From: Escherichia coli
GTDB lineage: Bacteria > Pseudomonadota > Gammaproteobacteria > Enterobacterales > Enterobacteriaceae
Assembly: GCF_003334315.1 (NCBI RefSeq)
Contig: NZ_QOWR01000004.1
Length of the DNA stretch: 64,000 bases
Direction: 5' to 3' (one strand)
Shown here: piece after piece, positions 1 through 64,000 of the stretch
Numbering within the stretch: position 1 is the first letter of the stretch
How the letters are laid out: every line of letters starts with the position of its first letter
Made by a program: the position numbers and the translations under genes
The notes under the pieces: generated by a model
Database searches by the model: none
Seen by the model: the letters and a program-made list of their open reading frames with translations, nothing else
What the model was told of the DNA's origin: nothing

Positions 1-315
1 CTTTTCAAAAGGGTATTTTGGCTTTGACATATTAGGGGCTATTCCATTTCATCGTCCAACAAAATGGGTGCAGTACACCGGATAATTCCGGCTTGGTGTG
101 GATACTACGTCTCAATTCATCTTCACTTCATCCCTGAAATGTTTGCAATAAAGAGTACATTACGGCTTTTCAACAGCTGTTGCAGTGGTTTCGTGCAGGG
201 TGTGGTACAGGCTCGCAATTCTGATTAACGAGCTGTCCAGGTAGTATGAAGAAATACAATAAGCAGGAATTTATCTTATCTCCCCCGATTTCCGTCATCG
301 GAGGAGATATAACTG

Positions 316-1416
316 TCAGGCAAATATCGTCATCAAATAGGCGGCAAACAGTGCCAGATGCGCTGCGCCATTGAGCACGTTAGTACGTCCGGTGGAGAAG
401 GAGATATGGCACAGCACTAAAGAGGCCACCATCACCACCATTTCTGGCGCACCAAGTGCAAACTGTAATTCGTTACCCGTCATAAAGGCAATTAGCGTGA
501 CGACAGGTACGGTAAGCGAAATGGTTGCTAACACTGAACCAAAGAACAGATTCATCGCGCGCTGGACCTGGTTGTTCAACACTGCTTTTAACGCACCTAA
601 ACCTTCCGGCGACAGAATCAACAGAGCCACCAGGAAGCCAGTAAAGGCGACAGGGGCATTCATGCTGTCGAGCAATGTCTCCAGCGGGCTGGCATTCATT
701 TTGGTGACTGCAATAACGGCAATCAGATGGATAATCAACCAGATAGCATGCCACACGCTGCTATGGGCAGACGGTTTACCGTGATGCGGGTCGTCGTCAT
801 CACTGTCATCTTCGTGCTCGTAGACAAACAAACTTTGATGCGTTTTGGTCTGGATCAGCAAAAATACGCCATACATTGCCGCAGAAATTAATGCTACCAG
901 TAACGCCTGACCGGTTGAAAAATTCGCCGCAGGCAGAGCCATTGGAAATACCAGTACGATTATCGCCAGGGGGAACAGCGCAATTAAATACTGCTTGATA
1001 CCAAACAGATTCATATATTGGGTGGCAAACTTACGACCGCCCAACAATAATGAAAAGCCAACCAGCCCACCGGTAACAATCATAATGATTGAATAGAGCG
1101 TATCACGCATTAGCGTTGGCGCGGCGTCGCCGGTTGCCATTAAAGCTGAAATCAAACTGACTTCAAGAATAACCACTGAAAGGCTAAGAATAAGCGAACC
1201 GTAAGGTTCTCCCAGGCGATGGGCTAATACGTCCGCATGACGGACAACACTAAAGGCGCTACTTAAAATACCAATAAGCGCAAGAAGATTGATGGCAATG
1301 ACCACTGGTAGTGTCTGGCTGCTTCCCCACAGGAACAGCACTACCAGCGCCAGAACCGGGAAAATAAGCGAAGTCTCCTTGTGGCGGGTTTTTACCGCCT
1401 CTTGAGCATTTGACAT
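316..1416 (-). CDS. chaA: Ca2+(Na+)/H+ antiporter ChaA
   Basis: 366-codon ORF beginning MSNAQEAVKTRHKE..., polytopic membrane protein with acidic DDSDDDD loop; track ORF (395 aa) is 5'-extended, internal ATG at 1414-1416 chosen. Confidence 0.93.
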   Translation of the reverse strand: MSNAQEAVKTRHKETSLIFPVLALVVLFLWGSSQTLPVVIAINLLALIGILSSAFSVVRHADVLAHRLGEPYGSLILSLSVVILEVSLISALMATGDAAPTLMRDTLYSIIMIVTGGLVGFSLLLGGRKFATQYMNLFGIKQYLIALFPLAIIVLVFPMALPAANFSTGQALLVALISAAMYGVFLLIQTKTHQSLFVYEHEDDSDDDDPHHGKPSAHSSVWHAIWLIIHLIAVIAVTKMNASPLETLLDSMNAPVAFTGFLVALLILSPEGLGALKAVLNNQVQRAMNLFFGSVLATISLTVPVVTLIAFMTGNELQFALGAPEMVVMVASLVLCHISFSTGRTNVLNGAAHLALFAAYLMTIFA

Positions 1417-1685
1417 TATGGTTATCCCTTTGCAGATGAATTTATCGAAAATGTAAAAAATAGGTAGGAAAAATAACAGAAAGTGTCTGGGTATCGGTAA
1501 CATTTTACGAATTTTTACCCCACTGTCGATTTTTTACTCATTGGGACATAAAAATAAGTATTACGTTTAGACAATGTTTGTTTTAGCGTTTCTTAAGAAC
1601 AGTCTGACATGAAAATTCTTATGTTTTGGCAAGAGTAGATATTGTTGACCACACTTAATGTTCAACTTTGTAAAAGGAGTCAACG

Positions 1686-1916
1686 ATGCCGTATAAAACG
1701 AAAAGCGATCTGCCGGAAAGCGTAAAGCACGTTCTACCGTCTCATGCCCAGGATATCTATAAAGAAGCGTTCAACAGCGCGTGGGATCAATATAAAGATA
1801 AAGAGGATCGGCGTGATGACGCCAGTCGCGAAGAAACCGCGCATAAAGTGGCCTGGGCTGCTGTGAAGCATGAATATGCCAAAGGGGATGATGATAAATG
1901 GCATAAAAAATCGTAA
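1686..1916 (+). CDS. chaB: cation transport regulator ChaB
   Basis: 76-aa ORF MPYKTKSDLPESVKHVLPSHAQDIYKEAF...; divergent from chaA. Confidence 0.93.
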   Translation: MPYKTKSDLPESVKHVLPSHAQDIYKEAFNSAWDQYKDKEDRRDDASREETAHKVAWAAVKHEYAKGDDDKWHKKS

Positions 1917-2073
1917 AACCGGTAGCTTAGTTAAAGCTATTCGTGCGGTGTTGCCTTGCAAGTGGTCCGTGGATTGCATATTGTCCCGTTAGTGGTTTCA
2001 AAATGAGCAGTAAAAATGTCCGGAAGACACCAAAAAGTTGTCGCAGGGAAGTATGCAGTGGCGGAGGTGTAAG

Positions 2074-2769
2074 GTGATAACGCGTGATTTCTTGATGAAT
2101 GCCGATTGTAAAACGGCATTTGGTGCCATTGAAGAATCACTCTTATGGTCAGCAGAGCAACGGGCGGCTTCGCTGGCGGCGACGCTGGCTTGTCGACCTG
2201 ATGAGGGACCGGTGTGGATCTTCGGTTATGGATCGTTGATGTGGAATCCGGCACTGGAGTTTACCGAGTCGTGCACCGGTACACTGGTTGGATGGCATCG
2301 CGCGTTTTGCCTGCGCCTGACCGCCGGGCGCGGGACTGCGCACCAGCCGGGACGGATGCTTGCACTGAAAGAGGGCGGACGCACTACAGGCGTCGCCTAT
2401 CGACTGCCAGAAGAGACGCTGGAGCAGGAACTAACCCTGTTGTGGAAGCGCGAGATGATTACCGGCTGTTATCTGCCAACCTGGTGTCAGCTTGATCTTG
2501 ATGATGGATGCACAGTAAACGCCATTGTGTTTATTATGGACCCGCGACATCCAGAATATGAATCTGACACTCGCGCTCAGGTCATCGCGCCGTTGATTGC
2601 GGCGGCGAGCGGTCCGCTGGGAACCAACGCACAATACCTGTTTTCACTGGAACAGGAGCTTATCAAACTGGGAATGCAGGACGATGGGCTGAATGATTTG
2701 CTGGTATCGGTAAAAAAACTGCTGGCGGAGAATTATCCGGATGGTGTGTTACGGCCGGGATTCGCCTGA
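2074..2769 (+). CDS. chaC: glutathione-specific gamma-glutamylcyclotransferase ChaC
   Basis: ORF 2038..2769; ChaC-like sequence (..WIFGYGSLMWNP..) from GTG at 2074 gives the 231-aa form; start could also be ATG 2053. Confidence 0.85.
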   Translation: MITRDFLMNADCKTAFGAIEESLLWSAEQRAASLAATLACRPDEGPVWIFGYGSLMWNPALEFTESCTGTLVGWHRAFCLRLTAGRGTAHQPGRMLALKEGGRTTGVAYRLPEETLEQELTLLWKREMITGCYLPTWCQLDLDDGCTVNAIVFIMDPRHPEYESDTRAQVIAPLIAAASGPLGTNAQYLFSLEQELIKLGMQDDGLNDLLVSVKKLLAENYPDGVLRPGFA

Positions 2770-2787
2770 GTAAACTTCCCTCATAGT

Positions 2788-2804
2788 GGGGCGTCAGACG
2801 CCCC
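2788..2804. terminator. GC-rich hairpin GGGGCGTCAGACGCCCC between convergent chaC and ychN (probable bidirectional terminator)
   Basis: perfect inverted repeat located between the two stop codons. Confidence 0.5.
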
Positions 2805-2812
2805 CTCAAACA

Positions 2813-3166
2813 TTAAAATGTGAGCACTTTATCGGCTGACAGCGTCCATTGCGCCAGTTCCACAAGAGTACCGATTTCCACCCCATCAATAAGAGGAAGT
2901 GTGCTAATCCCGCGCCCGTCGGTACAGGTTTTGCACAATTTCACCGGTACATTCTGAGCGGTAAGGATCTCCAGCATTTGCTGAATGTTGTAGCCTTCCC
3001 CTGGTTTTTGCCCGCGCAACCCGGCTGTGACCGCATCAGACATGAGGAACAGACGCAGATCCAGATTGCTCTCCTGCTCTCGTAACGCAATGGCCAGCCG
3101 CAAGCTGTTAAACAAGGATTCGCTCCCGTAAGGTGCGCCATTGGCAACGATCACGATTTTTTGCAT
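2813..3166 (-). CDS. ychN: DsrE/DsrF-like family protein YchN
   Basis: 117-aa ORF MQKIVIVANGAPYGSESLFNSLRLAIALRE... Confidence 0.92.
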   Translation of the reverse strand: MQKIVIVANGAPYGSESLFNSLRLAIALREQESNLDLRLFLMSDAVTAGLRGQKPGEGYNIQQMLEILTAQNVPVKLCKTCTDGRGISTLPLIDGVEIGTLVELAQWTLSADKVLTF

Positions 3167-3183
3167 TATTTACTCCTGTATTC

Positions 3184-3287
<104 letters not shown>

Positions 3288-3315
3288 TTGCCAGTAATCG
3301 TTATTCTTAAAGGAT

Positions 3316-4746
3316 ATGGTTTTTCATTTTTTACCGGAAGTTACCGACGTTTTGAGCCGTTTCGTTCCTCGCATTATTTCGTTTTATTTACTCTTGCTGG
3401 CGGCAGGCGGTACAGCTAACGCACAATCTACCTTCGAGCAAAAAGCGGCAAATCCCTTTGATAATAACAATGATGGTCTGCCGGATTTAGGCATGGCACC
3501 TGAAAATCATGATGGGGAAAAACACTTTGCTGAAATTGTGAAAGATTTCGGCGAAACCAGTATGAATGATAACGGGCTGGATACTGGCGAGCAGGCAAAA
3601 GCTTTCGCATTGGGAAAAGTCCGCGACGCGCTTAGTCAACAGGTTAATCAGCACGTAGAGTCCTGGCTATCACCGTGGGGAAATGCCAGTGTTGATGTCA
3701 AAGTGGATAACGAAGGTCATTTTACCGGCAGTCGTGGAAGCTGGTTTGTGCCGTTACAAGATAATGATCGTTATCTCACCTGGAGCCAGCTTGGTCTTAC
3801 TCAGCAGGATGATGGGTTGGTGAGCAATGTGGGCGTTGGGCAACGCTGGGCGCGCGGCAACTGGCTGGTGGGTTATAACACTTTTTATGACAACTTGCTG
3901 GACGAAAATCTTCAGCGAGCGGGCTTTGGTGCCGAAGCGTGGGGCGAATATTTGCGACTATCGGCAAACTTTTATCAGCCATTTGCTGCATGGCATGAAC
4001 AGACAGCCACGCAGGAACAACGGATGGCGCGCGGGTACGACCTGACAGCCCGGATGCGCATGCCGTTCTATCAACACCTCAATACCAGTGTCAGCGTAGA
4101 ACAGTATTTTGGTGATCGTGTTGATTTGTTTAACTCTGGTACGGGTTATCACAATCCCGTCGCGTTGAGTCTGGGATTAAATTACACCCCTGTGCCATTA
4201 GTCACTGTGACGGCCCAGCATAAACAGGGTGAAAGTGGCGAGAATCAAAATAACCTCGGGCTGAATCTTAATTACCGCTTTGGTGTACCGCTCAAAAAAC
4301 AACTTTCTGCGGGCGAGGTTGCCGAAAGTCAGTCGTTACGTGGCAGTCGCTATGATAATCCGCAGCGAAATAATCTACCGACTCTTGAGTACCGACAGCG
4401 AAAAACGTTAACGGTGTTTCTGGCGACACCGCCGTGGGATCTAAAACCTGGCGAAACAGTGCCGCTGAAATTACAAATCCGCAGTCGTTACGGTATTCGG
4501 CAACTGATTTGGCAGGGCGATACGCAGATATTAAGTTTGACGCCAGGCGCACAAGCCAACAGCGCGGAGGGCTGGACGCTGATCATGCCTGACTGGCAGA
4601 ACGGGGAAGGGGCGAGCAATCACTGGCGATTGTCGGTGGTGGTGGAAGATAACCAGGGGCAGCGTGTCTCCTCCAATGAGATCACGCTAACGCTTGTCGA
4701 ACCGTTCGACGCATTGTCAAACGACGAACTGCGCTGGGAACCGTAA
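3316..4746 (+). CDS. ychO: invasin/intimin-family outer-membrane protein YchO (short form without long passenger domain)
   Basis: 476-codon ORF with signal-like N-terminus and invasin beta-domain-like region; true start uncertain (ATG 3316 or in-frame TTG 3352). Confidence 0.85.
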   Translation: MVFHFLPEVTDVLSRFVPRIISFYLLLLAAGGTANAQSTFEQKAANPFDNNNDGLPDLGMAPENHDGEKHFAEIVKDFGETSMNDNGLDTGEQAKAFALGKVRDALSQQVNQHVESWLSPWGNASVDVKVDNEGHFTGSRGSWFVPLQDNDRYLTWSQLGLTQQDDGLVSNVGVGQRWARGNWLVGYNTFYDNLLDENLQRAGFGAEAWGEYLRLSANFYQPFAAWHEQTATQEQRMARGYDLTARMRMPFYQHLNTSVSVEQYFGDRVDLFNSGTGYHNPVALSLGLNYTPVPLVTVTAQHKQGESGENQNNLGLNLNYRFGVPLKKQLSAGEVAESQSLRGSRYDNPQRNNLPTLEYRQRKTLTVFLATPPWDLKPGETVPLKLQIRSRYGIRQLIWQGDTQILSLTPGAQANSAEGWTLIMPDWQNGEGASNHWRLSVVVEDNQGQRVSSNEITLTLVEPFDALSNDELRWEP

Positions 4747-5397
4747 TCAGAAAATGCGCTCCTGATGCACCCATACCGCTGCTTCCACGCGAGACTTGAG
4801 CTTCATTTTCTTCAGCATGTGCTTGACGTGCACTTTTACTGTGCTTTCGGTGATATCCAGGCGGCGGGCAATCATCTTGTTCGGCAAACCCTGGGCAATC
4901 AGCTTGAGAATATCGCGCTCGCGTGGGGTTAACTGGTTAACATCGCGCTCAGTAGTGGCACGGTTAGCGCGCAAGCTGGCGGCCAGAACAGGCGTTAATG
5001 CTTCGCTTAATACCATTTCGCCAGCAGCTGCCTGATGCAATGCTTTCAGCAGATCTTCCGGTTCCATATCTTTTAACAGATAGCCATCCGCGCCGCGTTT
5101 CAGTGCGGTGACCACATCTTCTTCATGGTTAGAGACGCTGAATACCACAATGCGCCCTGAGAGGGACTTTTCGCGCAGTTTATCCAGCGTTTCCAGACCG
5201 TTCATGCCGGGCATATTGAGATCTAACAGGATCAGATCGGGATCAAGAGACTCCGCCAGTTCAATACCCTGTTCGCCATTACTCGCTTCGCCAACCACGG
5301 TGATATCTGGTGCCATACTGATAAGCTGTTTTACGCCAGTTCGCAGCATCGGGTGATCGTCAATCAGCAGGATAGTAGCCGGTTCCTGATTACTCAT
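4747..5397 (-). CDS. narL: nitrate/nitrite response regulator NarL
   Basis: 216 codons starting [25 protein letters not shown]..., receiver plus LuxR-type HTH; track ORF is 5'-extended; start overlaps narX stop by 8 bp. Confidence 0.96.
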
Positions 5398-7186
5398 GGG
5401 TATCTCCTTGGACGTCTGTGAAAGTTTTTTCGGGAATAAAGGTGACCACCACTTCGGTGCCACCTGATTCACGACGGCGGACGCGGCAATCGCCTCGTAA
5501 ACTTTGCGCACGGTCGCGCATTATTATCATGCCGTAGTGATTGCTGCGGATGGCATTTTCAGGCACGCCGCAGCCGTTATCCTGGACGGTCAGTTTGACC
5601 TGATTATCGTTTTGCGCCACCGTCACCACGACCTCACTCGCTTGCGAATGTTTGAGGGCGTTACTTAATGCCTCACGGGCAATTTGCAACAAGTGGATTG
5701 CCTGATGTGAAGGCACCAGACGAGGCGGCAATTGATAATCCAGCTTCACCGGGAAGCCAAATTTGGCGCTGTACTCTTCGCAACTCGCTTCCAGCGCCGG
5801 ACGTAATCCAGGCTCGGTGAGCTGCAAGCGGAATGTGGTGAGCAATTCACGCAACTGCGCCCAGGATGCATTCAGTTCGTTACGGATCTGACTTAACAGT
5901 TCGCGGCTGCTTTCTGGCAGCGCATCGCCCTGCATCTGTAAACAACTCACCTGCATCTTCATGCAAGAGAGAGATTGGGCAATAGAATCATGCAGTTCGC
6001 GCGCAATGGTGGCACGCTCTTCCATCACGATCAACTGTTGCTGACGTTCCTGATGCCGATCCAGCGCCAGCGTGGCGGTGAGTTGTTCAACCAGGGTATC
6101 CACCAGTTGTTGTTGATCATGGCTAAGATGACGCCCCTGCGGTAGGGTCGCCAGCAAAATACCGTACTGCGTATGTGAGTCAGCCAGCCGCCACTTCAGG
6201 GTTGTGCCGCGATCGCCAACGGGTAATACGCCGCGCGGGCAGAGCTGGCAGCCTTTATCATCACAAGTCATATCTGGCTGGCAGGTAAACTCCTGATGAT
6301 TCTCTTCATCATCAGTGTCATACACCCGCAATTCGATATCACGTAGCAGGGTTAAATTCTGTAAGCCGTTGAGTACAGGTGACAGGCGTTCACACAGCGG
6401 GGCGCGGGAATGCAAACGGCGGTTAGCCTGCCATAAAAAAGAGAGGATCTGATTTTTATGCTCCAGCCCGGCGGTTTTCTCCTGAACCCGCTGCTCAAGT
6501 ACGGCATAACTTTCGGCCAGTTCTGCAGACATATTGTTCAATGCAGTTCCAAGCATCGCCATTTCGTTGCGCCCGCTGATGTTCGCGCGTTGGGTAAAAT
6601 CGCGATGACTGACGGCACTCGCCATTGCCAGCAGTTGCCGCCACGGTTGTAGCAGTCGCGCCCGCAACCAGATAATAGTGAACACCAGTAAAAGTGCCAT
6701 AAATACCGCCATTACCCGATGGACCAGTACCACTGTCTCAATGCGCATTTCCGTGGTGCGGTCAAAACCAGATACCAGCTGATCAAGCCCGGCAACAAAC
6801 TGGCTGACATCCGCTGACACCGTTTCGCGGTTTTGTGCACGCATCAGTGCAGGGATCAGTTCATTACGCCAGTAATCTTGTAAACCCTGTAATTGCGCCA
6901 GTTGTCCGTCTCGTTCTGCTGCTCGAGTCAACTCGGCGCTAAATGCCGTTTGTTCCATCTCTTTAATTAAGGGCTTGTCTTTCTCGCTTAATGGCACTGC
7001 TGCCAACAGACGGTAACTTTGCATGCGCAGCGATCCCGCTTTGTTGATCGCATGGGCGCTGCCCTGAACGCCTTGCACCAGCCAGCCAGAAACCGCCATC
7101 CCTGCCAGTCCAATAGCAGTAGAAAGCAACACAATAAGCGCAACCTGATTAACCAGGGTGAGCGGAGAGAGACAACGTTTAAGCAT
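5390..7186 (-). CDS. narX: nitrate/nitrite sensor histidine kinase NarX
   Basis: 598-aa [24 protein letters not shown]..., two TM segments, HAMP and histidine kinase regions. Confidence 0.96.
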
Positions 7187-7282
7187 GTAAACCTCTTCCT
7201 TCAGGCTTTAAATGAGCAATAACCTTAATGAATGTGACGATACATTCTGGAATGGCAGTATTCTCGGCTATTGGCTGAAGTA

Positions 7283-7309
7283 TACCCATACCCGGAAAGA
7301 GTTACTCCT
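7283..7309 (+). promoter_or_regulatory. NarL heptamer-like motifs (TACCCAT, TACTCCT) upstream of narK
   Basis: matches to the NarL heptamer consensus TACYYMT at 7283-7289 and 7303-7309. Confidence 0.5.
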
Positions 7310-7451
7310 TATTTGCCGTGTGGTTAGTCGCTTTACATCGGTAAGGGTAGGGATTTTACAGCACCGTGAAAAATCTCATAATTTTTATGAAATCACTGTA
7401 CTCACTATGGGTAATGATAAATATCAATGATAGATAAAGTTATCTTATCGT

Positions 7452-7465
7452 TTGATTTACATCAA
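7452..7465 (+). promoter_or_regulatory. FNR box TTGAT-N4-ATCAA in narK promoter
   Basis: perfect FNR consensus TTGATttacATCAA about 60 bp upstream of the narK ATG. Confidence 0.8.
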
Positions 7466-7524
7466 ATTGCCTTTAGCTCCAGACACTAAGGTGGCAGACA
7501 TCGAAACGAGTATCAGAGGTGTCT

Positions 7525-8916
7525 ATGAGTCACTCATCCGCCCCCGAAAGGGCTACTGGAGCTGTCATTACAGATTGGCGACCGGAAGATCCTGCGTTCT
7601 GGCAACAACGCGGTCAACGTATTGCCAGCCGCAACCTGTGGATTTCCGTTCCCTGTCTGCTGCTGGCGTTTTGCGTATGGATGTTGTTCAGCGCTGTTGC
7701 GGTGAACTTACCGAAAGTCGGTTTTAATTTTACGACCGATCAGCTATTTATGTTGACTGCGCTGCCTTCGGTTTCTGGCGCGTTATTACGTGTTCCATAC
7801 TCCTTTATGGTTCCTATCTTCGGTGGTCGTCGCTGGACGGCGTTCAGCACCGGTATTCTGATTATTCCTTGCGTCTGGCTGGGTTTTGCCGTGCAGGATA
7901 CCTCCACGCCTTATAGCGTCTTCATCATCATCTCTCTGCTATGCGGCTTTGCTGGCGCGAACTTCGCATCCAGTATGGCAAACATCAGCTTCTTCTTTCC
8001 GAAACAGAAGCAGGGTGGCGCGCTGGGTCTGAATGGTGGTCTGGGAAACATGGGCGTCAGCGTCATGCAGTTGGTTGCTCCGCTGGTGGTATCACTGTCG
8101 ATTTTCGCAGTATTTGGTAGCCAGGGCGTCAAACAGCCGGATGGGACTGAGCTGTATCTGGCGAATGCGTCCTGGATATGGGTGCCGTTCCTTGCCATCT
8201 TCACCATTGCGGCGTGGTTTGGCATGAACGATCTTGCTACCTCGAAAGCCTCCATCAAGGAGCAGTTGCCGGTACTCAAACGGGGTCATCTGTGGATTAT
8301 GAGCCTGCTGTATCTGGCAACCTTCGGCTCCTTCATCGGCTTCTCCGCGGGCTTTGCAATGCTGTCAAAAACGCAGTTCCCGGATGTTCAGATTCTGCAA
8401 TACGCTTTCTTCGGGCCGTTTATTGGTGCGCTGGCGCGTTCTGCAGGTGGTGCATTATCTGACCGTCTGGGCGGAACTCGTGTCACGCTGGTGAACTTTA
8501 TTCTGATGGCGATTTTCAGCGGCCTGCTGTTCCTGACCTTACCGACTGACGGGCAGGGCGGAAGCTTCATGGCGTTCTTCGCGGTCTTCCTGGCGCTGTT
8601 CCTGACAGCTGGGCTGGGTAGTGGTTCCACTTTCCAGATGATTTCAGTGATCTTCCGTAAACTGACAATGGATCGCGTGAAAGCAGAAGGGGGTTCTGAC
8701 GAACGTGCGATGCGTGAAGCGGCAACCGACACGGCGGCGGCGCTGGGTTTCATCTCTGCGATTGGCGCGATTGGTGGCTTCTTTATCCCGAAAGCGTTTG
8801 GTAGCTCGCTGGCATTAACGGGTTCGCCAGTCGGCGCAATGAAGGTATTTTTGATTTTCTATATCGCCTGCGTAGTGATTACCTGGGCGGTATATGGTCG
8901 GCATTCTAAAAAATAA
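7525..8916 (+). CDS. narK: nitrate/nitrite antiporter NarK (MFS)
   Basis: 463 codons from ATG 7525 (MSHSSAPERATGAVITDWRPEDPAFWQQRG...); 12-TM MFS-like. Confidence 0.96.
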   Translation: MSHSSAPERATGAVITDWRPEDPAFWQQRGQRIASRNLWISVPCLLLAFCVWMLFSAVAVNLPKVGFNFTTDQLFMLTALPSVSGALLRVPYSFMVPIFGGRRWTAFSTGILIIPCVWLGFAVQDTSTPYSVFIIISLLCGFAGANFASSMANISFFFPKQKQGGALGLNGGLGNMGVSVMQLVAPLVVSLSIFAVFGSQGVKQPDGTELYLANASWIWVPFLAIFTIAAWFGMNDLATSKASIKEQLPVLKRGHLWIMSLLYLATFGSFIGFSAGFAMLSKTQFPDVQILQYAFFGPFIGALARSAGGALSDRLGGTRVTLVNFILMAIFSGLLFLTLPTDGQGGSFMAFFAVFLALFLTAGLGSGSTFQMISVIFRKLTMDRVKAEGGSDERAMREAATDTAAALGFISAIGAIGGFFIPKAFGSSLALTGSPVGAMKVFLIFYIACVVITWAVYGRHSKK

Positions 8917-9062
8917 ACCGTTACTCGTCATACTTCGGGTTACATGTGCTGCGGCTGCGTTCATTCACCCCAGTCACTTACTTTAGTAAGCTCCTGGGAT
9001 TCATTCACTTGCCGCCTTCCTGTAAACCGAATTATATAGAGTAAAATATTTGATTATCCTTT

Positions 9063-9088
9063 GCGCGGCATGATGTCGCGCTTTTTTT
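9063..9088 (+). terminator. narK rho-independent terminator candidate
   Basis: GC stem GCGCGGCA..TGTCGCGC followed by T7 run. Confidence 0.6.
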
Positions 9089-9163
9089 ATGCGTTATTTA
9101 GTTACAACATACTAATGTTATATGGTTTATTTCGCCGGATTTCATTAAGAGCCATTAAAATGT

Positions 9164-9193
9164 TACCCATGGGGAATACTCCTTAATACCCAT
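9164..9193 (+). promoter_or_regulatory. cluster of NarL heptamers (TACCCAT, TACTCCT, TACCCAT) in narG upstream region
   Basis: three consensus heptamers within 30 bp, about 190-220 bp upstream of the FNR box. Confidence 0.6.
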
Positions 9194-9326
9194 CTGCATA
9201 AAAATCTTAATAGTTTAAATAACTACAGGTATAAAACGTCTTAATTTACAGTATGTTATGTGGTGGCTGTTAATTATCCTAAAGGGGTATCTTAGGAATT
9301 TACTTTATTTTTCATCCCCATCACTC

Positions 9327-9340
9327 TTGATCGTTATCAA
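9327..9340 (+). promoter_or_regulatory. FNR box TTGAT-N4-ATCAA in narG promoter
   Basis: perfect FNR consensus TTGATcgttATCAA about 100 bp upstream of narG ATG. Confidence 0.8.
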
Positions 9341-9431
9341 TTCCCACGCTGTTTCAGAGCGTTACCTTGCCCTTAAACATTAGCAATGTCGATTTATCAG
9401 AGGGCCGACAGGCTCCCACAGGAGAAAACCG

Positions 9432-20668: not shown

Positions 20669-21577
20669 ATGGCTGCCATTAATACGAAAGTCAAAAAAGC
20701 CGTTATCCCCGTTGCGGGATTAGGAACCAGGATGTTGCCGGCGACGAAAGCCATCCCGAAAGAGATGCTGCCACTTGTCGATAAGCCATTAATTCAATAC
20801 GTCGTGAATGAATGTATTGCGGCTGGCATTACTGAAATTGTGCTGGTTACACACTCATCTAAAAACTCTATTGAAAACCACTTTGATACCAGTTTTGAAC
20901 TGGAAGCAATGCTGGAAAAACGTGTAAAACGTCAACTGCTTGATGAAGTGCAGTCTATTTGTCCGCCGCACGTGACTATTATGCAAGTTCGTCAGGGGCT
21001 GGCGAAAGGTCTGGGACACGCGGTATTGTGTGCTCACCCGGTAGTGGGTGATGAACCTGTGGCTGTTATTTTGCCTGACGTTATTCTGGATGAATATGAA
21101 TCCGATTTGTCACAGGATAACCTGGCAGAGATGATCCGCCGCTTTGATGAAACGGGTCATAGCCAGATCATGGTTGAACCGGTTGCTGATGTGACCGCAT
21201 ATGGCGTTGTGGATTGCAAAGGCGTTGAATTAGCGCCGGGTGAAAGCGTACCGATGGTTGGCGTGGTTGAAAAACCAAAAGCGGATGTTGCGCCGTCTAA
21301 TCTCGCTATTGTGGGTCGTTACGTACTTAGTGCGGATATTTGGCCGTTGCTGGCAAAAACCCCTCCGGGAGCTGGTGATGAAATTCAGCTCACCGACGCA
21401 ATTGATATGCTAATCGAAAAAGAAACGGTTGAAGCCTATCATATGAAAGGGAAGAGCCATGACTGCGGTAATAAATTAGGTTACATGCAGGCCTTCGTTG
21501 AATACGGTATTCGTCATAACACCCTTGGCACGGAATTTAAAGCCTGGCTTGAAGAAGAGATGGGCATTAAGAAGTAA
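20669..21577 (+). CDS. galU: UTP-glucose-1-phosphate uridylyltransferase
   Basis: 302-aa [38 protein letters not shown]... Confidence 0.96.
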
Positions 21578-21600
21578 CATCCGTATCGGTGTTATCCACG

Positions 21601-21632
21601 AAACGGCGTTGAGCAATCGACGCCGTTTTTTT
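21601..21632 (+). terminator. galU rho-independent terminator
   Basis: AAACGGCGTTGAGCAATCGACGCCGTTT hairpin followed by T-run. Confidence 0.8.
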
Positions 21633-21670
21633 ATAGCTTATTCTTATTAAATTGTCTTAAACCAGACAAT

Positions 21671-21697
21671 AAAAAATCCCGCCGATGGCGGGATTTT
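21671..21697 (-). terminator. hns rho-independent terminator
   Basis: AAAATCCCGCCATCGGCGGGATTTTTT on minus strand just downstream of hns stop. Confidence 0.8.
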
Positions 21698-21720
21698 AAG
21701 CAAGTGCAATCTACAAAAGA

Positions 21721-22134
21721 TTATTGCTTGATCAGGAAATCGTCGAGGGATTTACCTTGCTCATCCATTGCTTTTTTGATTACAGCTGGAGTACGGCCCT
21801 GGCCAGTCCAGGTTTTAGTTTCGCCGTTTTCGTCAACGTAGCTATATTTTGCCGGACGCTGAGCACGTTTAGCTTTGGTGCCAGATTTAACGGCAGCAAG
21901 GCTATTCAGCAGTTCGTTCGGGTCAATACCGTCAGCGATCAGCATTTCGCGATATTGCTGCAGTTTACGAGTGCGCTCTTCAACTTCAGCAGCAGCCGCG
22001 CTTTCTTCTTCGCGACGTTCGTTAACAACAACTTCTAATTTTTCCAGCATTTCTTCCAGCGTTTCAAGTGTACATTCTCTTGCCTGCGCACGAAGAGTAC
22101 GGATGTTGTTCAGAATTTTAAGTGCTTCGCTCAT
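21721..22134 (-). CDS. hns: nucleoid-associated protein H-NS
   Basis: 137-aa [44 protein letters not shown]... Confidence 0.97.
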
Positions 22135-22738
22135 TGTAGTAATCTCAAACTTATATTGGGGTGGTTTGTTGAGGTAATAATAGAGCCTTAAATTCAGTTG
22201 TGCAATAGCCAGGAATGTAAGGAATTCAAAATTGTTCTTTATTTTGTGCCGCCAATAAATATCTTTTCATAAAATTAGCCAGAAAAGACGCGGCATATAG
22301 CCCTATTTGTACCGATGATTTCGCAGCTCGTGAGGTTAAAACTTCCTGATTCATGTCACATTTTATGGGGAGATTATCGTAGGCTGACGACCTTTCAGTC
22401 TTCTGTATTAGTCGTGTTTACGAGAATTCCCTATTAAGCGAATGATGAAAAGTAGAACAGTCGCAATAAGAGCAGGGACTTAGTATTGCACTATCTCCTG
22501 GAGGTCAACAGAGGGCTATTACTTGCGCAACAGATTAAAGATTGTGAATAGTTACCAGCAGTCATTTACCCGCTTATAACAAGCGAGGCAGTTGTAATGA
22601 TAGCTCAGAAGGATTATGCAAGGCTTCGTAAGGGAGAACGCATATACCCACTTCTGTGCATACTGTTGAGCTGAAAAACTGACGAATTATGATAAACTCC
22701 AGCCAACTTTATTTCATATCATTGAGGGCCTGTGGCTG

Positions 22739-23356
22739 ATGGCACAGCTATATTTCTACTATTCCGCAATGAATGCGGGTAAGTCTACAGCATTGTTGCA
22801 ATCTTCATACAATTACCAGGAACGCGGCATGCGCACTGTCGTATATACGGCAGAAATTGATGATCGCTTTGGTGCCGGGAAAGTCAGTTCGCGTATAGGT
22901 TTGTCATCGCCTGCAAAATTATTTAACCAAAATTCATCATTATTTGATGAGATTCGTGCGGAACATGAACAGCAGGCAATTCATTGCGTACTGGTTGATG
23001 AATGCCAGTTTTTAACCAGACAACAAGTATATGAATTATCGGAGGTTGTCGATCAACTCGATATACCCGTACTTTGTTATGGTTTACGTACCGATTTTCG
23101 AGGTGAATTATTTATTGGCAGCCAATACTTACTGGCATGGTCCGACAAACTGGTTGAATTAAAAACCATCTGTTTTTGTGGCCGTAAAGCAAGCATGGTG
23201 CTGCGTCTTGATCAAGCAGGCAGACCTTATAACGAAGGTGAGCAGGTGGTAATTGGTGGTAATGAACGATACGTTTCTGTATGCCGTAAACACTATAAAG
23301 AGGCGTTACAAGTCGACTCATTAACGGCTATTCAGGAAAGGCATCGCCACGATTAA
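22739..23356 (+). CDS. tdk: thymidine kinase
   Basis: 205-aa ORF with P-loop MNAGKST. Confidence 0.96.
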
Positions 23357-23370
23357 TAAGAATTTCTTTA

Positions 23371-23405
23371 CTGACAGGGTGAGCAGGGCACTTTTATCCT
23401 GTCAG
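23371..23405 (+). terminator. hairpin downstream of tdk (CTGACAGG..CCTGTCAG)
   Basis: 8-bp stem with long loop followed by TTCGTTTTA; weak terminator candidate. Confidence 0.3.
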
Positions 23406-23637
23406 TTCGTTTTACGCACTTCTTCCGGGCTATATACCCTTCTCGGCAGTTTTTTAACGCCGCTATACGCCTCACAGGGCTCTTAAGCACCGACGTTGAC
23501 TTGTGACCTGTAAAGTACAATATCCCTGTGTTTAGGCGTTATACATCGTCGCAAATATGATGAAGGCTAATGCTGTCGGTTTATGGAAAAGTTGCTTTGG
23601 GTAAACAAAAAATACGGCCCCAGAAGGGCAATGCCGT

Positions 23638-24534
23638 TCACTTAAGAGGAGCGGCACTATGTTTCACAGGATAACGGGTTTTTGATATCTTAACCGACCT
23701 CGGCCTTGATGGTCGGGGGCGTTTTGTTATGAACACCACTTCCAGAGCACCCCGAAGATGCTCCAGTCGTTTCGGGATGGTCCCTGGTGACGCCGTGTTT
23801 CCCAGCTCTATCATTTCTGATGCGATATTCTTCCACGCAGGCAGTAGCCAGTGGCGGTTACAACCCTTCTGGTTCAGCGTCAGCAGCAGGTCTTCGCTGT
23901 AAAAAAGTTTATCAAACAACGTAATAGAGTTATCCGGGATGGTGGCGAGCATGGAGTGGGCCAGCACAGTTTCGCTCTGCCGGTAAGGTGCGGTCACGGC
24001 ATTCAGCAGAATGTGACTTCCCAGGTTCATTAAGGCCACCAGACGCATAACCGGGTAGGCGTTCTGCCGCTTAGTGGATGTGTTGGCAGACCCATAATAT
24101 TCACGCAGCTCGGGTTTATCAGGTGTCCTGAACTGTGCGCCATCAATGGCAAAAAGTTGCAGGCCGTGCCAGTCATCCTTCAGGTAACGTTCCGCGCCCC
24201 TGTCTGTGCGGTCTGGCGGAAGAGCCATTCCACTGGGGCGGCCCCCACGCGCTGACGCGCCTGGGTGACAGCGCTGCGGGCCAGCAGGTTCATCCCCGCT
24301 TCGCCATCCGCGCTCAGGTTCAGACGGCGAACAACATCGGTAATTGGCTCATTGCACCACCATCCAGATAACCATGTCCCCCGGTAAACGACGGCGGCGA
24401 ACGGTCGCATGAGCAGAAAGCGTCAGGCAGTGTTGTATCCACTCGGTGGGAAGGTGTTCTGCAAATAGTTGTGCAGAGGGCGGAGGCATAAGCGGATGGT
24501 CACTGAAATCGAGCAGATCATTGAGAAGTGGCAT
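23638..24534 (-). pseudogene. insZ: IS4-family transposase pseudogene (three frameshifted fragments, C-terminus missing)
   Basis: consecutive minus ORFs 24349..24534, 24180..24410 and 23638..24228 in different frames, each resembling successive parts of the IS4 transposase (e.g. TVRRRRLPGDMVIWMVV, SAVTQARQRVGAAPVEWLFRQTAQ, LFAIDGAQFRTPD); gene name from memory of K-12 annotation. Confidence 0.7.
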
Positions 24535-24617
24535 AAGAAAACGGCTCCCTGTTGTGGAAGCCGTTATAGTGCCTCAGTTTAAGGATCGGTCAACTAATCC
24601 TTAACTGATCGGCATTG
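23640..24617 (-). mobile_element. truncated IS4-family insertion sequence remnant (left end present, right end missing)
   Basis: IS4-type terminal repeat (reverse complement AATGCCGATCAGTTAAGGATTAGTTGACCGATCC) at about 24580-24617, about 80 bp before the transposase-like start; transposase similarity ends near 23640, no second inverted repeat seen. Confidence 0.75.
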
Positions 24618-24657
24618 CCCAGAAGGGGCCGTTTATGTTGCCAGACAGCGCTACTGA

Positions 24658-27333
24658 TTAAGCGGATTTTTTCGCTTTTTTCTCAGCTTTAGCCGGAGCA
24701 GCTTCTTTCTTCGCTGCAGTTTCACCTTCTACATAATCACGACCGTAGTAGGTATCCAGCAGAATCTGTTTCAGCTCGGAGATCAGCGGGTAACGCGGGT
24801 TAGCGCCGGTGCACTGGTCATCGAATGCATCTTCAGACAGTTTATCCACGTTCGCCAGGAAGTCTGCTTCCTGAACGCCAGCTTCACGGATAGATTTCGG
24901 AATACCCAGTTCAGCTTTCAGCGTTTCCAGCCATGCCAGCAGTTTCTCGATCTTAGCAGCAGTACGGTCGCCCGGTGCGCTCAGACCCAAGTGGTCGGCA
25001 ATTTCAGCATAACGACGGCGAGCCTGCGGACGGTCATACTGGCTGAATGCAGTCTGCTTGGTCGGGTTGTCGTTCGCATTGTAGCGAATAACGTTACAAA
25101 TCAGCAGGGCGTTTGCCAGACCGTGCGGAATATGGAACTGGGAACCCAGTTTGTGCGCCATTGAGTGACATACACCCAGGAAGGCGTTCGCAAACGCGAT
25201 ACCCGCGATAGTCGCTGCACTGTGAACACGTTCACGCGCTACCGGATTTTTAGACCCTTCGTGGTAGGACGCTGGCAGATATTCTTTCAGCAGTTTCAGT
25301 GCCTGCAGAGCCTGACCATCAGAGAACTCAGATGCCAGTACAGAAACATAAGCTTCCATGGCGTGAGTTACTGCGTCCAGACCACCGAAAGCACACAGGG
25401 ACTTCGGCATGTCCATAACCAGGTTGGCGTCGACAATCGCCATATCCGGAGTCAGCGCATAGTCTGCCAGCGGATATTTCTGACCAGTAGCGTCGTCAGT
25501 TACAACCGCAAACGGAGTGACTTCAGAACCTGTACCAGAAGTGGTGGTGACAGCGATCATTTTCGCTTTCACGCCCATTTTCGGGAACTTGTAGATACGT
25601 TTACGGATATCCATAAAGCGCAGCGCCAGCTCTTCGAAGTGAGTTTCCGGATGTTCGTACATAACCCACATGATCTTCGCGGCGTCCATCGGGGAACCAC
25701 CACCCAGCGCGATAATCACGTCTGGTTTGAAGGAGTTTGCCAGTTCTGCACCTTTACGAACGATGCTCAGGGTCGGGTCCGCTTCTACTTCGAAGAAGAC
25801 TTCAGTTTCAACGCCTGCTGCTTTCAGTACGGAAGTGATCTGATCAGCATAACCATTGTTGAACAGGAAGCGGTCAGTCACGATGAGCGCACGTTTGTGG
25901 CCATCAGTAATCACTTCATCCAGCGCGATTGGCAGGGAGCCACGGCGGAAGTAGATAGATTTCGGAAGTTTGTGCCACAACATGTTTTCAGCTCGCTTAG
26001 CAACGGTTTTCTTGTTGATCAGGTGTTTCGGACCAACGTTTTCAGAGATGGAGTTACCACCCCAAGAACCACAACCCAGAGTCAGGGAAGGTGCGAGTTT
26101 GAAGTTATACAGGTCACCGATACCACCCTGAGACGCTGGGGTGTTAATCAGGATACGCGCCGTTTTCATTTTCTGACCGAAGTAAGAAACGCGAGCCGGT
26201 TGGTTATCCTGGTCAGTGTACAGGCAAGAGGTATGACCGATACCGCCCATAGCAACCAGTTTCTCTGCTTTTTCTACCGCGTCTTCGAAATCTTTAGCGC
26301 GGTACATTGCCAGAGTCGGGGACAGTTTTTCATGTGCGAACGGTTCGCTTTCATCAACAACGGTCACTTCACCGATCAGAATCTTGGTGTTTTCTGGTAC
26401 AGAGAAGCCTGCCAGTTCAGCAATTTTATAGGCTGGCTGACCAACGATAGCCGCGTTCAGCGCACCGTTTTTCAGGATAACATCCTGAACAGCTTTCAGC
26501 TCTTTACCCTGCAACAGATAGCCGCCGTGGGTTGCAAAACGTTCACGTACAGCGTCATAAACAGAGTCAACAACAACAACAGACTGTTCAGAAGCACAGA
26601 TTACGCCGTTGTCGAAGGTTTTGGACATCAGTACAGATGCAACTGCACGTTTGATATCAGCAGTTTCATCGATAACAACTGGAGTGTTGCCCGCGCCTAC
26701 ACCGATAGCTGGTTTACCGGAGCTGTATGCGGCTTTAACCATGCCCGGACCACCAGTCGCGAGGATCAGGTTGATGTCTGGGTGGTGCATCAGTGCGTTA
26801 GACAGTTCAACAGAAGGTTGATCGATCCAGCCGATCAGATCTTTCGGAGCACCGGCAGCGATAGCAGCCTGCAGAACGATATCAGCCGCTTTGTTGGTGG
26901 CATCTTTTGCACGCGGGTGCGGGGAGAAGATAATGGCGTTACGGGTCTTCAGACTGATCAGCGATTTGAAGATAGCAGTTGAAGTCGGGTTAGTGGTCGG
27001 AACGATACCGCAAATAATACCGATTGGTTCAGCGATAGTGATGGTACCAAAAGTGTCGTCTTCAGACAGAACACCACAGGTTTTTTCATCTTTATAGGCG
27101 TTGTAGATATATTCAGAAGCAAAGTGGTTTTTGATCACTTTATCTTCGACGATACCCATGCCGGATTCGGCAACGGCCATTTTCGCGAGTGGGATTCGAG
27201 CATCTGCAGCAGCCAGAGCGGCGGCGCGGAAGATTTTGTCTACTTGCTCTTGAGTGAAACTGGCATATTCACGCTGGGCTTTTTTTACACGCTCTACGAG
27301 TGCGTTAAGTTCAGCGACATTAGTAACAGCCAT
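24658..27333 (-). CDS. adhE: bifunctional acetaldehyde-CoA / alcohol dehydrogenase
   Basis: 891-aa [45 protein letters not shown]... Confidence 0.97.
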
Positions 27334-27809
27334 AATGCTCTCCTGATAATGTTAAACTTTTTTAGTAAATCATCTGCTCGAATACGAGAGTATAGTCAGT
27401 GCGGTGATGATTTGCTTAACCTATGAAAATCAAAAGCTTACTCGCGCTCACACTCACTGTGATTTACTAAAAGAGTTTAAACATTAGAGTTATTATCTCT
27501 AATGCGTCACTTCCAGGTGGCGTAAGCAAGATTACTCACTTCTGGGTACTGATTACGTGATCCAAATCAAATTTTTGCAAAGCTGACACCTTTCAGCATC
27601 GCTTTTCGCCATTATAGCTAACAGTTAATAAATTGTAGTATGATTTGGTGGCTACATTAGCATGTTTTGCACAACTAGATAACAATAACGAATGATAGCA
27701 ATTTTAAGTAGTTAGGAGGTGAAAAATGCTGTCAAAAGGCGTATTGTCAGCGCGTCTTTTCAACCTTATTTATGGCTAACATTATCCGGCTTTTGCTTCG
27801 GAGCTAACC

Positions 27810-28457
27810 GTGATTCAGACCTTTTTTGATTTTCCCGTTTACTTCAAATTTTTCATCGGGTTATTTGCGCTGGTCAACCCGGTAGGGATTATTCCCGTCT
27901 TTATCAGCATGACCAGTTATCAGACAGCGGCAGCGCGAAACAAAACTAACCTTACAGCCAACCTGTCTGTGGCCATTATCTTGTGGATCTCGCTTTTTCT
28001 CGGCGACACGATTCTACAACTTTTTGGTATATCAATTGATTCGTTCCGTATCGCCGGGGGTATCCTGGTGGTGACAATAGCGATGTCGATGATCAGCGGC
28101 AAGCTTGGCGAGGATAAACAGAACAAGCAAGAAAAATCAGAAACCGCGGTACGTGAAAGCATTGGTGTGGTGCCACTGGCGTTGCCGTTGATGGCGGGGC
28201 CAGGGGCGATCAGTTCTACCATCGTCTGGGGTACGCGTTATCACAGCATTAGCTATCTGTTTGGTTTCTTTGTGGCTATTGCATTGTTCGCTTTATGTTG
28301 TTGGGGATTGTTCCGCATGGCACCGTGGCTGGTACGGGTTTTACGCCAGACCGGCATCAACGTGATTACGCGTATTATGGGGCTATTGCTGATGGCATTG
28401 GGGATTGAATTTATCGTTACTGGTATTAAGGGGATTTTCCCCGGCCTGCTTAATTAA
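27810..28457 (+). CDS. ychE: MarC-family inner membrane protein YchE
   Basis: 215-aa hydrophobic ORF from GTG 27810 (MIQTFFDFPVYFKFFIGLFALVNPVG...). Confidence 0.9.
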   Translation: MIQTFFDFPVYFKFFIGLFALVNPVGIIPVFISMTSYQTAAARNKTNLTANLSVAIILWISLFLGDTILQLFGISIDSFRIAGGILVVTIAMSMISGKLGEDKQNKQEKSETAVRESIGVVPLALPLMAGPGAISSTIVWGTRYHSISYLFGFFVAIALFALCCWGLFRMAPWLVRVLRQTGINVITRIMGLLLMALGIEFIVTGIKGIFPGLLN

Positions 28458-28470
28458 TTCCTTTCAAATG

Positions 28471-28500
28471 AAACGGAGCTGCCATGCTCCGTTTACTTCG
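28471..28500 (+). terminator. ychE terminator candidate
   Basis: AAACGGAGCTGCCATGCTCCGTTT hairpin then T-rich tract. Confidence 0.6.
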
Positions 28501-28614
28501 TCATTATTTTTACTTTGTTCCCGCGCAGTTATCAAAAGCAAAAGGAATAGGTAAAAATATTCTTCTCAAATTACAGTTAGTTATAAGGATTTCCTTAACT
28601 GCTTCTCCTCACCA

Positions 28615-28929
28615 TCATGTTATTTTCGCCACATCATAATCCTGGGCTTGCTGAAGAATAATTGAAATGATATTAGTAATTCCACTGCCTTTGGTAGAGG
28701 AAAGTGCTAAATAATAATCAATTGTTAAATTATTGTGCATTTCACTACTGGAACTGTAATCAGAAAAGATAGACATGCTTAGCCAATCTCTATTTGATTG
28801 AATTGAAAGATGTTTGTTAAGGCATGGATGCAAGCTATAGATTCTGATACGGTCAATAAAAGAGAATTGCTTAACAATTTTGCAAAATGTATTGGCGAGT
28901 AAGAACCGCATTTGGTACTTTCCGGGCAA
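28615..28929 (-). CDS. unassigned hypothetical ORF in AT-rich ychE-oppA spacer (possibly non-coding)
   Basis: 104 codons from TTG (98 from first ATG); no recognisable motif, weak SD-like GGAA; AT-rich context. Confidence 0.15.
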   Translation of the reverse strand: MPGKYQMRFLLANTFCKIVKQFSFIDRIRIYSLHPCLNKHLSIQSNRDWLSMSIFSDYSSSSEMHNNLTIDYYLALSSTKGSGITNIISIILQQAQDYDVAKIT

Positions 28930-29194
28930 CCGCCAGACGATTCTTTATTGGTAATGAGAATAATTAACAATTAAAGAGCGTCGCGAAAGAATAATGTGTC
29001 TCGACAGGGGAGACACAGTACGAATCGACATAAGGTGATCGTCTGAATCACCAGAATAAATAAAGTCGGTGATAGTAATACGTAACGATAAAGTAACCTG
29101 ACAGCAGAAAGTCTCCGAGCCTGTGCAGGGTCCCAATCCGGGATTACACATGCTGGTTAATACCAGTAATTATAATGAGGGAGTCCAAAAAACA

Positions 29195-30826
29195 ATGACC
29201 AACATCACCAAGAGAAGTTTAGTAGCAGCTGGCGTTCTGGCTGCGCTAATGGCAGGGAATGTCGCGCTGGCAGCTGATGTACCCGCAGGCGTCACACTGG
29301 CGGAAAAACAAACACTGGTACGTAACAATGGTTCAGAAGTTCAGTCATTAGATCCGCACAAAATTGAAGGTGTTCCGGAGTCTAATATCAGCCGAGACCT
29401 GTTTGAAGGCTTACTGGTCAGCGATCTTGACGGTCATCCAGCACCTGGCGTCGCTGAATCCTGGGATAATAAAGACGCGAAAGTCTGGACCTTCCATTTG
29501 CGTAAAGATGCGAAATGGTCTGATGGCACGCCAGTCACAGCACAAGACTTTGTGTATAGCTGGCAACGTTCTGTTGATCCGAACACTGCTTCTCCGTATG
29601 CCAGTTATCTGCAATATGGGCATATCGCCGGTATTGATGAAATTCTTGAAGGGAAAAAACCGATTACCGATCTCGGCGTGAAAGCTATTGATGATCACAC
29701 ATTAGAAGTCACCTTAAGTGAACCCGTTCCGTACTTCTATAAATTACTTGTTCACCCATCAACTTCACCGGTGCCAAAAGCCGCTATCGAGAAATTCGGC
29801 GAAAAATGGACCCAGCCTGGTAATATCGTCACCAACGGTGCCTATACCTTAAAAGATTGGGTCGTAAACGAACGAATCGTTCTTGAACGCAGCCCGACCT
29901 ACTGGAACAACGCGAAAACCGTTATTAACCAGGTAACCTATTTGCCTATTGCTTCTGAAGTTACCGATGTCAACCGCTACCGTAGTGGTGAAATCGACAT
30001 GACGTATAACAACATGCCGATCGAATTGTTCCAGAAGCTGAAAAAAGAGATCCCGGACGAAGTTCACGTTGATCCATACCTGTGCACTTACTATTACGAA
30101 ATTAACAACCAGAAACCGCCATTCAACGATGTGCGTGTGCGTACCGCACTGAAACTAGGTATGGACCGCGATATCATTGTTAATAAAGTGAAAGCGCAGG
30201 GCGACATGCCCGCCTATGGTTACACTCCACCGTATACTGATGGCGCAAAATTGACTCAGCCAGAATGGTTTGGCTGGAGCCAGGAAAAACGTAACGAAGA
30301 AGCGAAAAAACTGCTGGCTGAAGCGGGTTATACCGCAGACAAACCGTTGACCATCAACCTGCTGTATAACACCTCCGATCTGCATAAAAAGCTGGCGATT
30401 GCTGCCTCTTCATTGTGGAAGAAAAACATTGGTGTAAACGTCAAACTGGTTAACCAGGAGTGGAAAACGTTCCTCGACACCCGTCACCAGGGTACTTTTG
30501 ATGTGGCCCGTGCAGGCTGGTGTGCTGACTACAACGAACCAACTTCCTTCCTGAACACCATGCTTTCGAACAGCTCGATGAATACCGCGCATTATAAGAG
30601 CCCGGCCTTTGACAGCATTATGGCGGAAACGCTGAAAGTGACTGACGAGGCGCAGCGCACAGCTCTGTACACTAAAGCAGAACAACAGCTGGATAAGGAT
30701 TCGGCCATTGTTCCTGTTTATTACTACGTGAATGCGCGTCTGGTGAAACCGTGGGTTGGTGGCTATACCGGCAAAGATCCGCTGGATAATACCTATACCC
30801 GGAATATGTACATTGTGAAGCACTAA
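29195..30826 (+). CDS. oppA: periplasmic oligopeptide-binding protein
   Basis: 543 codons from ATG 29195 (MTNITKRSLVAAGVLAALMAGNVALAADVP..., signal peptide); track ORF 5'-extended. Confidence 0.96.
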   Translation: MTNITKRSLVAAGVLAALMAGNVALAADVPAGVTLAEKQTLVRNNGSEVQSLDPHKIEGVPESNISRDLFEGLLVSDLDGHPAPGVAESWDNKDAKVWTFHLRKDAKWSDGTPVTAQDFVYSWQRSVDPNTASPYASYLQYGHIAGIDEILEGKKPITDLGVKAIDDHTLEVTLSEPVPYFYKLLVHPSTSPVPKAAIEKFGEKWTQPGNIVTNGAYTLKDWVVNERIVLERSPTYWNNAKTVINQVTYLPIASEVTDVNRYRSGEIDMTYNNMPIELFQKLKKEIPDEVHVDPYLCTYYYEINNQKPPFNDVRVRTALKLGMDRDIIVNKVKAQGDMPAYGYTPPYTDGAKLTQPEWFGWSQEKRNEEAKKLLAEAGYTADKPLTINLLYNTSDLHKKLAIAASSLWKKNIGVNVKLVNQEWKTFLDTRHQGTFDVARAGWCADYNEPTSFLNTMLSNSSMNTAHYKSPAFDSIMAETLKVTDEAQRTALYTKAEQQLDKDSAIVPVYYYVNARLVKPWVGGYTGKDPLDNTYTRNMYIVKH

Positions 30827-30840
30827 TGGCAATGCGTGGG

Positions 30841-30866
30841 GCAGGAGTGTCCTGCTCCACGGTGTC
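30841..30866 (+). other. oppA-oppB intercistronic stem-loop (GCAGGAGTGTCCTGC)
   Basis: inverted repeat followed by TGATTTTTAT; plausible mRNA stabiliser or partial terminator. Confidence 0.45.
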
Positions 30867-30911
30867 TGATTTTTATCGCATTACAGAAGGCACAGGCCAG
30901 AAGGTAGGGCA

Positions 30912-31832
30912 ATGTTAAAATTTATTCTACGTCGCTGTCTGGAAGCGATTCCGACGCTATTTATTCTTATTACTATTTCGTTCTTTATGATGCGCCTCGC
31001 GCCGGGAAGCCCTTTTACCGGCGAACGTACTTTACCGCCAGAAGTGATGGCCAATATCGAAGCGAAATATCATCTTAATGATCCGATCATGACACAGTAT
31101 TTCAGCTACCTGAAACAACTGGCGCACGGTGATTTCGGTCCATCGTTTAAATATAAAGATTATTCGGTCAATGACCTGGTTGCATCCAGTTTTCCCGTTT
31201 CTGCCAAATTGGGAGCCGCAGCATTTTTCCTTGCGGTAATACTGGGTGTTAGTGCTGGCGTTATTGCCGCATTAAAACAAAACACCAAATGGGACTATAC
31301 CGTGATGGGCCTGGCAATGACCGGGGTTGTTATCCCCAGTTTTGTGGTTGCACCATTATTAGTCATGATATTTGCGATCATTTTGCATTGGCTGCCGGGC
31401 GGTGGCTGGAATGGTGGGGCGCTTAAATTCATGATATTGCCGATGGTGGCGTTGTCACTCGCTTATATCGCCAGTATTGCGCGTATTACCCGTGGCTCTA
31501 TGATTGAAGTATTACACTCCAACTTTATTCGTACTGCCCGGGCGAAAGGGTTACCTATGCGGCGGATCATTTTACGCCACGCATTAAAACCTGCTCTGTT
31601 ACCCGTGCTCTCCTATATGGGCCCCGCATTTGTCGGCATTATTACCGGTTCTATGGTCATCGAAACCATTTATGGTTTGCCGGGGATTGGGCAACTGTTC
31701 GTTAATGGCGCATTGAACCGTGACTATTCCTTAGTGTTAAGCCTGACCATCCTGGTTGGTGCGTTAACCATTTTGTTTAATGCCATTGTCGATGTGCTAT
31801 ATGCGGTTATCGACCCGAAAATCCGTTACTGA
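30912..31832 (+). CDS. oppB: oligopeptide ABC transporter permease
   Basis: 306-aa polytopic ORF. Confidence 0.96.
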   Translation: MLKFILRRCLEAIPTLFILITISFFMMRLAPGSPFTGERTLPPEVMANIEAKYHLNDPIMTQYFSYLKQLAHGDFGPSFKYKDYSVNDLVASSFPVSAKLGAAAFFLAVILGVSAGVIAALKQNTKWDYTVMGLAMTGVVIPSFVVAPLLVMIFAIILHWLPGGGWNGGALKFMILPMVALSLAYIASIARITRGSMIEVLHSNFIRTARAKGLPMRRIILRHALKPALLPVLSYMGPAFVGIITGSMVIETIYGLPGIGQLFVNGALNRDYSLVLSLTILVGALTILFNAIVDVLYAVIDPKIRY

Positions 31833-31846
31833 TACTGGAGCTCGCG

Positions 31847-32755
31847 ATGATGTTAAGTAAGAAAAACAGCGAGACGCTGGAAAATTTCAGTGAAAAGCTG
31901 GAGGTCGAAGGGCGCAGCTTGTGGCAGGACGCACGTCGACGTTTTATGCATAACCGTGCGGCGGTTGCCAGTCTGATAGTGCTGGTGCTGATCGCGTTAT
32001 TTGTAATCCTGGCACCGATGCTTTCGCAGTTTGCCTATGACGATACTGACTGGGCGATGATGTCCAGCGCCCCGGATATGGAGTCCGGTCACTACTTTGG
32101 TACTGACTCATCCGGTCGCGACCTGCTTGTGCGCGTTGCGATTGGCGGGCGTATCTCACTCATGGTCGGTGTTGCTGCGGCACTGGTGGCAGTGGTCGTG
32201 GGGACACTTTATGGTTCGCTTTCCGGTTATCTGGGCGGTAAAGTGGATTCGGTAATGATGCGTCTGCTGGAAATCCTCAACTCCTTCCCATTCATGTTCT
32301 TCGTCATTTTGCTTGTGACCTTTTTCGGTCAAAACATCCTGCTGATTTTCGTGGCGATTGGCATGGTTTCCTGGCTGGATATGGCTCGTATTGTGCGTGG
32401 ACAAACCCTGAGTCTGAAGCGCAAAGAGTTTATTGAGGCGGCACAAGTTGGCGGTGTATCGACATCGGGCATTGTTATTCGCCACATTGTGCCGAATGTA
32501 CTCGGTGTGGTGGTGGTCTACGCATCACTTCTGGTGCCCAGCATGATCCTCTTTGAATCTTTCCTTAGCTTCCTGGGGTTGGGTACGCAAGAGCCGTTAA
32601 GCAGCTGGGGTGCATTGCTGAGTGATGGCGCGAACTCGATGGAAGTCTCTCCATGGTTATTGTTGTTCCCAGCGGGATTCCTCGTGGTGACGCTGTTTTG
32701 TTTCAACTTTATCGGCGATGGCTTGCGTGATGCCCTCGACCCGAAAGATCGTTAA
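31847..32755 (+). CDS. oppC: oligopeptide ABC transporter permease
   Basis: 302-aa polytopic ORF. Confidence 0.96.
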   Translation: MMLSKKNSETLENFSEKLEVEGRSLWQDARRRFMHNRAAVASLIVLVLIALFVILAPMLSQFAYDDTDWAMMSSAPDMESGHYFGTDSSGRDLLVRVAIGGRISLMVGVAAALVAVVVGTLYGSLSGYLGGKVDSVMMRLLEILNSFPFMFFVILLVTFFGQNILLIFVAIGMVSWLDMARIVRGQTLSLKRKEFIEAAQVGGVSTSGIVIRHIVPNVLGVVVVYASLLVPSMILFESFLSFLGLGTQEPLSSWGALLSDGANSMEVSPWLLLFPAGFLVVTLFCFNFIGDGLRDALDPKDR

Positions 32756-32766
32756 GGAGTGCAGCC

Positions 32767-33780
32767 ATGAGCGTAATTGAAACTGCAACTGTGCCGCTCG
32801 CACAACAACAGGCTGACGCACTGCTGAACGTGAAAGATTTGCGTGTCACCTTTAGTACCCCGGACGGCGACGTCACGGCGGTCAATGATTTGAATTTTTC
32901 CCTACGTGCCGGAGAAACGCTGGGTATTGTAGGTGAGTCTGGTTCGGGTAAATCGCAAACTGCATTTGCGTTGATGGGCCTGTTGGCTGCCAACGGACGT
33001 ATTGGCGGATCGGCAACCTTCAATGGGCGTGAAATCCTCAATTTGCCAGAGCATGAACTCAATAAACTGCGCGCTGAACAAATCTCAATGATTTTTCAGG
33101 ACCCAATGACTTCGTTGAATCCCTATATGCGCGTCGGTGAGCAGTTGATGGAAGTGCTGATGCTGCATAAGAACATGAGCAAAGCTGAGGCGTTTGAAGA
33201 GTCGGTGCGGATGCTCGATGCGGTAAAAATGCCGGAAGCGCGTAAACGCATGAAAATGTACCCGCACGAATTTTCTGGCGGCATGCGTCAGCGAGTCATG
33301 ATTGCGATGGCCTTGTTATGTCGACCTAAGCTGCTGATTGCGGATGAACCAACAACTGCGCTGGACGTCACCGTACAGGCGCAGATCATGACGCTATTAA
33401 ATGAACTGAAGCGGGAATTTAATACCGCCATCATTATGATCACCCACGATCTTGGCGTGGTGGCGGGGATCTGCGACAAAGTGCTGGTAATGTACGCCGG
33501 GCGCACGATGGAATATGGCAACGCGCGCGATGTCTTTTATCAACCCGTTCATCCTTATTCTATCGGTTTGCTCAACGCGGTGCCGCGTCTCGATGCGGAA
33601 GGTGAAACAATGTTGACCATCCCGGGTAATCCGCCAAACCTGCTGCGATTACCGAAAGGTTGCCCGTTCCAGCCACGTTGTCCGCATGCGATGGAAATTT
33701 GTAGTAGCGCACCGCCGCTGGAAGAGTTTACGCCTGGCCGTCTGCGTGCTTGCTTTAAACCGGTGGAGGAACTGTTATGA
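32767..33780 (+). CDS. oppD: oligopeptide ABC transporter ATPase
   Basis: 337-aa ORF with Walker A GESGSGKS and ABC signature; 4-bp overlap with oppF. Confidence 0.96.
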   Translation: MSVIETATVPLAQQQADALLNVKDLRVTFSTPDGDVTAVNDLNFSLRAGETLGIVGESGSGKSQTAFALMGLLAANGRIGGSATFNGREILNLPEHELNKLRAEQISMIFQDPMTSLNPYMRVGEQLMEVLMLHKNMSKAEAFEESVRMLDAVKMPEARKRMKMYPHEFSGGMRQRVMIAMALLCRPKLLIADEPTTALDVTVQAQIMTLLNELKREFNTAIIMITHDLGVVAGICDKVLVMYAGRTMEYGNARDVFYQPVHPYSIGLLNAVPRLDAEGETMLTIPGNPPNLLRLPKGCPFQPRCPHAMEICSSAPPLEEFTPGRLRACFKPVEELL

Positions 33781-34781
33781 ATGCTGTAACTGAAGGAAGA
33801 AAAGTCCTCCTTGAAATCGCCGATCTTAAAGTGCACTTTGAAATCAAAGATGGCAAACAGTGGTTCTGGCAACCGCCGAAAACGCTCAAAGCCGTCGATG
33901 GTGTCACTCTTCGCCTGTATGAAGGGGAAACATTAGGTGTGGTAGGGGAATCGGGATGCGGTAAGTCCACCTTTGCTCGCGCCATCATCGGTTTGGTCAA
34001 GGCGACCGACGGTCATGTTGCCTGGTTAGGTAAAGAGTTGCTGGGCATGAAACCCGATGAATGGCGTGCCGTTCGCAGTGATATTCAGATGATTTTCCAG
34101 GATCCGTTGGCATCGCTAAACCCGCGTATGACCATCGGCGAGATCATCGCTGAACCACTACGTACTTATCATCCGAAAATGTCACGCCAGGAAGTTCGCG
34201 AGCGCGTGAAGGCGATGATGCTGAAAGTCGGGTTATTGCCTAACCTGATTAACCGCTATCCGCATGAGTTCTCTGGTGGGCAGTGCCAGCGTATCGGGAT
34301 TGCGCGTGCTCTTATTCTTGAACCGAAGCTGATTATCTGTGATGAGCCGGTGTCGGCGCTGGACGTGTCAATTCAGGCACAGGTGGTCAACCTGCTCCAG
34401 CAATTGCAACGTGAGATGGGATTGTCATTAATTTTTATCGCTCATGACCTGGCCGTGGTAAAACACATTTCCGATCGTGTGTTGGTGATGTATCTCGGCC
34501 ATGCGGTAGAACTGGGGACCTATGATGAGGTCTACCACAATCCACTACATCCTTACACCAGGGCATTGATGTCGGCAGTCCCCATACCTGATCCGGATCT
34601 GGAGAAGAACAAAACCATCCAGTTACTGGAAGGGGAATTACCGTCGCCGATCAACCCGCCTTCCGGTTGTGTTTTCCGTACCCGTTGCCCGATTGCCGGT
34701 CCAGAGTGCGCCAAAACACGTCCTGTTCTGGAGGGGAGTTTCAGACACGCCGTTTCTTGCCTGAAAGTCGATCCGCTTTAA
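33777..34781 (+). CDS. oppF: oligopeptide ABC transporter ATPase
   Basis: 334-aa ORF with Walker A GESGCGKS. Confidence 0.96.
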   Translation: MNAVTEGRKVLLEIADLKVHFEIKDGKQWFWQPPKTLKAVDGVTLRLYEGETLGVVGESGCGKSTFARAIIGLVKATDGHVAWLGKELLGMKPDEWRAVRSDIQMIFQDPLASLNPRMTIGEIIAEPLRTYHPKMSRQEVRERVKAMMLKVGLLPNLINRYPHEFSGGQCQRIGIARALILEPKLIICDEPVSALDVSIQAQVVNLLQQLQREMGLSLIFIAHDLAVVKHISDRVLVMYLGHAVELGTYDEVYHNPLHPYTRALMSAVPIPDPDLEKNKTIQLLEGELPSPINPPSGCVFRTRCPIAGPECAKTRPVLEGSFRHAVSCLKVDPL

Positions 34782-34790
34782 AAACAATAA

Positions 34791-34815
34791 GGGCTGACAG
34801 TTGTCAGCCCTTTTT
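34791..34815. terminator. bidirectional terminator between oppF and yciU
   Basis: GGGCTGACAGTTGTCAGCCC hairpin flanked by A-run and T-run. Confidence 0.75.
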
Positions 34816-34833
34816 CACGCTAAAAGCGATTAT

Positions 34834-36658
<1,825 letters not shown>

Positions 36659-36800
36659 AGATTAGAAATCCTTTTGAAAGCGCATTGTTATGAGTTTACG
36701 CATATGGATTCATCTGGCAAATAAAAACGCGGGAAAAGCACTGGTCAGCGTCGGGGGTGGGGGTATAATGACCATTCTGTTATTGCATAGAGTAGTTAAC

Positions 36801-36974
36801 ATGAAGCGGAGTAGAACGGAAGTGGGGCGCTGGCGCATGCAGCGTCAGGCTAGCCGACGTAAATCGCGTTGGCTTGAGGGGCAATCGCGCCGAAATATGC
36901 GTATCCACAGCATCAGGAAGTGCATTCTAAACAAACAGCGTAACTCGTTATTGTTTGCGATCTACAATATCTAA
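36801..36974 (+). CDS. yciY: small basic protein YciY
   Basis: 57 codons from ATG 36801 (MKRSRTEVGRWRMQRQASRRKSRWLEGQSRR...); part of longer track ORF 36690..36974. Confidence 0.6.
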   Translation: MKRSRTEVGRWRMQRQASRRKSRWLEGQSRRNMRIHSIRKCILNKQRNSLLFAIYNI

Positions 36975-36980
36975 ATGTAC

Positions 36981-37001
36981 TGGGCACCATTGCGGTGCCC
37001 A
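36981..37001. terminator. hairpin between yciY and kch (TGGGCACCATTGCGGTGCCCA)
   Basis: 7-bp GC-rich stem between convergent stops. Confidence 0.5.
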
Positions 37002-37028
37002 ATAAGTTTACTCTTCCGTCTTTAAACT

Positions 37029-38282
37029 CTATTTTTGCGCCGATTCTTTACTGTCAGCTTTCGTTTCTAGTTCATCGTTATCGCTGAAAATACCATGACC
37101 TGAGTTCAACAACATTGAAACGAGCATATCATTATTAATCTCTTCACCATTTAAAACTCGCGCCAGAATTTCGCTGCCAAACAGTTGCGGTGAGAGAATG
37201 ATATCCGGATGTACCATCTTAATCTTATTCAGGTTTTTGCTATCACTGACGGCGAGAACTGTTTTGACATCACTGCTCATATCTTTTGCCGAGAGTACAA
37301 CAAACGCGTTATCTGCATCGTTATCACTCAGCGCCAGAATGGCCCGGCAACGATCGATTCCCGCTTTCTTTAATACAGAACTGTCATTACTGTCACCGGG
37401 GATAACATCAGCATTATCGCCTAAGCGTTGCTCAAGTTGCTTGATATCATCTTCAGGCAAGTTGCTGATAACCGTTACGTTTTGTCCGCGTTGATTCAGT
37501 TGCAGGATCGTATTGATGGCGAGAATCGAATGTCCGCAAACAATAAAATGATCTTTACGATGCATTGTATGATTGTTTCCTTTTACAAGTTTGTTGAATC
37601 CCCCGCGGATAAGCGGACCAAAAATTGAGGTCATAGATGTGGCAAAAACGGTAATGCCGGAAATAATGACCGAAATAGTGAACAATCGTGCTGATTCAGA
37701 AACAGGGACAATATCGCCATAGCCGACGGTTGACATGGTTTCTATCGAAAAATAGAACGCGGTCATCAAACTTTCTATTCGCGGATTAAAACCTTCGCTT
37801 AAATAAAGCGCACCGTAGGTTGAGTAAAACAGTAATGTCGTGAAACTAATAAATGCAAAAATTGTCCCGGCTGCGGCGCTACTGTGGGAGAAGTCTTTGC
37901 GCAGTATCAGCAAAAACACCAGCGTAAAAATGCAAAATCCAATACTAAATTTCAGCCAGGGATAAAAATGCAGGGTGTAAATTAGCGCTATCAACAACAA
38001 AATGATACTGATTGCCCATGCGAGCTTTGCCCGGAACAGTAAGCCAATGGAGTTCAGGACAAGAAAGACGCCGAGCATAAAGAGTGGGGCGTTTGCCAGC
38101 AAGGAGAGATCCAACTCTGAAAATGCTTTGATATGGAAAATATCAAGCAAATTGACCGACATACCATAGATTGTTTTAAAAATAAGCAATCCATTTAAAA
38201 AGACGGCCAGCGCGAGAATGTCGTGCCGAAGGGTCACCCATAAATTTGTTGCTGTTTGTTTGAATGTAGCCCAGTGACTCAC
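37029..38282 (-). CDS. kch: voltage-gated K+ channel homologue Kch
   Basis: K+ selectivity filter TVGYGD plus C-terminal RCK/TrkA-like domain; 417-aa form from GTG 38282 (track ORF from GTG 38300). Confidence 0.93.
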   Translation of the reverse strand: MSHWATFKQTATNLWVTLRHDILALAVFLNGLLIFKTIYGMSVNLLDIFHIKAFSELDLSLLANAPLFMLGVFLVLNSIGLLFRAKLAWAISIILLLIALIYTLHFYPWLKFSIGFCIFTLVFLLILRKDFSHSSAAAGTIFAFISFTTLLFYSTYGALYLSEGFNPRIESLMTAFYFSIETMSTVGYGDIVPVSESARLFTISVIISGITVFATSMTSIFGPLIRGGFNKLVKGNNHTMHRKDHFIVCGHSILAINTILQLNQRGQNVTVISNLPEDDIKQLEQRLGDNADVIPGDSNDSSVLKKAGIDRCRAILALSDNDADNAFVVLSAKDMSSDVKTVLAVSDSKNLNKIKMVHPDIILSPQLFGSEILARVLNGEEINNDMLVSMLLNSGHGIFSDNDELETKADSKESAQK

Positions 38283-38581
38283 TGATACCTCTGTAACCAC
38301 AATTTTGTTTAATTATCTTAGCGTGCACATTTTCTGAACATACATGCAGCGCGTGAATGTGTTAAACAATAGTAGATGACTTTATCCGCAGTAATCAAAG
38401 GATTTGAGCGAGCAACTGTACCTCAGGAAAGGTCATTTTTCCTGAATATGCTCACATCATATAAAGAAATACAGATAAAGTTATTATCTGCTTGTGGTGG
38501 TGAATGCACTGACCGGCTATAAGGAAAGGCCAAACAAGAACACGGTTGCAAAAACCGTGCCCTTAAATATTGAATCTCTAT

Positions 38582-38878
38582 TCAGAACACTTTCTTAAAT
38601 GGTTTCACTGAAACGTGTTCATAGACTCCTGCCGCTACGTACGGGTCAGCATCGGCCCAGGCCTGAGCTGCTTCCAGCGATTCAAATTCAGCAATAACGG
38701 TTGAGCCAGTAAATCCCGCAGCCCCTGGATCGTTACTGTCTACCGCTGGCATTGGACCAGCTGTCAACAAACGACCTTCATCATGCAGTAACTGTAAACG
38801 TGCTAAATGTGCCGGACGAACGGAAAGGCGTTTTTCGAGGCTATCAGCTTTGTCTTGAGCGTAAATAACATACAACAC
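38582..38878 (-). CDS. yciI: YciI-like (Dabb-fold) protein
   Basis: 98 codons from GTG 38878 (.[28 protein letters not shown]...); track ORF 5'-extended. Confidence 0.85.
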
Positions 38879-39035
38879 GGGCACAACTCCTTGTTCGGGA
38901 AAGTTGTAAAGTACGTTATTTGAAAGGGCGAAGATCTGCAACGGAAAGATGATGTCTTTGTTAAGGCCATGCATAAAGTAAGGGTAATTACGCCAAAAAT
39001 GACATTTTCACTGATCCTGATCGTCTTGCCTTATT

Positions 39036-39054
39036 GAATATGATTGCTATTTGC
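39036..39054 (+). promoter_or_regulatory. Fur-box-like sequence in tonB promoter
   Basis: GAATATGATTGCTATTTGC resembles Fur consensus GATAATGATAATCATTATC; position approximate. Confidence 0.45.
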
Positions 39055-39101
39055 ATTTAAAATCGAGACCTGGTTTTTCTACTGAAATGATTATGACTTC
39101 A

Positions 39102-39821
39102 ATGACCCTTGATTTACCTCGCCGCTTCCCCTGGCCGACGTTACTTTCGGTCTGCATTCATGGTGCTGTTGTGGCGGGTCTGCTCTATACCTCGGTACAT
39201 CAGGTTATTGAACTACCTGCGCCTGCGCAGCCGATTTCTGTCACGATGGTTACGCCTGCTGATCTCGAACCGCCACAAGCCGTTCAGCCGCCACCGGAGC
39301 CGGTGGTAGAGCCAGAACCGGAACCTGAGCCGATCCCCGAACCGCCAAAAGAAGCACCGGTGGTCATTGAAAAGCCGAAGCCGAAACCTAAGCCAAAACC
39401 GAAGCCGGTGAAAAAGGTACAGGAGCAGCCAAAACGCGATGTCAAACCCGTAGAGTCGCGTCCGGCATCACCGTTTGAAAATACGGCACCGGCACGCCCG
39501 ACATCAAGTACAGCAACGGCTGCAACCAGCAAGCCGGTTACCAGTGTGGCTTCAGGACCACGCGCATTAAGCCGTAATCAGCCGCAGTATCCGGCACGAG
39601 CACAGGCATTGCGCATTGAAGGGCAGGTTAAAGTTAAATTTGACGTCACGCCGGATGGTCGCGTGGATAACGTACAAATCCTCTCAGCCAAGCCTGCGAA
39701 CATGTTTGAGCGTGAGGTGAAAAATGCGATGCGCAGATGGCGTTATGAGCCGGGTAAGCCAGGCAGTGGGATTGTGGTGAATATCCTGTTTAAAATTAAC
39801 GGCACCACCGAAATTCAGTAA
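39102..39821 (+). CDS. tonB: energy transducer TonB
   Basis: 239 codons from ATG 39102 (MTLDLPRRFPWPTLLSV...), Pro-rich (EP)n/(KP)n spacer; track ORF 5'-extended. Confidence 0.96.
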   Translation: MTLDLPRRFPWPTLLSVCIHGAVVAGLLYTSVHQVIELPAPAQPISVTMVTPADLEPPQAVQPPPEPVVEPEPEPEPIPEPPKEAPVVIEKPKPKPKPKPKPVKKVQEQPKRDVKPVESRPASPFENTAPARPTSSTATAATSKPVTSVASGPRALSRNQPQYPARAQALRIEGQVKVKFDVTPDGRVDNVQILSAKPANMFEREVKNAMRRWRYEPGKPGSGIVVNILFKINGTTEIQ

Positions 39822-39828
39822 GCAGAAA

Positions 39829-39858
39829 GTCAAAAGCCTCCGATCGGAGGCTTTTGAC
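39829..39858. terminator. bidirectional terminator between tonB and yciA
   Basis: perfect palindrome GTCAAAAGCCTCCGATCGGAGGCTTTTGAC. Confidence 0.85.
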
Positions 39859-39860
39859 TA

Positions 39861-40259
39861 TTACTCAACAGGTAAGGCGCGAGGTTTTCCTTCAGGATCA
39901 ACCGCGACATACTTAAATAATGCTTCTGTCGCTTTATACCGTTGCCCGATTGGTTCAGACGCTACTTTTTTCACCCACACTTCAATATTAATGCTGACCG
40001 ATGTCGTCCCTTTCTGGACACAGCGTGCATAGCAGCACACCACATCGCCGACCGCAACCGGCCGTAAGAAAGTCATTCCTTCAACCCGCACAGTCACTAC
40101 GCGACCGTGGGCAATTTCTTTTGCCAGAATAGCGCCGCCAATATCCATTTGTGACATTAACCAACCACCAAAGATGTCACCATTGGCATTGGTATCGGCG
40201 GGCATGGCTAAAGTACGTAAAACAAGATCGCCCTGAGGGACGTTATGTGTTGTAGACAT
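39861..40259 (-). CDS. yciA: acyl-CoA thioesterase YciA (hotdog fold)
   Basis: 132-aa ORF. Confidence 0.93.
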   Translation of the reverse strand: MSTTHNVPQGDLVLRTLAMPADTNANGDIFGGWLMSQMDIGGAILAKEIAHGRVVTVRVEGMTFLRPVAVGDVVCCYARCVQKGTTSVSINIEVWVKKVASEPIGQRYKATEALFKYVAVDPEGKPRALPVE

Positions 40260-40363
40260 GGTAAAACCGACTTAAAAGGAAAATCACAGGCGCGATGCTA
40301 CTATGATTTTCCTGAGGAGAACAGAGGAGATACAGCGCCAGCCCCGAAGGACTGGCAGTCTGG

Positions 40364-40903
40364 TTAGGATTTATCTTCCTGCGGCATGTGGCGGTAGATA
40401 TAGATACCGCTTAACAATGTGAAGATTAAGGTAAGGGCGGTCAGGCCAAAGACTTTAAAGTTGACCCAAATATTTTGCGGCAGCCAGAATGCGATGTAGA
40501 TGTTTGCCAGACCGCAAAGGATAAAGAAAACAGCCCAGGCCAGATTCAGCTTCGACCATACCGGTTGCGGCAGCGTGAGTTCTTTACCCAGCATCCGCTG
40601 AATTAGCGGCTTTTTCATCACCCATTGGCTGACTAACAGGGCTCCCGCAAATAGAGCATAAATGACTGTAACCTTCCATTTAATAAACTCATCATTGTGG
40701 AAGAACAGCGTCAAGCCACCGAAGACGACCACCAGAACAAAAGTGATCAGGGCCATCTTCTCAACCTTACGAAAGCGAACCCAGCTATAGATAAGCACAA
40801 TCGCCGTGGCGACGATCAGCGCCGCAGTAGCTGCATAGATGTCATAAATCTTGTAAAACGCGAAAAAGACAACCAGCGGTAAAAAATCAAGAAACTGCTT
40901 CAT
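40364..40903 (-). CDS. yciB: inner membrane protein YciB (intracellular septation protein A family)
   Basis: 179-aa hydrophobic ORF. Confidence 0.93.
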
Positions 40904-40932
40904 TTTACGATTCCGTAATCAAATGCTTAAGG

Positions 40933-41676
40933 TTATTGGCGAATCAACATATACAGGCGGAACAGATAGATGAGCAATATGGCTGAAATCAGGTTGCTCA
41001 AGGTGTTCGCCAGTACGGCACCAATTTCCGGGGTTAATGCGGCAAAAGAAGAGGCAAAAAGCAGCAACAGTGTTTTTGCCAGCAACCAGCTCAGTACTGC
41101 GGGTGCCACCAGACGCATATTCGCCCAAGTCAGCCGCATACTGCTACGCATCGAGGCAAAAATGCCCATTTTGTCCTGTACCAGCATCACCGGTGCCAGG
41201 GCCAGCAAAATGGCCATGATAATTCCCGGAACGACCACCAGCATGATGCCAATCTGTACTAAAAGGGTAGTCAGAAAAATCAGAATAAATAACTTGGGCA
41301 ATATCGGCGCACTGGCACCAATAGCTCGCAGCGCACTGACTCTCTGACCCGCAGACACCAGCTGGATAATTAATATTACGCCTCCGGCGAGAATGGCGTT
41401 ACCGATCAATCCTGAAAAAGTGGAAGCCGCTGAAGCTTGCAGCAAAATTTGTTGCTGTTCCGGTGACATATTCTGAACCAGGTCGAACAACCCACTACTG
41501 CCGCTAACGGGTACGCCGTCATTGAGCTGCGCAAGCTGTGCATCACTGGGTGAGAAAACATGCCCTAACACCACTGTGATAAACGCACATAGCAACGATA
41601 CCAACAGAATGGTCATAAATTGATTACGGAAGAAATTTCCGGTGTCACGGTATACGGACTGCGCCGTGATAGACAT
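40933..41676 (-). CDS. yciC: UPF0259 membrane protein YciC
   Basis: 247-aa hydrophobic ORF. Confidence 0.93.
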
Positions 41677-42032
41677 GCACTCTCCTTGAGTTTTATGCAG
41701 GTGTTAATTAGCGGGCAATTGTACCCTGGTTAAGCCTCGGGTGGCAGCATCAGGTCTTGTATGGAAAAGCATATCTTTGTAAAGCGGAGGTAATTGCTGG
41801 CCTTCAGGCATGGGCAAATCGCGGCAAGTGGCGACCGAGTTAATATTTGCGTAGCGAAAATATTTAAAAATTGATTTAAATCACATTAACCAGGATTCTC
41901 AATGCAACTTCTAAATTAATCCAGATCAATAAAGGGTGAATTATCATATGTAATGTGATCTATGTAGGATCATTTGTTACTCCAATGTAGGTATATTCGT
42001 CACGTTTTTATAACCATAACGACGGAGCGGAT

Positions 42033-42671
42033 ATGAAAAAGTTAACAGTGGCGGCTTTGGCAGTAACAACTCTTCTCTCTGGCAGTGCCTTTGCGCATGA
42101 AGCAGGCGAATTTTTTATGCGTGCAGGTTCTGCAACCGTACGTCCAACAGAAGGTGCTGGTGGTACGTTAGGAAGTCTGGGTGGATTCAGCGTGACCAAT
42201 AACACGCAACTGGGCCTTACGTTTACTTATATGGCGACCGACAACATTGGTGTGGAATTACTGGCAGCGACGCCGTTCCGCCATAAAATCGGCACCCGGG
42301 CGACCGGCGATATTGCAACCGTTCATCATCTGCCACCAACACTGATGGCGCAGTGGTATTTTGGTGATGCCAGCAGCAAATTCCGTCCTTACGTTGGGGC
42401 AGGTATTAACTACACCACCTTCTTTGATAATGGATTTAACGATCATGGCAAAGAGGCAGGGCTTTCCGATCTCAGTCTGAAAGATTCCTGGGGAGCTGCC
42501 GGGCAGGTGGGGGTTGATTATCTGATTAACCGTGACTGGTTGGTTAACATGTCAGTGTGGTACATGGATATCGATACCACCGCCAATTATAAGCTGGGCG
42601 GTGCACAGCAACACGATAGCGTACGCCTCGATCCGTGGGTGTTTATGTTCTCAGCAGGATATCGTTTTTAA
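42033..42671 (+). CDS. ompW: outer membrane protein W
   Basis: 212-aa ORF with signal peptide MKKLTVAALAVTTLLSGSAFA and C-terminal ..FSAGYRF. Confidence 0.96.
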   Translation: MKKLTVAALAVTTLLSGSAFAHEAGEFFMRAGSATVRPTEGAGGTLGSLGGFSVTNNTQLGLTFTYMATDNIGVELLAATPFRHKIGTRATGDIATVHHLPPTLMAQWYFGDASSKFRPYVGAGINYTTFFDNGFNDHGKEAGLSDLSLKDSWGAAGQVGVDYLINRDWLVNMSVWYMDIDTTANYKLGGAQQHDSVRLDPWVFMFSAGYRF

Positions 42672-42685
42672 TTCCGCACAAAAAC

Positions 42686-42706
42686 GACCCCGTAATATAC
42701 GGGGTC
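42686..42706. terminator. hairpin between ompW and yciE (GACCCCGTAATATACGGGGTC)
   Basis: perfect 7-bp stem between convergent stops. Confidence 0.65.
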
Positions 42707-42730
42707 AATAAGGACATGGTATAAAGGGTA

Positions 42731-43237
42731 TTATTTCTTCGCTTCTACGCCATCAGTTTCAGAGCGAATTAAAAATTTCTCAGTTGTTTGCGGAATATTC
42801 TGAATCAGCCAGTCGGCCATTTGCTTTTCCTCATTTAAAATCGCTTCGATGGTTGGAATTGAAGCTGTATCACCGGCATTTTTTGCTGCTGCTAATAGTG
42901 AGGTGTAACAGGCGATTTCAAATTGCTCGAAGACATATCCGCTAATAGAGCCTTTGACTATTTCATCAGAAGGGAATATACCACCGATTGACTGCCCAAG
43001 CGCAGCCATTTTACTCATGGAATCTTTAATGACTGAACGTGAAATGTCATTACGATCAAGAATAGTTTCCAGTTGAACAATCTGGTTTTTGGTTTCACTA
43101 AGATGTTGTTCAATACGAGCGCGTAGTTCAGGATAATTATCTATACGGCTGGCCATGGATTCAAGCATAGATTCGGCTTGCTTTTCCATTGCGTGGGCGT
43201 CACGTAACCAGTCATGATAATGTTCAATACGATTCAT
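42731..43237 (-). CDS. yciE: ferritin-like DUF892 protein YciE
   Basis: 168-aa ORF. Confidence 0.92.
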   Translation of the reverse strand: MNRIEHYHDWLRDAHAMEKQAESMLESMASRIDNYPELRARIEQHLSETKNQIVQLETILDRNDISRSVIKDSMSKMAALGQSIGGIFPSDEIVKGSISGYVFEQFEIACYTSLLAAAKNAGDTASIPTIEAILNEEKQMADWLIQNIPQTTEKFLIRSETDGVEAKK

Positions 43238-43282
43238 GAAAATGTCCTCTTTATAAAATGACTAAAAGTTAAAATTCATATT

Positions 43283-43783
43283 TCAGGCTTTATTTTCGGC
43301 TTTCTTATTTACGTTATTAATGGCCAGATCAGTCAGTTTGATGTCGGTGGCCTTTTCTTCTTCCAGGGTTTCTTTCAGAAGCTTCGCTGCTTTACGGTAA
43401 CCTAATTGTTCAGCCAGCGTCGCTAATGTCCCGTAACTGGCAATCTCATAATGCTCGACTTTCTGTGCTGCGGCAATCAGTGCGGCATCACGCACTTCGT
43501 TTTTCTCGGTACTTTCGATGACCTCATTAGCTTCTTCAATAAGACCTTCCATTGCCACACATTTCATGCGCTTAATTTTCAGGTTCGATTCGGACTCCAC
43601 AACTTGATCAATACGTTCAATCTGTCCATGAGTTTCCTCGAGGTGCGCATGAAAAGCCTGACTTAATTTTTCATTTGATGTTGCTCTTGCGAGTTTTGCC
43701 AGTGCCCGGGTTAATTGTTTTTCTGCGCTGTAGGTATCTGAAAGCAGGTGAATAAATACATCTTCAATGGTCTTCATATTCAT
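43283..43783 (-). CDS. yciF: ferritin-like DUF892 protein YciF
   Basis: 166 codons from ATG 43783 (MNMKTIEDVFIHLLSDTYSAEKQ...); track ORF 5'-extended. Confidence 0.92.
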   Translation of the reverse strand: MNMKTIEDVFIHLLSDTYSAEKQLTRALAKLARATSNEKLSQAFHAHLEETHGQIERIDQVVESESNLKIKRMKCVAMEGLIEEANEVIESTEKNEVRDAALIAAAQKVEHYEIASYGTLATLAEQLGYRKAAKLLKETLEEEKATDIKLTDLAINNVNKKAENKA

Positions 43784-43868
43784 ATTTTTCTCCAGTGAAA
43801 TCACTGCGAGCCATACGGCCCGCAGATGCAATTATCTTTATCAGCTGATATTAATAATTAACGGTGAA

Positions 43869-44048
43869 TCAGGATTTGCCTGATTTATTACCACCGCTTT
43901 GTTGACCGCCTTTTTTACCCGCTTCAGATGCGCGTTGCGGATCATTTTTAAAATTACCGCCGCTATGCTGACCGCCTTTACGGCCTGCGTCGGATGCCTT
44001 CTCACGGTCTTCGGCGAAATTTCCTGAACCACCACGATGTTCGGCCAT
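43869..44048 (-). CDS. yciG: KGG-repeat stress-induced small protein YciG
   Basis: 59 codons from ATG 44048 (MAEHRGGSGNFAEDREKASDAGRKGGQHSGGNFKNDPQRASEAGKKGGQQSGGNKSGKS). Confidence 0.85.
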   Translation of the reverse strand: MAEHRGGSGNFAEDREKASDAGRKGGQHSGGNFKNDPQRASEAGKKGGQQSGGNKSGKS

Positions 44049-44389
44049 GTTATTTCTCCCGTTGCGTTGCATTGTTTCATTAATATGAGTGTTGTGTGTC
44101 GACACTCATTAAAATTAGTCGCTAATGAGAATTAGTCAAATTAAGCGCAACGAGAAGATAGAGGGAAAATATATTTTGAGGAACATTCTGGATATATTAA
44201 CAATTACCTGAGGAATAAGTGACTTAGAGAAAATTATTGATTTTACTGGTGTTATGTTGCGGGATTAATTTGTTTGATTATATTACTGTTGGGCGGAAAA
44301 ATGACGTAAGTTGACGTTCGACCGGGGTAAGCGAAACGGTAAAAAGATAAATATTAAATGAATTTAGGATTTTTCCGGCTTCATTAAAG

Positions 44390-44421
44390 AAAGTTAAAAT
44401 GCCGCCAGCGGAACTGGCGGC
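44390..44421 (-). terminator. trp operon terminator (trp t)
   Basis: minus strand GCCGCCAGTTCCGCTGGCGGC followed by ATTTTAACTTT, just downstream of trpA stop. Confidence 0.85.
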
Positions 44422-44428
44422 TGTGGGA

Positions 44429-45235
44429 TTAACTGCGCGTCGCCGCTTTCATCGGTTGTACAAAAACTTTCAGTGCCGCCAGCATTTTCTCTGGCTCATT
44501 AATATGTTGCTCGATGATTTTAACAATGGCCGAACCAGAAATCGCGCCCGCAGCTCCTGCATCAATCGCTGCTTTTACCTGATCCGGGGCGGAAATACCA
44601 AATCCCTGCAATGGAGGTGCAGCGTTGTACTCTTTCAGCTTCGCAACCAGATGATTGAGGGGTAACGCGGCGCGGTTTTCTGCGCCGGTCACGCCTGCTC
44701 GTGACAGCAAATAGGTGTAACCACGACCGTAAGAGGCTATCTGGCGCAGCAGGTCGTCATCGGCATTTGGCGGGCAGATGAAGATAGGTGCGACATTATG
44801 ACGCAACGCGGCCTGGCGGAAGGGCGCGGACTCTTCAACTGGCACATCGGCAACCAGCACCGAATCGACGCCGACTTTTTCGCACTGGGCATAAAACTCA
44901 TCAATGCCTTTGTTAAACACCAGATTGGCATACATCAACAGGCCAATGGGAATGGTCGGGTGTTTCTGGCGAATCAGTGCCAGCATTTCAAAACATTGTG
45001 CCGGAGTCACACCTGCCGCAAAGGCGCGCAGAGTGGCGTTTTGAATCGTCGGGCCATCCGCCAGTGGGTCGGAGAAGGGGATACCTAACTCCAGCGCGTC
45101 AGCACCGGCTTCAATTAGCGTATCGATAATTTTCAATGACTGCTCAATGCCCGGATCACCGAGCGTGACGAAAGGAACGAATGCGCCTTCTTTGCGCTCC
45201 TTCAACTGGGCAAACAGAGATTCGTAGCGTTCCAT
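44429..45235 (-). CDS. trpA: tryptophan synthase alpha
   Basis: 268-aa [40 protein letters not shown]... Confidence 0.97.
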
Positions 45236-46428
45236 CAGATTTCCCCTCGTGCTTTCAAAATATCGTGAACGGTGAAGATGTCTTTATCGCCGCGACCGGA
45301 AAGGTTAACCACCAGTAGCTGCTCTTTATCCGGGTTTTCGCGCATCATTTTCAACGCATGGGCCAGGGCGTGGGAGGATTCCAGCGCCGGGATGATTCCT
45401 TCGTGCAGGCACAGCGTTTTGAAGGCTTCAAGGGCTTCATCATCGGTAATAGACACGTAATCAGCGCGTCCAGTGCTGTTAAGATACGCGTGTTGTGGGC
45501 CGACAGACGGGAAATCCAGTCCGGCGGAGATGGAGTAAGATTCTTCAATCTGCCCGTCTTCGGTTTGCATCATCGGCGCTTTCATACCGAAATAGATACC
45601 CACGCGACCATGTTTTAGCGGTGCGCCGTGCTCGCCAGTTTCGATACCGTGACCACCTGGCTCCACACCAATCAGGCCGACGTTGGTTTCATTGATGAAA
45701 TCAGCAAACATGCCGATGGCATTCGAACCGCCGCCAACACAGGCGATAACGGCATCCGGCAGGCGACCTTCTCTTTCCAGAATCTGCGCTTTGGTTTCTT
45801 CGCCAATCATCCGCTGAAACTCACGCACAATGGTCGGATAAGGATGCGGGCCAGCTGCGGTGCCCAGCATATAGTGCGCGGTTTCGTAACTACCGGACCA
45901 GTCGCGCAGCGCCTCGTTACAGGCATCTTTCAGCGTCGCGGAACCGCTATGCACCGGGATCACTTCCGCACCCATTAAGCGCATACGAAAAACGTTAGGC
46001 GACTGGCGTTCAACGTCTTTGGCACCCATATAAATACGGCATTTCAGGCCGAGCAGGGCGCTGGCAAGGGCCGACGCCACGCCATGCTGACCGGCACCGG
46101 TTTCGGCGATGATTTCGGTTTTACCCATCCGCTTCGCCAGCAACGCCTGCCCCAGCACCTGGTTAGTTTTATGCGCGCCGCCGTGCAGCAAATCTTCACG
46201 CTTGAGATACAGCGTGGTGTTCGTCCCGGCTGTAATGTTCTGGCATTTGGTCAGCGCGGTTGGACGCCCGGCATAGTTTTTCAGCAGGTCGTTGAACTGA
46301 GCCTGAAATTCAGGATCTTTTTGCGCACTGACAAAAGCTTCTTCCAGCTGGCGCAGAGCAGGCATCAGGATTTGTGGCACGTACATGCCGCCAAACTCAC
46401 CAAAATAGGGGTTAAGTAATGTTGTCAT
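45235..46428 (-). CDS. trpB: tryptophan synthase beta
   Basis: 397-aa ORF; 1-nt stop/start overlap with trpA (TGATG). Confidence 0.97.
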
Positions 46429-46439
46429 TGTTCCTTTCC

Positions 46440-47801
46440 TTAATATGCGCGCAGCGTCTGGAAAACCGAGGCCAAAAGACGTGCGTCTTTGATGCCCGGT
46501 TGCGACTCTACAGCAGAATTAAAATCAAGTCCGGCGCAGCCGGTTTGTGCCGCTTCCACGCAGTTATCTGCGCCTAAGCCCCCCGCCAGCAGAACGTTGC
46601 CAAGCGATTGACCATTTAATAGTGACCAGTCAAAACGTTGCCCGCTTCCACCCTGGCCGTTGTCTAAAACATATTTATCAACGTGCTGAAACTCGCGGGC
46701 GGGCAGGGTTTCACCGACGCTTAATGCTTTCCAGATGGCAACATGTGCTGGCAGAGCTTCACGCAGCGTATCGATATACAGCTGTTCTTCATTACCATGC
46801 AGTTGCACTGCCGCCAGCGATAACACCTTAGCTTTGTCCACCACATCGGCAATATCGTGATTGCGGAACACGCCAACATACTGCAACGGTGCCGCAGCCA
46901 TCATTTCCTGCGCCTGTTCAACGTTGACGCAACGCGGTGATGTCGCAACAAAAATCAACCCACCGTAAATCGCGCCCGCGTCATAAGCTGCTTTAGCATC
47001 TTGCCCACGCGTCAGGCCACATACTTTATTCTCACCCAGCAACACCCGGCGCACGGCGGCGTGCAAATCGTCATGGGCCATCAACGCCGAACCAATCAGA
47101 AAACCGTTAGCGAAGTGGCTTAACTCGCGCACCTGAGCGTAAGTATTGATGCCGGATTCGCTGATTACCGTCACGTTGTGCCCCAGTTTCGGCGCAAGCT
47201 CGCGGGTACGGTTGAGATCAATCGACAAATCACGCAGATCGCGGTTGTTGATGCCAACGACCTTTGCTCCCAATGCAATGGCGCGCTCCTGTTCCTCTTC
47301 ATTACTGACTTCGGTCAGCACCCCCATCTCCAGACTGTGAGCGACGGCGGCAAGCTGGCGATATTGGTCGTCATCCAGTACTGAAAGCATTAATAAGCAG
47401 GCATCGGCCTGGTAATAGCGCGCCAGATAGATCTGGTAAGGGTCGATAATGAAGTCTTTACATAAAATCGGCTGCGGGGCGATTTGGCTGACGATGGGGA
47501 GGAAATCAAAGCTCCCCTGAAAATATTTCTCATCAGTCAGCACCGAAATTGCCGAAGCGTAATGTTTATAAATGGCGGCAATGCGTGCTGGATCGAAATC
47601 ATCACGGATCACGCCTTTTGACGGCGACGCTTTCTTGCACTCCAGAATAAACGCCGTGCGCGCACCCTGTAGCGCATCATAAAAATGTCGCGTGCTCGGC
47701 TGAACCTCATTCTGAAAACTGGCCAGCGGTTGCTGCTGTTTGCGGGCTTCTACCCAAATCGCCTTGTCTGCGACGATTTTCGCTAAAACGGTTTGCATCA
47801 T
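46440..47801 (-). CDS. trpC: bifunctional indole-3-glycerol-phosphate synthase / phosphoribosylanthranilate isomerase
   Basis: 453-codon ORF (452 from second ATG); start abuts trpD stop (TAAATGATG). Confidence 0.97.
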
Positions 47802-49397
47802 TTACCCTCGTGCCGCCAGTGCGGTGACTCTGTCGTAAGCGGAACCACTGCGCAGTACCTCAAGAACGGTTTGCGCATTGGCTTGCAGATCTTCATGGCC
47901 ATGCAGGCGCATTAACATGGCGACGTTCGCAGCGACGGCTGCTTCATGGGCGGCGTCGCCTTTACCTTGTAACAAACGTGTTAAAATGTCACGGTTTTCT
48001 TCCGGTGTTCCGCCTGCCAGTTGCTCCTGGTGGTAGGGTGTCAGGCCAAAGTCTTCTGCGGTGAGCTGATAGCTTTTAATTTCGCCGTCATGCAGTTCGG
48101 CAACGATTGTCGGCGCGTGTAATGAAACTTCATCCATCCCGCCGCTGTGCACCACCGCCGCGCGTTGATACCCCAGCACGCGCAAGGTTTCGGCAATCGG
48201 CAGCACCAGTTCCGGACTATAAACACCAATTAACGCCAGCGGCGGATGCGCCGGGTTAATCAATGGCCCCAGCACATTGAACAGGGTGCGGGTTTTCAGT
48301 TGCTGGCGAACCGGCATCGCGTGGCGGAATCCGGTGTGATACTTCGGCGCAAAGAGGAAACATACACCTAACTCATCCAGCGCCTGGCGCGATTTATCGG
48401 CGTTCATATCAAGATTAATACCGAACGCCGCCAGCAGATCGGACGAACCAGATTTACTGGAGACGCTACGGTTGCCGTGTTTCGCCACTTTCAGCCCACA
48501 GGCCGCGGCGACAAACGCACTGGCGGTAGAAATATTGATACTGTTGCTGCCGTCACCGCCAGTACCGACGATATCAGCAAACAGATAATCCGGGCGCGGG
48601 AACGGCGCTGCGTTTTCCAGTAGCGCGGTTGCTGCTCCGGCGATCTCGTTCGGGTGCTCACCGCGAATTTTCATGCTCACCAGCGCCGCCGCCAGTTGTT
48701 CCGGCTTCAGCTCGCCACGCACCACCGCTGAAAACAGCTGGTGGCTTTCTTGTTGGCTAAGCGTCTGCGCCTGATACAGTTTTTCCAGAATCGGTTGCAG
48801 CGTGTTGGCTGGCTCTAGTTTCTGCTGCGCCCAGGCCAGCGTTTGTTCCAGCAGGCGAGCGCCCTGGGTGGTGAGAATGGATTCCGGATGGAACTGGAAT
48901 CCACAAACGCGATCCGCATCGTGACGTACTGCCATCACCATGCCATTAAAATGGGCGTTGATGGTTAAACCGGCCGGAATGTTACTGCCAACCAGCGAGT
49001 GATAACGCGCCACCGGCAGCGGGTTTGTTAATCCGGCAAACATCGCCTGACCGTCATGTTCAATGCTCGACGCTTTACCGTGAAGAATTTCGCCCGCCTG
49101 ACCGACATAGCCCCCGTAAGCTTCGACAATTGCCTGATGTCCGAGGCAAATGCCAATAATGGGCAGCTTGCCACGCAAGCGGGTGAGGAGTTCCGGCATA
49201 CAACCGGCTTCGCTCGGCACACCGGGGCCAGGAGAAAGCATCAGTACCGGATTGCTCATCGTCGCCAGGCGTTCAATTAAGGTCTGCGCCGGAATATGGT
49301 TGCGGTAAATCACCACGTTATGACCATTGCTGCGCAACTGATCTGCCAGGTTGTACGTAAAAGAGTCGATATTATCGAGCAGCAGAATGTCAGCCAT
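47802..49397 (-). CDS. trpD: anthranilate synthase component II / anthranilate phosphoribosyltransferase
   Basis: 531-aa [36 protein letters not shown]... Confidence 0.97.
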
Positions 49398-50959
49398 CAG
49401 AAAGTCTCCTGTGCATGATGCGCGGTGGCAATAGCGCGCAGTACAGCGCGGGCTTTATTACGGGTTTCGTCGGCTTCCGACTGCGGAACAGAATCAAGGA
49501 CTACGCCAGCACCGGCTTGCACGGTGGCGATACTGTTTTCCACCAGCGCCGAGCGGATCACAATGCAGGTGTCGAGATCGCCATGCGCGGTGAAATAACC
49601 TACCGCGCCGCCGTAGCTGCCGCGGCGACGACCTTCAGCCTCGGCAATTAACTGCATAGCGCGTACTTTCGGCGCACCGCTTAACGTTCCCATATTCATA
49701 CAGGCGCGGTAAGCGTGCAGGGCGTCGAGATCGTGGCGCAGCTCACCGACCACGCGGGAGACCAGGTGCATCACGTAAGAGTAACGGTCAACTTTGGTAA
49801 GATCGGCGACGTAGCGGCTGCCGGGGGTGCAAATGCGTGCCAGATCATTACGGGCGAGATCCACCAGCATCAGATGTTCAGAAAGCTCTTTATGATCGGT
49901 ACGCATTTCCAGTTCGATGCGGCTGTCGAGGTCTCTGTCCAGTGAACCATCGGCACGACGACCGCGTGGGCGTGTCCCGGCAATCGGGTAGATCTCAATC
50001 TGGCGGCTGGTGGCGTCATATTTGAGCGAACTTTCCGGCGACGCGCCAAACAGGGTGAAATCATTATCCTGCATAAAAAACATGTACGGGCTGGGATTAC
50101 TCTTTTTCAGCACGTAATAGGCCGCCAGCGGTGACGGGCAGGGCAGAGAGAAACGGCGAGATGGCACCACCTGGAAAATTTCTCCAGCGCGAATCGCTTT
50201 TTGCAACAAACGCACTACGCCACCGAACTCTTCATCGCTCTGGTTACATTCACAACGCATATGCGGCACGGAAACCACTGGCAGCGGCGGCGCGGCTTCG
50301 GTCAGTTGCTGACGTAGTTCGTTCAGGCGAGCAGTGAGACGTTGTTTTTCTTCTTCATTCGGAGCAAACAGGCTGGCCTGAATACGGGTGCTTTTTTTCT
50401 GATGGTCAATCACCATCAGCGTTTCAGCGAGATAAAAACAGAAATCAGGGCAGTTATTTTCCGCTGACAGTTGCGGTAAATCTTCAAATCCCGCCACAAG
50501 GTCATAAGAGAACAGGCCGCCGAAGAACATGGCTTCTCGTTCTTCCTTCGGTACATTCAACAGATTCTGCAATAAACGGAAAGCGTCAAAAACCGAAAGG
50601 GAGCATAAGCGGGCGTCTTCATCCAGCAGTGGACTGACAGGGGGGAAGCGCAGCACACGGCAGTTTGGTGATTGTTCACTTTCCACACCCGCAGGCAGGG
50701 CGTTATCCAGTAGTGCCAGCAGGGCTTCGCCGTTGCCGGAAAGTGCCTGGATTGTGACAGTGTCACCTAAAGCTGTAATGCGCAGCGCACTGTCTACCAG
50801 CAGCAGGCTTTTTAAATCATCTTTGCTGTCGATATCTGCGGATTCCAGCAGCAGCGTTGCCGGACGATCCCCACACAACTGGTGAAAAAGCGCGGTGGGA
50901 TTGTCGCGATAAGCGCCTTCGCAGGTTAGCAGTTCGAGAGTCGGTTTTTGTGTTTGCAT
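49397..50959 (-). CDS. trpE: anthranilate synthase component I
   Basis: 520-aa [46 protein letters not shown]...; 1-nt overlap with trpD. Confidence 0.97.
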
Positions 50960-50980
50960 TGTTATTCTCTAATTTTGTTC

Positions 50981-51008
50981 AAAAAAAAGCCCGCTCATTA
51001 GGCGGGCT
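50981..51008 (-). terminator. trp attenuator (3:4 terminator hairpin)
   Basis: minus strand CAGCCCGCCTAATGAGCGGGCTTTTTTTT between trpL and trpE. Confidence 0.9.
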
Positions 51009-51050
51009 GGGTATCTGATTGCTTTACGCATGGTGAATACACTGCCCGTT

Positions 51051-51095
51051 TCAGGAAGTGCGCCACCAACCTTTCAGTACGAAAATTGCTTTCAT
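51051..51095 (-). CDS. trpL: trp operon leader peptide
   Basis: minus strand ATGAAAGCAATTTTCGTACTGAAAGGTTGGTGGCGCACTTCCTGA = [14 protein letters not shown] with tandem Trp codons. Confidence 0.95.
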
Positions 51096-51122
51096 TGTCG
51101 ATACCCTTTTTACGTGAACTTG

Positions 51123-51157
51123 CGTACTAGTTAACTAGTTCGATGATTAATTGTCAA
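51123..51157 (-). promoter_or_regulatory. trp promoter and TrpR operator (-35 TTGACA, -10 TTAACTA, operator CGAACTAGTTAACTAGTACG)
   Basis: minus strand reads TTGACAATTAATCATCGAACTAGTTAACTAGTACGCA; operator palindrome 51123-51142, -35 at 51152-51157. Confidence 0.92.
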
Positions 51158-51232
51158 CAGCTCATTTCAGAATATTTGCCAGAACCGTTATGATGTCGGC
51201 GCAAAAAACATTATCCAGAACGGGAGTGCGCC

Positions 51233-52114
51233 TTGAGCGACACGAATTACGCAGTGATTTACGACCTGCACAGCCATACCACAGCTTCCGATGGCTGCCT
51301 GACGCCAGAAGCATTGGTGCACCGTGCAGTCGAGATGCGCGTCGGCACCCTGGCGATCACCGACCATGACACCACAGCTGCAATCGCACCAGCAAGAGAG
51401 GAAATTTCACGTTCGGGACTGGCGCTGAATCTTATTCCCGGCGTGGAAATTTCCACGGTCTGGGAAAATCATGAAATTCATATTGTCGGGCTGAATATTG
51501 ATATTACTCATCCGCTAATGTGTGAGTTCCTCGCGCAGCAGACAGAACGGCGCAATCAGCGGGCGCAGCTCATTGCCGAAAGACTTGAAAAAGCGCAAAT
51601 ACCTGGGGCGCTGGAAGGCGCGCAACGACTGGCTCAGGGCGGCGCAGTGACGCGCGGTCATTTTGCGCGTTTCCTTGTGGAGTGCGGCAAAGCCAGTTCA
51701 ATGGCGGATGTCTTTAAAAAGTATCTGGCGCGCGGGAAAACCGGATACGTTCCGCCACAGTGGTGTACAATAGAACAAGCTATTGATGTCATTCATCATT
51801 CTGGCGGTAAGGCGGTGCTAGCTCATCCTGGGCGGTACAATCTTAGTGCTAAATGGCTGAAAAGATTGGTTGCGCATTTTGCCGAACACCACGGCGACGC
51901 GATGGAAGTCGCGCAGTGCCAGCAATCGCCCAATGAACGCACCCAGTTGGCGACCCTTGCGCGTCAGCATCATTTATGGGCATCACAAGGATCTGATTTT
52001 CATCAGCCATGCCCGTGGATCGAACTGGGTCGTAAACTCTGGCTGCCCGCAGGCGTTGAAGGCGTCTGGCAGCTATGGGAACAGCCGCAGAACACCACAG
52101 AGAGGGAATTATGA
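51233..52114 (+). CDS. yciV: PHP-domain phosphoesterase YciV (TrpH)
   Basis: 293-aa ORF from TTG 51233 with PHP His motifs (YDLHSHTTASDG). Confidence 0.9.
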   Translation: MSDTNYAVIYDLHSHTTASDGCLTPEALVHRAVEMRVGTLAITDHDTTAAIAPAREEISRSGLALNLIPGVEISTVWENHEIHIVGLNIDITHPLMCEFLAQQTERRNQRAQLIAERLEKAQIPGALEGAQRLAQGGAVTRGHFARFLVECGKASSMADVFKKYLARGKTGYVPPQWCTIEQAIDVIHHSGGKAVLAHPGRYNLSAKWLKRLVAHFAEHHGDAMEVAQCQQSPNERTQLATLARQHHLWASQGSDFHQPCPWIELGRKLWLPAGVEGVWQLWEQPQNTTEREL

Positions 52115-52731
52115 GCCAGTTTTTTTATATTCATCCTGATAACCCACAGCAACGTCTGATCAACCAGGCGGTGGAGATCGTGCGTAAAGGCGGGGTGATT
52201 GTTTATCCAACTGATTCCGGCTATGCGCTCGGCTGTAAAATTGAAGATAAAAACGCCATGGAGCGTATTTGTCGTATTCGCCAGCTGCCGGACGGTCACA
52301 ACTTTACCCTGATGTGTCGCGATCTTTCTGAACTCTCGACCTATTCATTTGTCGATAACGTTGCGTTTCGTTTAATGAAAAACAACACGCCGGGCAACTA
52401 TACCTTCATCCTGAAGGGGACGAAGGAGGTGCCACGCCGTCTGTTGCAGGAAAAACGCAAAACCATCGGTATGCGTGTGCCTTCTAACCCGATTGCGCAA
52501 GCGTTGCTTGAAGCATTGGGCGAACCGATGCTTTCCACTTCGCTAATGCTGCCAGGCAGCGAATTTACCGAATCCGATCCGGAAGAAATTAAAGACCGTC
52601 TGGAAAAACAGGTAGATTTGATTATTCACGGCGGTTATCTCGGGCAGAAACCAACAACGGTTATTGATCTTACCGATGATACGCCGGTCGTGGTGCGTGA
52701 AGGCGTAGGTGATGTGAAGCCTTTCTTATAA
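52111..52731 (+). CDS. yciO: Sua5/YrdC-family RNA-binding protein YciO
   Basis: 206 codons from ATG 52111 (MSQFFYIHPDNPQQRLINQAVEIVRKGGVIVYPTDSGYALG...); ATGA overlap with yciV stop. Confidence 0.92.
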   Translation: MSQFFYIHPDNPQQRLINQAVEIVRKGGVIVYPTDSGYALGCKIEDKNAMERICRIRQLPDGHNFTLMCRDLSELSTYSFVDNVAFRLMKNNTPGNYTFILKGTKEVPRRLLQEKRKTIGMRVPSNPIAQALLEALGEPMLSTSLMLPGSEFTESDPEEIKDRLEKQVDLIIHGGYLGQKPTTVIDLTDDTPVVVREGVGDVKPFL

Positions 52732-52758
52732 CAAATTGCGTTCCATGGATGGAAGACT

Positions 52759-54654
52759 ATGGCAGGGAAGTTTCGCTGCATTTTGCTGTTGATAGCAGGG
52801 CTGTTTGTATCATCTCTAAGTTATGCAGAAAACACGGAGATCCCTTCTTATGAAGAAGGGATCTCGCTCTTTGATGTTGAAGCCACTCTGCAACCAGATG
52901 GGGTGCTCGACATCAAAGAAAATATTCATTTTCAGGCGCGAAATCAGCAGATTAAGCACGGCTTTTATCGTGATTTACCACGACTCTGGATGCAGCCTGA
53001 TGGGGACGCTGCACTGCTGAACTATCATATTGTTGGCGTCACCCGTGATGGTATTCCTGAACCCTGGCATCTTGACTGGCATATCGGGTTAATGAGTATT
53101 GTCGTGGGCGATAAACAACGTTTCTTGCCTCAAGGCGACTATCATTATCAAATTCATTATCAGGTTAAAAATGCTTTCCTGCGTGAGGGGGATTCTGATC
53201 TGCTAATCTGGAACGTGACCGGTAACCACTGGCCGTTTGAAATTTATAAGACCCGTTTTTCTCTCCAGTTCTCTAATATTGCGGGTAATCCATTTAGCGA
53301 AATCGATCTCTTTACCGGAGAAGAGGGCGACACATATCGTAATGGCCGCATCCTTGAGGACGGAAGAATTGAATCCCGCGATCCGTTTTATCGTGAAGAT
53401 TTCACGGTCCTCTACCGCTGGCCTCACGCTTTACTTAGCAATGCCTCGGCTCCGCAAACGACGAATATTTTCAGCCATCTTCTTTTACCCTCCACGTCAT
53501 CGTTGTTAATTTGGTTTCCGTGTCTGTTCCTGGTTTGTGGATGGTTATATCTCTGGAAGCGCAGGCCGCAATTTACGCCGGTAGATGTGATTGAAACCGA
53601 TGTCATTCCGCCAGATTACACGCCCGGCATGTTACGTCTCGATGCGAAGCTAGTTTACGACGATAAAGGTTTTTGTGCCGATATCGTAAATCTGATTGTG
53701 AAAGGAAAAATTCATCTGGAAGATCAGTCTGACAAGAACCAGCAAATCCTGATTCGTGTTAATGAAGGCGCGACCAGAAATAATGCGGTATTACTGCCCG
53801 CAGAGCAGTTATTACTGGAAGCGTTATTTCGTAAAGGCGATAAGGTCGTTCTTACGGGGAGACGCAACAGAGTCTTACGCAGGGCATTTTTACGGATGCA
53901 GAAATTTTATCTGCCGCGTAAAAAGTCTTCGTTTTACCGGTCTGATACTTTTTTGCAATGGGGTGGACTGGCAATATTGGCGGTCATTCTTTACGGTAAC
54001 TTGAGTCCTGTAGGCTGGGCAGGAATGAGTCTGGTGGGCGATATGTTTATTATGATCTGCTGGATTATTCCTTTTTTATTTTGTTCCCTTGAGCTTTTGT
54101 TTGCCCGCGATGATGACAAGCCTTGCGTTAATCGTGTAATCATCACTTTGTTTTTACCACTGATTTGTTCAGGCGTGGCCTTCTATTCTCTCTACATCAA
54201 TGTCGGAGATGTATTCTTTTACTGGTATATGCCAGCGGGTTATTTTACCGCTGTTTTCCTGACCGGTTATCTCACTGGCATGGGGTATATTTTTCTGCCA
54301 AAGTTTACCCAAACTGGACAGCAACGTTATGCCCACGGTGAAGCTATCGTTAACTATCTTGCGCGTAAAGAGGCGGCAACACACAGTGGGCGGCGTCGGA
54401 AAGGGGAAACACGGAAACTGGATTATGCGTTGCTAGGTTGGGCGGTCTCGGCAAACCTTGGCAGAGAATGGGCAGCACGTATCACCCCATCACTCACAGC
54501 GGCTGTTCGCGCCCCGGAAATTGCCCGTAGCGGCGTTTTATTCTCATTACAGACGCACCTAAGTTGCGGGGCCTATACCAGTTTGTTGGGGCGAAGTTAT
54601 TCCGGTGGTGGTGCTGGCGGCGGCGCGGGTGGCGGAGGCGGTGGTGGCTGGTAA
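52759..54654 (+). CDS. yciQ: DUF2207-type membrane protein YciQ with Gly-rich C-terminal tail
   Basis: 631-aa ORF, N-terminal signal/TM, several TM segments, ends GGGAGGGAGGGGGGGW. Confidence 0.9.
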   Translation: MAGKFRCILLLIAGLFVSSLSYAENTEIPSYEEGISLFDVEATLQPDGVLDIKENIHFQARNQQIKHGFYRDLPRLWMQPDGDAALLNYHIVGVTRDGIPEPWHLDWHIGLMSIVVGDKQRFLPQGDYHYQIHYQVKNAFLREGDSDLLIWNVTGNHWPFEIYKTRFSLQFSNIAGNPFSEIDLFTGEEGDTYRNGRILEDGRIESRDPFYREDFTVLYRWPHALLSNASAPQTTNIFSHLLLPSTSSLLIWFPCLFLVCGWLYLWKRRPQFTPVDVIETDVIPPDYTPGMLRLDAKLVYDDKGFCADIVNLIVKGKIHLEDQSDKNQQILIRVNEGATRNNAVLLPAEQLLLEALFRKGDKVVLTGRRNRVLRRAFLRMQKFYLPRKKSSFYRSDTFLQWGGLAILAVILYGNLSPVGWAGMSLVGDMFIMICWIIPFLFCSLELLFARDDDKPCVNRVIITLFLPLICSGVAFYSLYINVGDVFFYWYMPAGYFTAVFLTGYLTGMGYIFLPKFTQTGQQRYAHGEAIVNYLARKEAATHSGRRRKGETRKLDYALLGWAVSANLGREWAARITPSLTAAVRAPEIARSGVLFSLQTHLSCGAYTSLLGRSYSGGGAGGGAGGGGGGGW

Positions 54655-54783
54655 TTAAGCTGATGTTAATCGAAACAAGCTTTAACCATAAAGATAGTGT
54701 AGTATGTTGCGCCTCAAAGCCAGGCCAGTTAAAACGTCGAGTCGTTTACTTAAGGCCTGAGGAGTTCAAACAGACTTTACTAT

Positions 54784-54814
54784 CAGTGAGTCAGATGTAA
54801 GTTCTGACTCACTG
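54784..54814. other. perfect 12-bp inverted repeat CAGTGAGTCAGA-N7-TCTGACTCACTG
   Basis: seen directly between yciQ stop and rluB start; not followed by a T-run on either strand. Confidence 0.6.
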
Positions 54815-54866
54815 TTGCACAAAAGCATATCAGACGCCTGGGAAGGCGACACCAAAAGGAAGCTCT

Positions 54867-55742
54867 ATGAGCGAAAAGCTACAGAAAGTGCTGGCGCGTG
54901 CCGGCCACGGTTCTCGCCGTGAAATCGAATCTATTATTGAAGCCGGTCGTGTGAGTGTTGATGGCAAAATTGCTAAACTCGGCGATCGCGTTGAAGTTAC
55001 CCCTGGATTGAAAATCCGTATCGATGGTCACCTTATTTCGGTACGTGAGTCCGCTGAACAAATTTGTCGCGTTCTGGCTTATTACAAACCGGAAGGTGAG
55101 TTGTGTACCCGTAACGATCCGGAAGGGCGTCCGACGGTGTTTGACCGTCTGCCAAAGCTGCGTGGCGCACGCTGGATTGCCGTAGGTCGTCTGGACGTTA
55201 ACACCTGTGGTCTGCTGCTGTTCACCACTGACGGTGAACTGGCAAACCGTTTAATGCATCCAAGCCGTGAAGTTGAACGTGAATACGCCGTGCGTGTATT
55301 TGGTCAGGTTGACGACGCGAAACTGCGTGATTTGAGTCGTGGCGTGCAACTGGAAGATGGTCCGGCAGCTTTTAAAACCATCAAGTTCAGCGGCGGCGAA
55401 GGGATCAACCAGTGGTACAACGTTACTCTGACCGAAGGCCGTAACCGTGAAGTTCGTCGTCTGTGGGAAGCGGTTGGTGTGCAGGTCAGCCGCCTGATCC
55501 GTGTTCGTTACGGTGATATCCCACTGCCAAAAGGTCTGCCACGCGGTGGCTGGACGGAGCTGGACCTCGCCCAGACTAACTATCTGCGCGAACTGGTGGA
55601 GCTACCGCCAGAAACCAGCTCTAAAGTCGCTGTAGAAAAAGACCGTCGTCGCATGAAGGCGAATCAGATTCGTCGTGCGGTGAAACGTCACAGTCAGGTG
55701 AGCGGCGGTCGTCGTTCTGGCGGACGTAATAATAACGGTTAA
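54867..55742 (+). CDS. rluB: 23S rRNA pseudouridine synthase RluB
   Basis: 291-aa ORF with S4 domain and RsuA-family catalytic region, Arg/Gly-rich tail. Confidence 0.95.
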
Positions 55743-55749
55743 TCAAAGT

Positions 55750-55776
55750 ATGCCGGACGTCATATCCGGCATTTTT
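55750..55776. terminator. hairpin between rluB and btuR (ATGCCGGACGTCATATCCGGCAT + TTTT)
   Basis: 8-bp stem and T-run. Confidence 0.7.
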
Positions 55777-55781
55777 ACAGA

Positions 55782-56372
55782 TTAATAATCGATCCCTATC
55801 TGCGCTTTTACACCGGCATCAAACGCATGTTTGACGGGGCGTAATTCACTTACCGTATCTGCCAGTTCAAGAATATCCCGATGACAACCACGACCCGTGA
55901 TAATCACCGTCTGTTGATGTGGACGTTCATTTAACGCCTGCACCACTTCTTCCAGTGGCAAATAGTCATACGCCACCATATACGTCAGTTCATCAAGCAA
56001 AACCATATCCAGTGAGGAATCAGCAAGCATCCGCTTTGCATGTTGCCAGACTTCGCGGCAGGCGGCGGTATCAGACTCGCGGTTTTGTGTATCCCAGGTA
56101 AAGCCCGTTGCCATCACCTGAAACTCAACGCCATGTGGCTCCAGCAGATTGCGTTCGCCATTAGGCCAGGTGCCTTTAATAAACTGCACGACGCCTACTT
56201 TTTTTCCGTGACCAACTGCGCGTGTTGCCGTACCAAATGCCGCGGTGGTTTTGCCTTTTCCATTGCCGGTAAAGACGATGATAATACCGCGTTCATCCTG
56301 GGCCTGGGCCACACGAGCATCTACTTTTTCTTTCACTCGCTGCTGACGCTGTTGGTAGCGTTCATCACTCAT
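55782..56372 (-). CDS. btuR: cob(I)yrinic acid a,c-diamide adenosyltransferase
   Basis: 196-aa ORF with P-loop GNGKGKTT. Confidence 0.95.
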   Translation of the reverse strand: MSDERYQQRQQRVKEKVDARVAQAQDERGIIIVFTGNGKGKTTAAFGTATRAVGHGKKVGVVQFIKGTWPNGERNLLEPHGVEFQVMATGFTWDTQNRESDTAACREVWQHAKRMLADSSLDMVLLDELTYMVAYDYLPLEEVVQALNERPHQQTVIITGRGCHRDILELADTVSELRPVKHAFDAGVKAQIGIDY

Positions 56373-57127
56373 TGGGAAATTCCTAGTTTACGGCCCGGTT
56401 GGGCGTCAAAGGTCATGCCGGTTTTACGGCGGCTGTCATCGCCCATCAGCCAGAGGTAGAGCGGCATGATATCAGCGGGTGTTTTAAGTTTCTGTGGATC
56501 TTCGGTCGGGAAGGCGCTGGCACGCATTGCGGTGCGCGTACCGCCTGGGTTAATGCAGTTGACGCGCAGGCGCTGCTGATATTCATCGGCCAGTACCTGC
56601 ATCATCCCTTCGGTGGCAAATTTCGACGCTGCATATGCGCCCCAGTTGGCTCGTCCCTGACGTCCAACGCTTGATGAAGTAAAGACCAGTGAACCGGCGT
56701 CCGATTTGAGTAATAAAGGAAGCAGTGCCTGGGTGAGCATAAAGGTGGCATTAACGTTGACCTGTATGACGTCCTGCCAGACCTGTGGATTTTGTTCGCT
56801 CATTGGACAAACATCGCCGAGCAATCCGGCATTATGCAAAACACCATCCAGACGCGGATAATTAACGGCAATGCGCTGTGCCAGTTGTTGGCAATCTTCG
56901 GACGTGCAGGTCAGCAAATCGAGAATAAACCACTGTGGCTGACGCCCAGTTTCTTCGTTTATGTGGCTGGCTACCTGACGTAATTTTTCTTCATTACGGC
57001 CCAACAGAATCACTGTCGCACCATAGCGTGCATACGTCATCGCGGCTTCACGACCAATACCATCACTGGCTCCCGTCACCAGGATAATGCGATCATTGAG
57101 TAAATCTTGTTTTGGCTGGTAATGCAT
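56369..57127 (-). CDS. yciK: short-chain dehydrogenase/reductase YciK
   Basis: 252-aa ORF with Rossmann motif TGASDGIG; 4-bp overlap with btuR. Confidence 0.94.
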   Translation of the reverse strand: MHYQPKQDLLNDRIILVTGASDGIGREAAMTYARYGATVILLGRNEEKLRQVASHINEETGRQPQWFILDLLTCTSEDCQQLAQRIAVNYPRLDGVLHNAGLLGDVCPMSEQNPQVWQDVIQVNVNATFMLTQALLPLLLKSDAGSLVFTSSSVGRQGRANWGAYAASKFATEGMMQVLADEYQQRLRVNCINPGGTRTAMRASAFPTEDPQKLKTPADIMPLYLWLMGDDSRRKTGMTFDAQPGRKLGISQ

Positions 57128-57346
57128 GGCTACTCCTCAACGACGTTGTCTGTCGCGCTGCCAGTGTACTTTATGACTTTGGGGCTTTATGCCTGAAACA
57201 GAAGGGCATTTCAATCAGCCTGGGGCGATAACACCGCAAAATGGATACTTTGTCATACTTTCGCTGCAATAACATCTCTGCGAGACGGCTTAACATGCCT
57301 GTTGTAAACTGTGAGCCAAAGCGTTGTTTAACCAAGGTGGGGACTC

Positions 57347-58396
57347 GTGGAATTGTTGTCTGAATATGGTTTGTTTTTGGCGAAAATCGTTACCGTTGTG
57401 CTAGCGATTGCGGCGATTGCCGCCATTATTGTCAATGTTGCTCAACGTAATAAACGCCAGCGTGGCGAGTTACGGGTCAACAATCTCAGCGAACAGTATA
57501 AGGAGATGAAAGAAGAACTGGCCGCGGCGCTGATGGACTCACATCAGCAAAAACAGTGGCACAAAGCGCAGAAGAAAAAGCATAAGCAAGAAGCGAAAGC
57601 AGCAAAAGCGAAAGCCAAACTGGGCGAGGTGGCAACTGACAGTAAACCCCGCGTCTGGGTGCTGGATTTTAAAGGCAGCATGGACGCCCATGAAGTGAAC
57701 TCGCTACGTGAAGAGATAACGGCTGTACTCGCAGCATTCAAACCGCAGGATCAGGTTGTGCTACGTCTGGAAAGCCCTGGTGGCATGGTGCATGGTTACG
57801 GGTTGGCGGCTTCGCAGCTGCAGCGTCTGCGTGATAAAAACATTCCTTTAACTGTTACGGTAGACAAAGTCGCTGCCAGCGGCGGTTACATGATGGCCTG
57901 TGTGGCGGACAAAATTGTTTCCGCACCGTTTGCTATTGTGGGTTCCATTGGCGTGGTGGCGCAAATGCCCAACTTTAACCGCTTCCTGAAAAGCAAAGAT
58001 ATTGATATCGAACTGCACACCGCCGGGCAGTATAAGCGCACGCTGACCTTGCTGGGTGAAAACACCGAAGAAGGGCGGGAGAAATTCCGCGAAGAGCTGA
58101 ACGAAACGCATCAGTTATTTAAAGATTTTGTGAAGCGTATGCGTCCGTCTCTGGATATTGAACAGGTGGCAACGGGTGAACACTGGTACGGACAACAGGC
58201 GGTAGAGAAAGGCCTGGTTGATGAAATCAACACCAGTGATGAAGTTATTCTTAGCCTGATGGAAGGCCGTGAAGTGGTTAATGTACGCTATATGCAGCGT
58301 AAACGACTCATTGACCGATTCACCGGCAGCGCGGCAGAGAGCGCCGATCGATTGTTGTTACGCTGGTGGCAGCGGGGTCAAAAGCCATTGATGTAA
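57347..58396 (+). CDS. sohB: S49-family periplasmic protease SohB
   Basis: 349-aa ORF from GTG 57347 (MELLSEYGLFLAKIVTVVLAIAAIAAI...). Confidence 0.94.
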   Translation: MELLSEYGLFLAKIVTVVLAIAAIAAIIVNVAQRNKRQRGELRVNNLSEQYKEMKEELAAALMDSHQQKQWHKAQKKKHKQEAKAAKAKAKLGEVATDSKPRVWVLDFKGSMDAHEVNSLREEITAVLAAFKPQDQVVLRLESPGGMVHGYGLAASQLQRLRDKNIPLTVTVDKVAASGGYMMACVADKIVSAPFAIVGSIGVVAQMPNFNRFLKSKDIDIELHTAGQYKRTLTLLGENTEEGREKFREELNETHQLFKDFVKRMRPSLDIEQVATGEHWYGQQAVEKGLVDEINTSDEVILSLMEGREVVNVRYMQRKRLIDRFTGSAAESADRLLLRWWQRGQKPLM

Positions 58397-58404
58397 AAGA
58401 CAAA

Positions 58405-58431
58405 CGCGAGGGTAAGACCTCGCGTTTTGCT
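58405..58431. terminator. bidirectional hairpin between sohB and yciN (AACGCGAGG..CCTCGCGTT)
   Basis: inverted repeat followed by TTTGCTTT. Confidence 0.6.
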
Positions 58432-58683
58432 TTAATCAACCAGGTGATATTTTTCTGAAAGCACATGGGCCAGGTGTTTGAACATATTAAACACCGCGGT
58501 GCTTTTGGCTGTTGGCAATCCTTGTTCATCTAAAAAGTAGTCGCCGGTAAATACCAGCACGCCATTACGCTGCGTGACGCCGGTGGCTTCAATCCCTGCG
58601 AGCGTATCCTCATGCTCACGAATGATTTTGTTGGCCTCTTTCAACAGCGTTTCGCGGTCGATGGGTTGTGTCTCTTTGTTCAT
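58432..58683 (-). CDS. yciN: small protein YciN
   Basis: 83-aa [38 protein letters not shown]... Confidence 0.9.
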
Positions 58684-59062
58684 TATTTACTCCTTAAACA
58701 AGGACATTAGTCTACGCCAGGCATGGCTTGCAGACAAATATACCACGCTGGTGGCAAGAGCGCCTTACTGGCAACTTTGGATTTTGCATGCTAATAAAGT
58801 TGCGTATCGGATTTTATCAGGTACAGTGTGACGCTTTCGTCAATCTGGCAATAGATTTGCTTGACATTCGACCAAAATTCCGTCGTGCTATAGCGCCTGT
58901 AGGCCAAGACCTGTTAACTCAGTCACCTGAATTTTCGTGAACAGAGTCACGACAAGGGGTTGATATCCGCAGAGAGCGAGTCCATATCGGTAACTCGTTG
59001 CCAGTGGAAGGTTTATCAACGTGCGACGCATTCCTGGAAGAATCAAATTAGGTAAGGTGAAT

Positions 59063-61660
59063 ATGGGTAAAGCTCTTGTCATCGTTGAGTCCCCGGCAAA
59101 AGCCAAAACGATCAACAAGTATCTGGGTAGTGACTACGTGGTGAAATCCAGCGTCGGTCACATCCGCGATTTGCCGACCAGTGGCTCAGCTGCCAAAAAG
59201 AGTGCCGACTCTACCTCCACCAAGACGGCTAAAAAGCCTAAAAAGGATGAACGTGGCGCTCTCGTCAACCGTATGGGGGTTGACCCGTGGCACAATTGGG
59301 AGGCGCACTATGAAGTGTTGCCTGGTAAAGAGAAGGTCGTCTCTGAACTGAAACAACTGGCTGAAAAAGCCGACCACATCTATCTCGCAACCGACCTTGA
59401 CCGCGAAGGGGAAGCCATTGCATGGCACCTGCGGGAAGTGATTGGTGGTGATGATGCGCGCTATAGCCGAGTGGTGTTTAACGAAATTACTAAAAACGCG
59501 ATCCGCCAGGCATTTAACAAACCGGGTGAGCTGAATATTGATCGTGTTAATGCCCAGCAGGCGCGTCGCTTTATGGACCGCGTGGTGGGGTATATGGTTT
59601 CGCCGCTGCTATGGAAAAAGATCGCTCGTGGTCTGTCTGCCGGTCGTGTGCAGTCGGTGGCGGTTCGCCTGGTGGTCGAGCGTGAGCGTGAAATTAAAGC
59701 GTTCGTGCCGGAAGAGTTCTGGGAAGTCGATGCCAGCACGACCACGCCATCTGGTGAAGCGTTGGCGTTGCAGGTGACTCATCAGAACGACAAACCGTTC
59801 CGTCCGGTCAACAAAGAACAAACTCAGGCTGCGGTAAGTCTGCTGGAAAAAGCGCGCTACAGCGTGCTGGAACGTGAAGACAAACCGACAACCAGTAAAC
59901 CTGGCGCTCCTTTTATTACCTCTACGCTGCAACAAGCTGCCAGCACCCGTCTTGGATTTGGCGTGAAAAAAACCATGATGATGGCGCAGCGTTTGTATGA
60001 AGCAGGCTATATCACTTACATGCGTACCGACTCCACTAACCTGAGTCAGGACGCGGTAAATATGGTTCGCGGTTATATCAGCGATAATTTTGGTAAGAAA
60101 TATCTGCCGGAAAGTCCGAATCAGTACGCCAGCAAAGAAAACTCACAGGAAGCGCACGAAGCGATTCGTCCTTCTGACGTCAATGTGATGGCGGAATCGC
60201 TGAAGGATATGGAAGCAGATGCGCAGAAACTGTACCAGTTAATCTGGCGTCAGTTCGTTGCCTGCCAGATGACCCCAGCGAAATATGACTCCACGACGCT
60301 GACCGTTGGTGCGGGCGATTTCCGCCTGAAAGCACGCGGTCGTATTTTGCGCTTTGATGGCTGGACGAAAGTGATGCCTGCACTGCGTAAAGGCGATGAA
60401 GATCGTATCTTACCGGCAGTCGATAAAGGCGATGCTCTGACGCTCGTTGAACTGACACCAGCCCAGCACTTTACCAAGCCGCCAGCCCGTTTCAGTGAAG
60501 CATCGCTGGTTAAAGAACTGGAAAAACGTGGTATCGGTCGTCCGTCTACCTATGCGTCGATCATTTCGACCATTCAGGATCGTGGCTATGTGCGAGTAGA
60601 AAATCGTCGTTTCTATGCGGAAAAAATGGGCGAAATCGTCACCGATCGCCTGGAAGAGAATTTCCGCGAGTTAATGAACTACGACTTCACCGCGCAGATG
60701 GAAAACAGCCTCGACCAGGTGGCAAATCACGAAGCAGAGTGGAAAGCTGTACTGGATCACTTCTTCTCGGATTTCACCCAGCAGTTAGATAAAGCTGAAA
60801 AAGATCCGGAAGAGGGTGGTATGCGCCCGAACCAGATGGTTCTGACCAGCATTGACTGCCCGACTTGTGGTCGCAAAATGGGGATTCGCACAGCGAGCAC
60901 CGGGGTATTCCTTGGCTGTTCTGGCTATGCGCTGCCGCCGAAAGAGCGTTGCAAAACCACCATTAACCTGGTGCCGGAAAACGAAGTGCTGAACGTGCTG
61001 GAAGGCGAAGACGCTGAAACCAACGCGCTGCGCGCAAAACGTCGTTGCCCGAAATGCGGCACGGCGATGGACAGCTATCTCATCGATCCGAAACGTAAGT
61101 TGCATGTCTGTGGTAATAACCCAACCTGCGACGGTTACGAGATCGAAGAGGGCGAATTCCGCATTAAAGGTTATGACGGCCCGATCGTTGAGTGTGAAAA
61201 ATGTGGCTCTGAAATGCACCTGAAAATGGGGCGTTTCGGTAAATACATGGCCTGCACCAACGAAGAGTGTAAAAACACACGTAAGATTTTACGTAACGGC
61301 GAAGTGGCACCACCGAAAGAAGATCCGGTGCCATTACCTGAGCTGCCGTGCGAAAAATCAGATGCTTATTTCGTGCTGCGTGACGGCGCTGCCGGTGTGT
61401 TCCTGGCTGCCAACACTTTCCCGAAATCGCGTGAAACGCGTGCGCCACTGGTGGAAGAGCTTTATCGCTTCCGCGACCGTCTGCCGGAAAAACTGCGTTA
61501 TCTGGCAGATGCGCCACAGCAGGATCCTGAAGGTAATAAGACCATGGTTCGCTTTAGCCGTAAAACCAAACAGCAATATGTCTCTTCGGAAAAAGACGGA
61601 AAGGCGACTGGCTGGTCAGCATTTTATGTTGATGGCAAATGGGTTGAAGGGAAAAAATAA
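59063..61660 (+). CDS. topA: DNA topoisomerase I
   Basis: 865 codons from ATG 59063 ([22 protein letters not shown]...), TOPRIM domain and C-terminal Zn-ribbon CxxC repeats; track ORF 5'-extended. Confidence 0.97.
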
Positions 61661-61687
61661 CCTTTAATTCTGTCAGGTTTTTATAAA

Positions 61688-61715
61688 CAAAGGGTCGCGA
61701 AAGCGGCCCTTTTTT
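61688..61715 (+). terminator. topA terminator candidate
   Basis: GGGTCGCGAAAGCGGCCC imperfect hairpin followed by TTTTTTATT. Confidence 0.6.
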
Positions 61716-61846
61716 ATTGCATATTATTTTTTCTTCACACCTATACACTAAGGCTATAAATGATATAGTGGTTATAGTTAGCACCTTTTTTATTATTAAA
61801 TCGTATTAGTCACGCCGCCTGGTGTGACGAAAAAACGATGTTCTGA

Positions 61847-62845
<999 letters not shown>

Positions 62846-63163
62846 TTTCTTGCGTTATTTTCGGCACCTTTTATGTAGCGAAGGTGCCGGAATATATTCT
62901 CTTTTGTTACTTATTTGTATACCGTGCACAATATTTTTATCCCTCATATTTATAGGGTAAATTACCTGTAAAGTAGTGTCTAATTACCCGCCTCGCAAAT
63001 TCCAGTTTTCAAATATCTATTTCAGGTCAAAAGATTGAATTATTCACTGGAGACGATTCGTAAATTCGCTGGATTTTTGACTAAAGTTTCTTTAGGATTT
63101 GTCTCATCGTATGATTAATTACACCAATCGTTCAACGTCTTGCTGATAAGTGATGGCGATTAT

Positions 63164-63304
63164 ATGAGGTTAGCAATGCCTTCTGGAAATCAGGAACCCC
63201 GCCGCGATCCTGAATTAAAACGTAAAGCCTGGCTGGCGGTTTTTCTTGGTTCTGCACTTTTCTGGGTGGTTGTCGCACTGCTGATTTGGAAAGTGTGGGG
63301 ATAA
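63164..63304 (+). CDS. ymiA: small single-pass membrane protein YmiA
   Basis: 46 codons MRLAMPSGNQEPRRDPELKRKAWLAVFLGSALFWVVVALLIWKVWG (42 from second ATG 63176); below track cutoff, read directly from sequence. Confidence 0.55.
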   Translation: MRLAMPSGNQEPRRDPELKRKAWLAVFLGSALFWVVVALLIWKVWG

Positions 63305-63306
63305 CT

Positions 63307-63474
63307 ATGGTCGGTCAGGAGCAACTGGAGTCGTCACCATTATGCCAGCATAGTGACAATGAAACAGAAACGAAACGGGAATGTTCCGTCGTTATTCCAG
63401 ACGACTGGCAACTAACATCGCAGCAGCAAGCCTTTATAGAACTGTTTGCTGAAGATGATCAGCCGAAACAATAA
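63307..63474 (+). CDS. yciX: small acidic protein YciX
   Basis: 55 codons from ATG 63307 (MVGQEQLESSPLCQHSDNETETKRECSVVIPDDWQ...), starting 2 nt after ymiA stop. Confidence 0.55.
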   Translation: MVGQEQLESSPLCQHSDNETETKRECSVVIPDDWQLTSQQQAFIELFAEDDQPKQ

Positions 63475-63846
63475 TTATCATCATTCTTATTACCCATTTT
63501 TAATGAATTACAGGGCTTTTAATACACCGCAGCAATAACAGGTTGAGTTATCTCAACACAAAGTAATAACCGTTAAGGGTGTAGCCTATGATCAACACAA
63601 ATATGAAATATTGGTCCTGGATGGGCGCGTTTTCTCTGTCGATGCTCTTCTGGGCCGAACTCCTCTGGATCATTACTCACTGATCCCTGACCCCGTTGCG
63701 GCGGGGTTTTCATTTGCTTTGCCACAAGGTTTCTCCTCTTTTATCAATTTGGGTTGTTATCAAATCGTTACGCGATGTTTGTGTTATCTTTAATATTCAC
63801 CCTGAAGAGAATCAGGGCTTCGCAACCCTGTCATTAAGGAGGAGCT

Positions 63847-64000
63847 ATGTCGTCAACCCTACGAGAAGCCAGTAAGGACGCGTTGCAGGCCAAAGATAAA
63901 ACTTACCACTACTACAGCCTGCCGCTTGCTGCCAAATCACTGGGCGATATCACCCGTCTACCCAAGTCACTCAAAGTTTTGCTCGAAAACCTGCTGCGCT
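63847..64000 (+). CDS. acnA: aconitate hydratase A (5' partial, continues beyond window)
   Basis: ATG 63847 followed by MSSTLREASKDALQAKDKTYHYYSLPLAAKSLGDITRLPKSLKVLLENLLR. Confidence 0.92.
   Translation, partial: MSSTLREASKDALQAKDKTYHYYSLPLAAKSLGDITRLPKSLKVLLENLLR

What the first reader, a model, noticed from the sequence alone, without database searches (positions are those of the whole stretch)
4744..4749. Convergent ychO and narL stop codons directly abut
The ychO TAA (4744-4746) and the reverse-complement narL TGA (4747-4749) are adjacent with no intergenic base. Neither gene can have a 3'-UTR terminator outside the other's coding sequence, which implies transcript overlap or termination inside the opposing gene, and possible transcriptional interference between the narXL regulator operon and ychO.
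Basis: seen in the sequence. Interest (0 to 1): 0.3.

Follow-up and report, generated by a model that had tools for sequence, protein, structure and literature searches.

The report
ychO and narL stop codons touch
Two E. coli genes that face each other, ychO and narL, end on adjacent bases with no spacer, an arrangement already in the public annotation and already mapped by published RNA studies, so it is real but ordinary.

Summary
The ychO stop TAA (4744-4746, + strand) is followed directly by TCA (4747-4749), the reverse complement of the narL stop TGA. RefSeq annotates it this way, and the 50-nt junction is identical in 5405 of 5424 matching E. coli records.

- Adams et al. 2021 list a bicyclomycin-sensitive (Rho-dependent) termination region on the narL strand, 218 nt past narL and antisense to ychO (window ~4529).
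- ExcludonFinder 2025 lists ychO-narL among 165 convergent overlapping-transcript pairs of MG1655.

My own analysis adds four points:
- There is no terminator hairpin and no conserved embedded element at the junction.
- The C-rich, G-poor stretch that Rho would need sits 80-160 nt past the narL stop.
- In 62 species with this gene pair, the gap is -4 in 23, 0 in 12 and 1 to 11 nt in 19.
- YchO's last ~12 residues are unconstrained, so its reading frame simply runs up to narL.

Species without ychO beside narL mostly have a GC-rich hairpin there instead. Transcriptional interference remains untested and would probably be one-sided, narXL acting on ychO. Verdict: a known kind, largely already documented, of low interest.

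The parts
3352..4746 (+). ychO coding sequence (inverse autotransporter, 464 aa, TTG start as annotated; an upstream ATG at 3316 would give 476 aa)
   Evidence: ORF list. RefSeq annotation of the matching strain. Pfam IAT_beta matches residues 64-341. tblastn aligns the product to its end in about 60 species.
4708..4743 (+). Last 12 codons of ychO (DALSNDELRWEP), an unconstrained tail that fills what would otherwise be the spacer
   Evidence: After the conserved ..TEP[LF].. motif, the YchO tail varies in sequence and length across 41 species, while the NarL tail [10 protein letters not shown] is conserved in nearly all Enterobacteriaceae loci (it differs in Serratia and Rouxiella).
4744..4746 (+). 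ychO stop codon TAA
   Evidence: Read directly from the sequence; it is the first in-frame stop.
4747..4749 (-). narL stop codon TGA (TCA on the + strand)
   Evidence: Read directly from the sequence. The translation ends ...VWVHQERIF*.
4747..5397 (-). narL coding sequence (216 aa), identical to MG1655 narL at every base
   Evidence: Annotation. An ungapped comparison with MG1655 shows 22 mismatches over ychO plus narL, all of them in ychO.
5390..7186 (-). narX coding sequence, upstream partner of narL in the narXL operon; it overlaps the narL start by 8 nt
   Evidence: ORF list and annotation.
4589..4666 (-). C-rich, G-poor stretch of the narXL transcript 80-160 nt past the narL stop; candidate Rho loading (rut) site
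   Evidence: This 78-nt window has 34 C and 14 G, a C/G ratio of 2.43. That is above the 99th percentile (2.25) of all 78-nt windows on both strands of the 64-kb window. The region is largely unpaired in the centroid fold.
4529..4529 (-). Published peak coordinate of the Rho termination region for transcripts leaving narL (MG1655 1274961); resolution is coarse because it rests on 800-nt coverage windows
   Evidence: Adams et al. 2021, Supplementary file 2. The coordinate was mapped through NC_000913.3 and an ungapped alignment.

Best explanation
This is a fully compacted convergent gene junction, not a dedicated regulatory device.

Shown:
- YchO's functional part ends about 40 nt before narL.
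- Its last ~12 codons are unconstrained.
- Its reading frame runs until the first stop, which lies against the narL stop.

Shown in other species:
- In many relatives the two stops share two bases (CTAA, TTAA or CTAG, a 4-nt overlap).

Inferred:
- The 4-nt overlap looks like the older state.
- The E. coli and Salmonella state differs from it by a 4-nt gain.

Because there is no spacer, there is no hairpin terminator. narXL transcripts run past the narL stop, become untranslated, and expose a C-rich stretch at about 4589-4666. Rho then ends them roughly 100-220 nt into the antisense of ychO. The Rho dependence is shown by published bicyclomycin data. The identity of the rut site is my inference.

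ychO is weakly expressed. I infer that its transcripts end in the same way, or by decay, inside the antisense of narL. The resulting short antisense overlap produces some double-stranded RNA over ychO, probably with little effect on NarL.
For: Sequence and annotation:
- The stops abut.

No intrinsic terminator:
- The terminator-like scan found 8 sites against 5.2 +/- 2.8 in shuffles, none at the junction.
- The two read-through RNAs fold no better than shuffles (z = 0.17 and 0.49).
- Rfam gave no match.
- Synonymous variability in narL's last 30-40 codons (0.64-0.76) is at or above the gene mean of 0.665, so no embedded conserved element shows up there.

Rho:
- The C/G ratio reaches 2.43, above the 99th percentile of the window, 80-160 nt past the narL stop.
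- Adams et al. 2021 give a Rho score of 10.58 and p = 5e-14 at 1274961 (-), antisense to ychO. With bicyclomycin, downstream coverage is 63% of upstream, against 6% without it.

Overlap:
- ychO-narL is in the MG1655 excludome list.
- p19-captured dsRNA is 26-87 RPM over ychO and 2-10 RPM over narL.

Evolution:
- Across 62 species loci the gap is -4 in 23, 0 in 12, 1-11 in 19 and 21-46 in 5. Three more show stop loss with 48-54 nt of overlap.
- The YchO tail is variable and the NarL tail conserved.
- Most of the 15 loci without ychO next to narL have a GC-rich hairpin right after the narL stop, most clearly Dickeya, Hafnia, Acerihabitans and L071.
- The five neighbouring convergent spacers of this window that I folded all hold strong hairpins.
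Against: - The Rho coordinate is coarse, because it rests on 800-nt windows. The data come from one condition (LB, OD 0.5) and from MG1655 rather than this strain.
- No discrete Term-seq 3' end is reported in narX, narL or ychO in that paper's tables, so the exact ends are unknown.
- The C-rich peak is no stronger than the rest of antisense ychO in 38 of 60 species, so it may be a by-product of coding rather than a selected rut site.
- Nothing is known about where ychO transcripts end.
- The long conservation of ychO-narL adjacency and tightness could also reflect a selected coupling.
Confidence: 0.8

Rival explanations
1. The junction is a selected excludon. Convergent transcription and RNase III cleavage of the overlapping RNAs would make ychO (an adhesin/invasin) and narXL (the nitrate regulator) expression mutually exclusive. 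Most plausibly, narXL read-through would repress ychO.
For: - The pair is listed among the 165 convergent excludons of MG1655.
- dsRNA is captured over ychO.
- Antisense RNA over ychO is roughly equal to sense RNA and roughly doubles in rnc mutants, on my inferred reading of the columns.
- Adjacency and tightness are kept in 62 species out to Serratia and Rouxiella.
- As a class, excludon pairs show higher synteny and less single-cell co-expression.
Against: - No experiment addresses this pair.
- Rho cuts the antisense RNA short within about 220 nt.
- dsRNA levels over ychO are mid-range and those over narL are low.
- There is no synonymous constraint at the narL 3' end.
- The position of the ychO stop drifts freely, including stop losses.
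- E. albertii has deleted ychO altogether.
- Tightness is what deletion bias alone would produce.
Confidence: 0.12
2. Each gene has an intrinsic (hairpin plus U-tract) terminator embedded in the other's coding sequence. Candidates are the - strand hairpin at 4433..4410 for narXL and the + strand hairpin at 4815-4831 for ychO.
For: - The consensus scan lists both sites.
- Lillo & Krakauer 2007 report predicted intrinsic terminators for some genes in convergent overlaps of E. coli.
- ExcludonFinder reports that TransTermHP predicts overlapping terminators for 146 of its 165 convergent pairs; per-pair results are not given.
Against: - The number of terminator-like sites is within the shuffle expectation.
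- The stems are short, and in the - strand candidate the U-run is separated from the stem by AACG.
- The folds are not better than shuffles.
- With bicyclomycin, 63% of coverage continues over the next 800 nt, a span that contains the 4433..4410 site.
- No Term-seq 3' end is listed for these genes.
- There is no synonymous conservation around 4815-4831.
Confidence: 0.05
3. The abutment is an annotation artefact: the true ychO ends earlier or lies in another frame, which would leave a real spacer.
For: - The last ~12 residues of YchO are not conserved.
- Residues 342-464 have no Pfam match.
- Older annotation (ychP) used a different start.
Against: - The stop is simply the first in-frame stop of a frame supported by alignment over residues 1-464 or 25-463 in about 60 species.
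- The older ychP annotation has the same end, directly against narL (1274401/1274402).
- Translation has nowhere else to stop.
Confidence: 0.02

Closest known systems
Short convergent (tail-to-tail) CDS overlaps of the CTAA/TTAA/CTAG/TTAG type (Lillo & Krakauer 2007, PMC2174442)
   Same: Two genes on opposite strands end against each other. 23 of 62 species have exactly this 4-nt shared-stop form at ychO-narL.
   Different: In E. coli the stops abut (TAA|TCA) rather than overlap, so strictly this is a zero-gap pair. It differs from the 4-nt overlap form by 4 nt.
Convergent excludons (E. coli MG1655 excludome, ExcludonFinder 2025, PMC12288877)
   Same: Neighbouring opposite-strand genes whose transcripts overlap at the 3' ends. 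ychO-narL is named in their Table 1.
   Different: The defining consequence, mutually exclusive expression, has not been shown for this pair. The mean spacer of E. coli excludons is 95 nt, whereas here it is 0.
Rho-dependent termination of untranslated or antisense transcription downstream of a stop codon (Adams et al. 2021, PMC7815308)
   Same: Bicyclomycin-sensitive loss of coverage on the narL strand inside ychO. A C-rich, G-poor, poorly structured RNA lies upstream of the end.
   Different: No sharp 3' end has been mapped, and the rut site is inferred from composition only.
Bidirectional intrinsic terminators between convergent genes (for example the tonB-yciA spacer at window 39822-39860)
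   Same: Same genomic situation: two genes converge and both transcripts must end.
   Different: Those spacers are 39-144 nt long and hold a strong GC-rich hairpin, flanked by A and T runs in the clearest cases. ychO-narL has no spacer and no such hairpin.

Membership tests
Convergent overlapping or abutting gene pair | Two protein-coding genes on opposite strands with their 3' ends facing each other | tested here: met
   ORFs and annotation.
Convergent overlapping or abutting gene pair | The coding sequences share at least one base | tested here: not met
   The gap is exactly 0 in E. coli. A 4-nt overlap is present in 23 of 62 other species.
Excludon | Transcripts of the two neighbouring genes overlap | not testable with these tools
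   Published: ychO-narL is listed in the MG1655 excludome, meaning overlap in at least 50% of 58 RNA-seq sets. dsRNA reads over ychO support it.
Excludon | Expression of one gene lowers expression of the other (mutually exclusive expression) | not testable with these tools
   I found no data for this pair. Only class-level single-cell statistics exist.
Rho-dependent terminator | Termination is relieved by the Rho inhibitor bicyclomycin | not testable with these tools
   Published: Rho score 10.58, p = 5e-14 at 1274961 (-), equal to window 4529.
Rho-dependent terminator | C-rich, G-poor, weakly structured untranslated RNA upstream of the termination zone | tested here: met
   C/G ratio of 2.43 at 4589-4666 on the - strand, above the 99th percentile of the window. 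The stretch lies downstream of the narL stop. The fold has a z-score of 0.17 and the stretch is largely unpaired in the centroid.
Bidirectional intrinsic terminator | GC-rich hairpin flanked by an A run and a T run between the two stop codons | tested here: not met
   There is no spacer, no such site in the scan, and the folds are not better than shuffles. The neighbouring spacers do have such hairpins.
Inverse autotransporter (YchO) | IAT_beta barrel domain (Pfam PF11924) | tested here: met
   Residues 64-341, E = 4.9e-103.

The most novel reading that the evidence does not exclude
The zero-spacer ychO-narL junction, kept tight from E. coli out to Serratia and Rouxiella, might be a selected one-way coupling. 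narXL read-through, limited by Rho, would supply an antisense RNA over the ychO 3' end and so hold down this adhesin/invasin. The level of Rho activity, or of narXL transcription under nitrate, would then set ychO expression.
Probability: 0.08. Interest if true: 0.4.

Novelty: already known. Interest (0 to 1): 0.13.

Why it matters
It matters little beyond housekeeping.

- It is a clean, invariant example of a convergent pair with no room for a hairpin terminator.
- narXL's transcript end is set by Rho inside the neighbouring gene.
- The comparative series (4-nt overlap, abutment, small gaps, stop-loss extensions, and hairpins where ychO is absent) illustrates how such junctions drift.

It becomes interesting only if ychO and narXL expression turn out to be coupled through the overlap.

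There is also a practical point. ychO deletion mutants could disturb the 3' end of narXL. The APEC ychO mutant had pleiotropic effects, and a term search of that paper found no mention of nitrate or nar genes and no discussion of polar effects.

Tried and rejected
- **Rfam scan of 2500-7600 at E <= 1:** no match.
- **Embedded intrinsic terminators:** the scan was within shuffle expectation and the folds were unremarkable, so I rejected them as the main mechanism.
- **Conserved element hidden in the narL 3' end:** the synonymous-site profile is flat.
- **Selected rut site in ychO:** the C-rich peak sits at a shared position of about 90 nt. It is not stronger than the rest of antisense ychO in most species. 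This is inconclusive.
- **Supplements with nothing for these genes:** the SMRT-Cappable-seq paper and the operon mRNA-decay paper.
- **Supplements not held:** the Dar & Sorek Rho 3'-end paper, the 3'-UTR valve paper and ExcludonFinder.
- **APEC ychO paper (PMC4787180):** a term search found no mention of nitrate or nar genes and no discussion of polar effects.
- **My own error:** I first folded neighbouring spacers with coordinates from strain 504239. Those were wrong because the window carries about 175 and about 1000 extra bases. I redid them correctly.
- **Mis-assigned ychO frame:** rejected.

Full report
**Observation.** The window reads ...gaa ccg TAA TCA gaa aat... at 4738-4755. TAA at 4744-4746 closes the + strand ORF that ends at 4746. 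TCA at 4747-4749 is the reverse complement of the TGA that closes the - strand ORF beginning at 4747.

RefSeq gives the same picture. In strain 504239, collinear with the window over this region and 100% identical across the 601-nt junction query, ychO is 3352-4746 and narL is 4747-5397 in window coordinates. In MG1655 NC_000913.3, ychO is 1273784-1275178 and narL is 1275179-1275829. The older annotation under the name ychP also ended directly against narL, at 1274401/1274402.

The 50 nt around the junction are identical in 5405 of 5424 matching E. coli records and present in 5422 of 5426 complete genomes.

**The genes.**
- YchO carries the inverse-autotransporter barrel domain (Pfam IAT_beta, residues 64-341, E = 4.9e-103). 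It aligns over nearly its full length with the product of a gene convergent with narL in about 60 other species.
- narL here is base-for-base identical to MG1655 narL. All 22 differences from MG1655 over ychO plus narL lie in ychO, with no indel.

**Comparison across species.** I fetched 80 narL loci, one per species, and located both stops in each. Sixty-two loci have ychO convergent with narL, spanning the Enterobacteriaceae plus Serratia, Rouxiella and Mangrovibacter.

| Distance between the two stop codons | Species loci |
|---|---|
| -4 (stops share two bases: CTAA, TTAA or CTAG) | 23 |
| 0 | 12 |
| 1 to 11 nt | 19 |
| 21 to 46 nt | 5 |
| -48 to -54 (ychO stop lost; ORF runs into the antisense of narL) | 3 |

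- The -4 form is the one found in the most distant relatives (Serratia, Rouxiella, Mangrovibacter), which is why I take it as the likely older state.
- The 0 form, seen in E. coli, Salmonella arizonae and diarizonae, Yokenella and others, differs from it by 4 nt. Yokenella reads TAACTA, which looks like a duplicated CTAA. The direction of change is my inference.
- NarL's tail [10 protein letters not shown] is conserved in nearly all Enterobacteriaceae loci and differs in Serratia and Rouxiella. The last 12-16 residues of YchO, after a conserved ..TEP[LF].. motif, vary freely in sequence and length. The conserved part of YchO therefore ends about 40 nt before narL, and the rest of the frame occupies what would otherwise be a spacer.
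- In the 15 loci without ychO next to narL that I examined, the narL stop is in most cases followed by a GC-rich hairpin. The clearest are Dickeya, Hafnia (AAAAAGCCCGC...GCGGGCTTTTTT), Acerihabitans and L071.
- Inside this window the other core-genome convergent junctions have spacers of 39-144 nt. The five I folded each hold a strong hairpin: 2770-2812, 21578-21721, 34782-34833, 36975-37028 and 39822-39860. ychO-narL is the exception.

**Where transcription ends: sequence evidence.**
- A consensus scan of 2500-7600 found 8 terminator-like sites against 5.2 +/- 2.8 in shuffles. None is at the junction, and the nearest are weak: - strand 4433..4410 and + strand 4815-4831.
- The RNA that continues past narL (4746 down to 4380) and the RNA that continues past ychO (4747-5050) fold no better than shuffled sequence (z = 0.17 and 0.49).
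- Rfam has no match.
- Synonymous variability in the last 30-40 codons of narL, across 51 species, is 0.64-0.76 against a gene mean of 0.665. No conserved element is hidden there.
- The narXL-sense RNA does become strikingly C-rich and G-poor 80-160 nt after the stop. The 78-nt window 4666->4589 has 34 C and 14 G, a ratio of 2.43, above the 99th percentile (2.25) of all such windows in the 64 kb. That is the composition Rho needs.
- The peak sits at about the same place (~90 nt) in many species. It exceeds the rest of antisense ychO in only 22 of 60, so it may be a by-product of YchO's codons.

**Where transcription ends: published evidence.**
- Adams et al. 2021 (PMC7815308, Supplementary file 2) list Rho termination regions from DirectRNA-seq with and without bicyclomycin in LB. 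One entry is position 1274961, - strand, 'antisense ychO'. Coverage upstream/downstream was 101/6 without the drug and 649/408 with it, giving a Rho score of 10.58 and p = 5.07e-14. That is 218 nt beyond narL's last base, window 4529.
- With Rho inhibited, 63% of the coverage continues through the next 800 nt. This argues against an efficient hairpin terminator in that stretch.
- Their tables hold no other entry for narX, narL or ychO, so no sharp 3' end was called.
- ExcludonFinder (PMC12288877) lists ychO-narL among 165 convergent pairs whose transcripts overlap in at least half of 58 MG1655 RNA-seq sets.
- Huang et al. 2020 (PMC7373196, Table S1b) report p19-captured double-stranded RNA of 26-87 RPM over ychO (listed as ychP) against 2-10 RPM over narL.
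- Their Table S1c gives, on my reading of the columns as sense/antisense pairs for WT, rnc-14 and rnc-38, 8.6/5.5, 9.9/10.7 and 6.4/9.8 for ychO, and 72.5/1.6, 76.9/0.86 and 27.8/2.1 for narL.
- Taken together, ychO is weakly expressed and carries about as much antisense as sense RNA, while narL carries almost no antisense RNA.

**Mechanism.** The best-supported account is a compacted convergent junction. With no spacer there is no hairpin. narXL transcripts pass the stop, become untranslated, expose the C-rich stretch, and are ended by Rho within roughly 100-220 nt, inside the antisense of ychO. The Rho dependence is published; the rut assignment is mine. How the weak ychO transcripts end is unknown. 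I infer Rho or decay inside the antisense of narL, where the first 78 nt have a C/G ratio of 1.6. The tightness is what deletion bias would produce once no spacer element is needed, and the drifting ychO stop, including stop losses, fits neutral wandering.

**Rivals.**
- A selected excludon, probably narXL acting on ychO, remains possible but is untested.
- Embedded hairpin terminators are unlikely.
- Mis-annotation is excluded.

**Comparison with what is known.**
- Short convergent overlaps of the CTAA/TTAA/CTAG/TTAG type are a described class. The consequence that terminators must sit in the partner's coding sequence was already spelled out, together with a count of 58 convergent overlaps in E. 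coli (PMC2174442).
- Transcript overlap for this very pair is published, and so is the Rho region.
- The pair fails the test for a bidirectional intrinsic terminator.
- It meets the compositional test for a Rho site.
- It meets only the first of the two defining features of an excludon; the second is untested.

**Verdict.** The cross-species series is a small new addition. Interest is low. The most novel reading still open is a conserved one-way coupling of ychO to narXL read-through, which I put at under 10%.

Noticed in passing
L004 4652-5326 (Escherichia albertii NBRC 107761); corresponds to window 3333-4602 missing: E. albertii has a clean ~1270-bp deletion of ychO. It keeps only the last 144 nt of the gene next to narL, including most of the C-rich stretch. 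This joins narL to the ychN-ychO intergenic region and to ychN, which is co-directional with narL. Only one genome was seen.
   Followed up: partly
L022 4652-4694, L035 and L037 4652-4697 (Kluyvera species): In three Kluyvera species the ychO-narL gap is 43-46 nt and holds an inverted repeat (GTGACAGG..CCTGTCAC). This may be a hairpin acquired in an otherwise spacer-less junction.
   Followed up: no
L055 4601-4654 (Entomohabitans), L054 4604-4651 (Shimwellia), L016 3006-3058 (a MAG): The ychO stop is lost (for example TTA to TTG in L055). The ORF then extends 48-54 nt into the antisense of the conserved narL 3' end.
   Followed up: partly
window 2919-2935 (+), inside ychN (2813-3166, - strand): There is an exact match to the sigma-54 binding motif TCGGTACAGGTTTTGCA. 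It is reported as intragenic site IA11, oriented towards ychO about 405 nt downstream (PMC4591121; located in the window). It could be a sigma-54 promoter for ychO.
   Followed up: partly
window 3316 versus 3352: An in-frame ATG at 3316 would give a 476-aa YchO. RefSeq uses the TTG at 3352 (464 aa), and older annotation (ychP) used a start about 141 nt further in (417 aa). The true start is unsettled.
   Followed up: no
window 16593-16749, 23628-24618, and beyond 42673: Compared with strain 504239, the window has about 155-175 extra bases in the tyrT tRNA region. It also has a ~990-bp insert between tdk and adhE that carries a 196-aa ORF (23638..24228, - strand). Similarity ends just after ompW, where that strain carries a prophage integrase.
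   Followed up: no
MG1655 1274961 row and 1272857 row of Adams et al., Supplementary file 2 (window ~4529 and ~2425, - strand): With bicyclomycin, coverage upstream of the ychO-antisense site (mostly narL) rises 6.4-fold, from 101 to 649. A second Rho region on the same strand lies antisense to chaC, past ychN, even though the chaC-ychN spacer has a good hairpin. This suggests Rho also limits - strand transcription further upstream.
   Followed up: no
L084 46342-46927 (strain 504239 prophage; not in the window): Two hypothetical prophage genes converge with an annotated 11-nt overlap. It is the only other junction with a gap of 0 or less in that 50-kb annotation.
   Followed up: no

Follow-up and report, generated by a model that had tools for sequence, protein, structure and literature searches.

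Within the analysed stretch of Escherichia coli DNA (64,000 nucleotides of contig NZ_QOWR01000004.1, assembly GCF_003334315.1; hereafter the window), the plus-strand open reading frame at positions 3316..4746, which amounts to 476 codons when counted from ATG in the six-frame ORF list, is the intact and already annotated E. coli core gene ychO, published also as iatA. It is preceded by ychN (2813..3166, minus strand) with chaA, chaB and chaC upstream of the locus, and followed by narL, read on the minus strand from 4747, with narX and narK downstream; being flanked by divergent ychN on one side and convergent narL on the other, ychO is monocistronic. The stop of narX and the start of narL overlap by 8 nt (5390-5397), as in RefSeq, which is the usual translational coupling of a two-component operon. 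Megablast of the segment 3100-4900 matched 5,423 of 5,426 complete E. coli genomes, query cover being at least 80% in 5,421 of the 5,426 at 98-99.9% identity, and the window gene shares 98.6% of its DNA sequence with K-12 b1220. At the matched feature RefSeq gives the label “ychO: inverse autotransporter invasin YchO”.

The family assignment is carried by the NCBIfam equivalog model NF007556 (“YchO/YchP family invasin”), which scores 803.4 bits against a curated cutoff of 508 and is matched over profile positions 3-452 of 454, so that the protein belongs to YchO/YchP both by score and by full-length coverage. The chromosomal position agrees with this assignment: the order ychN - ychO - convergent narL is found in the window, in annotated E. 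coli records and, as far as narL is concerned, at 70 of the 72 orthologous loci that were collected by scanning one genome per species (about 70 Enterobacteriaceae species). The models of SinH (NF033423, 242 bits against a cutoff of 999) and of intimin (NF033627, 186 bits against 1400) stay below their thresholds, placing YchO in neither family. In Pfam the sole domain is PF11924 (IAT_beta, E=5.2e-103, residues 76-353 of the 476-aa form, corresponding to window 3541-4374), with no LysM, Big_1, Big_2, Intimin_C or lectin domain returned by the scan, and among solved structures in PDB only the barrels of invasin (4E1T, 1.5e-47) and intimin (4E1S, 8.5e-41) are matched by sequence. Both the gene name proposed in the initial annotation and the invasin/intimin-like beta domain seen there are thereby confirmed. 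The name iatA comes from Goh et al. (2019), who described iatA (EcSMS35_1920, 1,395 bp) in 124 of 126 genomes, given as 99% of E. coli genomes (PMC6714894). In the RefSeq record of SMS-3-5 the ychO CDS occupies 1,942,450-1,943,844 (1,395 bp) and adjoins narL and ychN; agreement in length, prevalence and position thus identifies iatA with ychO, an identity that Goh et al. do not state. Features of the locus are collected in Table 1.

Table 1. Features of the ychO locus in the window; residues are numbered from TTG 3352.
Feature	Position	Strand	Evidence
Candidate sigma-70-like promoter, TTGGCA-17-CATTAT, the only such match upstream; overlaps ychN start	3141..3169	+	1 found vs 1.9 expected in shuffles, no better than chance
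In-frame 5′ extension, ATG 3316 and 11 codons (MVFHFLPEVTDV)	3316..3351	+	Not conserved; strain alignments
T6 run, varying by strain (T6, T5 or TTATT) and fixing the frame of ATG 3316	3327..3332	+	Alignments
Weak Shine-Dalgarno-like GGAAGU, 10 nt ahead of TTG 3352 (putative role)	3336..3341	+	Anti-SD duplex -3.6 kcal/mol
ychO CDS, TTG start, 464 codons and TAA	3352..4746	+	RefSeq mapping, NF007556 score
Predicted Sec-type signal peptide, residues 1-24 (n MSRFVPR, +2; h IISFYLLLLAAGG; c TANA; cleavage ANA/Q)	3352..3423	+	Rule-based analysis
N-terminal periplasmic part, residues 25-107; NPFDNNxDGLPDLG motif, helices predicted, LysM lacking	3424..3672	+	dN/dS, AF2, Pfam
12-stranded inverse-autotransporter beta-barrel, residues 108-309	3673..4278	+	AF2 pLDDT ~87-97; Foldseek; PF11924
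Linker (residues 310-344) threading back through the lumen of the barrel; short helices at 314-326	4279..4383	+	4E1T/4E1S alignment, AF2
Single Ig-like (D00-type) passenger, residues 345-450	4384..4701	+	AF2 domain model, 6TQD match, homologue alignments, dN/dS
Poorly conserved C-terminal tail, residues 451-464, and TAA stop	4702..4746	+	pLDDT ~50, higher dN/dS

At the 3′ side the two converging genes touch each other: the TAA of ychO (4744-4746) is immediately followed by TCA 4747-4749, the minus-strand TGA of narL, leaving zero intergenic space, and 70 of the 72 Enterobacteriaceae loci show this close convergence, the remaining two running off their contigs. Any narXL terminator must therefore lie within the ychO coding sequence. 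Three terminator-like matches (hairpin plus T-run) were detected antisense to the codons of the Ig-like domain (4375-4493, minus strand), the whole segment 3100-4900 containing 5 such sites against 2.1 expected; the search for a narXL terminator in the 3′ end of ychO found a 400-nt region that is not unusually structured (z=0.63), and no hairpin with U-run directly follows the narL stop. Deletions of ychO may thus disturb the 3′ end of narL. On the opposite side, the sigma-70-like element of Table 1 is a possible, weak candidate for the ychO promoter, the leader 3280-3420 folds no better than shuffled sequences (z=0.20), and the search for regulatory RNAs returned no Rfam family within window positions 1-9000.

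The anatomy of the product was traced from its N-terminus. Counted from TTG 3352, rule-based assessment recognizes a Sec signal peptide with a hydrophobic core of KD 2.67, and equivalent A-x-A/G-x-A cleavage sites are conserved in orthologues. The following periplasmic region combines dN/dS of about 0.05 (0.04-0.06) with AF2 pLDDT below 50 and yet contains helices predicted, at this low confidence, over residues 54-69, 79-95 and 100-109. Its NPFDNNxDGLPDLG motif is almost invariant and falls into a segment (3424-3540, residues 25-63) situated outside the Pfam barrel model. In the AlphaFold2 model built from 77 aligned homologues, confidence is low for residues 1-107 and high for 108-456, where twelve barrel strands (residues 111-309) are followed by a beta-sandwich (345-448). 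Foldseek superimposes the modelled barrel on that of invasin 4E1T with TMt 0.96, rmsd of 1.3 Å and 39% identity and on that of intimin 4E1S with TM 0.95. The crystallized 4E1T and 4E1S constructs extend over the linker as well, and the YchO linker is part of their alignment (positions 120-360 of the 476-aa query). When modelled alone, the C-terminal 130 residues reach pLDDT of ~90 over the core; the best PDB match of this domain is 6TQD, the D00-D0 part of intimin (E=1.2e-5, ~105 columns), and the remoter fold matches are generic Ig and FnIII folds. In an exhaustive search among representatives, the alignments of inverse autotransporters of much greater length (up to 6,629 aa) with YchO end at its residues ~445-460, and the YchO passenger therefore corresponds to their first, membrane-proximal Ig domain, 14 residues after which the protein ends. 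In sum, the following features of type Ve secretion are present: an N-terminal Sec signal peptide (rule-based, from TTG 3352, conserved in orthologues), the PF11924 12-stranded barrel ahead of the passenger, the lumenal linker and the C-terminal Ig-like passenger, the latter with the minimum of one domain. One variant of 556 aa on an ENA contig (P0001) has 80 internal residues (DTGEQAKAF...TQQDDGL) duplicated in tandem, across the transition from the periplasmic region to the first strands of the barrel; this duplication could be an assembly artefact or real.

Taking together family membership, domain anatomy, start codon, gene conservation and selection, as they emerge from the present analysis, we consider it highly probable that ychO encodes a complete, functional and minimal type Ve secretion protein (inverse autotransporter). 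The export route via Sec, BAM and a hairpin, the surface position of the passenger, the low rate of translation and the role in adhesion are deduced from the family and from the literature, with intimin and invasin as the models for export and exposure. Translation would proceed from the conserved TTG 3352 with the aid of a weak Shine-Dalgarno sequence and probably with low output; the 24-residue signal peptide would direct YchO to the periplasm, where the BAM machinery would insert the N-terminal 12-stranded barrel in the outer membrane, and the C-terminal Ig-like domain of ~105 residues would then be exported through the barrel as a hairpin, the linker staying in the pore and the conserved N-terminal segment of ~80 residues remaining periplasmic. 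The expected outcome is a single membrane-proximal Ig domain, homologous to intimin D00, at the cell surface. With one Ig domain YchO would reach out from the membrane by no more than a few nanometres, and direct binding of a host receptor through the LPS layer is therefore doubtful.

The adhesive role suggested by the family and the literature goes back to one genetic study, in which deletion of ychO in APEC lowered adhesion, invasion, biofilm formation and virulence, and complementation in trans restored adhesion, invasion and biofilm (Pilatti et al., 2016; PMC4787180). The mutant was pleiotropic, with altered expression of 426 genes (PMC4787180), and since, in addition, the deletion abuts the 3′ end of narL, some of its phenotypes could be indirect. 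Pleiotropy also invites another interpretation, namely that YchO is not an adhesin and acts as a translocation or envelope helper, aiding the export of other proteins in the manner of ZirT with ZirS and ZirU or contributing to outer-membrane homeostasis. Such a function was raised for inverse autotransporters with short passengers by Goh et al. (2019), who ascribed to IatA a short passenger of IgSF/FnIII-like fold, found the protein not detectable and speculated that it might help to translocate other proteins (PMC6714894), as well as by Heinz et al. (2016), who described a monophyletic and possibly ancestral group with very short C-terminal extensions and discussed ZirT-like translocators (PMC4943183). 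It would suit a core gene that is highly conserved in commensal and environmental Enterobacteriaceae and is not pathogen-specific, and it would give a task to the strongly conserved periplasmic motif; nevertheless, monocistronic ychO, enclosed between divergent ychN and convergent narL, has no co-encoded substrate gene, the barrel lumen is filled by the linker in the AF2 model as well as in crystal structures of homologues, and adhesion and invasion were recovered in APEC by trans-complementation (PMC4787180), all of which makes the helper function unlikely. Distinctly unlikely, in our estimation, is also that YchO serves as a housekeeping outer-membrane component, the NPFDNNxDGLPDLG motif and the Ig domain being engaged in envelope biogenesis or translocation and the T5/T6 variation of the leader adding a strain-specific second initiation site that tunes the protein level.

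This variation bears directly on the beginning of the minimal type Ve protein preferred here. Downstream of the in-frame stop at 3295-3297, only two canonical (ATG/GTG/TTG) in-frame starts precede the hydrophobic core, ATG 3316 and TTG 3352; both had been listed in the initial annotation as candidates, and the listing is correct, while the ambiguity disappears on comparison of strains, TTG being conserved and the in-frame ATG an accident of the T-run. In all 13 intact records inspected the RefSeq start corresponds to TTG 3352. Among 14 E. coli leaders including the window, drawn at even steps along the similarity ranking and thus not giving an unbiased frequency, ATG 3316 is in frame in five (window, HCP6S3, O157 EC4115, A1_136 and NMBU-W13E19), its equivalent stands out of frame at -35 in eight, K-12 included, and one divergent strain (L004) has no equivalent. 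The loss of frame in K-12 and the others is due to the variable T5/T6 run, the K-12 run between ATG and TTG being 1 nt shorter than that of the window. Of three further Escherichia lineages, L005 has the ATG out of frame, and L006 and L007 lack it; over the 17 Escherichia sequences of the comparison, 12 thus have no in-frame ATG. All Citrobacter loci have an in-frame stop five codons before the conserved TTG, making an upstream start impossible there; Salmonella arizonae and diarizonae retain the TTG-Ser-Arg start, many Enterobacter retain TTG with ATG immediately after it, and in all Escherichia, Citrobacter and Salmonella loci TTG is the sole start codon upstream of the signal peptide. Judged by this comparative evidence, which appears to settle the matter, the predicted start of ychO resolves to TTG 3352, giving a CDS of 1,395 bp and a protein of 464 aa, and ATG 3316 looks like a lineage-specific artefact of T-run length.

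As for the strain analysed, where the ATG happens to be in frame, initiation at it or at both codons would yield a 476-aa precursor with a longer n-region. ATG is the stronger initiation codon, the AAGGA just before it forms a better anti-SD duplex than the element preceding TTG 3352 (-5.4 versus -3.6 kcal/mol), in some automatic gene calls (P0002, P0003) the product has 476 aa, and the mature protein would be identical once the signal peptide is cleaved. The AAGGA, however, ends 1 nt from ATG 3316, which is too close for working Shine-Dalgarno spacing; the ATG is unusable in most of the Escherichia sequences and any upstream start is barred in Citrobacter; RefSeq never uses it in the records inspected; and the extension adds E and D, lowering the net charge of the n-region from +2 to 0 over its 19 residues. 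By rule-based analysis the signal peptide is canonical from TTG 3352 only; since it and the beta domain are both present, the refuting condition named in the initial annotation (neither of the two) does not apply. Frame conservation, Shine-Dalgarno spacing and n-region charge rule out ATG 3316 as the start of the gene, and its use even in this strain is very improbable. A third start, ATG 3493, located 141 bp 3′ of TTG 3352 and used in older annotations, is ruled out as well, no signal peptide being recognized from it by the same rules. Pilatti et al. (2016) found the older annotation short of 141 bp of signal-peptide sequence and re-annotated the gene 141 bp upstream of ATG 3493 (PMC4787180), the very spacing of 3352 and 3493. 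The GGAAGU ahead of TTG 3352, whose weakness and distance of 10 nt are a point against the reading preferred here, is invariant in the E. coli sequences compared; this weak Shine-Dalgarno sequence, preceded by a U-rich tract, suggests that translation of ychO may be kept deliberately low. A separate case is presented by the orthologues of Enterobacteriaceae UBA7338 (L042) and “Escherichia sp.” ESNIH1 (L043), in which the part preceding the signal-peptide core offers CTG codons but no ATG, GTG or TTG. In Pseudescherichia vulneris (L049), closely related to them, ATG stands at this place, which points to initiation at CTG or to a start codon lost only recently.

The remaining question concerns the length. 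YchO is indeed far shorter than invasins and intimins, as had been noticed from the reading frame: homologues mostly range from hundreds of residues to 6629 aa, the intimin model has 939 positions and the SinH model 730, and exhaustive representative search revealed a few other short family members, of 457-508 aa. All 72 orthologous loci, distributed over Escherichia, Citrobacter, Salmonella (arizonae, diarizonae), Enterobacter, Leclercia, Lelliottia, Kosakonia, Phytobacter, Cedecea and other genera, encode about 450-468 aa with 61-94% identity. According to Nei-Gojobori estimates against other Escherichia lineages and Citrobacter, dN/dS is 0.06-0.07 for the whole gene and 0.03-0.12 across closer comparisons; by parts, it amounts to 0.04-0.06 in the periplasmic N-region, 0.03-0.04 in the barrel and 0.07-0.14 in the Ig domain, all parts of ychO thus being under strong purifying selection. 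A length of ~460 aa at 72 loci together with low dN/dS implies an ancient short form that selection has preserved, and narL, placed directly at the ychO stop, leaves no space for lost passenger domains. Of the two words in the earlier description of a “truncated or minimal” outer membrane protein of the adhesin family, only the second can be retained: the gene is short but complete, with a conserved minimal architecture. Its interpretation as a truncated, decaying remnant of a longer invasin/intimin-type adhesin that has lost its function, to which one might be led by the size of most homologues, by the lack of Big-repeat, lectin and LysM domains and by disruption with IS elements now and then, as with IS5 in PEC41, is extremely improbable and, as a pseudogene reading, essentially excluded by length conservation, synteny and dN/dS, considering the same size and architecture in ~70 species with no remnants beyond the stop, the constraint of ~0.06 overall extending to the passenger, the match to the equivalog model over its full length, the intactness of ychO in 5421 of 5426 E. 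coli genomes and the possibly ancestral status of the short-extension group (Heinz et al., 2016; PMC4943183).

Two deviations from the intact state were encountered among E. coli strains. In PEC41 (L085, locus 253-2846) IS5 resides near codon 22 of ychO, resulting in two annotated pseudogene fragments, and in S7 (match H30) the ychO match is likewise split; IS insertions in ychO are rare. Another peculiarity is seen at synonymous positions: codons 91-240 (3625-4071, the first half of the barrel) show synonymous divergence of 1.3-2.7 versus other Escherichia lineages, compared with 0.5-0.9 in flanking narL and ychN and in the 3′ end of ychO. Unusually low synonymous divergence of the Ig-domain codons is thereby ruled out, their values being at the level of flanking genes and those of barrel codons 91-240 being raised instead; low codon bias and old recombination are the possibilities for this rise.

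The result obtained for ychO is correct but ordinary, the gene, its family, short passenger and near-universality having been published already (Pilatti et al., 2016; Goh et al., 2019, as iatA; NF007556), and its importance reaches little beyond annotation hygiene. In this respect, ATG 3316 as delivered by Prodigal-type callers in 476-aa models is an artefact and TTG 3352 should be used; “truncated” may be replaced by “conserved minimal architecture”; ychO and iatA should be read as one gene carrying two literature names; and the adjacency of ychO deletions to the narL 3′ end is a caveat in reading the pleiotropic phenotypes reported.

Among known systems, ZirT resembles YchO in that its inverse-autotransporter barrel bears a short C-terminal region of IgSF type (PMC4943183), and differs in having zirS and zirU downstream, whereas ychO is met by converging narL and has no downstream partner. 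Next to its own family, YchO scores highest with SinH/IatB of Salmonella and E. coli B2 (242 bits), the alignment (residues 23-369) reaching from the signal peptide across the barrel; Goh et al. describe SinH/IatB as likewise devoid of LysM (PMC6714894), while with ~730 aa SinH has a larger passenger than YchO. With the founders of type Ve, Yersinia invasin (InvA) and EHEC/EPEC intimin (Eae), YchO has in common the homologous 12-stranded barrel and lumenal linker (35-39% identity, TM 0.95-0.96), and its first extracellular Ig domain resembles D00 of intimin, whereas further Big domains, the C-type lectin or receptor-binding tip and LysM are lacking, the integrin- and Tir-binding parts being absent. 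YchO thus has neither the multi-domain passenger ending in Invasin_D3/Intimin_C that marks Yersinia invasin, with which the barrel alone is common, nor the LysM, D0-D2 Big domains and Tir-binding lectin that mark intimin. With K-12 ychO and with IatA (EcSMS35_1920), finally, the window gene is identical in kind: it is the same gene, with the same 1395-bp CDS, ychN-ychO-narL locus and architecture, and the sole difference from K-12 ychO is the T6 allele of the window, which places the upstream ATG in frame.

Follow-up and report, generated by a model that had tools for sequence, protein, structure and literature searches.

The nitrate respiration locus of this E. coli almost certainly carries a pair of neighbouring class II promoters, FNR-dependent and regulated together, one for narK and one for narGHJI. 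The window, by which we mean the whole stretch of 64,000 nucleotides analysed, is a segment of the E. coli chromosome with the gene order ychN-ychO-narLX-narK-narGHJI-tyrTV-purU. Many E. coli chromosomes match its nar region at 100% identity, and their annotation (narX on the minus strand, narK and narG on the plus strand) bears out the identity and orientation that a sequence-only reading of the window had assigned to narK and narG. Compared with MG1655, there are 7 SNPs across positions 7187-9461, and the FNR boxes and consensus heptamers are free of them. The two SNPs in the narK promoter region (7392 and 7479) lie outside every listed site, and the only 2 in the narG upstream control region (9159 and 9253) hit no site.

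FNR boxes and core promoters

The FNR sites, the predicted core promoters and the narK coding sequence are the following.

7452-7465, plus strand: perfect narK FNR box TTGATttacATCAA (= TTGATTTACATCAA), centre 7458.5, at -41.5; Myers Table S6 site 1277107, score 17.06
9327-9340, plus strand: perfect narG FNR box TTGATcgttATCAA (= TTGATCGTTATCAA), centre 9333.5, at -41.5; Myers Table S6 site 1278982
7414-7427, plus strand: second narK FNR-like site ATGATAAATATCAA, one mismatch, centre -79.5
7487-7500, plus strand: predicted narK core promoter, -10-like TAAGGT at 7487-7492, start at about 7500, placed from the published -41.5 and the sequence
9363-9375, plus strand: predicted narG core promoter, -10 TACCTT at 9363-9368, start at about 9375; start codon at 9432
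7525-8916, plus strand: narK CDS (nitrate/nitrite antiporter), start codon at 7525

On re-scan, the two nar boxes, claimed earlier as exact matches to the FNR consensus, agree with it base for base. The 64 kb window has 3 copies of the pattern TTGATN4ATCAA for 0.09 expected, and a count of 3 is reached in 0 of 100 shuffles. The third perfect box (17357-17370) lies within purU, where published ChIP data have no FNR peak, so that a perfect motif alone is no proof of function. The narK and narG boxes are the same 14-mers as the narX/narK and narG sites in Table S6 of Myers et al. 2013, with the same spacing of 1875 bp, and the narK score is the highest among the Table S6 entries retrieved. The K-12 FNR ChIP-seq peaks at 1,277,082 and 1,279,003 fall at window positions 7427 and 9348, and the expression-ratio table gives 0.068 for narK and 0.020 for narG, both “Activated” by FNR (Myers 2013).

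The inverted repeats that CRP and FNR bind are related, which leaves room for a reading in which the boxes are bound chiefly by another CRP/FNR-family protein, or in which FNR represses there. We find this exceedingly improbable: TTGAT-N4-ATCAA is the FNR consensus, whereas that of CRP is TGTGA-N6-TCACA, and besides the FNR peaks themselves, in the fnr comparison the two operons drop 15- to 50-fold. The -41.5 location of the box centres is, moreover, the activating position of class II promoters.

In K-12, the published location of the narK and the narGHJI FNR sites is -41.5, counted from the start site. Because the same 14-mers are published at that location, the distance of about 41 bp between box centre and transcription start, by which the sequence-only reading had proposed to check its boxes, holds for K-12. 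In the window, boxes at -41.5 put the starts at about 7500 (narK) and 9375 (narG). It is the literature that supplies the occupancy by FNR, the -41.5 locations, the footprints of NarL and the need for IHF, and we infer the exact starts and -10 elements of this strain. For start sites and footprints, the analysis draws on Myers 2013, Katsir 2015 and the MotifAdjuster supplement. The narG -10 sits 29.5 bp from the centre of the FNR box, as in the published class II spacing rule, and has a conservation of 0.96. The footprint names -89 and -195 are consistent with a narG start at 9375, and an anaerobic sigma70 ChIP peak (1279025) maps to window position 9370. A generic sigma70 consensus scan of the window misses both promoters, as expected for activator-dependent promoters without a -35. 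A generic sigma70 match, TTTACA-16-CATAAT, is found at 7355-7382.

NarL heptamer arrays and their conservation

Positions of the NarL heptamers in the narK control region are relative to the predicted narK start.

7283-7289, plus strand: TACCCAT, -214; listed NarL site for b1223
7303-7309, plus strand: TACTCCT, -194; listed NarL site
7320-7326, minus strand: TAACCAC, -177; listed, at least 1 consensus mismatch
7337-7343, minus strand: TACCGAT, -160; listed, at least 1 consensus mismatch
7343-7349, minus strand: TACCCTT, -154; listed, at least 1 consensus mismatch
7399-7405, plus strand: proximal TACTCAC, -98; conserved (TACTCA block)
7407-7413, minus strand: proximal TACCCAT, -90
7417-7423, minus strand: proximal TATTTAT, -80
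7430-7436, minus strand: proximal TATCTAT, -67

The NarL sites of the narG control region are these.

9164-9170, plus strand: TACCCAT, -208; listed site
9177-9183, plus strand: TACTCCT, -195; listed site
9187-9193, plus strand: TACCCAT, -185; listed site
9271-9277: proximal TAATTAT, -101
9283-9289, minus strand: proximal TACCCCT, -89; high-affinity region with a published footprint, conservation 0.88
9293-9299: proximal TAGGAAT, -79
9315-9321: proximal TCCCCAT, -57

The five TACYYMT heptamers at 7283, 7303, 9164, 9177 and 9187 are exact and all on the plus strand, as had been reported, and all five are present in a RegulonDB-derived curated NarL list (MotifAdjuster supplement). The window has 45 such heptamers where about 31 are expected, so that a single one means little. 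Groups of two or more within 30 bp number 4 for 0.37 expected, and the three-heptamer group upstream of narG, the one such group in the window, appears in 0 of 500 dinucleotide-preserving shuffles. The sequence-only reading described heptamer clusters ahead of both genes; the narG trio is indeed beyond chance, but the narK “cluster” is a pair of heptamers 20 bp apart, weaker on its own, which draws its support from conservation and the literature. That reading had its listed sites right but omitted the narG -89 NarL region and the rest of the proximal NarL sites, as well as IHF and the FNR-like site at narK -79.5.

A 7-2-7 pair of heptamers is needed for NarP and is not required for NarL action. 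A pattern scan finds no good 7-2-7 NarL dimer site at the narK and narG promoters; the best candidate, TTATCCTAAAGGGGTA (9274-9289), has 2 mismatches and the remainder at least 3, in agreement with literature that reports narG without 7-2-7 sites. Published narG NarL-P footprints are at -89 and -195, with FNR and IHF required, and the distal narG centres at -208, -195 and -185 match the published “-195 region” footprint. No match to the IHF consensus WATCAANNNNTTR with at most 1 mismatch lies in the interval that separates the distal NarL group from the proximal one. For IHF, the literature reports a requirement at narG and ChIP-chip enrichment at the narX/narK site.

A DNA-pattern scan of genome contigs gives 34 narX-narK-narG loci, with no narU paralogues. 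We align 28 (narK) and 22 (narG) sequences from about 8 enterobacterial genera (Escherichia, Citrobacter, Salmonella, Kluyvera, Raoultella, Enterobacter, Silvania and Intestinirhabdus). The FNR half-sites are 100% conserved at both promoters, for regional means of 0.67 (narK) and 0.55 (narG), and even the spacer of the narG box has a conservation of 0.99 (22 sequences). The narK -214 heptamer, invariant at 7/7 positions in the 28 sequences, lies within an invariant 14-bp block, AGTATACCCATACC (7279-7292), and the variants of the -194 heptamer read from the alignment, TACCCCT and TACCTCT, stay inside TACYYMT. At narG, the -195, -185 and -89 heptamers have conservations of 0.80-0.88, and CCTTAATACC (9181-9190), in the distal cluster, is 98% conserved; the -208 heptamer reaches only 0.42. 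The conserved set thus consists of both FNR boxes, narK -214, -194 and -98, and narG -195, -185 and -89. Escherichia-specific or poorly conserved are narG -208, the narK -160 and -154 heptamers (7337-7349, 0.43) and the narK -79.5 FNR-like site, whose right half has a conservation of 0.44. Since neither narG -208 nor narK -79.5 is conserved outside Escherichia, their contributions may be lineage-specific. The alignments indicate purifying selection on the narK and narG motifs across genera.

These results bear on whether the motifs could be chance matches in AT-rich intergenic DNA with no regulatory role. Single TACYYMT heptamers are common, and purU has a perfect box inside it where FNR has no ChIP peak. 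We nevertheless give this reading practically no credence, given the expected number of perfect boxes per window, the shuffles for the heptamer trio, and boxes that stay invariant over about 8 genera while their flanks have diverged; there are also published ChIP-seq, footprint and expression data on identical sequences. The ChIP-seq and expression data and the alignment have already refuted it.

A different question is which gene the distal narK heptamers (7283-7309) serve. They lie upstream of narX, just 97-123 bp from its start codon, and a conserved TATTCTC (7259-7265) that adjoins them reads GAGAATA, which is -10-like, on the narX strand. Both this element and the invariant 7279-7292 are nearer to narX than to narK, and the label of the site in the Myers table is “narX/narK”. 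The heptamers could then act on the divergent narXL promoter, alone or besides narK. We regard this as unlikely, as the curated list gives these heptamers to narK (b1223), and narG has a similar distal cluster at about -200 without any divergent gene. Searching the literature on the narX promoter and on ModE brought up neither a narX start site nor narX-specific data. The AGTATACCCATACC block and TATTCTC together might form a shared NarL-dependent element, for narXL autoregulation and narK activation.

NarS, an ERIC repeat and TerD between narK and narG

Three further features, all of them already known, lie between the two promoters.

8905-9088, plus strand: NarS sRNA, from the narK 3' UTR; MG1655 narS 1279337-1279520, offset 1,270,432
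8920-9046, minus strand: ERIC/IRU dispersed repeat inside the narK 3' UTR; elements of this family are intergenic, multi-copy and about 127 bp long, with a central inverted repeat
9095-9117, minus strand: TerD, Tus-binding replication terminator CATTAGTATGTTGTAACTAAATA (Tus binding predicted); 16/16 identity to TerB positions 6-21 (strand 9117->9095)

NarS ends in a terminator stem (9063-9081) followed by a T-run. In Salmonella, expression of narK and NarS needs NarL and FNR (PMC7038943). A search with Rfam gives no match to a NarS model here, and the only match, V_AS5, is sub-threshold (30.9 bits for a gathering score of 96); the ERIC repeat accounts for this weak match. An E. coli genome carries a median of 10 repeats of this kind (range 3-18). 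The copy at the narK 3' UTR is polymorphic between strains, being found in about 45% of records, and the 5 other Escherichia sequences that were aligned lack it. It is an E. coli-specific “insertion” that lengthens NarS. The repeat at 8920-9046 matches 20/22 positions of the ERIC2 primer sequence.

The core block of the putative TerD (9098-9113) is 97% conserved in the 22 sequences. The conserved core of Ter sites comprises a G/C at position 6 and positions 8-18, and their polarity suits the side of the fork trap on which they lie. Here the non-permissive (C6) end points toward higher coordinates, which fits arrest of counter-clockwise forks. A literature search with the block sequence itself leads to a Ter site, and with that identification we rejected the block as a NarL, ModE, ArcA, Fis or Nac site or a promoter. 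We also rejected it as an 8-codon ORF, as it has no synonymous variation and its ATG is unconserved. TerD is about 50 bp upstream of the distal narG NarL array, a position kept in all aligned genera. Tus occupancy or fork arrest at TerD might be coupled to the architecture of the narG control region. Taken jointly, this coupling and, separately, the shared narXL/narK NarL element make a quite improbable proposal.

A dual-signal mechanism and what it adds

For narK and narG as FNR-dependent promoters, the best explanation is the following mechanism, which nothing in the data contradicts. Without oxygen, dimeric [4Fe-4S]-FNR would occupy the TTGAT-N4-ATCAA box at -41.5, overlapping the -35 region, and bring RNA polymerase to weak promoters with the -10 elements TAAGGT (narK) and TACCTT (narG) and no usable -35. 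When nitrate is present, NarX would phosphorylate NarL, and NarL-P would fill arrays of TACYYMT-type heptamers, at each promoter a proximal one from about -57 to -101 and a distal one from about -185 to -214. An IHF bend between the groups would let the distal array reach the promoter. Because FNR (no oxygen) and NarL-P (nitrate) are both needed, high transcription would be limited to anaerobic conditions with nitrate. The literature reports co-dependence on FNR and NarL, and a need for multiple upstream NarL sites in nitrate induction. The fit to known anaerobic, nitrate-dependent control, put forward in the earlier reading, is upheld by published FNR ChIP and expression data and NarL footprints on the same sequences.

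Among known systems, the K-12 narGHJI promoter is the same locus, with identical FNR box, -208, -195, -185 and -89 heptamers and -10, and no functional difference. At the K-12 narK promoter the FNR box is likewise identical, and the window has each of the ten listed NarL heptamers. The narK promoter is said to have been studied by Bonnefoy and DeMoss in 1992, Kolesnikow et al. in 1992, and Li, Kustu and Stewart in 1994. The nirB promoter (FNR at -41.5, one NarL/NarP 7-2-7 at -69.5) resembles narK and narG in being class II FNR and boosted by NarL, but there a single 7-2-7 dimer site displaces IHF and Fis (anti-repression), whereas narG and narK have dispersed heptamer arrays to about -200 and IHF acting positively. 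The yeaR and ogt promoters share the NarL heptamer recognition, with 7-2-7 sites at -43.5 or -44.5/-77.5; they are FNR-independent, in contrast to narG and narK, where both FNR and NarL are needed.

The narK and narG sites are real, conserved and experimentally mapped before, in K-12, so that the finding is correct but ordinary and already known, and the sequence-only reading rightly called it not novel. Its value is in annotation, as it establishes, for narK and narGHJI in the window, what they are, which way they run and where their promoters lie. Aligning across genera refines this a little by showing which of the listed sites are under selection. From sequence, one recovers a classical dual-signal promoter in which FNR senses oxygen and NarL senses nitrate.

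FNR boxes and transcription starts

The promoters discussed here lie in a common E. coli locus: many complete E. coli chromosomes, B/BLR(DE3) and strain C among them, match bases 7150-9450 at 100% identity, and the region is found in 5417/5426 genomes. The RefSeq annotation of one matching chromosome gives the gene order kdsA-ldr-chaABC-ychN-ychO-narL(-)-narX(-)-narK(+)-narGHJI(+)-rtT/tyrTV(-)-purU(-)-ychJ. Across 7187-9461 there are seven SNPs relative to MG1655 (7392, 7479, 7708, 7722, 9095, 9159 and 9253), none of them inside the FNR boxes or the consensus NarL heptamers.

Features of the window
narX, minus strand, start codon ending at 7186
narK, 7525-8916, plus strand
narS (b4813), 8905-9088, plus strand, mapped from the MG1655 annotation 1279337-1279520
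replication terminator TerD, a putative Tus-binding site, CATTAGTATGTTGTAACTAAATA, 9095-9117, minus strand, between the narK/NarS terminator and the distal narG NarL cluster
narG, plus strand, start at 9432
third perfect FNR box, TTGATAAGCATCAA, 17357-17370, within the purU coding sequence

The sequence-only reading had placed perfect FNR boxes at 7452-7465 and 9327-9340 and TACYYMT clusters at 7283-7309 and 9164-9193, and all its coordinates were exact on re-check. The two boxes are among three TTGATN4ATCAA matches in 64 kb, against 0.09 expected (0/100 shuffles gave three). They are identical to the sites in Table S6 of Myers et al. 2013 (PMC3688515), TTGATTTACATCAA at 1277107 (narX/narK, PatSer score 17.06) and TTGATCGTTATCAA at 1278982 (narG, PatSer 14.78), both with a ChIP peak. 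This identity, together with the shared 1875-bp spacing (9327-7452), sets the offset between window and Myers K-12 coordinates at 1,269,655, and the FNR ChIP-seq peak centres of their Table 1 (1,277,082 and 1,279,003) then fall at 7427 and 9348; the same table reports increased anaerobic sigma70 occupancy and expression for both operons. The purU box is listed in Table S6 as a predicted site without an FNR ChIP-seq peak and without nucleoid-protein enrichment, so a perfect match by itself is no proof of function. Its published K-12 coordinate, 1287368, exceeds the value predicted from the narK/narG offset by 356 bp, and thus the window is 356 bp shorter than MG1655 between narG and purU; the deficit lies between 9340 and 17357 and probably reflects a tyrT-tyrV region with two rtT repeats (178 bp each) fewer.

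For both operons the top-scoring FNR site is at -41.5, with starts from EcoCyc and Kim et al. (Myers Table 1, PMC3688515), which puts the starts at about 7500 (narK) and 9375 (narG); negative site names are centres relative to these. Starts about 41 bp downstream of the box centres, as the sequence-only reading expected, are therefore what is published for K-12, whose DNA is identical at both boxes. For the window's strain, we infer the exact starts and the -10 hexamers. Three independent cross-checks support 9375. A start there centres the narG consensus heptamers at -208, -195, -185 and -89, and NarL-P DNase footprints have their centres in a high-affinity region at -89 and a lower-affinity one at -195, with some protection around -150 (Katsir et al. 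2015, PMC4549865). The narG hexamer TACCTT (9363-9368) starts 29.5 bp from the FNR box centre, the spacing quoted as optimal for class II by Hothersall et al. 2022. Finally, Myers et al. 2013 (PMC3688515) give an anaerobic sigma70 ChIP peak whose position, 1279025, corresponds to 9370 in the window.

The best sigma70-consensus match of the region is elsewhere, TTTACA-16-CATAAT at 7355-7382 (+), matching 10/12 positions. At the same place lies the anaerobic sigma70 ChIP peak that was published under the label narK (1277023, window 7368), 130 bp upstream of the FNR-dependent narK start. Another sigma70 peak (1278712, window 9057) lies on the NarS terminator and TerD area.

NarL heptamers and their conservation

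TACYYMT has 45 matches in the window against about 31 expected, and alone it is weak evidence, but its clustering is not: four groups of at least two matches within 30 bp are found against 0.37 expected, and the narG trio at 9164, 9177 and 9187 was reproduced in 0/500 dinucleotide-preserving shuffles. The groups include a pair in the chaA-chaB spacer (1535(+)/1554(-), plus 1460(-)) and an overlapping pair TACTCATGGGTA (5391/5396, spanning 5391-5402) at the junction of the narX stop and narL start, both probably incidental. The MotifAdjuster supplement (PMC2718512), whose NarL set derives from RegulonDB/CoryneRegNet with Li, Kustu & Stewart 1994 as source, lists ten heptamers for narK (b1223) and at least seven for narG (b1224), all of which we mapped to the window.

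NarL sites listed in PMC2718512
narK: -214, -194, -177, -160, -154, -103 (rejected by MotifAdjuster), -98, -90, -80, -67
narG: -208, -195, -101, -89, -79, -57, plus an odd entry at -393

The five heptamers picked out from sequence are all recognised NarL sites on this curated list. Only consensus-perfect distal sites had been picked out; the proximal arrays, including the footprinted high-affinity -89 region, were missed. Our scan found no good 7-2-7 pair at either promoter, in agreement with Katsir et al. 2015 (PMC4549865). The -393 entry is TACTTTA in TCACTTACTTTAGTAAG (8976-8982), within the central inverted repeat of an ERIC element, and is missing from strains without that repeat; as an annotation it seems doubtful.

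Searching genome contigs with a degenerate DNA pattern based on the NarK nitrate-signature motif gave 34 loci, in Escherichia (albertii, whittamii, cryptic clades), Citrobacter, Salmonella, Kluyvera, Raoultella, Enterobacter, Silvania and Intestinirhabdus; all 34 are narX-narK-narG and none narU-narZ. We aligned 28 narX-narK and 22 narK-narG spacers, with mean identity to the window base of 0.67 and 0.55, respectively.

Conservation of promoter elements
both FNR boxes: half-site positions 10/10 invariant
narG FNR spacer CGTT: 0.99
narG -10 TACCTT: 0.96
narG -195/-185 pair: conserved block CCTTAATACC, 0.98
narG -89 heptamer: 0.88
narG -208 heptamer: 0.42, not conserved
narK -214 heptamer: inside the 14-bp block AGTATACCCATACC, 100% invariant
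narK -194 heptamer: 0.84, variants read off the alignment remain TACYYMT
narK TACTCA(C) at -98: 0.92-0.98
narK -160/-154 sites: 0.43, not conserved
narK -79.5 FNR-like site, right half: 0.44, not conserved

When conserved blocks are listed without bias, the FNR boxes and the best of the heptamers first noticed come up again, plus a few elements that had gone unmentioned. A 21-nt block in the narG 5' UTR, AGCAATGTCGATTTATCAGAG (9382-9402, about +8 to +28), is 99% conserved across genera next to variable first transcribed bases just upstream. The minimum free energy fold has only a small hairpin, +3 to +15, spanning the start of the block; possible roles of the block are an RNA element or a downstream site for a protein. 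In the narX-narK spacer, conserved TATTCTC (7259-7265; GAGAATA on the narX strand) could be the narX -10, and conserved GTGAAAAA (7366-7373, about -130 from the narK start) could be part of the IHF region.

NarS, an ERIC repeat and TerD between narK and narG

The sRNA NarS derives from the narK 3' UTR, is processed by RNase E, depends on Hfq and represses nirC; an insertion close to the narK stop codon makes it longer in E. coli than in Salmonella (PMC7038943). Its end in the window is a terminator at 9063-9090; an Rfam 15 search of the region returned no family matching NarS. What lengthens the E. coli form is an ERIC/IRU dispersed repeat at 8920-9046, in the narK 3' UTR and inside the NarS precursor; this repeat also accounts for a weak Rfam V_AS5 match at 8924-9046 (-). 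The median number of ERIC copies in an E. coli genome is 10. A copy at least 99% identical to 8920-9046, which we take to be the narK 3' UTR copy itself, is present in only about 45% of complete E. coli genome records. The narK-narG alignment contains E. albertii, two E. coli and two cryptic-clade Escherichia sequences without this copy. In three Citrobacter, ERIC has inserted independently a few bp from there and in the opposite orientation, which suggests an insertion hot spot.

The most conserved unassigned element of the spacer, outside FNR and coding sequence, is TTAGTTACAACATACT (9098-9113, 97% conserved), absent from the sequence-only reading. A full-text literature search with this block led to Tus-Ter papers. 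The minus strand from 9117 to 9095 equals TerB, AATAAGTATGTTGTAACTAAAGT, at positions 6-21. Position 23 of the site is G in MG1655, which gives the TerD sequence. Relative to TerA (1,339,771) the site is origin-proximal by about 61 kb, and it is oriented as expected of a barrier to counter-clockwise forks. The 16-bp Ter core is at the same position in Escherichia, Citrobacter, Salmonella, Kluyvera, Silvania and the unclassified Enterobacteriaceae MGYG-110, and is not conserved there in the aligned Raoultella planticola.

A common promoter architecture

According to what is known of the Nar regulon and to the cited papers, both promoters are class II FNR-dependent. Anaerobically, FNR at -41.5 touches RNA polymerase and stands in for a -35 element; with nitrate, activated NarX phosphorylates NarL, and NarL-P occupies multiple low-symmetry heptamers in one proximal and one distal group, with IHF bending between the groups reportedly needed at narG. 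In Salmonella, narK mRNA and NarS are almost gone in fnr or narL mutants and not in narP mutants (PMC7038943). Motif presence, statistics, identity to published sites and conservation are our own basis here; binding, starts and IHF dependence come from the literature. The original interpretation of anaerobic, nitrate-dependent control is supported and was incomplete, and its view that this control is not novel holds: these are textbook E. coli regulatory elements, and the promoter elements, NarS, the ERIC repeat and TerD are all already known. narK and narG share one architecture, with FNR at -41.5, proximal NarL sites at about -60 to -100 and distal sites at about -185 to -214.

Follow-up and report, generated by a model that had tools for sequence, protein, structure and literature searches.

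The hns–tdk locus

The divergent genes hns (21721..22134, minus strand) and tdk (22739..23356, plus strand) lie within the window, by which we mean the whole 64,000-nucleotide stretch of Escherichia coli DNA analysed here. Their start codons, the hns ATG at 22134 on the minus strand and the tdk ATG at 22739 on the plus strand, bound a spacer at 22135..22738. A preliminary description had put this gap at about 600 bp, and it is exactly 604 bp. We ranked it among the start-to-start distances of 19 divergent gene pairs in the curated K-12 annotation from 1.25 to 1.35 Mb (100 kb), which span 37–604 bp around a median of 219 bp; hns/tdk is the longest, and the second measures 392 bp.

The same 604 bp are found in K-12 (NC_000913.3, 1292923..1293526) at 99.0% identity, with six SNPs and no indels. 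Five of the six SNPs fall within 22309..22534, and all six lie outside the conserved ends. The −35, −10, discriminator, transcription start site (TSS) and footprinted H-NS site are identical, and there is no material difference between this locus and the K-12 hns regulatory region; the window comes from a non-K-12 E. coli and its spacer matches strain CP53 at 100%. The spacer is matched at a minimum of 95% identity in 5423 of 5426 complete E. coli genomes, and both the curated K-12 record and the sampled PGAP records leave it free of annotated features. It is an ordinary stretch of DNA, namely the control region of hns, which has been studied since the 1990s, with a short tdk promoter. Fourteen plasmid records in PLSDB also carry it (for example NZ_OL790696.1, NZ_CP134663.1 and NZ_CP141089.1). 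They range from 150 kb to 4.9 Mb, all are non-mobilizable and several are 4.8–4.9 Mb long, so that they look like mislabelled chromosomes or chromosome fragments.

The spacer had been described as AT-rich. This holds to a moderate degree overall, with a GC content of 0.397 compared with 0.496 for the window, but strong AT-richness is confined to the ~150 bp nearest hns (GC 0.28–0.36), the remainder varying between 0.36 and 0.50. There are no GATC (Dam) sites in 22135-22738, where about two would be expected by composition, a difference that is not significant alone. Downstream of tdk, a 196-aa ORF (23638-24228, minus strand) occupies the position of the ISZ/insZ transposase pseudogene of K-12, and this degraded IS remnant seems to be present in the window strain as well.

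Promoters and leaders at the two ends of the spacer

Transcription of hns starts at an A at 22170, which gives a 5' leader of 36 nt (22135..22170, minus strand). In SMRT-Cappable-seq data, a full-length hns transcript at K-12 1292458..1292958 places the TSS at window position 22170 and the 3' end at 21670, just past a hairpin at 21673..21697. Kim 2012 lists an hns TSS at 1292181 (v2 coordinates) with 333 reads and a UTR of 36, and the accompanying 51-mer maps to 22170..22220 of the window. The leader is 0.94–1.0 identical even to those of Citrobacter and Salmonella.

The core sigma-70 promoter of hns lies at 22177..22205 on the minus strand, where it was located by a consensus scan together with its published description (PMC7601328). 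It consists of a −35 TTGCAC at 22200..22205, a 17-nt spacer, a −10 TATTAT at 22177..22182 and the discriminator TACCTC. The published promoter has a 17-nt spacer, C at −13, C at −4, −3 and −1, A at +2, C at +3 and A at +6, and these details fit exactly one place in the spacer, the core promoter with its start at 22170. Hexamers, 17-nt spacing and a TSS found in two datasets all identify a sigma-70 promoter, and the K-12 hns promoter likewise has Fis, H-NS and CspA sites and a ppGpp-sensitive discriminator. The preliminary description had envisaged a long leader. This expectation fails: the leader is 36 nt in two independent datasets that match the PMC7601328 promoter description, and that of tdk is 35 nt.

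The core promoter is near-invariant in 70 species. Together with the leader and a proximal upstream element reaching to about −70, it forms a family-wide invariant block (22135..22240) whose mean identity to the window across the 70 spacers aligned is 0.8–0.98. Among sister Escherichia species, identity reaches 0.99–1.0, compared with 0.76–0.81 at tdk third-codon positions. On the other side of hns, the convergent galU–hns gap shows a weak Rfam similarity to the FnrS family (frnS) at 21596-21697, with 29.4 bits against a gathering score of 60 and E = 0.02. This similarity overlaps the hns terminator hairpin (21673..21697) and is most likely only the terminator stem.

At the opposite end of the spacer, a comparison of 79 spacers anchored on the tdk ATG reveals an extended −10 promoter, TG-a-TAAACT, at 22690..22698 on the plus strand. 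Most genera have TG-g-TACAAT, and the TG and positions −12, −11, −9 and −7 are near-invariant. From the conserved −10 we forecast a tdk start at ~22705, and SMRT-Cappable-seq gave 22704 (K-12 1293492), 6 nt downstream of the −10, defining a 35-nt leader (22704..22738, plus strand) that contains a conserved Shine-Dalgarno GAGGG at 22724..22728. The conservation pattern and the mapped TSS thus both identify an extended −10 promoter. As in other sigma-70 promoters of the TGn type, there is a TG-n hexamer with the expected conservation and no usable −35 was found; the E. coli hexamer TAAACT (4/6) is however weaker than the TACAAT of most genera. Over 70 spacers, 22660..22738 is conserved at the promoter, the Shine-Dalgarno sequence and the motif TTTATTTCA. 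The modules of promoter plus leader for hns and tdk together take up less than 200 bp, in line with the earlier remark that the spacer is longer than simple promoters need.

Two other placements of the promoters were rejected. The tdk promoter proposed by the scanner, TTGAGC-16-TATGAT, is 5 nt off the conserved register and does not fit the mapped TSS, and the hexamers picked from sequence by Shimada 2014 are far from both mapped starts. One of these picks, for a constitutive 'hns' promoter, is the match ATGAAA-17-TATCAT, for which the tdk −10 region doubles on the minus strand (22689-22717). It is placed 512 nt upstream of the hns start at 22170 and is not backed by TSS data; if active, this promoter would send transcripts into the spacer. 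Within the tdk transcript, at +6 to +19, TTATTTCATATCAT (22709-22722) matches the FNR consensus with three mismatches, and Escherichia, Citrobacter and Salmonella share its TTTATTTCA part. Older work reportedly describes an FNR-like site close to tdk.

Conservation of the spacer across Enterobacteriaceae

For a wider comparison, we fetched 80 tdk loci from Enterobacteriaceae, one per species, two of them on contigs too short to reach hns. The divergent arrangement of hns and tdk is present in every locus that reaches far enough, namely 78 fetched loci and the K-12 reference. Over the window and the 78 loci, the spacer measures 489–1750 bp (median 555 bp), and 49 of 79 are within 525–575 bp. 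Eight spacers are 879–914 bp long, ~350 bp above the family mode; their owners are Kluyvera, Pseudocitrobacter, one Citrobacter and one Enterobacteriaceae isolate. The extra ~350 bp are common within Kluyvera, have no Rfam match in the members tested and hold no convincing ORF.

An alignment of the 70 spacers of at most 720 bp shows four kinds of DNA: the conserved blocks at 22135..22240 and 22660..22738, a conserved island at 22386..22414, and a poorly conserved remainder. The remainder covers most of the hns upstream regulatory region (22241..22483, reaching to −313 in the literature), which is AT-rich and weakly conserved, and a fast-evolving distal stretch at 22415..22659. From the hns end to the tdk end, segment identities to sister Escherichia are 0.99–1.0, 0.79–0.89, 0.69–0.83 (island), 0.82–0.87, 0.76–0.79 and 0.91–0.94. 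The distal stretch is 0.76–0.87 identical to its counterparts in sister species, close to the synonymous rate, and cannot be aligned beyond Citrobacter; 22555..22650 within it is confined to Escherichia and close relatives. In comparisons with Citrobacter and Salmonella, identities are 0.41–0.56 for the central segments and 0.50–0.55 for tdk third-codon positions. Since central and third-codon identities are similar, the centre of the spacer (~420 bp) evolves at about the synonymous rate.

Base composition follows a more regular course. Counted from hns, mean GC over 70 species is 0.29–0.37 in the first 160 nt, ~0.45 at 161–200 and 0.35 at 241–320, and then rises toward tdk. Judged from these alignments, what is kept across the family appears to be composition and geometry, while the central sequence drifts, and the distal half would be constrained in length and composition and not in sequence.

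The near-neutral divergence of the centre fits plain filler as well. The central ~420 bp, or at least 22415..22659, could be inert, perhaps a passive buffer between promoters in which at most length matters; such a buffer would keep the divergent promoters from interfering through supercoiling or RNAP collisions. The agreement of the distal identities with tdk third positions among sister species (0.76–0.81), the corresponding agreement for Citrobacter and Salmonella and the loss of 22555..22650 outside close relatives are all as expected of filler, as is the tolerance of the spacer for expansion to 880–915 bp and, in one species, for a 1.2-kb IS5. Inert DNA does not readily explain why no spacer in 79 species is shorter than 489 bp, why lengths cluster at ~550 bp across many genera, or why both the AT-rich profile and an island with constant spacing to hns have been retained. 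Given these features and the protein-binding and insertion data below, we regard filler as a possible but rather unlikely account of the centre.

Published and predicted binding sites for H-NS, Fis, CspA, CRP and NagC

Autoregulatory H-NS sites had been suspected in the spacer, and one is well documented. The sequence TCCTTACATT, at 22214..22223 on the minus strand and ~−48 from the hns TSS, is a footprinted H-NS site (Lang 2007, Table 1). Exact copies occur in 67 of 79 spacers, where shuffles predict 0.1, and each lies 79–84 nt from the hns ATG; the autoregulatory region thus contains a conserved binding site. Autoregulation of hns by H-NS is itself cited in the literature. Published reporter constructs extend the regulatory region to −313 (window ~22483; PMC7601328), and another spans +12 to −540 from the TSS, with Fis, H-NS and CspA boxes drawn from primary papers. 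Sites for these three proteins in the hns upstream region are published, seven of them for Fis, the Fis and distal H-NS positions being taken here at second hand.

The affinity of H-NS for this DNA would be moderate. Lang 2007 describes the hns region as having several similar but no canonical high-affinity H-NS sites, and in the E. coli spacer we find no match to the canonical motif TCGATAAATT within two mismatches. In the genomic SELEX of Shimada 2014, the spacer is not among 987 H-NS sites, and RNAP holoenzyme binds it in vitro. With neither a SELEX flag nor a canonical high-affinity site, in vivo occupancy by H-NS may be modest. Binding that is moderate and titratable would suit a gene that measures its own product.

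A CRP site has been reported more recently. In a footprint-seq preprint of January 2026 (Table 1), ttCCTGAttcatgTCACAttt is listed among 'novel CRP sites' with an inferred Kd of 8.1 nM in vitro. The identical sequence is present in the window at 22343..22363, with its centre at ~22353, ~−183 from the hns TSS and ~−351 from the tdk TSS. The class I and class II spacings (−41.5, −61.5, −71.5, −82.5 and −92.5) are found from neither TSS, and CRP binding refers to in vitro conditions only. A high-affinity site of this kind, even if seen in vitro, counts against inert filler. The TCACA half-site is common to Escherichia, Citrobacter and Salmonella. Eleven loci of the Enterobacter/Lelliottia group carry a CRP-like 16-mer, TGTGACnTTTaCCgCA, which agrees with the half-sites at 8–9 of 10 positions. 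It lies ~210–228 nt from the hns ATG, at nearly the distance of the E. coli site, but here it is the opposite half-site that is intact; either convergent retention or coincidence could account for this. We rejected a cross-clade 'positional' CRP site, as the Enterobacter half-site TGTGAC is displaced by ~9 bp from the E. coli GTCACA and the resemblance may be coincidental.

A weak NagC site is predicted at 22238..22260. Motif scans of the E. coli spacer for the H-NS consensus, Fis, IHF, FNR, LexA, CCAAT and GATC gave nothing above shuffle expectation. The lack of any enriched motif class in E. coli is one more result that filler would predict.

A conserved island upstream of hns

The island at 22386..22414, located at about −216 to −244 from the hns TSS, is the only conserved element in the centre of the alignment of 70 spacers. 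Its family consensus is ATGGATAAATATCAACCTTTTGTATTAG, of which the E. coli copy keeps only the right half, TCTTCTGTATTAGTCG; the consensus GGATAAATATCAACCTTTTGTATTAG is intact in Enterobacter and Klebsiella. In 55 of the 70 spacers, the island lies 273 ± 6 nt from the hns ATG and 286 ± 39 nt from tdk. Because its distance is fixed to hns and variable to tdk, the island belongs to hns.

The island sequence is compatible with Fis, IHF and H-NS-like motifs at once, and it may correspond to a distal Fis or H-NS site already in the literature. A reading of it as a perfect IHF site is not supported by counts, the exact core WATCAANNNNTTR being present in only 4 of 79 spacers, which equals the shuffle expectation; many spacers are one mismatch off this core, and E. 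coli has no match within one mismatch. In E. coli alone, an imperfect inverted repeat at 22365-22434 spans the island and may be due to chance.

Insertion sequences upstream of hns

Independent evolution experiments have repeatedly yielded insertions of IS1, IS2 and IS5 at a distance of 75–258 bp upstream of the hns ATG. This zone corresponds to 22209..22392 of the window and overlaps the regulatory region at 22241..22483, and every reported insertion leaves the hns core promoter intact. In one study, IS1/IS3 insertions at this place accompany strong H-NS upregulation. That insertions into the hns-side half change hns expression argues against a passive buffer, at least for this half of the spacer.

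The genome of Phytobacter ursingii ATCC 27989 provides a natural counterpart of these laboratory insertions. An IS5-family element sits 133 bp upstream of its hns ATG (L025:1384-2577) and has an InsH-like transposase of 326 aa, GGAAGGTGCG terminal inverted repeats and a CTAA target duplication.

An IS placed between the upstream DNA and the core promoter would raise hns expression because the upstream DNA contributes to repression. Alternatively, the insertions might raise hns via outward IS promoters instead of lost repression. IS elements activate H-NS-silenced loci such as bgl. There, as at hns, an IS in AT-rich upstream DNA raises expression of the adjacent gene. In contrast to the cryptic bgl operon, however, the target here is the highly expressed and autoregulated hns, for which lost repression and an outward IS promoter are both possible.

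Search for small genes and RNAs

The length of the spacer had led the preliminary description to allow for small ORFs or regulatory RNAs, and a conservation analysis of small ORFs had been suggested. We followed all 14 ORFs of at least 10 aa in eight relatives (K-12, three other Escherichia, three Citrobacter and Salmonella arizonae). Candidates for a hidden small protein gene were a 25-aa ORF (22597..22674) with a well-spaced GAGG as Shine-Dalgarno sequence, a 42-aa ORF (22226..22354, minus strand), a 40-aa ORF (22315..22437) and an 18-codon frame starting with TTG (22523..22579). The last remains open in four Escherichia species, with GAGGG 7 nt ahead of its start codon. Upon comparison, no conserved ORF of at least 20 aa was found in the spacer, every one being broken in sister species: the 42-aa ORF has a stop in K-12 itself, and stops or frameshifts interrupt the 40-, 30-, 25-, 24- and 21-aa ORFs in sister Escherichia. 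Frames that survive in all relatives sit in the invariant promoter block.

The 18-codon frame was rejected as a gene because of its substitution pattern, with 3 synonymous and 14 nonsynonymous changes compared with ratios of 43:7 for tdk and 18:3 for hns. We also clustered 477 ORFs of at least 25 aa from the 79 spacers. The 'peptides' that recur are conserved DNA read in one frame, and the cross-genus clusters are conserved DNA blocks with unrelated starts and ends. The K-12 record includes small proteins found by ribosome profiling nearby (ychT, ymiC and ymiD) and none in the spacer, and neither TSS dataset has a start upstream of any candidate. Thus, although ORFs exist and some have plausible ribosome-binding sites, a small protein gene in the spacer is largely refuted already, and we consider it extremely unlikely.

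The spacer might instead encode an sRNA or a structured cis-acting RNA, or be pervasively transcribed from spurious AT-rich promoters. The binding of RNAP holoenzyme in vitro and the minus-strand promoter match in the tdk −10 region are in keeping with such transcription. In addition, 22361..22440 folds at −26.3 kcal/mol (z = −4.4), and none of 200 shuffles was as stable. However, the same stretch reaches only −10.5 to −15.7 kcal/mol in sister Escherichia, so that the fold is specific to E. coli and was rejected as a conserved structured RNA; its loss is not accompanied by compensating changes. Rfam returned no match for the spacer at E ≤ 10, and 20 orthologous loci gave none that reached the gathering score. 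There is no conserved terminator, and evolution of the centre at the synonymous rate also speaks against a functional RNA.

The mapped starts agree with this. Between galU and the ISZ remnant, both datasets show the hns start, one also shows the tdk start, and there is no further TSS, within the limits that SMRT-Cappable-seq depletes RNAs below 1 kb, being blind to most of them, and that Kim 2012 is shallow, so that weak or short transcripts could escape. The preliminary description had named a single hns start near the gene, with no other transcripts in the spacer, as the finding that would tell against its reading, and within these limits of depth and size both datasets return exactly that. 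The reservation on small ORFs and RNAs is therefore largely removed by conservation, substitution pattern, Rfam and fold tests; what stands of it concerns weak or short transcripts, and we judge an RNA product or pervasive transcription of the spacer to be very unlikely.

Discussion

We conclude that the spacer is, in all likelihood, a composite non-coding region made up mainly of hns upstream control DNA together with a compact tdk promoter. The ends of the spacer are compact promoter-plus-leader modules, for hns at 22135..22240 and for tdk at ~22660..22738. The remaining ~420 bp would serve mainly as upstream control DNA of hns, to which nucleoid proteins may bind via composition and shape and not via strict sequence. 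H-NS binds the footprinted site TCCTTACATT at −48 and would also bind AT-rich tracts further upstream, all of them non-canonical and probably of moderate affinity, and an excess of free H-NS would repress its own promoter. Fis would activate hns during growth and CspA in the cold, and CRP may contribute through its high-affinity (in vitro) site at −183. Direct evidence covers the core promoter, the TSSs, the H-NS footprint, CRP binding in vitro and the IS effect.

Comparable long spacers were described by Shimada 2014: csgD–csgB (755 bp), lrhA–alaA (920 bp) and nanC–fimB (1458 bp). Like these, the hns–tdk spacer is a long type-A (bidirectional) spacer with an RNAP-binding site, control by nucleoid proteins and a global regulator gene on one side. 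It differs in being shorter, in having one mapped TSS per gene and in lacking an H-NS SELEX flag. Furthermore, the regulated gene here encodes the silencer itself, and H-NS binding would then have to be titratable and not fully silencing.

Our analysis confirms the known picture of this region. To this picture it adds a family-wide map of constrained and drifting DNA and the exact assignment of the tdk promoter, and it largely removes the possibility of a hidden gene. The targets that remain are modest: the conserved island, the CRP site that was described only recently and lies at an unusual distance, and the reason for a stable spacer length despite sequence drift.

One tentative answer, which we consider unlikely though worth stating, is that the island and the neighbouring CRP site act together as a distal anchor of the local DNA architecture, at which a nucleoprotein loop of H-NS, Fis or CRP would be bent or bridged. 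H-NS sets the expression of hundreds of genes, so control of its level matters, and few adaptive mutations recur as reliably in the laboratory evolution of E. coli as those in this spacer. If this holds, the anchor would determine how strongly hns is autorepressed across Enterobacteriaceae, and it would explain both why length and position are kept despite sequence drift and why IS insertions that cut the anchor off are repeatedly selected.

Follow-up and report, generated by a model that had tools for sequence, protein, structure and literature searches.

The insertion sequences (ISs) most similar to the one considered here belong to the IS4 subgroup of the IS4 family. As delimited by De Palmenaer et al. 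2008 (PMC2266710), members of this subgroup are 1400-1650 bp long, carry a single transposase ORF, generate target site duplications (TSDs) of 10-13 bp and end in the signature -AATR--------WTW----. Strong specificity for the arms of the target has been reported in the literature for the subgroup. Homing to extragenic palindromes is also known from IS1397, ISKpn1, IS621 and ISRm22, the last of which is itself an IS4-family member (PMC1525189). A major difference lies in the kind of palindrome. REP-targeting ISs use the repeated REP family, whereas the targets described below are unique terminator-like hairpins with A/T-rich arms, and the insertions are centred on the hairpin dyad with a duplication of 10-14 bp.

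The locus itself is not new. Escherichia coli K-12 has an IS relic named ISZ'/insZ in Table 3 of PMC3032704, and PMC3465305 refers to "the pseudogene insZ between tdk and adhE". The published descriptions of insZ/ISZ' that we found treat it as a pseudogene or an IS only; intact ends, a TSD and a split or replaced adhE terminator are absent from them. We analyzed a 64-kb stretch of E. coli DNA (the window) with the gene order galU-hns-tdk-[IS]-adhE-ychE, which is the K-12-type arrangement. The 1.6 kb around the element is 100% identical to many E. coli chromosomes, including K-12 derivatives, and RefSeq labels the locus in these chromosomes as an "IS4 family transposase, frameshifted" pseudogene. 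The element in the window is therefore the already-annotated K-12 pseudogene, without any difference in sequence. What we add are its corrected boundaries, the split of the adhE terminator together with an IS-borne replacement, and a parallel insertion of IS4 at the same site. The explanation that best covers all of this, and that we hold with considerable confidence, is that an IS4-subgroup element inserted into the adhE terminator hairpin, decayed internally and left an IS-borne terminator in place of the one it had split.

Ends, target duplication and family of ISZ'

ISZ' has two ends (Table 1). An earlier note, made from the sequence alone, had placed an IS4-type terminal inverted repeat (IR) about 40 bp downstream of the adhE stop, and this repeat is present, ending at 24617, 40 bp from 24658. 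The same note held that there was no second inverted repeat, that the element was 3'-truncated and that it spanned 23640-24617. None of these three statements stands. The IR pattern AATGCCNNTCANTTAAG has exactly two matches in the window, in inverted orientation at 23630-23646 (+) and 24600-24616 (-), compared with ~0.02 expected by chance, and the true span is 23629-24617. Directly outside these ends lies a perfect 10-bp direct repeat. The transposase runs on the minus strand, in the same direction as adhE.

Table 1. Coordinates in the window of ISZ', its neighbors and associated features
Feature	Position	Strand	Basis or remark
tdk	22739-23356	+	
Left junction chimeric bulged hairpin	23612-23638		half ancestral stem plus IS end; ancestral UAUUUUUUG tract kept for the minus strand
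TSD, left copy, CCCAGAAGGG	23619-23628		perfect 10-bp direct repeat
ISZ' element, complete-ended, internally deleted IS4-subgroup IS, 989 bp	23629-24617	-	end-to-end alignment with the 1430-bp relative
Terminal IR, transposase-C-terminal end, CAATGCCGTTCACTTAAG	23629-23646	+	18 bp identical to the end of the full-length relative
insZ transposase pseudogene, 897 bp	23638-24534	-	tblastn against the 445-aa transposase, block alignment, ORF list
Second IS-borne terminator-like hairpin, inward-facing, 8-bp stem, followed by GCGUUUUGUU	23698-23718	+	terminator scan, fold
Junction of the ~423-bp in-frame deletion	23814-23827		exact position ambiguous, short TTTCTG..CGCGATA microhomology
Site of the 1-bp deletion (original frame restored)	24200-24201		alignment with the relative
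Site of the 17-bp deletion (frameshift)	24354-24355		alignment with the relative
IS-borne terminator-like hairpin, 10-bp stem, followed by UUUUCUUAU	24540-24565	-	terminator scan, fold, Term-seq
Terminal IR, transposase-N-terminal end, CAATGCCGATCAGTTAAG on the minus strand	24600-24617	-	40 bp from the adhE stop
Right junction chimeric bulged hairpin, beside adhE	24609-24631		on the minus strand followed by AUCAGUUAAGG, no U-tract
TSD, right copy, CCCAGAAGGG	24618-24627		perfect 10-bp direct repeat
adhE	24658-27333	-	stop at 24658; ychE next

A full-length relative provides the reference for these limits. It is a 1430-bp element carried by an E. coli plasmid (L004:1501-2930); an 11-bp duplication flanks it, and it encodes a transposase of 445 aa; NZ_CP062888.1 33002-34431, with transposase WP_029488891.1, is an example of this full-length ISZ type. 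The transposase has the Pfam domains Nterm_IS4 and DDE_Tnp_1 and scores 263 bits against NCBIfam transpos_IS4_1, for which the cutoff is 115. Members of its protein cluster are named "IS4 family transposase" only. The window copy aligns with the relative from end to end at 94.6% identity over aligned bases, and the 441 bp that it is missing are all internal. At either end the terminal 18 bp match exactly, the TSDs are similar in length (10-11 bp) and the targets are of the same type. The full-length element retains an intact transposase with the Y(2)R(3)E(6)K motif.

The alternative is that ISZ' is a one-ended, 3'-truncated IS4 fragment that lost its distal part and second IR. Its attraction is that protein similarity ends at ~23640, but it ends there because this is where the transposase stop codon lies. 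The alternative also fails to account for the identity of the last 18 bp with the end of the full-length element, for an IR pattern that occurs only at the two ends, and for the direct repeat immediately beyond them. Removing the element and one repeat, moreover, yields the empty site found in 2198 genomes. We regard a truncated fragment as barely conceivable. ISZ' is a real, ordinary IS relic with both ends in place.

IS4-family similarity, on which the earlier note had staked its reading, is clear. A 196-aa ORF in the window matches NCBIfam NF033592 transpos_IS4_1 with E=3e-23. Both ends carry the subgroup signature, with AATG at positions 2-5 and TTA at positions 14-16, and the 10-bp perfect direct repeat, present as a single copy in the empty site, lies within the subgroup range of TSD lengths. 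The copy departs from the subgroup description in size, being 989 bp long with a broken ORF where the full-length relative has 1430 bp and one 445-aa ORF, and it lacks an intact DDE triad with Y(2)R(3)E(6)K. The window copy is a relic of an IS4-subgroup member, not a functional member.

ISZ' is also not an iso-form of canonical IS4 (insG, 1426 bp). The two resemble each other in their Nterm_IS4 plus DDE architecture and in their -AATR-type ends. They differ in that transposase identity is only 39%, megablast cannot align the DNA and the IRs are distinct (TAATGCCAGTCAGTTAAG in IS4 versus CAATGCCGTTCACTTAAG in ISZ'). Because of this low identity to IS4 InsG, the ISZ type is a separate IS species within the IS4 subgroup.

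Internal lesions and the history of the copy

Three deletions separate insZ from the intact gene. Residues 1-60 are read in frame 0 (24534-24355). The 17-bp deletion then shifts the frame for residues 66-117 (24354-24201), and the 1-bp deletion returns it to frame 0 for residues 118-244 and 386-445 (24200-23641). The gap between the last two blocks is the ~423-bp deletion, whose exact junction is ambiguous because of the short microhomology on its flanks. It removes approximately residues 245-385, including Y311-K325 (YHSRWEIEVGFRNLK), the YREK motif with the catalytic E. The earlier note had described transposase-like ORF fragments on the minus strand, three of them in different frames. The three ORFs are there (24349-24534, 24180-24410 and 23638-24228), but tblastn places the coding blocks in two frames only, because the two small deletions, of 17 bp and 1 bp, add up to 18 and the 423-bp deletion preserves the frame.

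Through these lesions ISZ' is dead: it can no longer encode a transposase, but neither end is truncated. This agrees with the earlier description of a decayed IS4-family element between tdk and adhE that is incapable of moving by itself. That description had attributed the immobility to frameshift and 3'-truncation. Immobility holds, but its cause is internal deletion with loss of the catalytic E/YREK region, not truncation.

We infer that the copy decayed in situ, after insertion. A microhomology-flanked, in-frame deletion of ~423 bp would have removed the YREK/catalytic-E region, and the 17-bp and 1-bp deletions would have broken the frame, leaving a 989-bp relic with both ends. The order of events could instead be reversed, with a copy that was already deleted and non-autonomous being mobilized in trans by a full-length ISZ-type transposase. 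In favor of this, both IRs are intact, full-length ISZ-type copies still circulate in 162 E. coli genomes, on chromosomes and plasmids, and E. coli ATCC 8739 carries the relic together with a near-full-length copy (a 1429-bp frameshifted pseudogene). Against it, the deletion pattern was seen at no second locus, and a relic near nanS in O157 has different deletions. The median is one matching place per genome, and ISZ' thus does not behave as a MITE-like derivative, for which several copies with the same deletion would lie at different loci. A variant allele (L019) at the same locus carries all three lesions, consistent with one old event. Arrival of an already deleted copy is thus improbable in our view. 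The absence of the shared lesions from any other locus, together with the three lesions in L019, leads us to favor, as far as sequence can tell, a single old history of decay in place.

The empty site and the preference for hairpin targets

Allele counts were taken over 5426 complete E. coli genomes. The empty site is present in 2198 of these, ISZ' in 1884, and a decayed canonical IS4 at the same site in 1130; the remaining ~214 genomes fall outside these three allele classes. Comparison with strains that lack the insertion, which the earlier note had proposed, recovers the ancestral tdk-adhE junction. The empty site reads AAAAAATACGGCCCCAGAAGGGGCCGTTTAT and contains one copy of CCCAGAAGGG (L002), and precise removal of ISZ' restores the sequence ...CGGCCCCAGAAGGGGCCG.... 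Situated 40 bp past the adhE stop, the empty site forms a hairpin that has a perfect 8-bp GC stem, a loop of AGAA and, flanks included, a fold energy of -18 to -20 kcal/mol; UAUUUUUUGUUU follows it on the adhE strand. By these features, the ancestral hairpin was evidently an intrinsic terminator of adhE.

An IS4-subgroup element would have entered the loop of this hairpin by DDE cut-and-paste transposition, and staggered cuts centered on the hairpin dyad would have produced the 10-bp duplication. The third allele repeats this arrangement with a different element. It is a canonical IS4 reduced to 1145 bp by internal deletion, shares 97-98% identity with insG copies and occupies the loop of the same hairpin, oriented like ISZ'. 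Its 12-bp TSD, CCCCAGAAGGGG, is concentric with that of ISZ'. Element and duplication length both differ between the alleles, and two separate insertion events therefore took place. ISZ' and canonical IS4 thus hit the adhE hairpin independently, in different E. coli lineages.

Two IS4-type elements in one hairpin could reflect coincidence or a recombination hotspot, and the concern is fair in that only a single shared site has been studied in depth. The wider sample comprises 13 distinct insertion sites (7 of the ISZ type and 6 of IS4), which were reconstructed and hand-picked from match lists with their flanks unseen. Most of the 13 are hairpins with GC stems, an A-rich left arm and a T-rich right arm, with a TSD of 10-14 bp on the dyad; at the canonical IS4 sites sampled, TSDs are 11-14 bp. 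Hairpin targets lie downstream of ssrA, raiA, gnd, glgP and a terD-family gene, and between copM and silE. Across the 13 sites, dyad-symmetric complementary pairs about the TSD center average 8.6 of 16, versus 4.0 ± 1.75 at random window positions. At least 10 complementary pairs are found in 6 of the 13 sites versus 0.2% of random positions. The mean fold energy of the 44-nt target is -15.6 kcal/mol, versus -8.0 kcal/mol at random. Three sites show little dyad symmetry (umuD, pE105 and the K-12 IS4 site), and two of the 13 insertions are inside genes.

Coincidence or a hotspot is highly improbable against this background. At adhE, the 10- and 12-bp TSDs share one dyad as their center, dyad-centered hairpins also make up most of the other 11 sites, and strong target-arm specificity is on record for the subgroup. 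The preference for hairpin targets is real, and the choice of the adhE site was not chance. The preference is not absolute, because three sites have little symmetry and two are inside genes. IS4-subgroup transposases would accordingly favor, without being confined to, palindromes that resemble terminators and are A-rich in the left arm and T-rich in the right. A target consensus AAA-N20-TTT was reportedly put forward for IS4 in 1984 and is said to be repeated in a review of 1998; the target arms seen here fit it. Our search of the literature for IS4 in combination with terminator stem-loops found nothing relevant. The adhE locus provides a clean natural example of IS4-type, dyad-centered targeting of terminator hairpins.

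Probable terminators at the adhE 3' end

The insertion would have split the adhE terminator, and an inward-facing hairpin carried by the IS next to adhE would replace it. Each junction now forms a chimeric bulged hairpin of -10 to -12 kcal/mol. On the left, the fold is -10 to -11 kcal/mol versus -18 to -20 for the ancestral hairpin. Chimeric hairpins of this kind could in principle arise by inversion between two hairpins; the empty-site allele rules this out, as it differs by a simple insertion with a TSD. On the adhE strand, ~50 nt beyond the right junction hairpin and just inside the IS end, lies the IS-borne hairpin at 24565-24540. It has 6 GC pairs in its 10-bp stem, a 6-nt loop and a fold energy of -18.3 kcal/mol with flanks.

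Published Term-seq data place an RNA end at this hairpin. For MG1655, a strong minus-strand 3' end is listed at 1,295,324 in all three growth conditions, with scores of ~51,000-100,000 (PMC7815308, supplementary file 1). This position is window 24536, which falls in the U-tract, 122 nt beyond the adhE stop codon. The printed 61-nt Term-seq sequence equals window 24526-24586 on the minus strand, and the placement is thus confirmed independently of the offset. The offset (MG1655 minus window) we take to be 1,270,788, from the presumed MG1655 coordinates of adhE and insZ. The hairpin at 24565-24540 therefore combines the features of an intrinsic terminator, a GC-rich stem-loop and a U-tract, with an in vivo RNA 3' end inside the U-tract. 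The authors classed the end as "orphan" and did not assign it to adhE (PMC7815308); it lies >50 nt past adhE, and the insZ pseudogene was evidently left out of their gene count.

Read most simply, these data have K-12 adhE mRNA ending at this IS-derived terminator, if we take the RNA to be adhE mRNA and the termination to be intrinsic. The end at 24536 could also be a product of processing or of exonuclease stalling, or belong to a short RNA initiated between adhE and the hairpin. Term-seq alone cannot separate termination from 3'-5' trimming back to a hairpin, and the "orphan" listing also speaks for this alternative. The details nevertheless argue for termination. A U-tract comes straight after the hairpin and contains the 3' end, which is the signature of an intrinsic terminator, and the stretch from the adhE stop to the hairpin holds no promoter-like site. 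PMC7815308 lists no other minus-strand 3' end, either at the junction hairpins or over the following ~900 nt. Among the supplementary files searched, including the Rho-termination table, the coordinate prefix occurs only in the 3'-end file. A processed or short RNA thus seems to us unlikely. Termination of adhE mRNA at the IS-borne hairpin would also bear out one suggestion of the earlier note, that the element may contribute a terminator for adhE.

Under this reading, the K-12 adhE 3' UTR measures 122 nt, with IS-derived sequence at its end, and this explains an "orphan" 3' end of high signal past a very highly expressed fermentation gene. The ancestral adhE terminator survives in ~40% of E. 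coli genomes and ~21% have a different, IS4-derived 3' end, a difference that is relevant to engineering adhE expression or comparing it across strains. These details turn the long-annotated K-12 pseudogene into an internally deleted IS that has both ends and sits in a defined target, but they do not make it a different kind of object.

On the other side of the element, tdk has its own terminator, a hairpin (23371-23410) situated 205 bp upstream of the element, and a Term-seq 3' end maps to window 23410. Dependence of tdk on the split hairpin is thereby ruled out, and the influence on tdk that the earlier note had envisaged is unlikely. The note had also raised outward promoter activity. A consensus scan gave four weak 9/12 sites, none of them outward-facing at either end, and such activity finds no backing in the sequence.

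The element has a second hairpin, at its other end, that also faces inward (Table 1). No Term-seq 3' end is listed there, consistent with little plus-strand transcription past the tdk terminator. An Rfam scan of 23200-24800 returned nothing above threshold; one sub-threshold match to ctRNA_p42d (33 versus 50 bits) falls on an IS hairpin, and we read it as generic resemblance to a terminator hairpin.

Canonical IS4 shares this design. It has hairpins with T-tracts at equivalent end positions, in unrelated sequence, and like ISZ' it combines inward-facing, terminator-like end hairpins with hairpin or palindromic targets, among them the same adhE hairpin in other lineages. In K-12's own IS4, a Term-seq 3' end follows right after the left-IR hairpin (4,502,127 +, three conditions; PMC7815308). 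The ISZ' hairpin probably serves the element by stopping or silencing transcripts that read into it. In IS10 and IS50, which are IS4-family elements, read-in transcripts are stopped or silenced.

More tentatively, the IS4 subgroup might be viewed as terminator hunters, an idea to which we give somewhat less than even weight. Symmetric cuts around terminator dyads, combined with terminators facing inward from the ends, would let an insertion make good the terminator that it destroys and so be near-neutral, and the relics would persist as the adhE terminator. If so, ISZ' and IS4 relics persist in more than half of sequenced E. coli as a working terminator of adhE. The IS-borne hairpin beside adhE (24540-24565) has one further feature: the 3' half of its stem contains a Shine-Dalgarno-like GGGAG ten bases before the transposase ATG at 24534.

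Canonical IS4 at the adhE hairpin and its terminator activity

The adhE hairpin, the GC-stem 40 bp past the adhE stop that receives ISZ' in the window, is occupied in about 1130 E. coli genomes by an internally deleted copy of canonical IS4 (insG), a different IS species. The type strain ATCC 11775 (H43) likewise carries a deleted IS4 there. At this site the adhE-proximal hairpin and T-tract of the deleted IS4 are still whole. In canonical IS4, the left IR itself forms a 10-bp hairpin, with CTCTTTTT after it (L013:302-345, the K-12 insG locus). Published Term-seq places an RNA 3' end at this K-12 hairpin (4,502,127, plus strand) in three conditions (PMC7815308). The IS4 end itself therefore acts as an inward-facing terminator.

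Features at the tdk-adhE interval and comparison loci
Feature	Position	Strand	Setting	Remarks
tdk terminator hairpin	window 23371-23410	+	immediately 3' of tdk stop codon
Deleted canonical IS4	L003:829-1973		adhE hairpin, E. coli AH19K002	1145 bp; 12-bp TSD
Second ISZ-type relic	L005:1524-2296		adjoining nanS, E. coli O157:H7	deletion set unlike ISZ'
Frameshifted ISZ-type copy	L008 / L010		copM-silE intergenic hairpin, ATCC 8739 and SEC470/H10407	1429 bp
Full-length ISZ-type element	L006 / L007		ssrA-ypjA intergenic, terminator-like hairpin target	TSD CACAGATGTG

Other ISZ-type copies in E. coli

Relatives of ISZ' occur at other loci as well. The O157:H7 relic is annotated as 'transposase domain-containing protein, frameshifted', and the tdk-adhE interval of O157:H7 is the empty allele. 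ATCC 8739 (Crooks) carries the ISZ' allele at tdk-adhE (H57) besides its copM-silE copy, whereas Table 3 of PMC3032704 lists an ISZ' copy number of 0 for Crooks. The ssrA-ypjA insertion, identical between two unrelated isolates, lies downstream of ssrA, the tmRNA gene, about 130 bp from its annotated end.

The tdk-adhE interval around and within ISZ'

Term-seq records a plus-strand 3' end at MG1655 1,294,198, equal to window 23410 in the tdk hairpin (PMC7815308). This terminator is separated from the site of the IS insertion by about 205 bp of non-coding DNA that carries no annotation.

One strain (H1; NZ_CM136176.1, 1428205-1430871) has a tdk-adhE interval that exceeds the K-12 one by about 1.07 kb, and the annotation beneath the match includes an IS903B-family transposase. 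Together, the extra length and this annotation point to a secondary IS insertion within or beside ISZ'.

The terminator-like hairpin borne by ISZ' matches Rfam ctRNA_p42d over window 24531-24567 (minus strand) at 33.4 bits (E=4e-5), below the gathering cut-off of 50 bits. This match most likely reflects a generic likeness to a terminator stem-loop.

Follow-up and report, generated by a model that had tools for sequence, protein, structure and literature searches.

A 104-codon minus-strand reading frame in the ychE-oppA spacer of Escherichia coli is most likely a chance frame opposite the oppABCDF control region

Results

In the 64,000-nt stretch of E. coli DNA analyzed here (the window; contig NZ_QOWR01000004.1), the spacer between ychE and oppA is the published P1/P2 leader region of oppA, and the minus-strand open reading frame (ORF) inside it is an automatic-annotation artefact that is already present in databases; nothing about the region is new in kind. 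We consider it very probable (roughly 93%) that the interval is the control region of oppABCDF and that the 104-codon frame is a chance frame, open only in E. coli. Every one of our tests for coding constraint on the ORF failed. What we established here is where the promoter elements, the RNase E motif and the MicF site lie and how well they are conserved, as well as the lack of coding constraint on the ORF; the transcription starts, cleavage by RNase E, the action of MicF and GcvB, and repression by Lrp are taken from the literature.

According to the explanation that we favor, the interval serves to control oppABCDF both during and after transcription. Two sigma-70 extended -10 promoters, P1 and P2, fire towards oppA. 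P1 yields a leader of 511 nt, which in published work is cut by RNase E at +341, pairs with MicF at +372..+392 and is bound by Hfq and GcvB at the ribosome-binding site, while Lrp represses at the DNA level via two strong binding peaks. The apparently conserved ends of the ORF would then be promoter DNA that happens to be read in one frame or another, and its middle would be unconstrained sequence.

Layout of the locus and annotation of the frame

The features of the locus are listed in Table 1. A preliminary description of this DNA, made from the sequence alone, had reported an AT-rich spacer of 737 bp with a minus-strand ORF of 104 codons from TTG 28929 and a first ATG giving 98 aa. Both the limits of the spacer (ychE ends at 28457, the oppA ATG is at 29195) and those of the ORF (first ATG at 28911) proved to be exact. 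The AT-richness was confirmed as well: GC content is 0.373 for the spacer and 0.32-0.37 over 28400-29000, compared to about 0.47-0.51 in the flanking genes. Other genes of the window near the spacer are adhE, on the minus strand, and the 17-codon ychT (27726-27779, plus strand; MLSKGVLSARLFNLIYG) just 5' of ychE, which is present as YchT (b4771) in RefSeq and MG1655. The inverted repeat behind the ychE stop codon is probably the ychE terminator hairpin, judging from its sequence; it was read from the sequence directly and was not flagged in a terminator scan of the plus strand. An Rfam scan of 27300-29400 (E <= 1) returned a chance plant-microRNA match as its sole hit, and neither the oppA leader nor OppX has an Rfam family.

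Table 1. Features of the ychE-oppA locus in window coordinates.
Feature	Position	Strand	Remarks
ychE	27810-28457	+	ends directly before the spacer
ychE-oppA spacer	28458..29194		737 bp, 37% GC
Perfect 9-bp inverted repeat	28471..28494	+	AAACGGAGC-TGCCAT-GCTCCGTTT; 14 nt past the ychE stop
Reported ORF	28615..28929	-	104 codons from TTG, 98 from ATG 28911; stop 28615-28617
Conserved block 1	28620..28742	+	P1 upstream sequence, P1 and first ~59 nt of the P1 transcript
P1 -35 hexamer	28648..28653	+	TTGCTG; TTGNNN in 77/77 species; 17-nt spacer invariant
P1 extended -10	28668..28676	+	TGaTATTAG; TG(A/T)TATTAG in 76/77 species
oppA start P1 (+1)	28684	+	an A; derived from published oligo
oppA 5' leader from P1	28684..29194	+	511 nt; AUG at +512
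Variable core	28743..28856	+	between blocks 1 and 2; unconserved middle of the ORF
Conserved block 2	28857..28925	+	P2 upstream sequence (AAAAGAGAA, TTAACAAATTTGCAAA) and P2 promoter
P2 -35 hexamer	28892..28897	+	TTGGCG in 72/77 species, TTGGCA in the other 5; 18-nt spacer invariant
P2 extended -10	28913..28921	+	TGgTACTTT; TGnTACTTT in 69/77 species
oppA start P2 (+246)	28929	+	an A; coincides with the first base of the ORF TTG, opposite strand
Leader hairpin	28995..29017		TGTGTCTCGACAGGGGAGACACA; just 5' of the RNase E site; scores terminator-like on the minus strand
RNase E processing site (+341)	29024	+	ATCGAC(G/A) in 73/77 species
MicF pairing site (+372..+392)	29055..29075	+	120 nt upstream of the AUG; conserved across Enterobacteriaceae
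oppA coding sequence	29195..30826	+	gene served by the leader; ATG at 29195

The ORF had also been called unassigned. This is correct for the curated MG1655 record, which has no gene there, but not for many RefSeq genomes, in which PGAP already lists a 'hypothetical protein' (WP_001211520, WP_001211521 and WP_001211524, with 53-aa versions WP_000051910 and WP_000021850). The PGAP calls differ among E. coli strains, being 98 aa, 53 aa or none, and the choice of the start is inconsistent (98 versus 53 aa) even in strains with an intact long frame. The idea that the 53-aa call represents a truncation was rejected, since the long frame is intact in KFu014, where the short call stems from the annotation itself; genuine truncation is confined to strains with a stop at codon 36. 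As had been noted, the product lacks a recognizable motif: the 98-aa protein gave no match in Pfam, NCBIfam or PHROGs. When 5.8 billion proteins were searched, all relatives were unnamed. The proposed search for homologues beyond the species yielded just proteins of E. coli/Shigella and one labelled Enterobacter hormaechei. Within the library of papers searched, none cited the accessions of the ORF protein.

Published oppA promoters map to both ends of the frame

The preliminary description had allowed that the spacer might simply be the long regulatory and 5'-UTR region of oppA, and had proposed mapping of the oppA transcription starts. Such a mapping exists. Primer extension placed oppA starts at P1 (+1) and P2 (+246) (Carrier et al. 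2023, PMC9988348), and, as presented in that report, these starts agree with Igarashi 1997 and with genome-wide start-site mapping. P1 contributes more strongly to OppA-LacZ activity (PMC9988348). We carried the published starts over to the window by means of oligonucleotide EM4528, which was used for an RNA 'starting at +341', begins with ATCGACATAAGG and matches the window at 29024. P1 is therefore at 28684 and P2 at 28929. With these start sites, oppA leader transcripts cover most of the ORF on the opposite strand, so the regulatory alternative turned out to be the right one. The ORF spans P1 -70 to P2 +1; of the 511 nt of the oppA leader, the first 246 lie opposite to it.

For comparison between species, we used YchE as bait and fetched 80 loci, one genome per species (L004-L083). 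The window spacer and 76 spacers from these loci were aligned (77 in total). The spacer is syntenic in 77 Enterobacteriaceae species, with lengths mostly of 715-800 bp and similar AT content. Both P1 and P2 were found in 77/77 species, with their spacings kept, and at both promoters the distance from the end of the -10 hexamer to the start is 8 nt. A further promoter (TTAACA, 17 nt, AAGAAT; 28964-28992), predicted by Shimada 2014 as well as by our scan, was discarded because it matches no mapped start.

Conservation is restricted to two promoter blocks

In 71 non-Escherichia species, conservation within the ORF interval was restricted to 28620-28742 and 28857-28925. Block 1 showed a mean pairwise identity of 0.75 across 20 genera, compared to 0.56 after shuffling, and is what appears as a 'conserved C-terminus' of the ORF. 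Block 2, with a mean identity of 0.83 across 20 genera, appears as its 'conserved N-terminus'. The core between them is randomized between genera (pairwise identity 0.56 versus 0.53 shuffled). The two promoter blocks thus explain why tblastn 'finds' the N- and C-terminal parts of the ORF in every genus.

The variable core has a nearly fixed length. Most of the 77 species have a core of 122-123 nt (sd 2.8), while the sd is 12-14 for three other variable segments of the spacer; in Escherichia it is 114 nt long, 9 nt shorter, which is about one helical turn. Such constancy hints that spacing or phasing is under constraint, and bridging by Lrp, with its two ChIP peaks, may be connected with this. 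The strict spacing of the blocks by 122-123 nt may be an architectural requirement such as Lrp bridging both sites. From the conserved sequences around the hexamers (P1 +14..+59; P2 -72..-38) we infer regulator sites, to which the two Lrp peaks plausibly correspond.

The frame is not conserved between species

The frame of the ORF is broken in all five other Escherichia species, either by in-frame stops or by a 1-nt insertion, and the closest sister species, with 93.7% identical DNA, already has an in-frame stop. When reading began at the ATG-equivalent, E. coli itself was the only one of the 77 species to reach 90 open codons or more, the median being 29. Moreover, conservation in the 71 non-Escherichia species did not differ between the codon positions of the ORF frame (0.69, 0.66, 0.69; p = 0.70). 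As a control, the 3'-terminal 300 nt of ychE gave 0.89, 0.97 and 0.58 (p = 8e-33). GC content by codon position is also flat in the ORF (0.32, 0.35, 0.33), unlike in ychE, oppA and adhE.

Variation within E. coli

Polymorphism within the species was analyzed in 12 E. coli sequences over the 98-codon ATG frame. The ORF contained 15 SNP sites, distributed as 4/6/5 over codon positions 1/2/3 and thus without third-position bias. Six of the changes are synonymous and nine alter the product, the latter including a stop in O157:H7, which gives no sign of purifying selection. The ratios of non-synonymous to synonymous changes in the controls were 2:21 for ychE and 2:18 for oppA (Fisher p = 2e-4 versus the ORF). 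The synonymous share of 6/15 compares to 0.20 expected for random single changes (hand-calculated one-sided binomial P ~0.06), in a small sample that is confounded by promoter constraint on the sense strand.

The nonsense allele at codon 36 was found in 439 of 5,426 complete E. coli genomes (~8%), including O157:H7 EDL933. At the corresponding position, 28805, 4,200 of the 5,426 genomes carry G (Ser), 361 carry A (Leu) and 439 carry T (stop). On the sense strand, 28805 is position +122 of the oppA P1 leader.

Taken together, the earlier suggestion of a silenced or unannotated small gene is contradicted by a frame that is unconserved in close relatives, by the E. coli nonsense allele and by substitutions that look neutral to the frame. 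As the ORF shows no mark of a gene, the 'hypothetical protein' is a candidate for removal rather than for study.

Length of the frame

The length of the ORF had been described as somewhat unexpected by chance. This holds for shuffled sequence: in 5,000 dinucleotide-preserving shuffles of the spacer, the longest ORF reached 104 codons or more in 2.3% of trials, and the longest ATG-ORF reached 98 codons or more in 1.9%, and shuffling inside blocks of 30-120 nt gave at least 104 codons in ~2.6%, all of these being nominal figures for a single spacer, uncorrected for the number of spacers per genome. It does not hold for the looser empirical null, since ORFs of 100 codons or more occur in 19 of the 77 orthologous spacers, where they vary in position, frame and strand. 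Indeed, the longest ORFs of the 77 orthologous spacers exceed the prediction from dinucleotide and block shuffles (median P ~0.2; 18-25% with P < 0.05) and are on the minus strand in 63/77 species, where related species are not independent observations. A purine-rich sense strand and clumped stop-rich A/T tracts are the likely cause of these long minus-strand ORFs. Because the longest ORFs are systematically beyond shuffle lengths, we prefer the orthologous spacers to shuffles as the null. The 64-kb window holds 91 ORFs of 98 codons or more, of which 33 lie wholly within a longer ORF and are thus likely spurious. Given the orthologous spacers and the nested ORFs, length alone is no evidence for a gene, and shuffle-based P-values are to be treated with caution for ORFs antisense to leaders.

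Regulation of the oppA leader

Downstream of P2, the leader carries several published control elements. The former 'P3', at +341, is where RNase E processes the transcript (PMC9988348). MicF protects +372..+392, ~120 nt upstream of the AUG, and activates oppA, while GcvB and Hfq repress translation, acting at the ribosome-binding site (PMC9988348). Independently of the published mapping, prediction placed the best duplex of MicF with the leader at 29043-29077 (-24.8 kcal/mol). In a MicF pull-down, the ychE_oppA intergenic region was enriched 14-fold. RpoD holoenzyme and H-NS bind the ychE-oppA spacer (PMC3946193). Small ORFs on the plus strand of the leader (ATG 28667, 15 codons by eye; 28810-28902, 30 aa) were dismissed, as their frames are unconserved.

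In published work, repression of oppA by Lrp is relieved by leucine, which also abolishes the two strong Lrp ChIP peaks at the promoter. When the window was scanned with the Lrp SELEX consensus, 107 matches were found compared to 89 +/- 11 expected, which is chance level.

Insertion elements and promoter alleles

In laboratory and collection strains, this spacer is a hot spot for insertion elements; about 83 of 5,424 genomes had no contiguous match. The MG1655 reference carries an IS5 at 28707-28710 (P1 +24..+27), which is inside the ORF and parts P1 from oppA. An ISSen4 in NCTC122 (28841-28847) is also inside the ORF. A DH5alpha assembly contains an IS1A at 29063-29071, within the MicF pairing site, and W3110 an IS2 at about 28676 (coordinate converted from PMC2072959).

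Position 28676 also differs in K-12 (MG1655, PG20180058). Here a G>T change turns the P1 -10 hexamer TATTAG, invariant across genera, into TATTAT, which is nearer the consensus; going by the hexamer, P1 may have been strengthened in the K-12 lineage. E. coli B-DolR, a derivative of E. coli B, differs from the window at 28895 (P2 -35), at 28913 (the T of the P2 'TGn') and at 28646, two bases upstream of the P1 -35. Back-translated from amino-acid changes, the difference at 28895 would give TTGACG, nearer the consensus, and that at 28913 would abolish the TG.

Discussion

Signals for expression of the minus strand

Three other explanations were weighed. One, compatible with our main reading, is that the minus strand gives rise to a non-coding antisense RNA acting on P1 or the leader, in which case the ORF would be incidental. 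We regard this as unlikely. A promoter-like site on the minus strand (28739..28711; TGCACA, 17 nt, TATTAT) is found inside conserved block 1, but with 4 such matches compared to 3.0 +/- 1.9 in shuffles there is no excess. RNA-seq is reported to have revealed a small RNA, dependent on Hfq, that comes from between ychE and oppA (Raghavan 2011, as relayed in PMC6505713 and PMC4070566). More simply, it would be a fragment of the sense leader, similar to OppX, of the kind pulled down by MicF, and the region has no Rfam family.

The second alternative is a young, E. coli-specific de novo gene, whose frame would have opened recently in this lineage opposite the oppA leader and whose 98-aa product would serve the lineage in some role of its own. 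This we consider very improbable, and no better chances are given to the version in which the protein is translated in the majority of strains and was lost again in O157:H7 and in insertion-carrying K-12 stocks. What speaks for a de novo gene is that most E. coli genomes keep the frame open, as indicated by the Ser allele at the nonsense site, that it exceeds ~97% of the spacer shuffles, that PGAP predicts it, and that synonymous changes are in slight, non-significant excess. On the other hand, the stop allele is found in about one in twelve complete genomes, and the insertions in MG1655, NCTC122 and, by its published coordinate, W3110 disrupt the ORF in strains that are viable and in wide use. 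Neither the SNPs nor the GC content follow the codon positions, the nearest sister species has an in-frame stop, and orthologous spacers carry long ORFs elsewhere. A consensus scan of the minus strand, a method that cannot exclude expression, detected no sigma-70-like site 5' of the ORF; a terminator-like hairpin (29017..28995 on the minus strand) lies between oppA and the ORF start. A weak GGAAAG is located 6 nt 5' of the ORF ATG.

Finally, a horizontally acquired AT-rich gene or gene remnant silenced by H-NS, for which the AT-richness of the spacer and its flagging as H-NS-bound in genomic SELEX (PMC3946193) could be quoted, is refuted by the position of the spacer between ychE and oppA in 77/77 species with similar length and AT content, so that it is no island, and is further opposed by the identity of its conserved parts with promoter elements and by the lack of homologues outside E. 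coli/Shigella beyond the one labelled Enterobacter hormaechei, with none in phage families; we give it next to no credence.

Comparison with known systems

A chance frame opposite the oppABCDF control region, our main reading, can be set against four known kinds of system. Like proposed de novo or orphan antisense genes of E. coli, the ORF is taxonomically restricted, AT-rich and antisense to a transcribed region. Unlike them, it yielded no evidence of expression in this analysis and lacks a sign of purifying selection, and its frame is broken in O157:H7 by the stop at codon 36.

With spurious PGAP calls of 'hypothetical protein' in AT-rich intergenic DNA, the ORF shares a prediction based on length only and the lack of a domain, a name and a homologue beyond the species; we found no difference from such calls. 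The practical value of this result is in clean-up, as the 'hypothetical protein' opposite the oppA P1/P2 promoters and leader has been propagated through RefSeq E. coli genomes.

OppX of Salmonella is a MicF sponge RNA from the oppA 5' UTR, with forms of 410, 190 and 109 nt (Matera et al. 2022, as presented in PMC9988348). The leader is shared between the two systems, and the MicF site is conserved across Enterobacteriaceae. From the lengths, the 410-nt OppX-L would start at the P1 equivalent, so that its sense-strand sequence would extend into the ORF interval. The ORF itself, being encoded opposite, has no part in OppX function. E. coli differs from Salmonella in that no stable leader fragment was detected and MicF activates oppA instead of being sponged (PMC9988348).

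The closest match is the published P1/P2 region of E. coli oppABCDF itself. Its sequence is identical, and the distances of 245 nt from P1 to P2 and of 120 nt from the MicF site to the AUG fit. There is no difference in substance: the strain of the window is without the IS5 of MG1655 and has TATTAG compared to TATTAT in K-12. Exact window coordinates are now available for the published control elements of oppA, and both promoters and their spacings are conserved in 77 enterobacterial species.

Follow-up and report, generated by a model that had tools for sequence, protein, structure and literature searches.

The low GC content of kch in Escherichia coli and its probable origin as an old single-gene insertion

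The RCK-gated potassium channel gene kch of Escherichia coli very probably reached its present position as an old single-gene insertion from a Plesiomonas-like gene pool and has been inherited vertically since then, with a low GC content that is mainly its own; published ChIP-chip data place H-NS over its DNA, without measurable silencing under the conditions tested. Kch is, to our knowledge, the sole canonical K+ channel of E. coli, and current work cites it as underlying membrane-potential signalling in biofilms of Gram-negative bacteria. The gene itself is already known and is otherwise an ordinary feature of a well-annotated genome; an old insertion is likewise an ordinary kind of event, and the evolutionary detail added here is modest. 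Coordinates are those of the window, by which we mean the whole stretch of 64,000 nucleotides of E. coli DNA that was analysed.

The kch gene and the source of its AT-richness

Positions 37029 to 38282 of the window coincide exactly with the kch coding sequence, which starts with GTG, encodes 417 amino acids on the minus strand and is 100% identical to annotated E. coli kch, a K+ channel gene already well annotated.

37029 to 38282, minus strand: kch coding sequence; six-transmembrane K+ channel with TVGYGD filter and C-terminal RCK/TrkA_N domain; GC 0.423

The translation contains the K+ selectivity filter T-V-G-Y-G-D in its pore loop (ETMSTVGYGDIVP), followed by the cytoplasmic domain: Pfam Ion_trans_2 covers residues 149–221 (E 6e-16) and TrkA_N, the RCK domain, residues 246–365 (E 1e-19), while residues 241–393 match the RCK domain structure PDB 1ID1, a 'putative potassium channel protein', with E 1e-92. 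NCBIfam NF007828 matches over the full length with 646.7 bits (curated equivalog cut-off 425), and by these signatures the gene encodes a Kch-type RCK-gated K+ channel (NF007828 / PRK10537). According to PMC9898762, no K+ transport by the channel has been demonstrated; Kch-dependent hyperpolarisation in biofilms has been reported (PMC11928028). The earlier note held the physiological role of the channel to be still unclear, which is partly outdated given the role in biofilm membrane-potential dynamics described in that 2025 eLife paper (PMC11928028).

It had also judged kch, by eye, to be more AT-rich than its neighbours, and this is confirmed by the GC contents of 0.423 for kch, 0.517 for cls and 0.547 for tonB. 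Among the 49 window genes of at least 300 nt (mean GC 0.503, sd 0.038; whole-window GC 0.496), kch lies about 8 GC points below the mean (z = -2.1), and just two genes, yciE (0.406) and tdk (0.422), are lower; 4.85% of all 1254-bp sliding windows have a GC content equal to or below that of kch. The dip is present in sliding windows but is broader than the coding sequence, since 500-bp windows do not exceed 0.46 anywhere between about 36750 and 39250, and it takes in the kch-yciI spacer (0.378), yciI (GC3 0.371) and the yciI-tonB spacer (0.377). Similar low-GC patches occur elsewhere in the window, at hns-tdk, ychE-oppA, yciEFG and cysB-acnA, thus kch is not unique in this respect.

Codon usage gives a different picture: unlike overall GC, it lies within the range of the flanking genes. 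GC3 of kch is 0.452 (z -0.9, eighth lowest of the 49 genes; GC1 0.466, GC2 0.351), the Karlin codon-bias distance from the other window genes is 0.344 (z +0.18), Nc is 52.8, and the dinucleotide signature delta* is 54, compared to 67.5 +/- 19 for windows of the same size. The codon adaptation index, calculated with w values after Sharp & Li 1987, is low (0.218, z -1.2, second lowest in the window), as expected for a weakly expressed gene; GC3, Karlin distance and dinucleotides are typical. Of the compositional marks of horizontal genes, then, kch displays atypical GC (gene 0.423, z -2.1; inserted segment 0.413 against flanks of ~0.50), but neither atypical codon usage nor an atypical dinucleotide signature by Karlin B, GC3 or delta*. 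Since both of the latter are typical of E. coli, composition provides no independent support for transfer.

Most of the deficit lies in the protein. The GC content expected from the amino acids of Kch with the codon usage of the window is 0.453, so that ~60% of the shortfall (about 5 of the 8 missing points) is attributable to amino-acid make-up: Kch has many Phe, Ile, Asn, Lys and Leu residues and few Gly, Ala, Arg and Pro, with a FYMINK/GARP ratio of 1.72 (z +2.8). The remaining 3 points stem from a codon bias that is weak, as is usual in poorly expressed genes. An offset of about -6 GC points relative to local DNA accompanies kch in every Enterobacterales host sampled, including P. shigelloides, E. 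fergusonii and Plesiomonas sp., and the DNA around P. shigelloides kch is ~49% GC, about equal to that around E. coli kch. With the same offset in a host of similar local GC, the low GC of kch is not the unameliorated imprint of a low-GC donor; it is mainly intrinsic to the gene, and AT-richness itself is a weak indicator of horizontal acquisition. As a caution on method, here a visible GC dip marks a true old insertion and yet is mostly protein composition, with codon and dinucleotide tests for transfer both negative.

The yciY-yciI junction

Comparison with related genera delimits the segment that carries kch, and the features in and around it are as follows.

36801 to 36974, plus strand: yciY (annotation, NCBIfam yciY_fam), ancestral left neighbour of the insertion site, directly beside yciI in Salmonella and Raoultella
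36982 to 37000, plus strand: conserved hairpin GGGCACC-ATTGC-GGTGCCC, where yciY and kch converge
37002 to 38580, unstranded: insert, lacking in Salmonella, C. koseri and Raoultella; 1579 bp, GC 0.413, 2-kb flanks 0.506 and 0.496
38337 to 38365, minus strand: sigma70 'constitutive promoter' TTAACA-17-TATGTT, given to kch by genomic SELEX (PMC3946193 Table 2)
38369 to 38398, minus strand: promoter-like block TTGATT-N18-TACTAT, 87–116 nt upstream of the kch start
38547 to 38563, minus strand: motif for sigma54 binding, AGGGCACGGTTTTTGCA, on the right border of the insert, overlapping a hairpin just downstream of yciI
38582 to 38878, minus strand: yciI, ancestral right neighbour of the insertion site, outside the insert; GC3 0.371

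Four genomes of Enterobacteriaceae were sampled at this junction. In Salmonella, C. koseri and Raoultella the gene order is cls, yciY, yciI, tonB (yciY was not among the called genes of C. koseri), kch is absent and the junction gap is about 20–66 bp, and these related genera thus retain an intact empty site; in Enterobacter the junction is occupied by three unrelated genes. Homology by blastn to the empty-site genomes ends at ~37001 and picks up again at ~38580–38592, giving boundaries accurate to about +/-10–20 nt, and the segment between them consists of the kch coding sequence flanked by 27 nt downstream (3') and about 299 nt upstream (5'). The hairpin beside yciY is also found between yciY and yciI in Salmonella and C. 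koseri, and therefore marks the left edge of the insert. The whole low-GC tract from 36750 to 39250 was considered as the insert and rejected, since yciI and the yciI-tonB spacer are ancestral by homology. Some of the sampled genomes that lack kch (Salmonella, C. koseri, Raoultella, Enterobacter) have a different channel gene 2 kb away.

No mobility gene, IS or tRNA is annotated at the borders of the insert. The only border repeat is an imperfect one of 8 nt, in which the 3' arm of the left hairpin, CGGTGCCC, recurs at the right edge as CCGTGCCC (38555–38562); this pair could represent a target duplication. A terminator scan gave no match, the scanner requiring a T-run, yet the hairpin on the yciY side is evident in the sequence; the hairpin at the right edge was rejected as a terminator only, since it is also a published sigma54 site. 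A search of plasmids found no close Kch homologue on true plasmids, the 99% matches being pieces of E. coli chromosome filed as plasmids. One E. coli contig has a phage integrase directly upstream of kch, at the usual place of yciI, and an exact look-up of YciY matched only kch-containing contexts resembling E. coli; among TonB clusters, no E. fergusonii TonB was identified.

The upstream part of the insert appears to carry the regulatory sequence of the gene. In alignments and a blastn patch, the TTGATT-N18-TACTAT block is kept in E. coli, E. albertii, E. whittamii, P. shigelloides and E. fergusonii despite unrelated contexts, and it is probably the native kch promoter, moved together with the gene. 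A sigma70 ChIP peak at MG1655 1308410 (PMC3688515 Table S2) corresponds to window position 38399. The conversion uses an MG1655-to-window offset of 1270011, which is anchored on the sigma54 motif and fits most of the authors' peak labels that were checked, two of them (chaA/chaB and narX/narK) mapping about 100–300 nt outside their spacers. The sigma54 motif AGGGCACGGTTTTTGCA, known as site OS13 in PMC4591121 and from RpoN SELEX in PMC8743547, is absent from E. albertii and E. whittamii. This 1.58-kb indel of kch with its own promoter in the yciY-yciI junction corresponds to the low-GC tract.

Relatives of Kch and descent within Escherichia

Phylogenetic distribution, which the earlier note proposed to follow, places kch outside the sampled Salmonella, C. 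koseri, Raoultella and Enterobacter genomes and identifies P. shigelloides Kch as the nearest relative. MAGs and Logan contigs supplied the Plesiomonas sp. sequences; an exact peptide-pattern scan of contigs yielded 16 kch loci but missed the P. shigelloides and E. fergusonii copies, which came from a protein search with cluster look-up. In Plesiomonas kch adjoins hcr-hcp-lysO, and amino-acid identity between E. coli and P. shigelloides is 83–84% for Kch, compared to 72% for Hcp, about 58% for LysO, 57% for YbjD and 44% for Hcr. The corresponding dN is 0.106 for Kch, 0.205 for Hcp and 0.36 for LysO. For Kch, dN is 0.16–0.17 when P. shigelloides is compared with Plesiomonas sp., greater than between E. 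coli and P. shigelloides, whereas Hcp and LysO have the opposite order of distances, by about 2-fold. In a neighbour-joining tree of 402 columns, Kch of P. shigelloides and E. fergusonii groups with that of the E. coli clade at 100% bootstrap, to the exclusion of other Plesiomonas, and Plesiomonas sp. joins at 93%. The identities, the reversed ratios and this clade together place the gene tree and distances of kch in conflict with the species tree. The paper collection searched contained no relevant report on kch with Plesiomonas or with horizontal transfer. The suggestion of an older horizontal acquisition is supported by the empty junction, the incongruence and the clade with 100% bootstrap, but not by the compositional argument from which it started.

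Could kch instead be an ancestral gamma-proteobacterial gene, inherited vertically, lost independently in most Enterobacteriaceae and relocated in some, with a low GC that reflects protein composition and low expression only? Homologues occur in Plesiomonas, Aeromonas, Shewanella and Vibrio or other Vibrionaceae, in that order of similarity, with identity dropping roughly with phylogenetic distance; this loosely matches the species tree, and therefore deep vertical descent with many losses is compatible with the similarity ranks alone. The GC deficit is also mostly amino-acid driven, in a gene with typical codon usage and dinucleotide signature. However, several precise deletions would be needed, each sparing the hairpin, in Salmonella, C. 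koseri and Raoultella; the three closest lineages hold kch in three different chromosomal contexts; and the Kch dN of 0.106 is half that of Hcp and less than a third that of LysO, although within Escherichia Kch evolves 4–8 times faster than most of its neighbours. Vertical descent on this scale is already disfavoured, and we regard it as unlikely.

Within Escherichia, E. albertii, E. whittamii and the cryptic clades carry kch in syntenic position, and 5421 of 5426 complete E. coli genomes have the gene. Its dS of 0.97 is within the range of its neighbours (0.6–1.1) and its dN/dS is about 0.03–0.04; since the insertion, kch is a vertically inherited core gene under purifying selection. These data bear directly on whether the segment might be a recent, unameliorated import, an islet still showing the GC of a low-GC donor. 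Such an origin would suit a GC content 8 points under the gene mean, the sharp bounds of the insert, and a junction that together with adjacent DNA acts as an insertion hot spot (the Enterobacter cargo, and the integrase in one E. coli contig). It is nevertheless extremely improbable: the core-gene distribution and a dS equal to that of neighbouring genes in practice refute it, and synteny extends to E. albertii as well as the cryptic clades. At synonymous sites, moreover, divergence from the closest foreign copy is saturated (pS 0.76), codon usage and dinucleotide signature are native-like, and the closest relative resides in DNA of ~49% GC with the same offset.

From these comparisons we infer in which direction and when the gene was transferred, and how often it was acquired. 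The insertion would have entered the ancestor shared by E. coli, E. albertii and the cryptic Escherichia clades, from a gene pool whose closest living representative is P. shigelloides, and would then have passed vertically as a core gene under purifying selection. E. fergusonii has a second, divergent kch copy at another chromosomal locus, between the cytochrome bd genes and pgsA-uvrC. Kch is only 82% identical between Plesiomonas sp. contigs that are 99.5% identical at hcp; kch alleles have thus been exchanged among Plesiomonas contigs, and this weakens the argument on the direction of transfer.

Tentatively, and with rather less confidence than in the insertion itself, we suggest that kch may be a promoter-plus-gene cassette without a mobility gene, repeatedly exchanged between Plesiomonas and Escherichia, with two entries into Escherichia (at yciY-yciI, and next to pgsA in E. 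fergusonii) and with alleles still being replaced within Plesiomonas. If so, this would suggest selection on channel variants, and the model channel of Gram-negative 'electrical signalling' would be a lineage-specific accessory gene and not a general enterobacterial trait. In any case kch appears to be a lineage-specific acquisition, absent from the Salmonella, C. koseri, Raoultella and Enterobacter genomes sampled, which limits the generalisation of results obtained with Kch and may help to explain the long lack of a strong phenotype.

H-NS at kch and comparison with known systems

Occupancy of kch by H-NS was taken from Myers 2013 Table S3 and expression from Srinivasan 2015. Two anaerobic ChIP-chip peaks lie over or beside the gene.

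36505 to 37110, unstranded: anaerobic H-NS ChIP-chip peak (PMC3688515 Table S3, MG1655 1306516–1307121) spanning yciY together with the 5' end of cls and the 3' end of kch
37232 to 38232, unstranded: anaerobic H-NS ChIP-chip peak (PMC3688515 Table S3) inside the kch coding sequence

In the aerobic list a single region of 9.7 kb (window 35344–45023) spans the entire kch locus (PMC3688515 Table S3). Peaks thus cover 86% of the coding sequence in anaerobic and 100% in aerobic conditions, in permissive lists that cover 22% and 49% of the window respectively. In genomic SELEX the promoter spacer binds sigma70 holoenzyme and carries no H-NS mark (PMC3946193). No significant derepression of kch was found in an hns stpA mutant in the one growth condition studied: kch (b1250) has a logFC of -0.41 (p 0.13, sheet hs-wt), a 1.3-fold higher RNA level (PMC4288151). 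In the same data yciE and yciF have logFC of -6.4 and -8.2, and yciEFG rises 80- to 290-fold in hns stpA (PMC4288151). The logCPM of kch, 6.6, is that of yciI, so kch is not silent. The proposal that H-NS targets kch finds some support in these permissive ChIP-chip lists, but it is not matched by a SELEX mark at the promoter spacer or by significant derepression.

It may still be asked whether kch is silenced by H-NS as xenogeneic DNA, its AT-richness being kept or tolerated because H-NS lowers expression and suppresses intragenic promoters. The peaks that tile the coding sequence, the low CAI of 0.218 and the horizontal acquisition of the gene are all in keeping with this. Weighed against them are the 1.3-fold change in kch RNA (p 0.13) beside 80- to 290-fold for yciEFG, a promoter spacer occupied by sigma70 holoenzyme with no H-NS mark in SELEX, the in vivo sigma70 ChIP peak at the kch promoter, a logCPM of 6.6 equal to that of yciI, and peak lists that span 22–49% of the window; silencing is, on balance, an unlikely explanation. 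In published ChIP-chip data H-NS appears to occupy the AT-rich DNA of kch, without measurable silencing under the conditions tested.

The window gene does not differ from E. coli Kch (b1250; NF007828/PRK10537; PDB 1ID1), being the reference gene itself. With RCK-gated prokaryotic K+ channels of the MthK / GsuK type, Kch has in common a pore domain followed by a cytoplasmic RCK domain (phmmer against MthK: E about 1e-18, residues 158–378), but its N-terminal part has six transmembrane segments where those channels have two transmembrane helices. Like classical genomic islands and islets, the kch insert displays sharp presence or absence at a junction that takes other cargo elsewhere; unlike them, as they are tRNA-linked and bear integrases, it consists of one gene and its promoter, with no integrase, IS, tRNA or clear direct repeats. 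Finally, yciEFG, which is H-NS-bound, horizontally acquired and AT-rich, shares with kch its AT-richness, its horizontal acquisition and its position under H-NS ChIP-chip peaks. However, yciEFG shifts by 6–8 log2 units in hns stpA whereas kch is not derepressed, and in contrast to this example of xenogeneic silencing kch is a species-wide core gene under purifying selection with native-like codon usage.

Base composition of kch

The window is a piece of the E. coli chromosome with the gene order chaA, nar, hns, adhE, opp, yciU, cls, yciY, kch, yciI and tonB, followed by yciABC, ompW, yciEFG, trp, topA, cysB and acnA. The Kch translation contains a TVGYGD filter and two Pfam domains:

37029–38282, minus strand: kch coding sequence, exact match to the studied interval (417 aa, GTG start)
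Kch residues 149–221: Ion_trans_2 (Pfam)
Kch residues 246–365: TrkA_N (Pfam)

Kch scores 646.7 bits against NCBIfam NF007828 (cut-off 425), and the structure of its RCK domain has been solved (1ID1). Upstream of the annotated start the frame stays open for six more codons (38283–38300), to a second GTG at 38300. A conserved GAGG ahead of the annotated start (GTG at 38282), together with conservation of the first codons in Plesiomonas, supports that start.

An earlier note had judged by eye that kch is more AT-rich than cls and tonB. This is confirmed: GC is 0.423 in kch compared to 0.517 and 0.547 (window, 0.496), the third lowest value among the 49 window genes of at least 300 nt (z −2.1; mean 0.503, sd 0.038). 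Only 4.85% of sliding windows of kch size are this low in GC; four comparably AT-rich patches occur elsewhere in the window (hns–tdk, ychE–oppA, yciEFG and cysB–acnA), and the dip around kch also takes in the flanking spacers and yciI. The window minimum (GC 0.333) belongs to a hypothetical 98-aa ORF in the ychE–oppA spacer (28615–28911, minus strand), which is only 50–60% conserved in other Escherichia species.

The note had held that normal GC and codon usage would count against its reading; GC lies outside the range of the other genes, but codon usage lies within it (GC3 z −0.9; Karlin codon-bias distance z +0.18; Nc 52.8), as does the dinucleotide signature (delta* 54 vs 67.5 ± 19). The codon adaptation index (0.218, using the w table of Sharp & Li 1987) is the second lowest in the window, which fits weak expression. 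By codon position, GC is 0.466, 0.351 and 0.452. If Kch were encoded with synonymous codons at the frequencies pooled from the rest of the window genes, GC would be 0.453; amino-acid composition thus accounts for ~5 of the 8 missing GC points, and synonymous choice for ~3. The FYMINK/GARP ratio of Kch is 1.72 (z +2.8), and AT-richness is equal in the membrane and RCK halves of the gene. Most of the AT-richness of kch is inherent in the composition of the protein, with a further contribution from weak codon bias.

The probable insertion site between yciY and yciI

kch is core in E. coli, with 5421 of 5426 complete genomes carrying at least 80% of the gene at 95–100% identity. The order yciI-kch-yciY-cls is shared by E. 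albertii, E. whittamii and cryptic-clade representatives. Against E. albertii, dS of kch is similar to that of its neighbours (0.97 vs 0.6–1.1); its dN/dS is 0.03–0.04, although its dN is 4–8 times as high as in cls, yciI or the opp genes. kch is missing from Salmonella enterica and Raoultella terrigena, where the order is cls-yciY-yciI-tonB, and from Citrobacter koseri, where it is cls-yciI-tonB (yciY is not called there, though the DNA is homologous); just ~20–66 bp occupy the kch position. In Enterobacter asburiae this junction holds three unrelated genes, and the yciY-to-tonB stretch looks like a hot spot for repeated integration.

Several further rearrangements were observed. The Enterobacter cargo (locus L031, 3275–5108) encodes an unknown protein, LysE and CAT. 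In one E. coli-like contig a phage integrase lies immediately upstream of kch in the usual place of yciI, and a second kch-bearing contig has a resolvase beyond yciI (entries L034 5487–6680 and L035 6427–6975). In E. coli S1-CAM-01-A (H14, NZ_CP145714.1) the kch match is in two pieces and coincides with IS903B, which apparently interrupts the gene, and IS1A lies within the cls–tonB region of E. coli C3728 (H1, NZ_CP196347.1). E. coli can evidently do without kch on occasion.

Alignments of E. coli with the empty-site genomes stop at ~37001 and restart at ~38580, at the yciI stop codon, giving an insert of 1579 bp with a GC of 0.413 (flanks ~0.50). Two features mark its edges:

36982–37000: hairpin abutting the left edge of the insert; in Salmonella and C. 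koseri it separates yciY from yciI
38547–38563, minus strand: sigma54 binding site AGGGCACGGTTTTTGCA (OS13 of Bonocora 2015, PMC4591121; RpoN SELEX, PMC8743547)

The 3' arm of the hairpin has an imperfect second copy at the right edge, which hints at a duplication without proving one. The sigma54 site lies at the right edge, on the hairpin just downstream of yciI; window coordinates put it ~265–280 nt upstream of the kch start (254 in PMC4591121). The motif looks specific to E. coli, as it is absent at the equivalent position in E. albertii and E. whittamii. A promoter-like TTGATT-N18-TA(C/G)TAT upstream of kch is conserved across three unrelated contexts, and a published sigma70 ChIP peak (window 38399) falls on this block (PMC3688515).

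A second K+ channel gene lies between oppF and yciU in Salmonella, Raoultella and Enterobacter (L029 2419–3255, L032 2369–3217 and L031 1–845, respectively). Its 278–289-aa product has a TVGYGD filter and Ion_trans and Ion_trans_2 domains, lacks an RCK domain, and shares 34% identity with Kch across the pore. At this position E. coli (window 34782–34833) and C. koseri show just ~52–63 bp of spacer. Two unrelated channel genes are therefore present or absent within 3 kb across the Enterobacteriaceae.

H-NS at kch

The earlier note also raised H-NS targeting. Published ChIP-chip peaks (Myers et al. 2013, PMC3688515 Table S3), at MG1655 1306516–1307121 and 1307243–1308243 (anaerobic) and 1305355–1315034 (aerobic), were placed on the window using an offset of 1270011 anchored on the sigma54 motif; this matches most of the peak labels checked, chaA/chaB and narX/narK falling ~100–300 nt outside their spacers.

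36505–37110: H-NS ChIP-chip peak, anaerobic (PMC3688515)
37232–38232: H-NS ChIP-chip peak, anaerobic (PMC3688515)
35344–45023: H-NS ChIP-chip region, aerobic (PMC3688515)

These cover 86% (anaerobic) and 100% (aerobic) of the kch coding sequence, although both peak lists are permissive and take in 22% and 49% of the window, respectively. Mean GC is 0.46 in H-NS-bound DNA and 0.51–0.53 in unbound DNA. The kch/yciI spacer contains a constitutive sigma70 promoter (TTAACA-17-TATGTT, 38337–38365) and carries no H-NS mark, while the ychE>oppA and topA>cysB spacers are marked (Shimada et al. 2014, PMC3946193). In hns stpA RNA-seq, where negative values denote more RNA in the mutant, kch shows no measurable repression by H-NS (logFC −0.41, p 0.13, logCPM 6.6; Srinivasan et al. 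2015, PMC4288151), unlike the very strongly derepressed yciE (−6.4) and yciF (−8.2). Occupancy of kch by H-NS is thus plausible, but the RNA-seq gives no support for functional silencing in that condition.

Nearby, yciEFG (42731–44048) is AT-rich like kch (yciE and yciF GC 0.41–0.43), and ompW (42033–42671) changes by log2 4.2 in hns stpA in the opposite direction to yciE and yciF (PMC4288151). E. coli OmpW is only 83–88% identical to that of E. whittamii, Escherichia sp. E1V33 and E. albertii (L004, L006, L007), with dN of 0.07–0.08, while neighbouring proteins are ~94–100% identical; this suggests recombination or diversifying selection.

Relatives and origin of kch

No Salmonella, Citrobacter, Klebsiella or Enterobacter appeared among the organism-named entries of the best 120 protein matches to Kch. 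Plesiomonas shigelloides matches at 83% and E. fergusonii at 81%, followed by Plesiomonas sp. MAGs (70–71%), Aeromonas schubertii (67%), Shewanella (65–66%) and Vibrionaceae (52–61%). In a neighbour-joining tree (300 bootstraps) Kch of the E. coli clade, P. shigelloides and E. fergusonii join at 100%, with Plesiomonas sp. next (93%). kch adjoins hcr-hcp-lysO-ybjD in every Plesiomonas contig, and these neighbours provide a calibration: between E. coli and P. shigelloides, Kch is 84% identical compared to 72% for Hcp, 57.5% for LysO, 57% for YbjD and 44% for Hcr. Kch dN is 0.106 for this pair and 0.16–0.17 between P. shigelloides and Plesiomonas sp., an order that is reversed for Hcp (0.205 vs 0.10) and LysO (0.36 vs 0.16). 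Together with the empty sites and the conserved promoter block, these comparisons indicate that promoter and kch were probably acquired horizontally as a cassette, from a Plesiomonas-like pool, before the split of E. coli and E. albertii; the event is old, since synonymous divergence between E. coli and P. shigelloides has reached saturation. In E. fergusonii, kch is flanked by cytochrome bd genes and pgsA-uvrC-uvrY-sdiA, reflecting either a separate acquisition or the relocation of a copy.

The two Plesiomonas sp. contigs L022 (6001–7314) and L025 (6001–7356) are 99.5% identical in Hcp and 98.7% in LysO but only 82% in Kch, with saturated dS for kch and differing DNA beyond its other side, which looks like allele replacement.

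The note had read AT-richness as a hint of old horizontal acquisition. Its interpretation is partly supported: acquisition itself is favoured by the empty sites and the Plesiomonas affinity, but AT-richness is a weak pointer to it, being mostly a matter of protein composition. GC of kch compared to its ±10-kb flanks is 0.423 vs 0.485 in E. coli, 0.431 vs 0.497 in E. fergusonii, 0.426 vs 0.492 in P. shigelloides and 0.33–0.35 vs 0.40–0.42 in Plesiomonas sp., an offset of 0.04–0.07 in every Enterobacterales host compared; in Aeromonas it reaches 0.606 against a background of 0.626. First and second codon positions hold most of the deficit in each enteric host. The GC of kch therefore follows that of its host but stays below it by a constant margin, which the protein mainly determines. 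Local GC in the closest relative available for the donor lineage equals that in E. coli. A donor imprint is thus not the reason for the low GC of kch.

Neither the link to Plesiomonas nor the existence of two insertion sites in Escherichia was found in the literature searched; they constitute a modest addition, the gene being well known and the type of event ordinary.
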